From: an uncultured Campylobacterales bacterium
GTDB lineage: Bacteria > Campylobacterota > Campylobacteria > Campylobacterales > CAZXTK01
Assembly: GCA_964643665.1 (NCBI GenBank)
Contig: CAZXTK010000001.1
Location: forward strand, 1 to 38,384
Length of the DNA stretch: 38,384 bases
Direction of reading: 5' to 3'
A model generated the notes under the pieces. The model had not been told where the DNA came from. It did no database searches and saw only the letters and a list, made by a program, of their open reading frames with translations. Of the stretch, positions 1 through 38,384 are shown piece by piece. Positions within the stretch are counted from its first letter, which is position 1. Every line of letters starts with the position of its first letter. The position numbers and the translations under genes were made by a program.

Positions 1-3000
1 TTAATATTTGTATCATTAAATGCAATATTACTCACATAAGGCAATAGAGTATCTAACATAACATTTATAAGAGTGCTATTGTCTGCAAGATATGTATTAT
101 TATAATAGTCTTTAATGCTATCTTGTAAAACACTCAAAGTGATATTGTTTTTAGATGCAATATTATCATCAACTCTAAAATTAAATGTTATATTTTTTGC
201 CAAAATAGCAACACTTGAACTTGTAGCACCATCAAAAGATAAATTATCAGATAAAGTTATAATATTAGATGATCCATTTTGATAAATATCTTCATCAAAT
301 TCTATATAAGCAGTTACGATATCACCATATCTAATTACATAATTTGATAAGCTTATACCAACTATGATTGGTGCTTTTGTATCAATATCATATGTTGCAA
401 TAAAACTAACATTTGCTCTATTGCCTAATCTATCGCTCCATGCCGTATTTGAAATAGAGATATTAGAATTATTAGTCTCTATGCCAGACCTTGGAGAATA
501 CCCAGTAGTATACACCCTATTCATATCATTAGTAGCAAACTGTGTTGGTGGTGCAGGGAAGGTTAAATTATATATTAATGAACCATTTGCATTTGTCATA
601 TTAATATCACTAAGTTCAAAATTAGTAATAGGCTCACTAAATTCAAATTTAAGCATATAATCTCCATTAACAACATTAAACGGATAAGCATTATTTAATG
701 TAACATTTAATTTAGGGGCTAATGTATCAAACATAAAATCAATTCTGCTAGCATTTTCGATAAACAAGTTACCTCGCATATCAAATATTGCATCTGCTAA
801 AGCTATGCCTTTTGCATCTGTTCTGTTTGCCAACAATGATACATTTGCAACTCTCTCATCTATAGATGCATTTGGCGTAATAGTAAAATACCATACACTT
901 GTATTACTTGCACTTATAGGAGCAAAGTTGCTTATCGCTGCTTGGTTTTCGCTAAATTTGATATTTGCATCTTTATTTAATGCCAAATTAGACATATTTT
1001 CACTAAACACAAGTGTGATGTTAGCACTCTCGCCAACAAGTAGGGTGGTTTGATTTGCACTAAAACTAACTAAAGTGGGAGCTAATGTATCTATTGTTAA
1101 ATTGCCAAATAGCTGTGTTTGTGGTTGACCTAGAGTCACATTAAATTCATCCATAATAGTTGCACTTGTGTTATCTACAAGAATAGTTACATTATCAAGC
1201 AATGGTATGTTTTCATCTGGTGTATAAATAAATGTCCAGTTATTAGAGTAGTTAGCACCATTGATAACATCTATATTCTCAGCTGATAAATTGCTAAGTG
1301 TTCCATTTGTCATTGTTATGTTATTTAATGACACGCCTCTAACATAAGTGTTGAATATCACATTCATTTTGGCACTGTCGCCCACAATTAATTTTGTAGT
1401 ATTCATTGTGATATTAACAACTTTTGGTGTAATACTTGAGATTAAATATTCACCACTTGTAGTAGCTGATGAAGCTCTGTTGCCGTATTTATCTGTCCAA
1501 GTAGTATTTAAGACATTAATAAACTGATGTCTTTGAACAATATCACTTTTAGGCGTAAGTGTTGCAGTAAAATATGACCCATTTACATCTGTAAAGTTTG
1601 TTAGAGCTACTGCCTTATTATCAAATGCGTAAGTTGAGTTATAAACAATATCTGATGTGTTAAATAATAAAACATCATCTCCACCATTAATATTTATATC
1701 AAACTTACTTACATTTTCATTAAATGAAAAAGTAACATTACTTGTTGCATTCTCACCCAATATAGATAACGAACTCATATCAATATCTAAAGTAGGCAAA
1801 AGAGTGTCTATAATAATACTTACATTTATTTCTTGCTCTTTAATTGTATTATTTCGCTCATCTGTAATAGAGCTTACATCAAAAGTTGTAAAATACTCAA
1901 AAGATATATTTTCATATGGAACATATGTAAATTCCCAAGTATCACTAAGAGTGCTTAGTGTGCCTGGGGAGACAAGTGTATATTGACCATGTGTAATATT
2001 AAATGCATTTAGCCTAGATGGCTCACTAAATGTCATTTTAATGGTTGCTTGTGTGCCTGCTAATAATAAATTCATATTGCTTGTATTATACAAAGTCGTA
2101 TTTGTTGGGGTAACAAAATACAATTCATCTATCTTTGGTTTTAATGTATCTGTTGTAATTGCATTAATCACCCAAGTGCTATTATCTGTATATTTATTTT
2201 GATATTTATCAACAATAGAGCCATTAGATAATATTGTTATATTTAAAGTTGTTAATAAACTAATATTGTCTTGTGGTGTCCATACAGCACTATATAGTCG
2301 TGGTGTTATAGCTACCACATTGCTAACTTTTCCAAATGGTGTAAAGAAATCACTCGCATTCACATTGCTAACATTTTCACTAAATGTAACATTAAATGAA
2401 GTGTTTTCACCAAAAATTATAAGGTTTCTTTCCACACTAACATCTGTAATACTTGGTGGCAGAGTGTCTATGGCAATACTTGGCGTAGAAGAGTTAACAA
2501 AAGGAGCATTACCTAATTTGTCTAACCATTTATTTGTTGTGATATTTAAAATATTAACATGGTTTTCGATATTTAAAAAAGCACTAAATTCTGCCCTAAA
2601 AGTATTATTAGCAACCACAAGAGTCATAGGAGTAGTAAAAGCACCGACAGATTGATTAAAATCAAAATCAGCCACACTTAAAGTGCTTACGTCAATATTA
2701 TCACTAAATAAAAGTGAAATATTTGTGCTTATGTTATCAACTGTAAGTGTAGCTCTTGATACATTCAATGTTAGAGTTGGTCTTAGAGTATCAACTTCTA
2801 TGCTTACATTTTTATAAAATGTGTCTCTAAATGTGTTATTCCTCATATCTAAAATATCATTGCTTGATTGTATAGTAAAAGGAACATTGGACATATAATC
2901 AATATCATCAATTGGCGTATATACTATCTCCCATGTATCAGTCATTGAAGAAGAAGATGTTACCAACACCACACTACCATTTATGGCGGATATATCCGCT

Positions 3001-6000
3001 GCCTTAAGCCCTGTTACATTTTCACTAAATGTTATAATAAATGTTTCGTTTTCATGATAAATAATCTTATTATCAGTAGCTGGGGTTAAGGATATATTAA
3101 TAACCATAGGCAATAATGTATCCACACTAACAGCATCTAATGCTATATTTTGATTAGGCTCTAAAGGGTTTTGATAGTCATCTTCTATATTATTTGTATT
3201 ATTTATTATCACATCAATAGAAGTATCAAAACTTATATTCATATATGGTGTAAAATTAGCTACCCAAATACTAGAATTAGTTGCATTTACAACGATATTG
3301 TCTATGACGCCATTATTAGAGTATATATTAGCATCTGTTATATTATTAACACTCTCACTAAATGTAAGATACAATTTACTTACTTGTGGTGCTTTATTAT
3401 TAGCTTGAACTTTTAAATATGTTTTTTCTAAAGACACATTAAGAAGTTTTGGTTGCTTTGTATCTATGACAGGTATTGTAACACTTGAATTAACCAATGC
3501 CTCATTTAAAATTAAATCACTCCATAATGCTTTATCAAATGTCATAATGTGGTTTTTAGTTTCTGTATCAGCATTTGGAGTATAAATTGTTGTATATACA
3601 AATGGTTGAGTAGATGACTTAACAAGTGCAGAGAAAGAACCAAATTGTGTGTTAAATGCCGTTGTAATATCTGTTATATCAAAGTCTTTTGGCTCTTCAT
3701 TGAATATAAATGTAAGTAGCGCTTCTTGACCTTTGATAACAATAGTGTCATTAGTGGTTATATTCAATGATGGTGGGAGCGTATCTATCCATATTGGCAA
3801 TCTAAATGTTTGTGTTTTAACAAATTCATTATTTGTTTGATCTTTAATTGTGCTAGTTTTGCTTAAATTAATATCAATAAAGCTTGCATTTGGCAATAAA
3901 TCAAAAGCTGTAAATGTAGCTGTCCAATTATATGTAACTGGTGGTTGTGCAAATGGGCTATATGGAGTTGGAACTGCGCCACCAACAAAGCTGATATTGC
4001 TTAATAATCCGCCAGAAACATTTATCTCGCCGTTTGCATAGGCTGTATCCAATCCTATTACATATGGTTTATTAAATTGAATTTTAATTTGTGTTGCATT
4101 ATTTGTGATATTTAACACCGATTCATCAAGAGTAATATTTACAATCTTAGGAAATGCGGAATCTACAACATAATTATTAGAAACAGACTTAAATACAGGT
4201 GTATTGCCTATTAAGTCTGTCCAAGTAGAATTTAATAACACACTAATATTGCCTCTTACCAACAGCTCATCTGCTGATCTAAATTTAGTTGTATATAATG
4301 ATGCATTTACAACTGTCCAATCAGCGCCACCTAACCAGCTATCATTTTCGTGAGACAAATCAAACCATACATCATTTGCATCAAAATCTTTTACTGCTTC
4401 ATTGAATGTAAAGTTAACATCTGCGTATGATCTATAACCAATAATTGTTGGTGCTAATGTGATATCTAAACTTGGTCTAAATGTATCAATCCACATACCA
4501 GCCATAGTTATGTTGTTTGGTATAAATGTGTTATTAAACTGATCTAAAATAGTGCTTGTTTTAGAATTATCAATCATAAATGTAACTTCTGTGTCATTTG
4601 TGATATTAACATTTGGAACAAACACAGCAGTCCAGTTGTGGTAATATTTATTACCATTTACAGTTTTAACATCAACAACATCTCCGTTTAGAGTTTTTAT
4701 ATTGCTCTCATCAAAGTTGGTTACATTTTCTCTAAAAATAAAATAAACAGTTGAGTTTGCACCATATTTAATAGTTTTGTTAGTCACAATCACTGCATCA
4801 AAAGTAGGCAATATGGTGTCTATTTCATAATTATAAGAATACGCTGTATCTTGCATATAGTTATATCTTGTATCAAGAACAGAAGATGTGTTTATATAAA
4901 TCTTATTATATAAATCTTCCACACCATTTATAGCTGTGAAGTTCACTTGATATGTATTAGTTCTTGGTGTTTTTACAGAATTAGCATCTAAGGTGATATT
5001 ATCAATATGCAATGCTTTTTCAATATCAAACCCAATAAGGGGTTCTGTTAACTCAACAGTTATAACGCCCTTGTTGGTGTCGCTTTGTGCTAGGCTCAAT
5101 ACTGACCTGCTAAGCGTGATTGTAACATTTGGTCGCACGGTATCTACTACATAATTAGGCGATGCGCTCTCAGCTGTGTCATTAGTGTTGGTAGATAAAT
5201 CTGCCCAAGATGTATTAGCTACTTTTACGCTTGAGAATAAATCTTCTGTGTTATTATTTGCCAGAATAACAACACTATATGCATCTCTATCCCACTGAGC
5301 GCCTGTATATGTAGAGTTGATTATCCGTTTAAATGTATTAGGAACTATTGTTACATTATTATCAAGAATGATATCACTCTCAGTGAAGTTGCTTGCATCA
5401 TTTGCTAGTCCTATTCTTTTGTTAAATGAGAATGTAACAGTTGCATTTGTATGGTTATCTAAGTTTAATAAATCATACTCCATAGTTATATTTAAATGTG
5501 GTGCAACAGTGTCTATACTAAAATTCCCACTATAAGAGCCATTATCTGGATATTGATTATGTAGAGCATACCAACTAGTTTTATCAACAAATAAGCGCCT
5601 ACTTAACGCATAGGTATTAGCTTTAGGTGTTATTTTGTATTGCAGGTTTTTTGGGTTTGTTGTTATGTCTATTGGAGTCCAAGTAAGATTATCATCAAAT
5701 TGAACATCAGAAGCTACATTAAACCCAATAGGCTCTTTACTAAACGAAAAATTCACATACCCTACTTCGCCCACTGTTAAATACTGCCCTGTTCCATCTC
5801 CATATTGTTTTAACAAAGCAGAATCTTCCACTTCATCAACATAAGTTATATTTACATATGGTGGAATTGAATCTATCTCGAAATTAACACTAGTAGAAGA
5901 GTTAGCAGCCCTGTTTAATGTCCAACCCACCCATGTGTCTTTTGATAGTGTAATATTATTAACTCTTTGATATATGTATTGTGTTGTAGCAAAAGTAACA

Positions 6001-8330
6001 GCATAAATAGAACCATTATATGCTCCTACATTACTTTGAACCAATCTTAAATCATGCAATGTTCCATTTGCATGGCTTACATCAATATCTGATAATGTAA
6101 ATGCTTTATCTGCGCCCAAAGAAATATCTGTTATAGGGGCCTGTGTGAATTGCAAATAGATTGTTACATTTTCATGTGTGCCAATAAAAGTTTGCTCATT
6201 GCCATTTGTATCATTTTGAATAACTATTTTAACTTCTGGTCGTTTTGTATTTATATAAAAAGTATTAGAATAATCATATGTGGTAGTAGCATATGGTTTA
6301 TTGCCTGCTAAATCAGTCCAATTATTAGAATTTAAAGAGATATTAACTGCTTGTCTAAATGTATCATTTTTAGTATAAATATTTCCTTTCCATTTCTTCA
6401 TATCAGGAGTTAGTAGCGTTAATGCATTTTGTGGTGTAATTCTTAAATTATTAGGCAATGTAACATTATCGATACTTAAATTAACTGCCTCGGTAAAAGT
6501 ATAATTTACCTCTCCTACCATATTAGGGTCAGTTATTAAATTGCCTGCTCTAAGATCTATTGGTGCTACATTAATTGTTGCATTTGGTCGCACAGTGTCT
6601 ATAATAAAATTATTAGAAAATACATTTTGAGATAATGGGTTACCTGCGATATCCTCAAGCGATGAAGTATCAAACATAATTGTATTATTTGGTATTTCTT
6701 GTTTGGCAAATGAATTAGCAATAACCTGAGCAGTATAATTTAATGAATTTGTATTTGGAACTAATGACCAATTTGCAATGGCTGCATTTGGTGTTGTTGA
6801 ATTTTTGAGCAATTTAATTGGTTCTGAAAATGCAAAATTAATATTGCTTAAATTATCATCTATGCTTAAATATAAATCATTTACGGTTATATTAACAGTA
6901 GGAGCTATGGTATCTTTAATGGCGTTTTGAGCATCGCTAGTATAAACACCGCCTCTAGTGGTCAAACTTACATTAAAAACTACATATGCATTAACACTTG
7001 TATAATCTCTAAAAGCACTTAAATCTAAATTGCTAAACTCAATATTGCCCGAGCCATATTGATTGGTTGTTGTATTAACCGCAACGCTATAAAGCACCGC
7101 TGTTTTGCTTACTGTCTTTGGGACACCTTGTTGCGTAACCAATAAATTTACTGTTGTTCCGTTTTTTTCAACTGGAATATTTTCAACATACCCTGTTATA
7201 TTATAATTAGCTTTGCCCTCATTATTGATATAAAGCAAGGCTGTTGGATCAGCTGGATTTACAACAACAGATGGAAAATGTGGGTCATAAAGAGCAGTTA
7301 TTGCAAAAGTAGCAGGGTTATTGAAACTATCTTTAATGCTAACATTAATCGTTGTTAAATTTACACTAACTGAGTTATTGTTTATTAAACTCGTAATATC
7401 AATATCCATTTGCCATTTGCCATTTGTATTTGCATTATCAACAGGATTTGCATCTACAATTGCATTATTTGTTAATCGTATAGGTGGATTTCCACTATCA
7501 GAGTCAATAAACACATCAAAAGTAGCACCAAAATCAATAAAATCGGTTACCCCTCTTAAAGTTGCTCTTTTAGCATCCACAATTGTAACAATATTATCAA
7601 CAGAAATTGATGTTATATTAATTTGTGCTAAAGTATCTTTTGTTATATCCATTTGATATGTTGCAATATTTTTTGCCACATCTAATATTGTAAATTTAGC
7701 TGTATAAACGCCATCTTGTGTAAATGCTGTATCATTAAAGTCAATATATGTAACCCATGTTCCATCAGATTGCAATGAAACATTTTTACTAAATACTAAT
7801 GTCCCATCTTGATAAACAAAATCAACAGTTAAATTTTGACTAGACTCTACATCTGTCGTATCACCTGATATTAAAATAGGTCCAGAAGCAACATCTGCTT
7901 TATTTATGCCATTTGGTATTGATGTATTTAAACCAGTAATATCATTAGCATGTATTTTGGCAGTTACATCTATGGTTACATTCTTAAAAACACTTCTAAC
8001 ATTGCCAGCTAAATCGGTTACATTAAACTTTATGGTAAAGTTTCGTGTTTTATTATTATCATTCACAACTTTGCTCAATAAATCGGTTATAGTATACGAC
8101 CAGTTTTCATTGTTTTGGTCAATGCCGGCCACCAAAGAATAATCATATAACCCAGTAATTGTTACATTAGGGTTAAACACGCCTTTATAAAATGAGCCAT
8201 TATTAAAAACCTTATCTACTGCTCCGCTTGTAGTTCCGTTTATAATAACATTAGAAAGTTCATACTGATTTATATAATTATCACCAGAGATTGTAGAAAT
8301 TGTTATATTTGGTTTAATAGTGTCTAAATA
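1..8330 (-). repeat. Array of at least 24 tandem bacterial Ig-like (BIg) repeats with D-T-x-x-P boundaries inside the giant ORF. It continues past the window edge.
   Basis: I located the boundary motif [IV]-D-[TS]-x-x-P-x-[LIV]-x-[IV]-[TS] in frame. The first base of the D (or N/S) codon falls at 8324, 6914, 6599, 6251, 5873, 5513, 5144, 4820, 4487, 4163, 3785, 3464, 3122, 2792, 2468, 2150, 1808, 1439, 1091, 728, 383 and 53. Spacing from 6914 downward is 315-381 nt. Each unit also carries F-[ST]-F/E-[SN]-E-x-[VI]-x-x-F...D-I, W/Y..F/Y-T-P and a terminal D..G-N, as in BIg domains of giant adhesins. Confidence 0.8.
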
Positions 8331-11300
8331 AAAAACACCAAGCGTTCCCGTATCAATAAATGTGCCGTCTGGTTTAGCAAAAAACAATGACATATTATTT
8401 GCACCTTCATATAATCTTATTCCTGCAAAATGAATTGGAGATATAGCAGTGCTTCCCACTTCTGAAAAATGTTCATTTTGCGGATCAGAACTTAATCCGT
8501 TAACGCCCACTTTAAAATGTAAATATCTAGGCATTTTGGATGTTGTCATATTTACATAAACAAGTTTGGTTATATTATCTTGTGAGCTATATCCCGTATC
8601 CCAATCGCTATCTAAGAAAATCTTTCCAAAAAAGATATCAACAACCTCTTGTATTTCAGCTACGGTGTCATATTTTTCCCCTCTTTGTAAAGCGCTAAGA
8701 GATGATAATTGGGTATCCATAAACTGAAGCATAGGAACAACAATACTATCAATAACCCTAGTAATTCCTAAATTAGCAAAGTCCTTTGCTGAAATATTTG
8801 ATGTATTAATATTTGTATCAGCTAAAGAAAATTTTGTAAATTTAATAGAGGACTCCATTATATTACTAACTTTTTGACATGTATCTTTTGTGGTGGCTTT
8901 TTGAGTAAGTATTACATCTTCAAATAAATGTTGAGCATGTGTTGAATATGAACTTGGAAATTGTGCTGCAATACCCAAACTAGCAAGCTCACTATCGCTT
9001 GGCATAGCACTGCCTTCATATATATTAGCAACAATAGTATATAAATCTTGCACCGTATCCAAATTAGGGACATCAGATTTTTCTATACAATGATTTACAT
9101 TAGGTAATGTGCCCACGGTATCAACTAAATAGCCATCAAAACTTCTTGCGATATTAGGATCTTTTGGTCCAATATAAACTGAGGACAAATTCTCTTCAGT
9201 AATATTAGATCTTGCACTACCGCTAGCACCATCAGCTCTTTTTTGAATGGCATCTAAAACACTAGCAATAGTTTGAGACATATTGTTCAATGCGGACTTG
9301 TTGTTTAATTCACTCATAGGGTAAGTGTTATCAATCATCAAAATAAAAGCGTTTGTATTATTATGCTCAATTGGAGGGTTAAGGTCTAAAACATTTATAA
9401 TATCATAATCAATAACGCCGGCAAAACCACTTAAATCATCTTTGTAACTTAAATTTGCTGCAACCGAATCTACCAAAGCAGTTGCTACTTGTATAAAGTC
9501 TAATCGCACTTTAGAATCTTGATAAAAAGATCTATTATCATCTTTATCATCATTTACAATTGAGTTAAATAATGCTAAAGAATCCCCTTTAACAAATGGC
9601 AAAGCTAATACATCTAACCCTGCTTCATCTATAGATTTTGAAGTATTATCTAAAATAAGTATCTGATCTACTACTGCTTGCAATGAATCTGCATTTTCTA
9701 CTGATGGTACATCTAAATTAGGATTATACAAATAACTACTCGTAGAGTTTGCAACAATCTCCCTAGGCCAATTACCAAATTCTTCAATTCCTATATCTTT
9801 ATAGTCATCTAAAACCACTGGTGAACCATTATTGGCTCTTTTGGCTGCTACTACTTTGGCAAGAGCATCAAATTGCAATTTGGCAAACTTAGTTAAATTA
9901 TCATAATGCACAATCGATGCGAATCTGTGTTTATAAATTACAAAACCATATCCCCTAAGATTTTCTTGAACAATAGTTGGTGTAATGGCTATATCATATA
10001 AAGAACTAACATTAAGCCCGTCTAAATTTCTATCAAAAACAGGAAATCGTGCTATCGTATGTAGCTGTGTGTTTATATTGAATATATTTTGTAATTTATC
10101 ATATGTATCTTTGTTAGACTCTGAGAGTTCATCTAAAAAAGAATTAAATAACAACATTTCATATGTTGTATCATTTGCAAATGCAAAATGTGCTGGTGGC
10201 CTATCAAAACCAAATTTACTATGTATAATATTCTCACTTAAAGACTCTGCAATATAAGGAGCTTGTATAGATTGAACAATGCGAGCAGAATGCACATAAT
10301 CAAATATGCCCTGACTACTATTTACATAATCACCAATAATAAAATCACTGTTTAAATAATCATTAACAAAATCAACTGTTTTAAGAGTAATATTAAAATT
10401 ACCCACATGTTGATAGTCCTCTAATATCAATCTACGATCTGCATCATTTGCATTAGCTGCTTTTACAAATTTATCTAAGGATATTAATAAAAAATTATGA
10501 ATATCATTAAGTTTAGTCCATGTGTTTACTTCATCTGCACCCTTACGGGCAATCAGTAAAATTATAGAAGGCATATTTTCAGGGGCAACAGTGCTATCAA
10601 GCATTAATTTATTTAAATCATCTGCTGTTAATGTTGTTGCATTGGTTAAATTTGCACCATTTGCTAAATTTTGCACCTTATCAACACTATCTCTAATTAC
10701 TTTTACAACATCATATGTATAATTTGCTCTTTGTATATCATCTCCACCATCATTTAAAACAGTATTAAACAAGGACATCTTATCATCAGTATCAAGTGGC
10801 TCTATACCAGCCACGCTCATATCGCTATCAGTTATATTCGTTTGATTGTTAATCATAAGATAAATTGCAGATGCAAAGGTTTTAATCTTGCTCCAATCAT
10901 CAACCGATGCCCTATCAATTAAAGGAGAAAACAAATATGTGCTAAGCAAATTGGCTTTTGGGTGTAGTATTCCAGCACTTGTATAAAATATATCTTCTAA
11001 AAGTCTTGGCTCAACATTTCCTGAGCTTCTACCCGCACTAAGTTTAACAAGGTCTAAATCTATTGTTGTTAAATTAGTAGCCAAATCGTTCAATTCTGCC
11101 ATAGTTTGGACATTAGCTAAACCGGCATTTTTAACTCTGTGCAAAAAAGCAAGAGTATTTGGATTTGTAATTGCATCATTAAAATGAAAATAATCCAAAG
11201 AAGTGGCATTAAATCTTGAATGAACATCTTCTGGCTCAGCATCTCCGCTAGCAACTTGCATTAGGGGCTCAACTTGTGTAATTATTTTGCCAACTTCTTG

Positions 11301-14300
11301 ATATGTATCTTTATAGCGCACATCATTGAATGTGTTTAAGACATCATTAATTAATTTTAATTTTTCAGCTTGGTTTATGCCGCTTAAAGCACCAAACCCT
11401 AACTTGCCAATTGCATCTTCTGTTATATTCTTATTATTATCAATAATATTTGAAATATGATCAACAATAATTTGAACCTTTAAGGGTGTATCAGTTTGAT
11501 TGCCTTGTATAAAAGCATTATTTAAATAAGACTCCATATGCGCTGGTGAAATGCCAACAAGATCTATTCCTGCTTTTTGATAAATAGCAGCTGTTGGAAA
11601 TGAAAATGTAGCAGTATTTCGCTCAGCTACTACTTTAATAATATCAAGTGATTGTTGAATGTCTGATATTAAAGCCTCCAATTCTACTTTTGTGTCAAAA
11701 TCCTTACCTACACCACCTGAAAGCCTATATAAAAAAGAGCCAACAAAATCATTAGTAATAGGGGTATCAAGCTCTAATAAATTAAGCTCATTAACGCTTA
11801 GAGCATATTTACCGTTACTATCTCTTGGCAACAAAGAGCCGGTTACTATCTTATGAATTTTGGCTACAACTTGAAAGATTGTATTAATTTTATCATATCT
11901 ATCTTTGCTTCTTTGTGTCTGATAATCATTTAAAATATCAGAAAAAAGATTAGCTCCATCTTGTGATGTATCTGATATCGGGATAAAGCGCAAGAGTTTT
12001 ATATTTCTCTTATTAATGGTGTTATTATTTGTAGGTATTGTATTGATAATATTTACAATATCTTGCAATGGTTTTTGTTTAGGGATATGAGTTTCATTTA
12101 TATCACCATCCAAAAACGAATTAACAAGCGCCAAATGCTTCACATTGACAATACCGGCTAATGAATAATCATTTAATGATAATGTTATTAAAGATATATT
12201 AGCTGTTGCTGCTTGTGCAATTGTCAACATTTTGTCATTCATAGCCTTAGAAATATCATCTAATTTTTTCATAGTATTTGCATCTTGTGGGTCATATGCC
12301 TTAAGTGCATACAAAAATGCATCCTTATTTAGTGCATCTACTGGTGGATTAATTTGAAGCTGGGCAAAATCTGCACCTGTGACATTAGCATCTTCTGGCT
12401 CAATATCGCCATTAGCAACACCAATAATATTTGCTATTGTATTTGCTATTTTAGCAACCTTATCATATGTATTTTTAAGAGTTTCGTTTGCATTGAGACG
12501 ATTAATTGCACTATTAAATAAAGATTGCTTATTGATTGAATCAATACCGCCTATTCCTAAGTTGCTTATATTTTGTATGCTTAAAGGTTCTCCATTTTGA
12601 ATCATAACAACACTATCTACTAAACCTTGTAGTTTATTAAGTGTGCGTACCGCATTCCCGTCAATTGGGTTATTATTTAAATATGTAGCTACTTTAGGGA
12701 GCAAGGCTGCTGTCATATTATCTATTTGAGCATCTTCAAAATCTGCTACAACCAATTTATCAGCACTATTTAGCTCAGCTGCATCTATAATCTTATTTGC
12801 TGCAATAAGTAATTGACTATAAGCTGCATTTAACTTGGGCTTGGTGTTATATGAAGATGGGCTATTAGCTTTTCTTATTAGCTTTTCTAAATATGGAATG
12901 TGGACATCTATCACTTCTGGCTTAATGCGAATTTTATGCCAATTTTCCACACTAACACTACCCGCATGCAAAGGTGGGGTGGCCATACTTATTATATTTA
13001 AAGAAGTTTTATATATGTTTTTTATTTTTTCATAAGTATTTTTATCCTCAATTGGTAAAGAATTTATAATAGAATTAAAAAGCGATAACTCATCTGAAGT
13101 TATTGCAACTATGTTTGGGGCTATACCAAGCCTTTTAAGATCATTGGATGTAACATTTTTAGTGGTATTTAAAATATCTCTGATAGAGTCAGCTATCGCA
13201 AAAACCTTATCAGGAGTAGAAGTTCTAGCGCCATCAATGTAATAATTATCTAAAAATGAATTAAAAATAGGCGCTTGGGTTTTAATGCCCAAATTAGTAT
13301 AGTCTTTTTGCGATAACCCCTCATTTGTTGCATTATGTGTCGCCGTATTGCTTTCTGCATACTTGGATATATTAATTAACCCATCAACAAAATCATTATA
13401 TGCTTTTTGCAAGCTATCTATATCAGTAATTCCAGGTCGAGGAAGAAGTCTTAACCTTGGCACAAAATAACCTAAGTTCACATCAGATATTTTTGGATTA
13501 AGCCCCAAAGCATCTAAATCGCTGGCTGTTAATGCACCTAAGAAACTAGATTCTTGTTGAAGTATCGCTCCTTCTAATCTATTTACTGAATAAATAATAT
13601 CTCGCAATTTATCTTTGGTTAAAGTATTAGCCGGGGTTTTTAAAATAATAGAATTTACCATATCTACAGGAAGAACATATGGGTAAATATTAGCTTTTGG
13701 ATAAACATTTAATGACTGATAATCATCTAATGTAGGGATGTTTTTCCCTGCTACCTTGCCTCTTTTTTGTGCATATCTTATAACATCTAAAACAGATTCT
13801 ACCGATAAAGCAGAAGCAACATCAGCAGCATCAGCAGTAGCTATATAATGCGAAGCATCACTTAAAACAACATCTCTAAGAGAAGCAGGATCAACACCAG
13901 CATCAAGATAATCGCCTGCATTTAACGAAGGTGGCTTAACACCATCTGTCGCAGCATACGAAACAATATTCTTTATGTTTTTGGGTTCTGTAGAAACACT
14001 AAATGTTAATGGGTCACCACCAACATATACAACAACATTGTATTTCATTCCAGCATCAGGAGGAGCTTTATAAAAAATAGGCAAGACGCTATCCCCTGGA
14101 GGAAGAGTATAAGTAGAGAGTCTTTTATTGCCTACAAATCCATGCTTAACATATACCTTAACTTCTCCACTTACACCCTTAACCACAATTCGTCCAGCCA
14201 ATCCCTCAGAGCTTGGTTGTAAATTTACAAAATTATTTAATAGACCATGCTTACTCTCATACCTGCCTAATGGTAGAAATGTTAAATTAGCATCAGCAGT

Positions 14301-18958: not shown

Positions 18959-20863
18959 TTATTGGGCTTCTAAAACGACTACATTGATTAATGGGAATTT
19001 ATTAAATTTTCTACCACAATATCTTTTAAATACTTTTTTAAACTCTTCTGAAAGAGTAAGTGGGTTTTTCATCACTGCTGGTTTAGCGCTCTCTAAACAA
19101 CTGCTAAGTAAACCTAAAGTATCTTTTATCATTATCTCTTCTTGTTTATTGTCTGTTAATCCATTTGTTTGGATATGTGGTTTGCCCGCAAAAGAGGCAG
19201 AACCAAAATCTACCGTGGCTACACAAAAAATAGCCCCATCTATACTCATTCTTTGTCTATCAAATATTATTTTATGTGGTATTTTTCTGTTTTTTTGGTT
19301 ATCTACGAATACTTTACCTGATCTAACTGTTTTTATTTTTTTAAGCTGAGTAGGAGAGATCTCTATTTGCTCACCTGCATGGAGTGCGTGAATATTTCGC
19401 TTTTGGATTCCGCAGTCAATGCCTGTTTGGGCATGTCTTAGCACATGGTTATATTCCCCGTGAATTGGCATAAAATATTTTGGCTTGCAAAGTCGTATCA
19501 TAAGTTTTTGCTCTTCTATGGATGCATGCCCAGAAACATGTATATCTGGATATGAAGTATGAGTAGCCACTTTTGCATCACATTTCATAAGCTCATTTAA
19601 AAGTTTAGACACACTTCCTTCGTTTCCGGGGATTGGTTTTGAGCTTAGAATTATCAAATCTTCTGGCTTAATTTTTATATGTCTATGCTCTTGAATGGCC
19701 ATTCTATAAAGAGCTGCGTTATTTTCGCCTTGTGAGCCTGTTGTTACAATAAACACCTCTTTGTCTAATAATTTATCAATAGAATGTGCATCTATAAAAT
19801 GTTTTCTATCATATTTTACATAGCCCAAATCTATTGCTAGGTTTGTATTTTTTTCTATACTTCTACCAATAAGGCATATTTTTCTGCCTTCTTGTATAGC
19901 AATATCTATGCCCTGAACCAATCTATGCAAGTTGGAGCTAAAAGTGGACATCAATATTCTACCTTTTGCGTTTCTTATTAATCTCTCTAAAGTTGGTCCT
20001 ACTGTTTTTTCGCTTCTTGTGATTCCGCCTCCATGTGAGTTTGTGCTATCGCTGAGCAATGCTAAAACGCCTTTTTCTCCATAATATGCAAATCTATGCA
20101 AATCAGTTGGATAATTATCTACTGGCGTATGATCTATTTTAAAATCACCTGTGTGGATGATTGTGCCTGCTTTTGTAGTAATGGCAAGAGAGCTACAATC
20201 AACAATAGAATGTGTTATATGCATCCACTCTACTTCGAACTGATCAATCTTTATTGCTTTTCTTTTTTCTACACTTCTAAAATAACTTTTAAGATGCTTC
20301 ATTTTATTCTCATCAAACTTCGCGCCTATCATAGCAAGTGGTAGCGGTGAGCCATAAATTGGAACTTGAATTTCCTTAAACAAATAAACCATCGCGCCTA
20401 TATGATCTTCGTGTGCGTGTGTTATTAAAATGGCTTTTATTTTAGAGCGTATGGTTCTTAGATATGTAAAATCAGGTATCAAAATATCTATACCAAACCC
20501 GCTCTCATCAGGGAAGTTCATACCACCATCTACAATCACGGCGCTATCTTCTGTTTCAATAACCATGATGTTTCCACCAATTTCATCTAGCCCACCTATT
20601 GGAGTAATTCTGACTTTGTTAGTGTTTTTTGTGTCAATCTTTGGTGTCAATCTTTGTTTTTGAATCTCTTCATTTGCCTCGAAGCTCTTTTTTAAATCAT
20701 TATTCCAGCCCTTGCCAGATGTTGGAACTGGTTTTTTCTTAGATACGGTTTTGGCATTTGGGTTGTTTGATTGCCCTTTTGCGCCATTATTATTTTTATT
20801 TTGTGGTTTATCTTCATTTGGTTTTTTGTCATCTGTAATTTTGCTAAATATCTTTGTTATCAA
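18959..20863 (-). CDS. rnj: Ribonuclease J (beta-CASP metallo-beta-lactamase) with a Lys/Asn/Pro-rich N-terminal extension.
   Basis: The motifs are HAHEDHIG, GDFKID and HVSGHAS. The first 85 aa or so are low-complexity, as in Helicobacter and Campylobacter RNase J. The track start at 20863 is a TTG. The gene is adjacent to ksgA, as I recall for H. pylori HP1430/HP1431. Confidence 0.9.
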   Translation of the reverse strand: MITKIFSKITDDKKPNEDKPQNKNNNGAKGQSNNPNAKTVSKKKPVPTSGKGWNNDLKKSFEANEEIQKQRLTPKIDTKNTNKVRITPIGGLDEIGGNIMVIETEDSAVIVDGGMNFPDESGFGIDILIPDFTYLRTIRSKIKAILITHAHEDHIGAMVYLFKEIQVPIYGSPLPLAMIGAKFDENKMKHLKSYFRSVEKRKAIKIDQFEVEWMHITHSIVDCSSLAITTKAGTIIHTGDFKIDHTPVDNYPTDLHRFAYYGEKGVLALLSDSTNSHGGGITRSEKTVGPTLERLIRNAKGRILMSTFSSNLHRLVQGIDIAIQEGRKICLIGRSIEKNTNLAIDLGYVKYDRKHFIDAHSIDKLLDKEVFIVTTGSQGENNAALYRMAIQEHRHIKIKPEDLIILSSKPIPGNEGSVSKLLNELMKCDAKVATHTSYPDIHVSGHASIEEQKLMIRLCKPKYFMPIHGEYNHVLRHAQTGIDCGIQKRNIHALHAGEQIEISPTQLKKIKTVRSGKVFVDNQKNRKIPHKIIFDRQRMSIDGAIFCVATVDFGSASFAGKPHIQTNGLTDNKQEEIMIKDTLGLLSSCLESAKPAVMKNPLTLSEEFKKVFKRYCGRKFNKFPLINVVVLEAQ

Positions 20864-21087
20864 TTTTTATCCTTTTTTAATTTTGTTTTTTTTATATTCA
20901 TTATGTTTTGATTTAAATTATTTTAAACTCTCTCCTTGTTTTAATTTTTAAAAATATACTTTTTTGTTTTTAATGATGCAATTTCTTAAACAAATTTACA
21001 TATTCAGCTGGTGTTATTTCATGAGAGCGGATACTCTCATTTAAAGCTATTTGCTTAAATATTTCTTTAATTTTTCCTAAATTATAC
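20771..21087. repeat. Copy 1 of a perfect 317-bp tandem direct duplication. It holds the functional rnj 5' end, the intergenic spacer and an orphan ksgA 3' fragment.
   Basis: Base-by-base comparison with 21088..21404 shows identity over all 317 nt. The unit starts with TTGCCCTTT. Confidence 0.9.
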
Positions 21088-21404
21088 TTGCCCTTTTGCG
21101 CCATTATTATTTTTATTTTGTGGTTTATCTTCATTTGGTTTTTTGTCATCTGTAATTTTGCTAAATATCTTTGTTATCAATTTTTATCCTTTTTTAATTT
21201 TGTTTTTTTTATATTCATTATGTTTTGATTTAAATTATTTTAAACTCTCTCCTTGTTTTAATTTTTAAAAATATACTTTTTTGTTTTTAATGATGCAATT
21301 TCTTAAACAAATTTACATATTCAGCTGGTGTTATTTCATGAGAGCGGATACTCTCATTTAAAGCTATTTGCTTAAATATTTCTTTAATTTTTCCTAAATT
21401 ATAC
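21088..21404. repeat. Copy 2 of the 317-bp tandem duplication. It holds an orphan rnj 5' fragment, the spacer and the functional ksgA 3' end.
   Basis: It is identical to 20771..21087. It is followed at 21405..21413 by a third copy of the 9-mer TTGCCCTTT, which marks the microhomology junction. Confidence 0.9.
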
Positions 21405-22093
21405 TTGCCCTTTAAAGATGTTATCATCTTTTTTCTAGGGGCTAAAAAGCATATTTTTAAAAACTTTTTAAATTCTTCGTTTGTAGTTATATTATCCTTT
21501 TTATCTATATCTTTATTCTTTTGCAAACAAATCACCATTGAATCTACATTTGGTGCAGGCTCAAAAGATGCTCTATCAACAAAAGCAACCTCGCTTCTAT
21601 TATCGCATGCAAGAGAGCTAATAACGCCCAAAGCAGAAAAATCTTTATCCTTTGGCCTGGCTAAAAACTTTTTTGCAACTTCAAGCTGAAGCATAACAAT
21701 TAAGCTTTGGCAATTGTCATCACAAAGTGCTTTTAAAACAATTTTTGTGCCTATGTTATAAGGCAAGTTTGCAACCAAATCATATTTGTTTGATGATAGG
21801 GTTTTATGCTCTTGCCAATAATGCACTACATCGCACAAAGTTAGATTAAATAACCTCTGTTGTAATTGCAAATCAAAATTTTTACACAAAAGCGAATACA
21901 GGCTTTTATCTATTTCATAGCCTATAACTCTTTTTTTGCTACTAACTTCTAAAAGTTTGGCTGTCAAATCGCCCATACCGCAACCAATTTCTACTATATC
22001 GTTGGTATTGTTTGGAATAACTTGCTTAATTTTATTTAAAACAAGCTCATCTTTTAAAAAATTTTGACCAAATCGTTTTTTGGCTCTAATCAT
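21287..22093 (-). CDS. rsmA: 16S rRNA (adenine1518/1519-N6)-dimethyltransferase RsmA/KsgA.
   Basis: The motifs are FGQNFL, EIGCGMGDLT (SAM-binding) and NLPYNI. Confidence 0.9.
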   Translation of the reverse strand: MIRAKKRFGQNFLKDELVLNKIKQVIPNNTNDIVEIGCGMGDLTAKLLEVSSKKRVIGYEIDKSLYSLLCKNFDLQLQQRLFNLTLCDVVHYWQEHKTLSSNKYDLVANLPYNIGTKIVLKALCDDNCQSLIVMLQLEVAKKFLARPKDKDFSALGVISSLACDNRSEVAFVDRASFEPAPNVDSMVICLQKNKDIDKKDNITTNEEFKKFLKICFLAPRKKMITSLKGKYNLGKIKEIFKQIALNESIRSHEITPAEYVNLFKKLHH

Positions 22094-22119
22094 GTCTTTG
22101 TATTTTACTATTTTACAAC

Positions 22120-22872
22120 TTAAACAAAAGGCGTAAAAAATGTATCTCTTTGAATATTGCTAAACGAGCTTTGCAAAGAAGCAAAAAACTTAGGATTATC
22201 CTCTTCTATTTTTGCTAAAAGCTGTTTGATTTCATATCTTACATGTGGGAGCTTAATATCAAATCTCATAGCAGGACATAACTCATCACTTAGCACTTTG
22301 GCATTATTTTTAATCGCATTATCTCTTAACATTCTCTCTCTTACCAATATTAATGGGCGAATAACCTCTATTTTATAGCTAGTATCATCTATTGTATATT
22401 TTGGCGCCATACTTCGCATCACTCCGTTATAGCTAATCCCCATCAAAAAACTCTCTGCTGCATCATCAAAATGATGACCTAATGCTAACTTATTGTAGCC
22501 ATATTCTCTTGTTTTTTGATACAAATGCCCTCTTCTTAATCTAGAAAAAAACGAGCAATACGATGAGTTTTTTCTAATCTTAGTTTTAGCAAGGGAATAT
22601 ATATTTGTTTTAATTGTCTCGTGTTCTATGTCGTATTTTGCACAATAATCTCCCAAAAAGGACAAATCATCTCCCATGCCATATTCAATGCTAACAGCCT
22701 TGAAGCTAAAATTAAACGGCGCGTATTTTTGCATATGTTTTAATATATGAATAAGGGCTAACGAATCCTTACCGCCACTAAAGCCTACGACTATTTTATC
22801 CCCCTCACTAATTAAATTAAACTGATGGTTGGCTTTTGTTGTTAGTTTTAATAATGCTTTGCTTACTCTCAT
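22120..22872 (-). CDS. PP-loop ATPase of the TtcA family (tRNA 2-thiocytidine synthase-like).
   Basis: The PP-loop is VVGFSGGKDS. SYCSFFSRLRRGHLY aligns with E. coli TtcA TTCSLCSRLRRGILY, and ALGHHFDD aligns with ALGHHRDD. Confidence 0.8.
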   Translation of the reverse strand: MRVSKALLKLTTKANHQFNLISEGDKIVVGFSGGKDSLALIHILKHMQKYAPFNFSFKAVSIEYGMGDDLSFLGDYCAKYDIEHETIKTNIYSLAKTKIRKNSSYCSFFSRLRRGHLYQKTREYGYNKLALGHHFDDAAESFLMGISYNGVMRSMAPKYTIDDTSYKIEVIRPLILVRERMLRDNAIKNNAKVLSDELCPAMRFDIKLPHVRYEIKQLLAKIEEDNPKFFASLQSSFSNIQRDTFFTPFV

Positions 22873-22955
22873 ACTCTCTCTTTTTGTATTGATGTTATTT
22901 TACAATAAGCTTTTAAATAAACAACCTAAATGCTATAATCTTTATAATTTTAAGG

Positions 22956-23546
22956 ATGCTCATGAGAATATTTTCATATTTATACAACAAAACACTACAA
23001 TACTCCAAAAGCAAATACGCTACCTATTGGCTTGGTGGTATTAGTTTTGTAGAATCATTCATTCTGCCGTATCCTCCACCAGATGTATTACTGGCCCCTA
23101 TGGTGTTAGCCAAACCTATAAAGGCTTACAAATATGCACTTATTTGTGCGGTATTTTCTGTGCTAGGTGGTGTGGCAGGGTATTTCATAGGTGCTAGTGC
23201 GATGGGGGTAGTAGAGCCCCTATTGCATAAGCTTGGCTATATGGACAAGATAGATATTATTATGAACTGGTTTAATGAATATGGAATATTAATAGTATTT
23301 CTAGCTGGGTTTAGTCCATTGCCGTATAAAATATTTACTATTGGTGCTGGCATAGTAGGCATAGCGCTTGCTCCATTTGTATTAATCTCGCTAATATCTC
23401 GTGGAGCTAGATTTTTTTTGGTAGCGTATTTGGCAAGAAGGTTTGGAGACAATTGTGATATATGGCTTCAAAAATATATAGATAAGTTAGGCTGGGCAAT
23501 AGTGGCAGTAGTTATTTTGTTTGTGGCAGTAAAAACTATTTGGTAA
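22956..23546 (+). CDS. Membrane protein of the YqaA/DedA superfamily.
   Basis: It is a polytopic membrane protein. FVESFILPYPPPDVLLAPM and GFSPLPYKIFTIGAG match the DedA/YqaA signature. Confidence 0.7.
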   Translation: MLMRIFSYLYNKTLQYSKSKYATYWLGGISFVESFILPYPPPDVLLAPMVLAKPIKAYKYALICAVFSVLGGVAGYFIGASAMGVVEPLLHKLGYMDKIDIIMNWFNEYGILIVFLAGFSPLPYKIFTIGAGIVGIALAPFVLISLISRGARFFLVAYLARRFGDNCDIWLQKYIDKLGWAIVAVVILFVAVKTIW

Positions 23547-23708
23547 TTTAATATTATATAGACAAAAACAACAAAAATCCATAGTAAAATATGAGCCTTT
23601 ATGCTGTTGGGGCACTTTTATGACATTAAAGCAAAGAAAAATACAAAATATACCTACATAGTATATTTAATGGATATAATTACACAACAAACATAAAAAA
23701 GGTGCATA

Positions 23709-24518
23709 ATGAACATTCAACCCACCACAGCCTTTGCAAAAAGAATTATTCCTTGCTTGGATATAAAAAACAATCGCGTTGTAAAGGGTGTAAACTTTGA
23801 AGGGCTTAAAGATAGTGGCGACCCAGTAGAAGTTGCAAAACGATACAACGATGAAGGGGCTGATGAAATAGTGTTTTTAGATATTGCAGCAAGCATAGAA
23901 AACAAAAAAACAATGGTAGATATTATCAAAGAAGCGGCGCAAGAAGTTTTTGTGCCACTTTGTGTTGGTGGTGGCATAAATAATTTGAATGATATTTACA
24001 AACTCTTACATGCCGGATGCGATAAAATTAGCATAAACTCTAGCGCTCTTAGAAACCCTGATTTGATAAACGAAGCTGGCAAAGAGTTTGGAGTTCAATG
24101 CATTGTAGTTGCAATAGATGTAAAAAAACAAAGAAAAGAAAATATAGCAAATGATAAGCAGAGTTCAAGCAATACTTATGAGGTCTTTAGCAAAGGCGGG
24201 AGTATGAACACACACAAAGAAGCTCTCGCGTGGGCAAAAGAAGCTGCCAAAAGGGGTGCTGGGGAGATATTGCTAACAAGCATGGACACAGATGGAGTAA
24301 AAGAGGGCTTTGATTTAGAAATAACAAAACAAATAAGTGACGAGCTAGATATTCCTATCATTGCGAGCGGTGGTGCTGGTAAGATAGAGCATTTTAAAGA
24401 AATATTTGAAGCTGGGATAGATGGTGGGCTTGCTGCTAGTATTTTTCATTTTAAGCAAATAGAAATACAACACTTAAAACAATATCTAAAAGAACAAGGC
24501 ATTGCAGTAAGACTCTAA
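23709..24518 (+). CDS. hisF: Imidazole glycerol phosphate synthase cyclase subunit HisF.
   Basis: The motifs are [62 protein letters not shown] and ASGGAG. A Shine-Dalgarno sequence AAAGGTG lies upstream. No hisH or hisA is adjacent. Confidence 0.9.
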
Positions 24519-24548
24519 TCTTGCTACAACTAAACAAAAAGGAATAAT

Positions 24549-25070
24549 ATGATAATTTGTGCAGGAAATGGTGAAGAGTTTAAGTTTGCAACTAATATTG
24601 GAGTGGGGCTTGTCCAAAGTGCTATGACTCTTAGTAGAATATGTGCCAACAAAAGAGCAAAATATTTTGTATTTGTCGGCACCGCTGGGAGCTACGGAGA
24701 GTATAAAATTGGCGATATCATAACTAGTTACAATAGCTCAAATATTGAACTTAGCTTTTTAGAAGACAAATGCTACACACCAATACAAGACAATGTAATA
24801 ACAATAGAGGGTATGAAAAGCGATTGCATTATCAACTCATCTAATTATATTAGCACAGACGAAGAGCTTACAAAAAAGTTTCTACCTCTTGGGATTGGTG
24901 CTGAGAATATGGAATTTTTTGCTTGTGTTAGTGTGGCAAAATCGCTTAATATTGCATGTAAAGGAATATTTTATATCACAAACTATACCAACAACAATGC
25001 ACACAAAGACTATATAGCAAATAAAGATATTGCCAAAATAGAGATAGAAAAATTTCTATATAAAAAATAA
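24549..25070 (+). CDS. Short protein of the nucleoside phosphorylase/nucleosidase family (PNP_UDP_1). It may be a futalosine/MTA-type hydrolase.
   Basis: FVFVGTAGSY resembles the MTAN GxAGg motif and GAENMEFFAC resembles the catalytic xEMEgaA motif. The 173-aa length matches the short 'purine nucleoside phosphorylase' annotated in Helicobacter. Confidence 0.5.
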   Translation: MIICAGNGEEFKFATNIGVGLVQSAMTLSRICANKRAKYFVFVGTAGSYGEYKIGDIITSYNSSNIELSFLEDKCYTPIQDNVITIEGMKSDCIINSSNYISTDEELTKKFLPLGIGAENMEFFACVSVAKSLNIACKGIFYITNYTNNNAHKDYIANKDIAKIEIEKFLYKK

Positions 25071-25091
25071 ATCAACACTAAAAGACACGCT

Positions 25092-26183
25092 ATGGTTGCC
25101 AAAGACGCAAAAAATACAATGCTCAAAAAAAACATATACTCATATAGCATAGAGCAATTAGAGCAAGAATTAAAACCTGCCTTTAGAGCCAAACAAATAT
25201 ATAATTGGCTTTATAAAAAATATTCATCTAGTTTTGATGAGATGAAAAACATAGGCGATAGTATGATGTCGCAGCTAAAAAGTGAGTATGATATAAGCAT
25301 TTTAAAAAAAATCAACAAACAACACAGCAAAGACGGGTCTATAAAATACCTTTTTGAACTAAGAGATGGCAAGACAATAGAGGCTGTATTGTTAAAAATG
25401 AGAGATACAAAAAGAGATGATGAGGGAAATATAATCAAGCAAGCACAATATACTTTTTGTATATCATCCCAAGTGGGGTGCAAAATAAAATGCTCTTTTT
25501 GTGCTACTGGAAAGGCTGGTTTTAGTAGAGATTTAGAATCAGGCGAGATTGTTGCTCAGATTGTTTATTTAAAAAAGGATAATAAATTAAATGAAAATAA
25601 GGCAATGAATATTGTATATATGGGTATGGGCGAACCTCTTGATAACTACGACAATGTAATACAATCTATTAAAATATCGCAAGAAACATTGGGGCTAAAC
25701 ATATCAGCCAATAGGCAAACCCTCTCTACGAGCGGTGTGGTTGACAAAATTGATGCACTATCAAACGAGAATTTGGGCATAAATTTAGCTATTTCACTTC
25801 ATGCAGTAAATAACGACATAAGAGATGAGCTTATACCCCTTAATAAAAAATACAATATACAGGCTCTTATCCACCAAATCAAGCAATACCCACTAGAAAA
25901 AAGACAAAAAATATTCTTTGAATACCTTGTTATAAAAGATAAAAATGACACTTTAGATGATGCAAAAGAGCTAGTTAGATTACTATCTGATATACCGTCT
26001 AAGGTTAATTTGATATTTTTTAACCCCTCTGATAAAACCAAATACAAACGACCAGAGGTAAAAAAGATGGAAGCTTTTAGAGACTATTTGAACTCAAAAG
26101 GGCTGAGAGCAACCATCAGAGAATCGAAGGGCTTGGATATTGATGGCGCTTGTGGTCAACTAAACGAAAAATACAAAAAATAA
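25092..26183 (+). CDS. rlmN: Radical-SAM 23S rRNA/tRNA (adenine-C2)-methyltransferase RlmN.
   Basis: CISSQVGCKIKCSFCATG carries the CxxxCxxC motif. The other motifs are GMGEPL and a C-terminal DGACGQL. Confidence 0.9.
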   Translation: MVAKDAKNTMLKKNIYSYSIEQLEQELKPAFRAKQIYNWLYKKYSSSFDEMKNIGDSMMSQLKSEYDISILKKINKQHSKDGSIKYLFELRDGKTIEAVLLKMRDTKRDDEGNIIKQAQYTFCISSQVGCKIKCSFCATGKAGFSRDLESGEIVAQIVYLKKDNKLNENKAMNIVYMGMGEPLDNYDNVIQSIKISQETLGLNISANRQTLSTSGVVDKIDALSNENLGINLAISLHAVNNDIRDELIPLNKKYNIQALIHQIKQYPLEKRQKIFFEYLVIKDKNDTLDDAKELVRLLSDIPSKVNLIFFNPSDKTKYKRPEVKKMEAFRDYLNSKGLRATIRESKGLDIDGACGQLNEKYKK

Positions 26184-26220
26184 ATATTACTACTTGCGTA
26201 TAATTATGCAACTTCTTGTA

Positions 26221-26240
26221 ATTGTTCCTCGTGGAACATT
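26221..26240. repeat. Copy 1 of the palindromic intergenic repeat (core TGTTCC-TCGT-GGAACA).
   Basis: The sequence is attgttcctcgtggaacatt. It lies 38 nt downstream of the rlmN stop. Confidence 0.8.
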
Positions 26241-26337
26241 AAATTTTCAATAAAAACATGCAAGTTTGTTTAATTTTGATAGATGAATATAGAAAAATAA
26301 AAATCTTTTAATAAAAATATCCACAAAATAAATATAC

Positions 26338-26357
26338 AATGTTCCTCGTGGAACATT
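26338..26357. repeat. Copy 2 of the palindromic intergenic repeat, with a perfect 8-bp stem and a 4-nt loop.
   Basis: The sequence is aatgttcctcgtggaacatt. AATGTTCC is the exact reverse complement of GGAACATT. Confidence 0.85.
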
Positions 26358-26763
26358 AAAAAACTTTTACTAACTATATACAAAACTAATAAAAAATAAA
26401 TAAAAATGAATGATATATGTTTTTATTTATTATCATATAAAGAATACAAAATATATAAATTATCAAATTAGAATGTATTAACATTTAGCACAAATGGCAG
26501 ATGGGCGCAAAGATGAAAACATCAAGACAAAGCCATTTATTACAAATCATATAGAAATTAAAAGCCAAGCAAGAAGCGATAATCAACCATATAAATATTT
26601 TGGCAAACCAGAAAGCAAGGTCAATGGTGGTCTAAAAACACAAGGATGTCTATTGTTAAAATATGGGTTCTGTATGGCATAGAGCATAAAAGAGGGTTGC
26701 GCTTTACGATAAGCAAACCAAACTAAACATAACATAACATAACAAAAGGGATGGTGAGCATGC

Positions 26764-26781
26764 AATGTTCCCCGTGGAACA
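26764..26781. repeat. Copy 3 of the palindromic intergenic repeat, a variant with loop CCGT.
   Basis: The sequence is aatgttccccgtggaaca. It lies 24 nt beyond the gltX stop. Confidence 0.75.
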
Positions 26782-26804
26782 AAAGATAATTTATGAGCGG
26801 AATA

Positions 26805-28181
26805 CTAAATATTAAAGTTTAAATCTAGGGCTTTCTTGATTCTCTCTATGCACTTATCTTTGCTGAGTGCTGATAGAATATCATACACTCCTGGTGCATT
26901 AGAAACTCCCAATAAAGCAATTCTAAGAGGCATAAACAAGCAAGGTGGTTTTGAATTATTGTTTTTTAAGAACTCTTTTGTCTTGTTTTCTAACTCTTCT
27001 TTGTTAGAAAAATCGCTCTTTTGCAATAGCAATAAATAATTTTTAAGGAGCTCAATATTTTCATTATTCAAAAATTTATGCTTCTCATAAGAAGTTGGTT
27101 GATTTAAAAAACGCTCTATTTGAATTTTTAGATCTATCATAGTAGTAGATCTGCTTTTTAGCAAATCTACAATATCTTTATGACAATCGTCTAACTTGTA
27201 ATCATAATCTTGCTCTAAAATATCTATCAATTCTTTATGACTCTTATGCGAAATATAATAAGCATTTATCCAATCTAACTTACTAAGATTATAAGATGAA
27301 GCTGATTTGTTTATATTATTAGGATCAAACAATCTAAGCATATCATCCATAGAAAATATCTCTTCATCTTTATGTCCCCAGCCTAAACGAACAAGAAAAT
27401 TCAGCAAAGCATCGCTCAAATATCCCATTTTTTTATACTCAAGCACATCTAAAGCGCCATCTCTTTTTGATAGTTTTGCGCCCTGCTCGTTGTTTATCAT
27501 AGCTATATGATAAAACTTAGGCAACTCAAAGCCTAATGCATTATAAACAATAATTTGTTTTGGGGTGTTTGTTAAATGATCATCGCCTCTAATTATCTCA
27601 TTTACACCCATTAAAGCATCATCTATCGCCACAACAAAATTATAAGTAGGTGAGCCATCGCTTCTAGCTATAATAAAATCATCTATGTCTTTGGTGTCAA
27701 ACTTCATCTGACCCTTTACGCCATCATCAAAACAAATCTGCGTATCTTGTGGGACTTTAATCCTAACAACAGCATCTCGCCCTTTTGGTATCTCGCCCTT
27801 AAAATCTCTGTATCTATTATCATACCTTGGGGTTTGTTTGTTGGCAATTTGCTCGGCTCTTAACGCATCTAGCTCTTCTTTGCTCATATAACAATAATAC
27901 GCCAGACCTTTTTGTAATAAAATATCAATATATTTTGCATATATGTCATCTCGCTTAGATTGATAAACTATCTCATCATCAATATCAATATTTACCCATT
28001 TAAACACTTCTAATATTTGCTTAGCTGCTTCTTGTGAGTTTCGCTTTTTGTCTGTATCTTCTATTCTTAATACAAACTTTCCGTTGTTTTTCCTTGCCCA
28101 CAAATATGAATAAAGCGCTGTTCTAAGGCCTCCAATATGCAAATAGCCTGTTGGGCTTGGTGCAAATCTAGTTATTATCAT
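26805..28181 (-). CDS. gltX: Glutamyl-tRNA synthetase.
   Basis: The motifs are RFAPSPTGYLHIGGLRTAL (HIGH), VLRIEDTD and KLSKRDG (KMSKS). Confidence 0.92.
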   Translation of the reverse strand: MIITRFAPSPTGYLHIGGLRTALYSYLWARKNNGKFVLRIEDTDKKRNSQEAAKQILEVFKWVNIDIDDEIVYQSKRDDIYAKYIDILLQKGLAYYCYMSKEELDALRAEQIANKQTPRYDNRYRDFKGEIPKGRDAVVRIKVPQDTQICFDDGVKGQMKFDTKDIDDFIIARSDGSPTYNFVVAIDDALMGVNEIIRGDDHLTNTPKQIIVYNALGFELPKFYHIAMINNEQGAKLSKRDGALDVLEYKKMGYLSDALLNFLVRLGWGHKDEEIFSMDDMLRLFDPNNINKSASSYNLSKLDWINAYYISHKSHKELIDILEQDYDYKLDDCHKDIVDLLKSRSTTMIDLKIQIERFLNQPTSYEKHKFLNNENIELLKNYLLLLQKSDFSNKEELENKTKEFLKNNNSKPPCLFMPLRIALLGVSNAPGVYDILSALSKDKCIERIKKALDLNFNI

Positions 28182-28240
28182 TTATGCCTCTTTTTATTTG
28201 TGATTTTAACATAGTTTTTCCTTTTATGTATTTAGCCATA

Positions 28241-28260
28241 AATGTTTCTCGTAGAACATT
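28241..28260. repeat. Copy 4 of the palindromic intergenic repeat, a variant.
   Basis: The sequence is aatgtttctcgtagaacatt. It matches copy 2 at 18 of 20 positions, with C>T in the left arm and G>A in the right arm. It lies between the PsiE-like gene stop (28268) and the gltX start (28181). Confidence 0.7.
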
Positions 28261-28267
28261 GGATATA

Positions 28268-28714
28268 TTATGATTCTTCTACTGCTTTATCAAAATGTAA
28301 AACAATCTTATGTCTATAAAACACCAGCGCCCCAATAGTAAGCAATGAAAGAAGGGTAATAAGCCCAGACAATATAATATCAACTTTCATCATAGTAAGC
28401 CCAACAAAAAGCTCCCTAATACAAAACAATATCGCACCATCTATAATAAATCGTATTTTAATGATATGCTCATCTTTAACTACATAGTCCCATATCGTTC
28501 TAACAATCTCTAATATAATCAAAAAGTTTAAAAGATTCAAAATAATATCTGTCGTGCTAAACCAAAAACTAGTAGAAAACACAAGCAATGCTCCCACCAA
28601 AATCAAAAGCTTTGGAGATGTAAAAAACTGAGTTAAGATTGTAGTTGTAGATGATAAGTTGGTAATGTCTTTATTTGTGCTCATATAATTCCTTTGTTTT
28701 TGGAAGTATATCAA
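28268..28714 (-). CDS. Small polytopic membrane protein, possibly of the PsiE family (phosphate-starvation-inducible).
   Basis: It has four predicted TM helices. LIILEIVRTIWDYV...IRFIIDGAILFCIRELF resembles the PsiE core. The likely start is Met11 at 28684. Confidence 0.4.
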   Translation of the reverse strand: MIYFQKQRNYMSTNKDITNLSSTTTILTQFFTSPKLLILVGALLVFSTSFWFSTTDIILNLLNFLIILEIVRTIWDYVVKDEHIIKIRFIIDGAILFCIRELFVGLTMMKVDIILSGLITLLSLLTIGALVFYRHKIVLHFDKAVEES

Positions 28715-28772
28715 ATTTATATTGTGAGATAGTTGGGTATAATGACTTTACAATTTAATAAAAGGATACAAA

Positions 28773-29132
28773 ATGTTAACACTATGGTTTAACCCAAGAT
28801 GCTCAAAATGCCGAATTGCAAAAGACATATTAGATGATAAAGGCGTGCAATATAAAGAAAAGCTATATTTAGTTAATGCACCAAGCAAGGATGAGATTGT
28901 AAAGCTTTTTGAAGATTTAAAAGCAAATGGGCTAAATGATATAAGAGAAATGTTAAGAGAAAAAGAAGATGTATACAAAACAAATGATATAAAAAACCCT
29001 AATAAAAGTGATGATGAAATAATAGAAATAGTGATTCAAAATCCAATTTTACTAAAAAGACCAATAGCACAGTTTGAAAACAACAAAGCAACGATTGCAA
29101 TACCGCCTGAGCTGTTAGAAAACATCAAATAA
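28773..29132 (+). CDS. ArsC/Spx-family thioredoxin-fold protein (YffB-like).
   Basis: The N-terminus is LTLWFNPRCSKCRIAKDILDDKGVQY. The ...LLKRPI motif near the C-terminus is typical of the ArsC family. Confidence 0.75.
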   Translation: MLTLWFNPRCSKCRIAKDILDDKGVQYKEKLYLVNAPSKDEIVKLFEDLKANGLNDIREMLREKEDVYKTNDIKNPNKSDDEIIEIVIQNPILLKRPIAQFENNKATIAIPPELLENIK

Positions 29133-29139
29133 ATTTGCC

Positions 29140-29682
29140 ATGAAGGCTTTAATTGCAATATCTATTGTTGCGGGGGCTCTATTATATTTTGTATTAAATC
29201 AGCCACTCTTTATATCTATTAGCATACCTTGTGGGTTTGTATTTGGTATTTATGTATTAATACGCAATGCGCTAAACACTCACATACAAGAAGCGCAAAA
29301 AAGCGTAGGCGAACAATATGAAATAATTGTTGGCAAAGAATACGAAGATATGGGCTATGCAATAGAGTATAGGGGCATAGATTTAGGCAAATTAGATGGT
29401 GGTATTGATTTGATTGCAACAAAAGAAGAGCAAACACTACTAATACAATGCAAATATTGGTATAAAAAAGACAGCATAAATCACAAAATACTAAAAGAGT
29501 TTTTTGGAAATTGTAATATTTATATGAACCAAGAAAACTTTAACCAAGGAGCAAGAGAAAACACAATATGTGTTTTTGTAATCCCTTCTGATGTGGTGCT
29601 TGATTATTCTGCAAAAGCTACTTGCAAGGACAACTATAAATACCTTAGATACAAAATCATAAAAGCTAATATAAAAATATAG
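29140..29682 (+). CDS. Membrane-anchored restriction-endonuclease-like (Mrr_cat/PD-(D/E)xK) protein.
   Basis: Two N-terminal TM helices are followed by GEQYEIIVGKEYEDMGYAIEYRG....DGGIDLIATKEEQTLLIQCKYW. This matches the Mrr catalytic-core pattern (G..fE..v...Gy....D.GiDlia....viQcK). Confidence 0.6.
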   Translation: MKALIAISIVAGALLYFVLNQPLFISISIPCGFVFGIYVLIRNALNTHIQEAQKSVGEQYEIIVGKEYEDMGYAIEYRGIDLGKLDGGIDLIATKEEQTLLIQCKYWYKKDSINHKILKEFFGNCNIYMNQENFNQGARENTICVFVIPSDVVLDYSAKATCKDNYKYLRYKIIKANIKI

Positions 29683-29701
29683 CTAAGCTAAAATTATAAG
29701 A

Positions 29702-31018
29702 TTAATCTTCTATTCTAATAACAACTGCTTCATCTAAAAGCAGCTTGCTCGCTTCTAGCTCGCTAAGGGCTTGTTTTATATCGCTCTCATCACATAAATG
29801 CGTAGATATAAAAATCATAGCTGTTTTTGCATTATCGTCTTTGAATGCATCTTTTTGGAAGAAATTCTTAATAGAAATATTTCTATCTCCCAAGATTTTA
29901 CAAATTGGGGCTAAAATACCGCTTTTATCTTGCACTTTAAGTCTTAGATAGTATTTTGTGCGTATTTTCCCTTTTTGTGCTAATTTAGGGCTTAAATCGC
30001 TTTTATTTGACAGCTCAGCATTATCTACAAAACCCAAAGAAGAAAAATTGCTAGATTGGTTTGGTGTGCCTTTTTTTACAATATCAATAATATTAGCAAC
30101 AACAGCGCTTGCTGTGGCATCACCGCCTGCACCTGCGCCATAATAAAGAGTCTCTCCTACCATATCGCCCTCTACACTAATAGCATTCATAACTCCATCA
30201 ACTTTTGCCAACAAGCTCTCTTGCAAAATAAAAGCCGGATGAACTCTAAGCTCTACTTCGTCTTTGTTTTGCTTTGCAATTGCAAGTAGTTTTAGCACAT
30301 AGCCAAACTCTTTTGCAAAAAATAAATCATCGCTTGTGATTTTTGTGATACCTTCTATTAAGATATCTTCTGGTTTGGCATTTATGCCATAAGCGATAGA
30401 GCCTAATGTCAAAAGCTTATGGGCCACATCATCACCGCCCACATCTAATGCCGGGTCAAGCTCTGCATAGCCTAAATCTTGTGCATCCTTTAGCACATCT
30501 TCATATTTTATACCTGATTCATCTCTCATTCTTGTTAAAATATAATTACAAGTGCCGTTTAAAATACCTTTGATTAAGTTTATTTTATTTGCACTAAGAC
30601 CCTCTCTAAGCGCCAAAACAATAGGTATGCCCCCGCCAATAGCAGCTTCAAACTCAAACAAAACATCATTTTGTATGCTAAGAGAGCTTAACTCTTCTCT
30701 ATGATAAGCAAGCATCGCCTTATTGGCAGTAACTAGATGTTTTTTGCTATTTAAAACAACTTTTGCAATCTCATAAGGCTTATCAACTCCACCCATAAGC
30801 TCTACAAATATATCAATATCATCGCGGTTTAAAACATCATCAATATTATCAGTAATCTCAATATCTACGCTTCTTTTTTTGCTAATGTCATTTACACAAG
30901 CAACAACAGGAACTATTTTTTTACCACATCTACTTTGCAATAAGCTTTGGTTTTTTTGTAATATCTTTACAACACTACTGCCAACTACGCCCAAACCAAA
31001 TAAAGCTACTTTTATCAT
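29702..31018 (-). CDS. hom: Homoserine dehydrogenase with a C-terminal ACT domain.
   Basis: The NAD-binding motif is VALFGLGVVGSSV. GILNGTCNYILT is also present, and the tail is ACT-like (YYLRLKVQDKSGILAPICKILGDRNISI). Confidence 0.9.
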   Translation of the reverse strand: MIKVALFGLGVVGSSVVKILQKNQSLLQSRCGKKIVPVVACVNDISKKRSVDIEITDNIDDVLNRDDIDIFVELMGGVDKPYEIAKVVLNSKKHLVTANKAMLAYHREELSSLSIQNDVLFEFEAAIGGGIPIVLALREGLSANKINLIKGILNGTCNYILTRMRDESGIKYEDVLKDAQDLGYAELDPALDVGGDDVAHKLLTLGSIAYGINAKPEDILIEGITKITSDDLFFAKEFGYVLKLLAIAKQNKDEVELRVHPAFILQESLLAKVDGVMNAISVEGDMVGETLYYGAGAGGDATASAVVANIIDIVKKGTPNQSSNFSSLGFVDNAELSNKSDLSPKLAQKGKIRTKYYLRLKVQDKSGILAPICKILGDRNISIKNFFQKDAFKDDNAKTAMIFISTHLCDESDIKQALSELEASKLLLDEAVVIRIED

Positions 31019-31034
31019 TTTAATCCTTTGTTGT

Positions 31035-31919
31035 TTATTTTAACAAAACCCATATACCCTTATGTATATTTGATATTGCATATGTATCTTGTATTTTAAT
31101 ATATCTTGTATGTTTTGGTATTTTATAATAAAACACATTTCTTTGCCTAAAAGACTTTTTGTAGGCTAATTGATTTAAATCTTTATCATAAAAAACAACA
31201 AAAGCATACCACTTGTTAAAATAACTAATCCTTATTTGTTTTGCATCCGACACTCTTATTAAAATAGGCTCAAAATAAAACGGCAACCTTACTTTTTCGT
31301 AATTTGGAATAGATATGGCCTTGTCAATATACGAATATGTAAACTCTAATTCATAGGCAAAATGGCTACTTATAGAATCATCGGCTAAATTAGTAACTTT
31401 TGTTAATCTTGTTCCGCAAGATAATAATGCCTCATTAAAAGCTATGATGTCAAAATATTTTGTAGATTTAATGACAATATTCCACTCTAAAACATTATTT
31501 TTGATGTATTGAAAAGAGGTGGTAGTTAAAGAAACATATCCTATTTTAGTTAAAACATCTTTTAGGACTTTAAAATCTTTAAACGGTGATTGGGTTTTTA
31601 AAATAAAATCAATCTTTAATGTTTTTGATAATTTATTATCTTCCTTTAACAATGAATTATCATATAAAATTTTATACACCTTTGCATAATCTATATGATC
31701 TAATATATAAAATTTATTTTGTTTTTTGAATAAAAAGTTTATTAATTTTTTGTTTTTATTGTATTTGTTTTCGCCTATTATGTTTTTGATATTTGCAAAA
31801 AGGGGCGATAAGTTATTGGTTGTATTGGTTTGTATCTCGCTACAATGCCCTAAGGTGCTAAAAAAAATACTTACAAAAAGCACACATAGCATAAGCTTTA
31901 TTTTATTTATTATTTGCAT
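31035..31919 (-). CDS. Hypothetical secreted protein with a signal peptide and unknown function.
   Basis: The N-terminal hydrophobic segment is LMLCVLFVSIFFSTLGHCSEI. Its start overlaps the stop of the upstream TrmH-family gene by 10 nt (31910-31919), which suggests co-translation. I recognised no motif. Confidence 0.5.
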   Translation of the reverse strand: MQIINKIKLMLCVLFVSIFFSTLGHCSEIQTNTTNNLSPLFANIKNIIGENKYNKNKKLINFLFKKQNKFYILDHIDYAKVYKILYDNSLLKEDNKLSKTLKIDFILKTQSPFKDFKVLKDVLTKIGYVSLTTTSFQYIKNNVLEWNIVIKSTKYFDIIAFNEALLSCGTRLTKVTNLADDSISSHFAYELEFTYSYIDKAISIPNYEKVRLPFYFEPILIRVSDAKQIRISYFNKWYAFVVFYDKDLNQLAYKKSFRQRNVFYYKIPKHTRYIKIQDTYAISNIHKGIWVLLK

Positions 31920-32617
31920 AATGATAGCTCTCTCATCAAAATAGCCCCTGCCACAGATACATTTAAGCTCTCTAAATTATTTATGGTTTTTACTTTGACT
32001 ATTGTATCCATTTTTGATTTTATTTTTTTGCTAAGTCCTCTATGCTCGTTTGATAACAGCAAAACTCTTTTTGTGTTTGGTTGCAATTTTACACAAGATA
32101 TATCCTCCCCGTCCATATTAGCACCAAATATTCTAAAACCTGCTTGTTTTAACTCATTTATACAATCACTTGAATTGTTTTGTTTAGATAGTGGCAAACA
32201 AAGAGCAAGCCCGCTACTTGTTCTAACAATTGCTGAGAGATTAATATTGTTTGGTGAAGAAAAAATAACACCGTCTATGCCAAAACCATATGCGCTTCTT
32301 AAAAGCGCGCCAATATTGCCCATATCTTGTATATCATCTAACATCAAAATAAATTCGCTTTTGTTTTTTTTGATAAGTGCCTTTAGGCTTACAAAATCGA
32401 CATCTTGTATGTCTAAAAAATATCCTTGATGGTTATTGCCTTGTGCAAGTGCTTGTGCTTTTTTAAAATCTAATTTAATAATGGGTTTATTTAAAGATGA
32501 GAATTTATTAAATTCATTTTTATCTAATTTTTTAGAAATAGCAAAATAAATTTTATTGATTAAATGTGGATATTTGTCTAAAACAAAAAAAACAACCTGC
32601 TTGCCATAAACAATCAT
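31910..32617 (-). CDS. TrmH/SpoU-family RNA 2'-O-ribose methyltransferase (RlmB-like).
   Basis: The motifs are NIGALLRSAYGFGIDGVIF, LLLSNEHRGLS and LESLNVSVAGAILM. The N-terminus (IVYGKQVV) resembles a SpoU substrate-binding region. Confidence 0.8.
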   Translation of the reverse strand: MIVYGKQVVFFVLDKYPHLINKIYFAISKKLDKNEFNKFSSLNKPIIKLDFKKAQALAQGNNHQGYFLDIQDVDFVSLKALIKKNKSEFILMLDDIQDMGNIGALLRSAYGFGIDGVIFSSPNNINLSAIVRTSSGLALCLPLSKQNNSSDCINELKQAGFRIFGANMDGEDISCVKLQPNTKRVLLLSNEHRGLSKKIKSKMDTIVKVKTINNLESLNVSVAGAILMRELSLCK

Positions 32618-32674
32618 ATATGTTTTGTTTTAGTTTAATTAATGTGTGATATAAGGTTAAAAATCACAAATACA

Positions 32675-32878
32675 CTAAGATTTTTTAGCGTATTTCATTT
32701 TAAATTTCTCTACTCTACCAGCACTATCTACAAGTTTTTGCTCGCCTGTAAAAAATGGATGACAATTAGAGCAAATGTCAATTTTTAAAATAGATTTATT
32801 TGATTTTGTAATAAATTTATTGCCACAAGCACAAACAACTTCGCATTCTACATATTCTGGGTGTATGTCTTTTTTCAT
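32675..32878 (-). CDS. rpmE: 50S ribosomal protein L31.
   Basis: The sequence is [22 protein letters not shown]...[19 protein letters not shown]. Confidence 0.95.
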
Positions 32879-32909
32879 ATCCTAACCTTTTAAAATTTGT
32901 AGATTTTAC

Positions 32910-33914
32910 TCAAAATGGCATTAAGCTTCGCTTAGAGCGAATGAAAAAACGCATATTATTATAAGTAAAATTTAGATAATAACAATGAAGCATCATTTTG
33001 CTATGTTTGAAATATTTTATTCTATCTTTAATGCTAAAATGTTTTTTTAAGTGTTTATCGACCATAAGCTCATCTGCCAAATAAAGAGGGTCTCCTATGA
33101 TTGGGTGATTTATACTTGCTAAATGTAAGCGAATTTGATGTTGTCTGCCTGTTTTTATATCCACCTCTACCAAAGTTGTTGGGTATGTGATTTTATTATT
33201 TGGTTTAAAATGCTTTAAAACCCTCACAACACTAAGTGCTGATTTTGAATGTTGTAATGTTTTTTGGCAATCTATTCTCATCTTAACACCAATAAAAGCG
33301 TCTTTACCCTGTGGTGCTATATTGGCATCTATGATTAGTTCATTTTTATTGGTTTTTAATTCGCCATCTATGAGGGCTAAATATTTTTTAATAACACCTC
33401 TGTTTTGCCAAAGTTGTTTAAGAGCAATTTCGCTTTTTTTATTTGTTGCACCAACCAAAAGACCTGATGTCTCATAATCTAATCTATGAACAAAATTAGC
33501 ATCATCTCCACAAAAAGCCCTTAATTCATCTAACATAGAATAAGATATTTTTTTACTTATGGGATATGTTAAAACCTTATTTGGTTTATCAAAAACCACA
33601 AAATCATCACAAACAAAAATGGGTTTTAGCCCTCTTGGTTTAGGTTTAAACACCGCCAAATAAATATATTTTTTGCTAATTTTATCACCATTTTTTAAAA
33701 CTTCTTTAAAGTCTAATTTATTAAAACACAAAAAGTTCAACGCTTTAAAAAAAACACTATCTATGTCTATATTGCTTTGAAATACTCTATTTTTGCTAAG
33801 CAATGCTTGGGATTGCTTTAAAGATAGATTAATATCATCCTTTAGCAAAACTATTTGTATTGGCTGTGGATTTTTAAGAGGGAGTGCTTTATGCTTGGCT
33901 AAAACAAATGGCAA
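32910..33914 (-). CDS. RluA-family pseudouridine synthase.
   Basis: The catalytic motif is HRLDYETSGLLV, and GRQHQIRLHLASINHPIIGDPLY is also present. The start codon is uncertain. Confidence 0.85.
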   Translation of the reverse strand: MPFVLAKHKALPLKNPQPIQIVLLKDDINLSLKQSQALLSKNRVFQSNIDIDSVFFKALNFLCFNKLDFKEVLKNGDKISKKYIYLAVFKPKPRGLKPIFVCDDFVVFDKPNKVLTYPISKKISYSMLDELRAFCGDDANFVHRLDYETSGLLVGATNKKSEIALKQLWQNRGVIKKYLALIDGELKTNKNELIIDANIAPQGKDAFIGVKMRIDCQKTLQHSKSALSVVRVLKHFKPNNKITYPTTLVEVDIKTGRQHQIRLHLASINHPIIGDPLYLADELMVDKHLKKHFSIKDRIKYFKHSKMMLHCYYLNFTYNNMRFFIRSKRSLMPF

Positions 33915-33927
33915 AACAAACCCTAAA

Positions 33928-34758
33928 TTAGTTGTTTGAGAGCTTTTTAATATCGGCTTTTGCTTTTAGAGTATCAAAATAATCTTTTAAAAATTCATTT
34001 TGTCTTTTTTGCATAACTATCTCAAAAATTCTTGATTTTATCTTTTTAAAAGGCAGTGTTCCCAAATATGTCTTTTTAGATATGAAAAGAGTGTGTAATT
34101 TGCCGTTTTCTTGATAAATTTGAGTAAAACTCTTGCTTGGTGTATTTAGCGCCAAATATTGTAATTGTGGGCTTAATTTTTTGATATCTGCTTTCATTGG
34201 TTTTGTTTGCACTGATTGCGATCTTAGCATTGGGTTTGAAATTTGAGCCACAAGCGCTCTTTCGTTAGTAGAAGTATATAAAACACCTACTATTTTATTA
34301 GGCTGTCTAAATTGTTTTTTGTGGTTTTTGTAATATATTTTCAAATCTTCATCAGTTGCAACAACTATATTGCCACTTGATAATATCTCTACTAGCTTAC
34401 GGTGAGCTATTTGGTTTTTTAACTCCTCTAAAAAAGAATCATATCGTGGATTATTATCAATTACTTTCATAAACTCGCCAAAGCCCATATTGTTTCTTGC
34501 TGCAATTTTTTTAATTTGTTCGTTTAGCTCTTCATCACTAACTTGTATGTCATATTTTGATAATTCTTGTTTAAATAATTCTTGTTTAATAAGTAAATTT
34601 ATGACTTTTGCTTTGCTAAAACCACTTTGTTGCATTTTGGTATTTATATCATAAGTAGTAATAATGTCGTCATTTACTTGATATGCTATTTGATTGATTA
34701 TTTTGGCATTTAAACTGCCAATAATCAAACAAAATAAAAATACTATAATTTTATTCAC
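33928..34758 (-). CDS. Periplasmic chaperone containing a SurA N-terminal domain (PPIase-like).
   Basis: A signal peptide is followed by IAYQVNDDIITTYDIN...VSDEELNEQIKKIAARNNMGFGEFMKVI...LKNQIAHRKL, which follows the SurA_N pattern. Confidence 0.55.
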   Translation of the reverse strand: MNKIIVFLFCLIIGSLNAKIINQIAYQVNDDIITTYDINTKMQQSGFSKAKVINLLIKQELFKQELSKYDIQVSDEELNEQIKKIAARNNMGFGEFMKVIDNNPRYDSFLEELKNQIAHRKLVEILSSGNIVVATDEDLKIYYKNHKKQFRQPNKIVGVLYTSTNERALVAQISNPMLRSQSVQTKPMKADIKKLSPQLQYLALNTPSKSFTQIYQENGKLHTLFISKKTYLGTLPFKKIKSRIFEIVMQKRQNEFLKDYFDTLKAKADIKKLSNN

Positions 34759-34821
34759 TCTAACTCTTTAATTTTTTAAATTATATACAAAAATGACTTG
34801 ATAAGCATAAAACTAAACAAA

Positions 34822-35253
34822 TTATAATTTGGTAATCTTGACATTATTATATTTTAAAAAATCTAATATTTCTTTTGTGTTGTTTTTATCATATTCTTTT
34901 TCATATACTATTTTTTTAATACCGCTTGCTATTATATTTTTGGTGCATTGCTCACAAGGTTGCAAAGTGGTGTAGATAGTTGAATTATTTATTTTAATTC
35001 CGTTTTTACTAGCCCAAATAATAGCATTCATTTCTGCATGTATTTCGTATTTTAAACTCCAATTATGATGCGAAGGGGTGTATTTACCATCCCAATACTC
35101 ATCACAATTAACATAACCTTGTGGTGTGCCATTATAGCCAGTTGATAGTATTCTGCCATTTTTTACAATAACAGCTCCTACTTTTTTTGAAACACATTTA
35201 CTAGCTTTTGCTAATTCTTTTGCAATATTGATAAAATTTTTGTCATTTAGCAT
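34822..35253 (-). CDS. Deoxycytidylate (dCMP) deaminase.
   Basis: The zinc motifs are HAEMNAI and PCEQCTKNI. Confidence 0.88.
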   Translation of the reverse strand: MLNDKNFINIAKELAKASKCVSKKVGAVIVKNGRILSTGYNGTPQGYVNCDEYWDGKYTPSHHNWSLKYEIHAEMNAIIWASKNGIKINNSTIYTTLQPCEQCTKNIIASGIKKIVYEKEYDKNNTKEILDFLKYNNVKITKL

Positions 35254-35275
35254 TTTAAATCTTTAAAAATAACTA

Positions 35276-36307
35276 CTAAAAATCATCAAAATTTATAGAG
35301 CCTTTTGAATAATTAACAACATTTCCTTCAAAAAAATTAATTCTTTGCTCGTTAAAAGAACTATATGCATCTACCCAAGCAATAGGGTTGGTAACATTGT
35401 ATTCTTTCTCATACCCTACTGCTTCTAATCTTTGATCGGCTAAGTATTGAATATATTGTTTTATAATCCCGTCTGTTAGCCCAAGTATTTGTCCATCTGT
35501 GATATATGCTCCCCAATTTGATTCAATCTCTACTGCATCTATTATCATACCTCTTACTTTTTTTTCTAATTGAGGTGTGAATAATTCTGGTCTTTCTGCT
35601 CTTGTGGAATTGATTAAGTTTTGAAACAATATAAGATGTGTTATTTCATCTCTTTGAATAAATCTAATCATTTGACTACTTCCGAGCATTTTGCCAGATT
35701 TACCCAATGCATACATAGCCGCAAACCCTGCATAAAAATATATTCCTTCTAAAATTTGATTACCAAACATAGATAATACAATATTCTCATCAGTTGTGTC
35801 ATTTGAAAGATTAGAAAATATATTAGATATAAAGGTGTTTTTTGCTCTTAATGTATCATCTGTTTTCCACATATCATAAATTAAGTCTGTATTTTCACTA
35901 ACACTCTCTATCATAACAGCATAGCTTTTAGAATGATTTGCCTCTTCATATGCTTGTCTTGATAATACTGCGTTTATTTCTGGAGCAGTTATAAAAGGGT
36001 TCATATTGTCCATAATATTATTTGTTTGTAAGCTATCCATAAAAGTAAGCTGACTTAATACTAAATCATACATCCTCTTTTCTGGGGGCGTGAGAAGCTT
36101 ATAGTCTTTTGCATCATTTGTCATTTGAACTTCTCTTGGAAACCAAGTATTGCCCTCCATTTGATCCCATAAATTCAAAGCCCAAGTGTATTTTGCTTTT
36201 GTAAAATTTATCATTCCATCAGGATTTCCGCCAAAAACTCTTCTATCAGTTAATGTCTCTTTTGAGTTTGGATTATAAATTATTTTTTTGTCAAAATGGG
36301 TGCTCAT
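35276..36307 (-). CDS. nrdB: Class Ia ribonucleotide reductase beta subunit.
   Basis: The di-iron and radical-site motifs are [18 protein letters not shown] and RDEITHL. The C-terminal tail ends in DDF. Confidence 0.92.
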
Positions 36308-36485
36308 CTAAAATAAATCCTTGAAAAAATTGAATAATAATTTTATCATAGCATTACTAAATTTTTGAATAAATATTATATGAACAATAAACAAATTTAA
36401 AACGATTATCGTATAAATGGCTTAACAGCGCATGAAAAATATAAATATTTAATATTAGCTTAAACTAAAATGCCTACAAATAATT

Positions 36486-38384
36486 TTATTGACAACCTAA
36501 ACATTCAATGCTTCTATCTACTACATCATTATTAACTTCTGGTGATTGACTTCTCAAATAATAAGTAGACTTTAAACCTAAATCCCAAGCTAACATATAT
36601 ATATTATTTAAGTATTTGCCACTTGCTTTTTGTAAATCAATAAATATATTTAAACTCTGACCTTGATCAATCCATTTTTGTCTTATTGCGGCTGCTTTTA
36701 TTAGTTGTAATTGATCAATTTCATAAGCTGATGTATAGTATTTCCAATTAGATGCATTTAACTTTGGAACGACAACAGGGATTAATCCACTTAAATTTTC
36801 CTCAAACCATTTTTTCTTATAAATAGGCTCAATCGTTTGTGTTGTTCCTACTAAAATAGATATAGAGCTTGTAGGTGCAATAGCCATTAAATAACCATTT
36901 CTAATGCCTTTTTTAGCCTCTTCTCTAAGCTCTTTCCAATCATATTGATCATCAAATAAGGTTTTATCTATTATTTTATCTATTTTAATATTTTGATAAT
37001 CATGTGGCATAATTCCCTTAGACCACATAGAGCCTTTAAACTCTGGATAAGAGCCTTTTTCTTTTGCTAGCTTGCAACTTGCTTTAATAGTGTTGTAGCT
37101 TATAATTTCCATAATTTCATTCATTTTATGAAAATGCTCATCACTACCAAAATGTATTCCTTGCTCTGCTAACATTTGAGCCTCACCCATAATACCCAAA
37201 CCAATAGATCTTGTCTGTAAATTAGTTACTTTTACCTTTCTTAATGGATAAAAATTTAAATCAACAACATTATCAAGCAATCTTACGGCAATTGGTATTA
37301 GTTTTTCCATCTCTTCTTTTGTATTTAATCTACTTAAATTTATAGATGCTAAATTACAAACTGCTGTTTTTCCATCTATTTTTATTTTGGAGCATAAAAA
37401 TACTTTTTTGCCATTTATGCTATCAAGAGATGTAATTTTATTTGCTTTTTTTATAATAAATCCATCTTGTGAATCAATTTTAACTTCTTCATATTCTTCA
37501 AAATAATCAAAACTTCCATTTTCGTATTCTATTTTTATTTTATAATGGTTTGGCTCTGTGTTTTGAAATATTTCTGTGCATAAATTACTACTTCTAATAA
37601 ACCCTGCATGATTATTTGGGTTAGCTTTATTTGCATTATCTTTAAAGCATAAAAATGGGGAGCCACTTTCATAATAAGATGTTAATATCTTTTTCCATAA
37701 ATCTTTTGCTCTTATTTTTTCTTTATTTATACTATCATCATTTTCGTATTCAATATATCTTTTATTAAATTTTTCACCATATAAAGTATGTAAATCATTA
37801 ACTTCATAGGGGTCAAATAAAGTCCAATAACTATCTTCTTTTATTCTTTGCATAAATAAATCATTTATCCACAAAGCAGGGAACAAATCATGTGTTCGTC
37901 TTCGCTCTTCTCCACTGTTTTTCTTTAAGTCCAGAAAAGATTCAACATCTTTATGCCAAGGCTCAATATACACAGAAATAGCGCCCTTTCTAGTGCCTAA
38001 TTGATCAACTGCTAATGCAATATCATTTGTTATTTTTAAAAATGGAACAATTCCTCCAGCTGCACCTTTATGATTGTCAATAAAACTACCAATTGATCTA
38101 ATATTATTATAATCCCAGCCTATTCCACCACCGTATTTTGATAAAAGTCCCATTTCTTTGTAACTATCAAAAATACCTTCTATATTATCAGGCGATGAGC
38201 CTATATAACAACTACTTAATTGATGTCTTGTTGTTCTTGCATTTGATAATGTTGGGGTGGCAAGCATAACTTTAAATCGTGAAATTAAATTATAAAAATC
38301 TTTTGCACATTGCTGTTTGTTTTTTTCATTTTGTGCCAAAAACATAGCAATACCCATAAACATATGTTGAGGAAGTTCTATTGG
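36486..38384 (-). CDS. nrdA: Class Ia ribonucleotide reductase alpha subunit. It is partial, with the N-terminus outside the window.
   Basis: The motifs are SSCYIG, SNLCTEI and a C-terminal CLGCQ redox pair. The frame stays open upstream of the track's Met (38363) to the window edge, reading PIELPQHMFMGIAM. Confidence 0.92.
   Translation of the reverse strand, partial: PIELPQHMFMGIAMFLAQNEKNKQQCAKDFYNLISRFKVMLATPTLSNARTTRHQLSSCYIGSSPDNIEGIFDSYKEMGLLSKYGGGIGWDYNNIRSIGSFIDNHKGAAGGIVPFLKITNDIALAVDQLGTRKGAISVYIEPWHKDVESFLDLKKNSGEERRRTHDLFPALWINDLFMQRIKEDSYWTLFDPYEVNDLHTLYGEKFNKRYIEYENDDSINKEKIRAKDLWKKILTSYYESGSPFLCFKDNANKANPNNHAGFIRSSNLCTEIFQNTEPNHYKIKIEYENGSFDYFEEYEEVKIDSQDGFIIKKANKITSLDSINGKKVFLCSKIKIDGKTAVCNLASINLSRLNTKEEMEKLIPIAVRLLDNVVDLNFYPLRKVKVTNLQTRSIGLGIMGEAQMLAEQGIHFGSDEHFHKMNEIMEIISYNTIKASCKLAKEKGSYPEFKGSMWSKGIMPHDYQNIKIDKIIDKTLFDDQYDWKELREEAKKGIRNGYLMAIAPTSSISILVGTTQTIEPIYKKKWFEENLSGLIPVVVPKLNASNWKYYTSAYEIDQLQLIKAAAIRQKWIDQGQSLNIFIDLQKASGKYLNNIYMLAWDLGLKSTYYLRSQSPEVNNDVVDRSIECLGCQ

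Follow-up and report, generated by a model that had tools for sequence, protein, structure and literature searches.

A giant predicted lipoprotein with helical and Ig-like arrays encoded by an uncultured Campylobacterales bacterium

Relation to described giant surface proteins

Giant surface proteins built from Ig repeats are a well-known kind, and in diderm bacteria giant adhesins nearly always depend for delivery on secretion systems of type I, V or IX. Leptospira LigA and LigB are lipobox-anchored surface lipoproteins of ~1,200–1,900 aa with tandem Big_2 domains, and are presumed to be adhesins. In the 38,384-nucleotide stretch of DNA analysed here (the window), from an uncultured Campylobacterales bacterium, a minus-strand ORF of 5,026 codons (3..15080), complete at its 5' end and continuing beyond the window at its 3' end, encodes a protein that is a real and rare variant of the giant Ig-repeat adhesins. 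It shares with LigA and LigB a diderm host, a lipobox and a tandem Ig-like array, which in the Lig proteins is followed by a distinct C-terminal part. It differs from them in its size (at least 5,198 aa), in the type of its Ig-like domains, which are Big_12 (no Pfam match to Big_2 was found in it at E <= 0.01), and in the N-terminal domain and ~1,800-aa helical array that separate its anchor from its Ig rod.

Other systems resemble it in part. The giant RTX adhesins of type I secretion systems (T1SS), of the LapA, SiiE, MpIBP and BapA type, are of the same size class, are likewise acidic and are also extended by arrays of divergent Ig-like domains; moreover, the helical supermodule of the giant protein is homologous to arrays in the T1SS-adhesin-like proteins P0004, P0012, P0026 and P0031. 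However, the RTX adhesins are without a Sec signal and are anchored via the T1SS outer-membrane pore, whereas the giant protein has a lipoprotein signal, an enrichment in sequons and no T1SS genes upstream. Ebh of Staphylococcus aureus (FIVAR-GA) is similarly a giant surface protein with a stalk of small helical bundles, but it is a Gram-positive protein; the giant protein's unit is ~60 aa long and arranged in ~190-aa triplets, with no Pfam match to FIVAR or GA.

With PgcA of Geobacter sulfurreducens the likeness is at the N-terminus, where the PgcA lipobox is followed by a domain whose experimental structure, 9i0d, is the best PDB match to the modelled N-terminal domain of the giant protein. 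PgcA is of ~57 kDa, however, and the giant protein has no detectable sequence similarity to it and no haem motifs. In PgcA, an extracellular lipoprotein cytochrome, the lipobox is needed for exit from the periplasm (PMC10570954; PMC5732950). In the Slam-dependent lipoproteins (Neisseria TbpB and fHbp), as here, the gene for an outer-membrane protein (OMP) directly precedes the lipoprotein gene, an adjacency that is seen again at a distant homologue of the giant protein. The giant protein's neighbour is nevertheless a small OMP_b-brl-type barrel with SH3-like modules, and not a DUF560/TPR Slam.

Domain architecture

The first-pass annotation of the window had described a lipoprotein signal, then a helical-module rod, then an Ig-repeat rod, and our analysis recovers all three. 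The signal peptide with its lipobox spans aa 1–34 (14979..15080, minus strand), as delimited by sequence reading and homologue alignments. It reads MLNIKRR-VALVGLNIFASIFF-LG-C34, with a basic n-region, a hydrophobic h-region and a lipobox, and presumably fits the PROSITE PS51257-type rule; M11, at 15050, is an alternative start. Cys34, the predicted lipidated residue, has Ser at the +2 position. The lipobox Cys is conserved at 90% or more in alignment A3 and is invariant in alignment A5, and all of the ~30 homologues of the N-terminal domain have G/A-C after a hydrophobic stretch. On this pattern, the giant protein is predicted to be a lipoprotein acylated at Cys34.

The N-terminal domain region follows at aa 35–375 (13956..14978, minus strand), as characterized by an AF2 model, Foldseek and homologue searching. 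In the model made on alignment A3, aa 45–270 form a beta-sandwich and a helical bundle (pLDDT ~83–97 for blocks 40–260), and aa ~295–365 form a second beta domain, modelled at low confidence. The domain has no match in Pfam. Foldseek ranks 9i0d, the non-heme domain at the N-terminus of PgcA, first among PDB entries for the model (E 6.7e-4, probability 1.0); the likeness is moderate, with a TM score of 0.43 on the target and an rmsd of 5.4 Å, and the non-heme domain was not found by sequence with two family profiles. An exhaustive HMMER search of 1.84e9 representatives gave only 40 hits and ~30 homologues. These include smaller lipoproteins in which the N-terminal domain is followed by an unrelated C-terminal domain (subtilase, LamG/CBM or FISUMP), and the N-terminal domain may be a generic base or presentation module. 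A word-index search with aa 1–2200, the last 400 aa and the N-domain alignment returned nothing or two short fragments, this type of search being poorly suited to an Asn-rich giant protein, and it was the exhaustive HMMER search that supplied the homologues. Scanning metagenome_contigs with the N-domain alignment found no relative.

The helical array occupies aa 376–2160 (8601..13955, minus strand) and was defined with hand-seeded HMMs, alignment A2 and AF2. It consists of ~8.5 supermodules of ~190–210 aa, preceded by two leading units. Each supermodule comprises three diverged ~60-aa units with the motif xxDYxxLGI...LFNSxLN...TYDKIxxI, giving ~27 units over ~1,800 aa; the sub-units of a supermodule align with one another in hhalign at E values from 3.8e-6 to 6e-4. 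The AF2 model of the supermodule is all-alpha, with eight helices (pLDDT 84.7, pTM 0.81), and its best match in a structure search of the PDB has E = 5. Self-BLAST of the helical region found no repeats, which emerged only with the hand-seeded HMMs, and the array has no sequence match in Pfam (aa 1–2200), NCBIfam or the PDB.

Exhaustive HMMER searching nonetheless finds homologous arrays in P0004, P0005, P0007, P0012, P0026 and P0031. Among these, P0004 (4,949 aa), P0012, P0026 and P0031 are very large, have no N-terminal signal and possess Asp-rich, Ca-binding-like C-terminal regions, and in P0026 and P0012 the helical modules occur alongside Ig domains (Big_13, Big_5 and Ca_tandemer). The signal-less homologues that bear the array are adhesin-like proteins of other proteobacteria; for P0004 and P0031 the T1SS assignment comes from our reading of their sequences, as NCBIfam matched no family in either. 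Being uncatalogued in Pfam, NCBIfam and the PDB, yet recurring in very large bacterial proteins, the helical array and the N-terminal domain are good targets for family definition and structural work.

A transition segment and approximately four divergent bacterial Ig-like domains make up aa 2161–2722 (6915..8600, minus strand). Their profile matches are all sub-threshold (Big_3_2 at E 0.0013 and Big_13 at 0.019 in Pfam; Ig_like_ice at 0.006 in NCBIfam), and the domains can be read as opening with 'DTxxP...'. Beyond them, aa 2723–4996 (3..6914, minus strand) hold 20 Big_12 (PF19078) Ig-like domains, and a 21st starts at aa ~5010. Pfam matches Big_12 in 12 stretches at E 7.6e-99 (325.2 bits, where Pfam's gathering score is 27), and an iterated in-protein HMM resolves the 20 copies. 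The visible protein thus has 24 or more Ig-like domains. Searching the PDB by sequence, with each half of the protein and with three profiles, produced no meaningful match.

Proposed export, display and glycosylation

Directly upstream is a gene for a protein of 401 aa (15081..16286, minus strand) with a signal peptide, two SH3-like modules (CNKEGWCKL and CDKFGWCKL) and a small C-terminal outer-membrane beta-barrel ending in ...VRYFF. Its profile match to OMP_b-brl, at 26.9 bits, is just under the cut-off, and that to SH3_3 is weak. The TAG stop of this gene abuts the ATG at 15080, and a scan of 14800–16600 found no terminator-like site. A related gene, also encoding SH3-like modules and a barrel, lies 18 nt upstream of the homologue P0019 (26% identical to the giant protein) in locus L083, the one additional locus at which the adjacency was seen. 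From this arrangement we infer that the upstream OMP is an envelope partner of the giant lipoprotein, and it offers a testable candidate for a partner in large-lipoprotein display.

The other window neighbours of the giant gene are chromosomal housekeeping genes, and scanning the window for tRNAs and Rfam families gave no hit. The RNase J encoded in the window is 58–63% identical to those of Arcobacteraceae and Campylobacterota MAGs. Searches with tblastn and profile HMMs of 80 Campylobacterota loci around RNase J orthologues (1.4 Mb) found no relative of the giant protein, the N-terminal domain, the helical module or the OMP, so that known relatives do not have the gene pair at this position.

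The giant protein contains 199 N-X-S/T motifs where 88.9 are expected (2.2-fold, z 13.3). The excess is specific to direction, as the reverse motif occurs 90 times against an expectation of 89, and the other proteins of the window together have 54 sequons against 45 expected. The stricter D/E-X-N-X-S/T pattern is found 23 times (z 4.4). The Big_12 array carries 119 of the N-X-S/T sequons, and the sequons are spread over 50 alignment columns; the enrichment is present in low-GC homologues and absent from the proteobacterial signal-less ones. There are no pgl genes in the window. Some bacterial PglB enzymes accept a minimal N-X-T motif (PMC4894442), and PglBs from vents are stated to differ in the sequons that they recognize (PMC6025236). 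The motif counts suggest that the rod may be heavily N-glycosylated during its passage through the periplasm, and the direction-specific excess makes mass N-glycosylation in vent Campylobacterota a testable prediction.

Our preferred reading, which we consider reasonably probable, is that the protein is a giant, acidic, lipid-anchored surface fibre of an Arcobacteraceae-like member of the Campylobacterota living at a deep-sea hydrothermal vent, most likely an adhesin, with Sec export, an OMP partner and an N-glycosylated stalk. It would leave the cytoplasm through Sec, be acylated at Cys34 and travel on to the outer membrane, and its stalk would become heavily N-glycosylated in transit through the periplasm. 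The helical and Ig arrays would form a long, stiff stalk holding the C-terminal part far from the cell, while the upstream protein, presumably co-transcribed, could dock the lipoprotein or bear its load within the envelope by means of periplasmic SH3-like domains and an outer-membrane barrel. We know of no route that takes lipoproteins larger than 0.5 MDa to the surface of diderms, and as far as we are aware an 8-stranded barrel cannot itself be the translocon. A lipid-anchored adhesin of more than 5,000 residues raises the question of the means by which lipoproteins of such size pass the outer membrane and stay attached to it.

A bolder version of this proposal, which we regard as unlikely, is that the OMP and the N-terminal domain constitute an undescribed two-gene surface-display cassette of Campylobacterota, which would export lipoproteins of whatever size, here above 0.55 MDa, and anchor them mechanically. 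The rod of the cargo would bear N-glycans at ~200 minimal N-X-S/T sites, added by a PglB of relaxed specificity, and would be built in part from a new helical rod family shared with T1SS adhesins. If this were true, no known bacterial protein would be more heavily N-glycosylated than the giant protein.

The location at the cell surface is itself deduced, and the protein might instead be a periplasmic scaffold, a sheath or an S-layer-like coat, either held by its lipid anchor at the outer membrane's inner face or lying flat on the cell. Lol sorting by default takes lipoproteins to the side of the outer membrane that faces the periplasm, we identified no surface-exposure machinery, and the SH3-like domains of the partner OMP are periplasmic, all of which would suit such an arrangement. 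We nevertheless find it improbable, given that more than 24 Ig domains and ~1,800 aa of helical modules should, at typical domain sizes, far exceed the width of the periplasm, that relatives of the N-terminal domain carry domains of extracellular type (subtilase, LamG/CBM and FISUMP), and that PgcA, to which the N-terminal domain comes closest in structure, is itself extracellular.

We give distinctly less credence to the protein being a type-I-secreted, LapA/RTX-like giant adhesin, its lipoprotein signal being irrelevant or an N-terminal retention element. The helical supermodules are indeed common to signal-less, very large proteins with Asp-rich, Ca-binding-like C-termini, and the C-terminus of the giant protein lies beyond both the window and the longest sister contig. 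T1SS substrates are without Sec signals, however, whereas a canonical n-region, h-region and lipobox with a conserved Cys is found both here and in the ~30 homologues of the N-terminal domain. Furthermore, no genes for an ABC transporter, MFP, TolC, LapG or LapD are present among the 22 ORFs of 15081–38384, which cover ~23 kb upstream, and the sequon enrichment of the giant protein is not shared by the signal-less homologues.

Integrity of the gene

The surface fibre that we favour is encoded by a real, intact, single gene. The first-pass annotation had claimed a continuous minus-strand frame from the ATG at 15080, of 5,026 codons and more than 0.5 MDa. Reverse-complement translation from this ATG to base 3 gives no stop, and neither an in-frame stop nor a frameshift was found between 3 and 15080 of the window contig, while no other frame anywhere in the window stays open for more than 635 aa. 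With the base composition here, 8% of codons should be stops, which puts the probability of 5,026 codons without one at ~1e-183. The DNA of the ORF has a GC content of 31%, and the visible protein has a computed mass of 553 kDa, a pI of 4.6 and only three Cys residues.

Two independent assemblies, which cover 10 kb and 6.7 kb of the gene, match the window with no indels. A contig of JGI 3300021792 is collinear with window positions 5081–21036 (99.67% identity, 0 gaps), and a Logan contig of SRR7168047, a vent metagenome from a depth below 3000 m, with 8404–20837 (99.86% identity, 0 gaps). The polymorphisms that distinguish the sister contigs are 16 synonymous and 21 non-synonymous, with no indels. 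The gene call in JGI 3300021792 is 5,198 aa long and itself runs off the contig end, so that this length is a lower bound; a leftward extension, sought in metagenome_contigs and genome_contigs using the final 300 aa, yielded no relative. The frame is intact across these two assemblies but not in a third contig, from JGI 3300021979 (1.9 kb, 93.8% identical), where a 1-nt deletion at window position 13671 truncates the gene copy at approximately codon 470. This frameshift may stem from faulty assembly, mark a pseudogene or reflect on/off variation.

Mis-assembly or collapse of the repeat region, a concern raised with the first-pass annotation, was also considered. At the DNA level the gene has six tiny tandem repeats of 13–27 nt and none besides, and the Ig repeats share a mean pairwise identity of 21% (maximum 37%), which makes repeat collapse implausible. 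We give a very small probability to the ORF having arisen in assembly, as a chimera or through collapse or expansion of repeats, or being a pseudogene in decay that is open by chance. Its metagenome origin, the deletion in the third contig and a perfect 300-nt duplication elsewhere in the window, which may be an assembly artefact, are outweighed by the stop-free length at such low GC, the two indel-free assemblies, the lack of DNA-level repetition and a domain structure that is coherent from end to end.

The absence of the gene from the ORF track, to which the first-pass annotation had drawn attention, is real. As it had stated, the track has only small plus-strand ORFs over 1–15080, namely three of 109–129 aa, and none on the minus strand. 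The absence has no biological meaning, however: the ORF is cut by the window end, and the lister is described as leaving out any ORF that continues past one of the ends. ORF tracks that omit end-truncated ORFs can in this way conceal 39% of a window, the share that the giant ORF takes up here.

Reading frame and domain order of the giant protein

The minus-strand frame opening at ATG 15080 runs through 5,026 codons with zero stops and exits the window at base 3, as translation of the reverse complement of 1–15080 confirms for the continuous frame proposed in the first-pass annotation. The longest open stretch in any other frame of the 38 kb is 635 codons. At the GC content of the window (about 31%), stops make up 8% of random codons, and base composition gives a probability of ~1e-183 for 5,026 stop-free codons. 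The visible part of the protein has a mass of 553 kDa, a pI of 4.6 and three cysteines, the first being Cys34. The gene had also been remarked upon as missing from the ORF track, and it is indeed not listed, the lister returning just three short plus-strand ORFs for 1–15080, but the whole explanation is the lister's stated rule that ORFs leaving either window end are omitted.

The predicted series of lipoprotein signal, helical rod and Ig rod was recovered as a lipobox Cys, all-alpha supermodules and Big_12 domains. The signal (aa 1–34, MFILLKTITR-MLNIKRR-VALVGLNIFASIFF-LGC) comprises a basic n-region, a hydrophobic core and the lipobox Cys; gene callers start it at M1 in one related contig (L001) and at M11 in another (L084). 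The N-domain that follows (aa 35–375) has no match in Pfam, even at E = 5. An exhaustive phmmer search of 1.84 billion representative proteins with aa 1–1200 yielded no more than 40 at E <= 1e-3, about 30 of which align to aa ~20–260 only, some as far as 455. Nearly all relatives with an intact N-terminus have a lipoprotein signal and Cys, the latter being at least 90% conserved in one alignment of N-domain homologues (A3) and invariant in another (A5). These relatives are 200–1,400 aa long, and after the common N-domain have quite different ends: a subtilase S8 in P0009, Laminin_G/CBM in P0015, and FISUMP-like ends in P0002, P0003 and P0008. Because the ends are so unlike, the N-domain appears to be a general-purpose base on which lipoproteins of extracellular type are built.

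AlphaFold2, run on a 19-sequence alignment, confidently predicts a beta-sandwich and then a helical bundle for aa 45–270 (pLDDT about 83–97), while a second beta domain at aa ~295–365 is poorly modelled. Among PDB folds, the modelled N-domain comes closest to 9i0d (E 6.7e-4, probability 1.0, TM 0.43 on target), which is the non-heme domain at the N-terminus of Geobacter PgcA; transthyretin-like sandwiches rank next. PgcA is an extracellular lipoprotein whose exit from the periplasm needs the lipobox, and whose N-terminal part is cleaved later (PMC10570954, PMC5732950). Two N-domain family profiles did not recover PgcA by sequence, and we regard the modelled likeness as a structural lead, short of established homology.

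Using hand-seeded HMMs and alignment, we divide the helical array (aa 376–2160) into eight full supermodules and one partial, of 190–210 aa each. A supermodule consists of three ~60-aa units whose mutual relationship is in register (E 3.8e-6, 5.8e-4 and 6.1e-4 with hhalign). One supermodule, modelled from an alignment with its seven paralogues, came out all-alpha with eight helices (pLDDT 84.7, pTM 0.81). Neither a fold search (best E = 5) nor sequence searches of the PDB found a counterpart, and Pfam and NCBIfam gave no family. In relatives the module takes a more regular form, 'DYxxAGVTGV...NLAAINSALNS...DTxAEIQALVDSY', and makes up extended arrays in very large proteins that lack a signal peptide, namely P0004 (4,949 aa), P0012, P0031, P0007 and P0026, the last from Rhodoferax potami and named by NCBI only as 'Ig-like domain-containing protein'; it is also present in P0005, an Asn-rich fragment. 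P0004, P0012, P0026 and P0031 are proteobacterial proteins of up to 4,949 aa made mostly of the ~200-aa supermodule, and no Pfam or NCBIfam model covers the module in these or the other relatives. By these searches, the supermodule appears to be an uncatalogued repeat family.

Next come a transition stretch and roughly four divergent Ig-like domains (aa 2161–2722), for which only sub-threshold matches were obtained (Big_3_2, Big_13, Ig_like_ice). The Big_12 array then occupies aa 2723–5026, with twenty domains before a twenty-first begins.

Sequon excess in the helical and Ig regions

Compared with composition-preserving shuffles, the visible protein is strongly enriched in N-X-S/T sequons (X not Pro), with 199 observed against 88.9 expected (z 13.3). 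The excess is greatest in the Ig region (160 against 66.5, z 13.7), smaller in the helical region (37 against 21.5, z 3.4) and absent from the N-domain (2 against 3.0, z -0.6), the 21 other window ORFs together giving 54 against 45 (z 1.4). In window coordinates it spans 3–13955 (aa 376–5026) and is strongest in 3–8600. The reversed motif, S/T-X-N, occurs just as often as expected (90 against 89), and D-X-S/T, Q-X-S/T and N-X-A/G are not enriched over the shuffles. Across 20 aligned Ig repeats, 119 sequons occupy 50 columns, with variable positions and 9/20 repeats at the most frequent column; most are thus not inherited repeat motifs. A similar bias is seen in the Asn-rich, low-GC relatives P0005 (z 6.3), P0030 (4.8) and P0009 (4.1); the signal-less proteobacterial relatives P0004 (-1.7), P0026 (-1.6) and P0031 (-1.4) are without it.

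N-glycosylation of the PglB type is periplasmic and typical of Campylobacterota. The sequon pattern would be compatible with heavy N-glycosylation of a Sec-routed rod; there are no pgl genes within the window. Some bacterial PglBs accept a minimal N-X-T motif (PMC4894442), and work cited in PMC6025236 reports that PglBs of vent proteobacteria differ in sequon recognition.

A candidate outer-membrane partner and a proposed model of the fibre

Directly upstream, a minus-strand gene (15081–16286) encodes a 401-aa outer-membrane protein (OMP). It has a signal peptide and two SH3-like modules, both carrying the motif C-x4-W-C-K-L; its C-terminal part is a barrel of OMP_b-brl type whose last residues are ...VRYFF. 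The gene's TAG stop (15081–15083) abuts ATG 15080 in the same frame (...VRYFF* MFILLK...), AAGG lies 12 nt upstream of this ATG, and a scan of 14800–16600 found no terminator-like site. The junction and the AAGG are an arrangement compatible with translational coupling. A comparable pair occurs at the locus of P0019 (JGI 3300021980, contig L083; genes at 205–1182 and 1200–2204), a lipoprotein of 26% identity and the one distant N-domain homologue whose gene context was covered. Its neighbour, 18 nt upstream, codes for 325 aa, including a signal peptide, an SH3-like module of sequence CDKWHWCKL and a C-terminal barrel related to that of the window OMP (blastp E 3e-6 and 1e-5, phmmer 2e-6). Two loci are a small sample, but adjacency kept at such divergence suggests that OMP and lipoprotein genes form a conserved functional pair. 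As they precede an even-stranded barrel, the SH3-like domains should, by standard barrel topology, be periplasmic, and a docking or load-bearing role is favoured over that of a translocon because the barrel is too small for a channel.

Divergently transcribed from this gene pair (16386–17447, plus strand) is a gene for a 353-aa protein in which nothing but a PAS domain (aa 165–234) can be recognised. It adjoins the OMP gene in both sister contigs (L001 and L002) too, and is possibly a regulator of the putative cassette.

Starting from the observed architecture, conserved lipobox, N-domain shared among proteins with exchangeable ends, operon-like OMP junction and sequon bias, we propose that the giant protein would be exported by Sec, acylated at Cys34 and, with Ser at +2, sorted to the outer membrane. 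The N-domain and the SH3-like barrel protein would then fix the base of a fibre in the envelope, and the helical array followed by the Ig array would form a long stalk, shielded by N-glycans, bearing a distal part beyond the visible sequence. A rival reading of these features is that of a periplasmic or coat protein.

The protein belongs to a well-known kind, the giant bacterial Ig-repeat adhesin. Its anchoring most resembles that of the Leptospira Lig lipoproteins, although it lacks the Big_2 domains that are the defining test of Lig. In the stalk it is nearest to the RTX adhesins and Ebh. The former likeness would suit the rival reading of a T1SS adhesin, but a Sec signal stands in place of the T1SS N-terminus; unlike Ebh, the protein has no FIVAR/GA modules, and unlike Slam-type systems, there is no Slam at the gene. 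What is new is the scale of the lipoprotein-type precursor, the sequon density, the uncatalogued helical unit and N-domain, and the candidate OMP partner.

Sister populations, assembly and chromosomal setting

Exact-sequence lookup of the OMP located two further contigs in other data sets, which align to the window without gaps: L001 (JGI 3300021792; window 5081–21036, 99.67% identity) and L002 (Logan SRR7168047; 8404–20837, 99.86%). Within the giant gene the populations differ by 16 synonymous and 21 non-synonymous changes and no indel. No tandem DNA repeat in the gene exceeds 27 nt, and at a mean identity of 21% (maximum 37%) the Ig repeats have diverged too far for collapse or expansion to be of concern. 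With neither an in-frame stop nor a frameshift here, an assembly artefact or pseudogene is unlikely. There is one exception, the 1.9-kb contig L084 (JGI 3300021979, 93.8% identical), where a 1-nt deletion at window 13671 (L084 position ~1801; GTTCTTCC -> GTTCTCC) shifts the frame at about codon 470. That copy ends at 461 aa, the database protein P0001 (461 aa) being the shortened product, and the deletion may be a sequence error, a pseudogene or on/off switching. The L001 gene call, 5,198 aa, still reaches the contig end, so that the giant protein has at least 5,198 aa.

The giant gene's DNA is chromosomal, as the remaining 23 kb are filled with housekeeping genes, including those for RNase J, KsgA, PP-loop ATPase, HisF, RlmN, GltX, homoserine dehydrogenase, SpoU methylase, pseudouridine synthases and ribonucleotide reductase. 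A 294-aa ORF (31035–31919, minus strand) that matches no Pfam family at E <= 0.01 sits between two of these, the genes for homoserine dehydrogenase and the SpoU methylase. RNase J has at most 63% identity to anything among 185,579 species genomes, its best matches being Arcobacteraceae and other Campylobacterota MAGs, and 80 loci around RNase J orthologues contained no relative of the giant gene or its upstream neighbour. The metagenome behind L002, SRR7168047, comes from a hydrothermal vent in the deep sea, below 3000 m (PMC12202869).

A 300-nt segment occurs twice in direct orientation with 100% identity (20771–21070 and 21088–21387, 317 nt start to start); it takes in the 3' end of ksgA, the start of the RNase J gene and the intergenic region between them. 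L001 and L002 both stop inside copy 1, and the repeat arose either through tandem duplication very recently or as an artefact of assembly.

Follow-up and report, generated by a model that had tools for sequence, protein, structure and literature searches.

The window, a stretch of 38,384 nucleotides from a metagenome contig of an uncultured Campylobacterales bacterium (CAZXTK010000001.1), contains a giant minus-strand gene that runs past its edge. This locus raises the question of what the long segment in front of an Ig-like repeat array is made of, whether it is kin to the modules of Gram-positive giant adhesins, and what it may do for the cell. An initial annotation had described the segment as a rod of degenerate helical modules resembling GA and FIVAR three-helix bundles. 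In this study, we analyzed its period, divergence, predicted structure and relatives, and compared it with known giant surface proteins.

The giant gene and its neighborhood

With ATG 15080 as the start codon (ATG 15050 being an alternative), the open frame extends past the window edge at position 3, which gives a protein of at least 5,026 aa within the window with the C-terminus beyond the edge (Table 1). On another contig, the gene encodes at least 5,198 aa; a metagenome scan for its 3′ continuation found none, the C-terminus lying beyond the other contigs as well. The epsilonproteobacterial host named by the initial annotation agrees with NrdB encoded on the contig, which is 83% identical to that of Arcobacteraceae MAGs.

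At the N-terminus, KRR is followed by a hydrophobic core and F-L-G-C34, a lipobox-like sequence identified by pattern match only. Judged by this pattern, the protein carries the signal peptide, lipobox, and invariant Cys of a bacterial lipoprotein, as had been claimed. Lipoproteins of diderm bacteria face the periplasm by default; surface exposure of the giant protein is assumed here from its size and its Ig-like array. For the N-terminal domain (aa 35–383), neither a Pfam family at E ≤ 1 nor a match of the module HMM was found. The proposed order, with the helical array N-terminal to an Ig-repeat array, was confirmed by Pfam Big_12 (PF19078; E 6.8e-99; 325.3 bits vs. a cut-off of 27), which matched 17 stretches, and by a dedicated HMM with 20 domains. 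The transition region between the two arrays was matched neither by the helical-module HMM nor by the Big_12-like HMM and is presumed to be Ig-like from its position and composition.

The stop codon of the upstream gene abuts the ATG of the giant gene, no terminator-like site was found between them, and both genes are paired on two other metagenome contigs; from this arrangement they are probably co-transcribed. The upstream protein was matched by Pfam OMP_b-brl (E 6.4e-6; 26.9 bits, slightly below the cut-off of 28.7) and SH3_3 (E 0.0027).

Table 1. Features of the giant gene and its upstream neighbor in the window. Residue numbers refer to the giant protein; left-out, score of the unit with the super-repeat HMM built without it.
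Feature	Residues (aa)	Position	Strand	Evidence
Upstream gene, 401 aa: signal peptide, SH3-like motifs, C-terminal outer-membrane beta-barrel		15081..16286	-	
Signal peptide and lipobox-like FFLG-C (Cys34 from ATG 15080)		14979..15080	-	translation MFILLKTITRMLNIKRRVALVGLNIFASIFFLGCSF; pattern match only
N-terminal domain without recognisable family	35-383	13932..14978	-	Pfam, module HMM
Helical array, 27 contiguous modules of 52-71 aa	384-2163	8592..13931	-	generic module HMM tiling
Leading single C-type module	384-444	13749..13931	-	module HMM iE 7.7e-7, alignment
Super-repeat 1, A-B-C	445-633	13182..13748	-	held-out iE 6.7e-19 (7-unit HMM); left-out 57.3 bits
Super-repeat 2, unit modelled by AlphaFold2	634-828	12597..13181	-	left-out 80.7 bits
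Super-repeat 3	829-1016	12033..12596	-	alignment; left-out 84.4 bits
Super-repeat 4	1017-1211	11448..12032	-	alignment; left-out 83.4 bits
Super-repeat 5	1212-1407	10860..11447	-	alignment; left-out 71.4 bits
Super-repeat 6	1408-1603	10272..10859	-	alignment; left-out 84.4 bits
Super-repeat 7	1604-1809	9654..10271	-	alignment; left-out 52.0 bits
Super-repeat 8, more degenerate	1810-2010	9051..9653	-	left-out 26.7 bits vs. shuffled maximum 9.8
Terminal partial super-repeat 9, A and B only	2011-2158	8607..9050	-	held-out iE 1.8e-7; left-out 31.3 bits
Transition region, unclassified	2164-2722	6915..8591	-	weak Big_3_2 only, E 0.012
20 contiguous Big_12-type Ig-like domains	2723-5009	54..6914	-	dedicated HMM; continues past edge

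Period and module types of the helical array

Tiling with the generic module HMM reproduced the proposed limits of about 385–2160 almost exactly (aa 384–2163) and gave 27 modules where 20 or more had been estimated. Outside this region, the HMM had no matches in the giant protein. Since all but one of the 27 modules had been used to train it, the leave-one-out analysis described below serves as the independent evidence.

Instead of the 70–90 aa proposed, motif spacing and autocorrelation gave an actual period of about 195 aa. Motifs of the LFNS type are found at aa 667, 854, 1045, 1243, 1437, 1644, and 1837, and autocorrelation had maxima (z about 4) at offsets of 194 and 197 and lower ones at 68 and 140. 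Each super-repeat comprises three differentiated modules of about 65 (A), 66 (B), and 55 aa (C). Their order A-B-C is constant throughout the array, which begins with a lone C module, continues with eight full super-repeats, and ends with a partial A-B; the C module of super-repeat 8 is weak (module HMM iE 0.023). The motifs LFNSxxN and TY[DE]K[IV], which the initial annotation had attributed to every module, were found in type A only, i.e., in one module out of three, and their strict regular expressions matched six times each. All three types are mutually related in register (hhalign P: A-B 4e-5, A-C 1.6e-4, B-C 7e-4).

Authenticity and age of the repeat

The small number of strict motif matches and the lack of a detectable DNA tandem repeat would also fit an array without any true repeat, in which the motifs mirror the N/I/L/D/K-rich composition of a genome with 30% G+C. 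This explanation is extremely improbable. With leave-one-out super-repeat HMMs, the left-out units scored 26.7–84.4 bits, far above the maxima of 5.3–13.8 bits obtained with 100 shuffles per unit, and two held-out units were recovered by a seven-unit HMM with iE values of 7e-19 and 2e-7. The autocorrelation maxima at 194 and 197 aa likewise speak for a true repeat, and hundreds of unrelated proteins match the 195-aa profile over its full length, down to E 1e-218. Based on held-out recovery, leave-one-out scores, and profile matches in other proteins, a composition artefact was rejected.

The copies are indeed strongly diverged at the protein and DNA level, as had been noted: pairwise identity among super-repeats is 17–29%, and TRF detected no long-period DNA tandem repeat. 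The sole direct DNA repeats are 23–40 nt long with 60–84% identity. Their spacings include values near multiples of about 585 nt (567, 582, 1164, 1200, and 1224 nt) as well as others that do not fit this series. Because neighboring units share so little identity and no long-period DNA repeats, these sequence data indicate an array that is old and fixed in length rather than recombining and length-variable.

Predicted structure

AlphaFold2 predicted super-repeat 2 to be all-helical (pLDDT 89.7) and to fold as one unit with good overall confidence, whereby the pTM of 0.84 speaks for a defined arrangement within the triplet and not for stiffness between triplets. In the model of a single A module (pLDDT 91.6), helices are located at residues 5–11, 22–34, and 43–60. 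The resulting layout consists of a short N-capped helix leading to G-[IL], a loop, a helix of 13 residues, a one-turn helix, and a helix of about 18 residues. The helical nature of the modules was thereby borne out, with three main helices in each; the array as a whole is presumed to be elongated and rod-like. The best Foldseek match of the module model was an MLLE domain, which was non-significant (E 0.66, TM 0.50).

Relation to GA and FIVAR modules

The kinship with GA and FIVAR proposed by the initial annotation would mean that the modules share an ancestor with the three-helix bundles of the Gram-positive proteins Ebh and Embp and have diverged very far from them. Pfam models for GA (PF01468), FIVAR (PF07554), GA-like (PF17573), and DUF1542 (PF07564) matched neither aa 1–2160 at E ≤ 1 nor four homologues. 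A Pfam search module by module, suggested earlier as a check, yielded no match at E ≤ 10 for 75 modules (26 own, 49 from relatives), be it GA, FIVAR, GA-like, or any other family. Likewise, module and super-repeat profiles retrieved nothing at E ≤ 10 from all PDB sequences, and thus no GA chain; the copy searched contains the PAB GA module (1GAB, 1PRB, 1TF0) and, as we assume, the Ebh and Embp structures. A hand-written FIVAR consensus found neither an Ebh nor an Embp entry, so that the case of FIVAR is judged by the Pfam test only.

Solved GA modules that serve as reference are 1GAB, 1PRB, 1TF0, 2VDB, and 1GJS. A forced global hhalign alignment with the PAB GA module keeps the register proposed earlier, pairing G-I with G-I, N..IN with N..L, and T.EEV with T..K[IL], but it is non-significant (P = 0.055–0.075; score 10.9 vs. 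a shuffled maximum of 10.2). The predicted three-helix bundles stood in part: each module has three main helices, a point in favor of homology, whereas the canonical bundles of the protein A domain and affibodies reached TMq values of 0.31–0.37 only in Foldseek, and no GA, Ebh, or Embp chain was among the 42 matches of the single-module model at E ≤ 10. Helix 1 comprises 6–7 residues here vs. about 15 in GA. A hierarchical design common to the array and Ebh would also suit homology; against the results of Pfam, PDB profile search, hhalign, and Foldseek, common descent is nevertheless very unlikely. The resemblance to the GA pattern GI...N..IN...T..E.V, on which the earlier comparison was built, reads as helix-capping motifs in common.

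Distribution of the repeat in other proteins

A 195-aa family profile built from the nine units of the giant protein matched 388 cluster representatives at E ≤ 1e-3; of these, 229 remained at ≤ 1e-10 and 70 at ≤ 1e-30. Many of the matched proteins are 4,000–7,000 aa long with repeated matches to profile positions 2–190, and the top members have 10–50 matched stretches spanning about this range. The few named members, from Sphaerotilus, Herbaspirillum, Psychrobium, SAR86, and Desulfobulbaceae, belong to Beta- and Gammaproteobacteria or Desulfobulbaceae and are all Gram-negative. In 10 of 154 retrieved proteins, Big_12-like domains occur alongside the helical repeats, the order of the two arrays being variable. 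In one homologue, 16 GGxGxD motifs and NCBIfam matches of the RTX/serralysin type were found, consistent with secreted adhesins.

Pfam or NCBIfam scans of the giant protein and seven relatives revealed no model for the repeat, and source names were uninformative or wrong in all 30 relatives checked ('RimP', 'YjgA', 'beta strand repeat-containing', 'cell wall anchor'). At the level of profile matches, the 195-aa unit is shown to be an old and conserved element of a family for which no Pfam or NCBIfam model was found, present in hundreds of very large, adhesin-like proteins. The view of the initial annotation that such an architecture in a Campylobacterota lipoprotein was uncharacterised holds within the literature and databases searched; the repeat itself is not confined to Campylobacterota, given its presence in 388 clusters whose named members come from several Gram-negative lineages.

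Comparison with known giant surface proteins

Ebh of Staphylococcus aureus and Embp of S. epidermidis are likewise giant surface proteins consisting mostly of small (~50–70 aa) helical domains. The Ebh-like layout noted initially, in which small helical domains build up a super-repeat of higher order, is present in the array as a likeness in design and not in descent, no sequence or fold link having been detected. While Ebh has two modules per repeat of about 126 aa, the array has three module types per 195 aa, and it differs further by its very short helix 1, by the Big_12 Ig-like domains that follow, and by a diderm host and an N-terminal lipobox in place of a Gram-positive anchor. The FIVAR-GA rods of Ebh and Embp also show a fixed alternation of module types forming a super-repeat, each Embp repeat comprising two bundles (PMC7587433), and a stalk or 'Velcro' is the working model in common.

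Giant1-3 of Apilactobacillus kunkeei are extracellular proteins of several thousand residues as well, in which stiff helical-repeat rods, predicted by AlphaFold and unreported before according to the authors, act as stalks for terminal domains (PMC12863079). They belong to Gram-positive lactic acid bacteria and are set apart by their description as parallel helical repeats rather than discrete domains of about 65 aa.

The extenders of RTX/T1SS adhesins (MpIBP RII, LapA) project distal domains from a diderm surface, as is presumed here, and at least one relative of the helical family carries RTX repeats. The extenders described are, however, Ca2+-stiffened beta-sandwich (Ig-like) domains (PMC5550230, PMC7493085, bioRxiv 10.1101/2025.09.30.679566), and in the cited extender survey helical bundles occur only as isolated inserts. 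Membership in this class by an N-terminal retention module of the LapA/MpIBP type was rejected: a lipobox-like FFLGC is found at the N-terminus, and the NCBIfam retention-module model had no match on aa 1–2160. Periscope proteins likewise have a stalk formed by one chain of tandem domains that fold independently, and three-helix bundles are listed among their stalk folds (PMC8201768, PMC9704523). That class is defined by highly identical repeats with length variation, and the array was not assigned to it in view of the low unit identity and the absence of long-period tandem DNA repeats.

Proposed role of the array

In the explanation that we consider best, and rather probable, positions 8592–13931 of the window (minus strand) code for the stalk of a giant protein on the surface of an uncultured member of the Arcobacteraceae. 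Rods of helical modules act as stalks in Embp (PMC7587433, PMC9302970). The array would be a semi-rigid helical spacer; assuming about 3 nm per module, the value for Ebh, its length would be roughly 70–90 nm. It would keep the N-terminal domain, held at the cell envelope by its lipid anchor, apart from the at least 20 Big_12 domains, presumed to be distal, and the unseen C-terminus, and the neighboring beta-barrel/SH3 protein may assist in anchoring or display.

Alternatively, the array could mainly be a multivalent ligand-binding surface instead of a passive spacer, like the FG-repeat 'Velcro' of Embp on fibronectin, with each module or triplet binding matrix or host polymer. Embp (PMC9302970, PMC7587433) and albumin-binding GA modules (PMC3962080) provide precedents. 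The type-specific polar motifs LFNSxxN and TYDK, kept across units, could be surface sites, but most of the conserved positions belong to the hydrophobic core or are occupied by Gly or helix-capping residues. MLLE, the best fold match, is a peptide-binding domain, yet that match has the non-significant values given above, and the array has no known ligand. We regard binding as the main function as unlikely; the two roles are mutually compatible, and the stalk remains the preferred reading.

A broader joint reading, to which we give somewhat less than an even chance, is that the module and the A-B-C triplet define a domain family of their own, whose small helical fold may be new as well because neither has a convincing match in the PDB. 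They would represent an alpha-helical class of extenders in giant diderm adhesins beside the beta-sandwich extenders. Its combination here with a lipid anchor and a beta-barrel/SH3 protein from the same operon would be a way of attaching to the surface that differs from the T1SS retention module.

Models that explain how adhesive domains are projected from Gram-negative cells build on extenders of the beta-sandwich type, such as those of RTX adhesins and inverse autotransporters, and the helical array points to a second, all-helical extender family. Defining this family would improve the annotation of many giant genes, and the 195-aa unit is a tractable object for structural and mechanical study. 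Moreover, the lipobox and the adjacent beta-barrel gene raise the question of how a protein exceeding 5,000 aa is displayed by a Campylobacterota cell.

Organization of the giant gene and its product

The coordinates of the giant gene, its upstream neighbor and the regions of its product are compiled in the table below. A second possible start codon of the giant gene is the ATG at 15050. Another metagenome contig carries at least 5,198 aa of the gene, which is cut off there too, and a metagenome scan for its 3′ continuation yielded 0 matches. The source sample is JGI 3300021792 or SRR7168047. The contig was assigned to Campylobacterota, and this assignment holds because the NrdB protein encoded on it is 74–83% identical to proteins of Arcobacteraceae MAGs.

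The protein is composed of a lipobox-like N-terminus, a domain of about 350 aa, 27 helical modules, and at least 20 Ig-like domains. The N-terminus (MFILLKTITRMLNIKRRVALVGLNIFASIFFLGC) contains a basic segment and a hydrophobic core, then a lipobox-like F-L-G-C recognized solely by pattern match. The domain at aa 35–383 may have a role in attachment to the envelope. For aa 1–2160, Pfam finds nothing at E ≤ 1. In the remainder of the protein, Big_12 (PF19078) was matched in 17 stretches (E 6.8e-99), and in the transition region (aa 2164–2722) neither repeat HMM matches, the sole hits being weak ones to Big_3_2 and Ig_like_ice.

In the Ig-like region (aa 2164–5026; window 3–8591), 160 N-x-S/T sequons were observed vs 66 expected from shuffles, and 17 D/E-x-N-x-S/T sequons vs 6.3 expected; in the helical region (8592–13931) the enrichment was milder (37 vs 22), all these statistics being inflated by repeat conservation. 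N-glycosylation is known in some Campylobacterota. The enrichment could reflect this modification or a structural motif of the Big_12 domains.

Features of the giant gene, its product and the adjoining upstream gene
Feature	Position in protein	Position in window	Strand	Description
Giant gene		start ATG 15080, exits window at position 3	minus	one open frame, at least 5,026 aa
N-terminal domain, ~350 aa	aa 35–383	13932–14978	minus	without Pfam or NCBIfam match
Transition region between helical and regular Big_12 arrays	aa 2164–2722	6915–8591	minus	
Big_12-type Ig-like array	aa 2723–5009		minus	20 contiguous ~110-aa domains, found by HMM from the protein's own repeats
Upstream gene, 401 aa		15081–16286	minus	signal peptide, SH3-like motifs, C-terminal outer-membrane beta-barrel

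Repeat structure of the helical array

The helical repeat array recognized in the initial annotation is real, and its boundaries were correct, but both the size of the unit and the assignment of the motifs to every module required correction. Since a period of 70–90 aa had been proposed, it should be stated that motif spacing, autocorrelation and alignment all give a unit of about 195 aa. The LFNS-type motif occurs at aa 667, 854, 1045, 1243, 1437, 1644 and 1837, and BLOSUM autocorrelation of aa 385–2160 showed peaks at offsets of 194 (z 4.2) and 197 (z 3.7) with lesser ones at 68 and 140. A blastp search of the array region against itself returned the identity hit only, and was replaced by autocorrelation and HMMs for repeat detection.

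Seven 200-aa segments anchored on the LFNS-type motif were aligned. The unit consists of three modules in succession, designated A (~65 aa), B (~66 aa) and C (~55 aa), which are related in register (hhalign P = 4e-5, 1.6e-4 and 7e-4). Each module opens with a [hydrophobic]-[ST]-x-x-[DN]-[LFY]-x-x-[LA]-G-[IL]-like sequence; a hydrophobic helix comes next, and after it a long helix with a T/S cap. The motifs LFNSxxN and TY[DE]K[IV], which had been ascribed to every module, are present but confined to type A. The seven-unit HMM found two unseen units at aa 484–633 (iE 6.7e-19) and aa 2028–2120 (iE 1.8e-7). In a leave-one-out analysis each unit scored 26.7–84.4 bits vs a maximum of 5.3–13.8 bits among 100 shuffles of its own sequence; composition alone is therefore excluded as the cause of the repeats. 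A generic module HMM, trained on 26 of the 27 modules it tiles, covered aa 384–2163 with 27 contiguous modules of 52–71 aa each and had no match elsewhere in the giant protein. The array is laid out as C, eight A-B-C triplets, and A-B, giving nine triplet units (eight full ones plus a partial one at both ends).

The description of the copies as highly diverged was likewise accurate. Super-repeat units are 17–29% identical to each other, and their alignment (A1) is devoid of any conserved stretch of 7–10 columns. The DNA lacks a long-period tandem repeat and has only imperfect repeats of 23–40 nt, some of them at spacings near multiples of ~585 nt. Because the units have diverged, these results suggest that the helical array is old and of fixed length.

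Predicted structure and comparison with known domain families

The modules had been proposed to be helical, and this was supported by confident all-helical AlphaFold2 models of a triplet and of an A module. For the super-repeat at aa 634–828, with nine paralogous units as the only alignment input, the model reached a pLDDT of 89.7 and a pTM of 0.84; each module is predicted to contain a 6-residue helix, a loop, an 8–14-residue helix, a one-turn helix and a 14–23-residue helix. The pTM value says that, in the model, the three modules of one triplet take a defined overall arrangement. The single A module at aa 641–705 (pLDDT 91.6) was modeled with helices at residues 5–11, 22–34 and 43–60. For the entire array, we infer the shape of a rod.

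A kinship of the modules with GA and FIVAR domains had also been proposed, and all tests run (Pfam, NCBIfam, PDB profiles, hhalign, Foldseek) were negative. In Pfam, neither the array region nor four long homologues matched GA, FIVAR, GA-like or DUF1542, and none of these families appeared at E ≤ 10 when 75 modules were scanned singly; each family matched in that scan was seen in at most two modules. NCBIfam had no match for the helical region, and triplet and module profiles searched against all PDB sequences, including the PAB GA entries, gave chance matches only (E ≥ 0.066). A FIVAR consensus used as query against the PDB retrieved no Ebh or Embp entry, a result that is uninformative and does not count among these tests. 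Global alignment of the module profile with the PAB GA module by hhalign falls in the register initially proposed, with P 0.055–0.075 and a score of 10.9 vs a maximum of 10.2 in 30 shuffles. The G-I...N..IN...T..E.V likeness would be read, by inference, as helix N-capping boxes plus a helix-ending glycine.

With Foldseek, the triplet model had no close counterpart in the PDB (best E 2.3, TM ≤ 0.23) or among viral models (best E 1.3, TM ≤ 0.30). For the single module, the top match was the MLLE domain 7pze (E 0.66, TMq 0.50). The bundles of protein A and of affibodies reached a TMq of 0.31–0.37, and the 42 hits included no chain from GA, Ebh or Embp. UBA, MLLE and other small helical domains gave single stray hits only, both in the Pfam scan of modules and in Foldseek. 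A helix-hairpin-helix or eDNA-binding identity, considered from the h-x-x-h-G-[IV] hairpin, was rejected, as no HHH family was among the weak Pfam hits listed for the 75 modules.

A family of relatives carrying the 195-aa repeat

Word-indexed protein searches with aa 1–2160 and with the 75-module alignment found nothing. An exhaustive profile search detected 388 cluster representatives at E ≤ 1e-3, 229 at E ≤ 1e-10 and 70 at E ≤ 1e-30 (top hit E 1e-217); the word index thus misses the family, and both of its null results carry no weight. In many relatives of 4,000–7,000 aa, profile positions ~2–190 were matched ten to fifty times, which marks the A-B-C triplet as a conserved unit of old origin. 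Among GTDB species representatives, no close relative of aa 1–2160 was found in a search of genome contigs. The canonical module of the relatives reads P-[ST]-x-x-D-Y-x-x-AG-[VI]-TGV-x-x-x-NL-x-x-[IV]-N-x-x-L...[VA]-D-T-x-x-[EK]-[IV]-Q-x-[IL]-V-D, to which the type C modules of the giant protein look closest. An acidic D-x-D-T loop is also conserved among the relatives.

Named sources include Sphaerotilus mobilis, Herbaspirillum huttiense, Psychrobium, SAR86 and one Desulfobulbaceae MAG, and one short contig with a relative is labeled Flavobacterium. The protein names ('hypothetical', 'Ig-like domain-containing', 'cell wall anchor protein', 'beta strand repeat-containing', 'RimP', 'YjgA') are not informative for the repeat. 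Wrong or uninformative names, among them 'YjgA (DUF615)', 'RimP', 'DUF1192', 'beta strand repeat-containing protein' and 'cell wall anchor protein', were noted for the relatives P0020, P0021, P0154, P0013 and P0007, and spurious Pfam hits above threshold were seen as well, such as Phage_GPL (36.7 bits) on P0005. Big_12-like domains are located before or after the helical array in 10 of the 154 retrieved relatives, and one relative contains 16 GGxGxD motifs along with RTX/serralysin-type NCBIfam hits. 'Retention module' N-termini seemed present in homologues by eye; NCBIfam had no such hit for P0025 and P0028. Among the relatives, lipobox-like N-termini were found only in P0096 (...FSGC) and P0138 (...FTAC). 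Both proteins also have the composition of an AT-rich genome.

Gene neighborhood and proposed function

The TAG stop codon of the 401-aa upstream gene touches the ATG of the giant gene, and no site resembling a terminator separates the two genes, which also occur as a pair on two other metagenome contigs. The 401-aa protein matches OMP_b-brl just below the Pfam cut-off (E 6.4e-6; 26.9 vs 28.7 bits), contains two 'GWCKL' SH3-like motifs with a weak SH3_3 hit (E 0.0027), and ends with RYFF. It might take part in anchoring or display of the giant protein.

Divergent from and adjoining this pair, here and on the other contigs, is a gene (window 16386–17447, plus strand) whose 353-aa product carries a PAS domain (PAS_9, E 1.2e-7), has a C-terminus resembling a coiled coil, and may be a regulator. 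Two plus-strand ORFs in antisense orientation, one of 155 aa inside the RNase J gene (18882–19349) and one of 171 aa (31914–32429) inside a 235-aa, putatively TrmH-like ORF (31910–32617), are most likely spurious.

The helical array probably functions as a semi-rigid spacer that keeps the Ig-like domains, and whatever follows them at the C-terminus, at a distance from the envelope. With ~3 nm per module, the value for Ebh, the array would span ~70–90 nm. The helical modules may also have a ligand-binding ('Velcro') role, which is compatible with that of a stalk. The initial comparison with Ebh is fair as a likeness of design and probable working, but not as membership in GA/FIVAR, which failed all tests run.

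In the RTX-adhesin literature, extenders are described as beta-sandwich domains, and helical bundles appear in a recent survey only as isolated insertions (PMC7493085, PMC5550230). Published helical stalks include that of the Gram-positive Embp (PMC7587433, PMC9302970) and those of Apilactobacillus Giant1-3, where the authors called helical-repeat rods previously undescribed (PMC12863079). Periscope proteins require near-identical repeats, whereas the helical array of the giant protein is without such repeats. A non-exhaustive literature search found no papers describing the helical repeat family, for which no family model was found either. The array is a member of this large family of helical repeats in Gram-negative giant surface proteins, in which the giant protein is unusual through its lipobox-like N-terminus, and lipoprotein-anchored versions may form a subgroup of the family.
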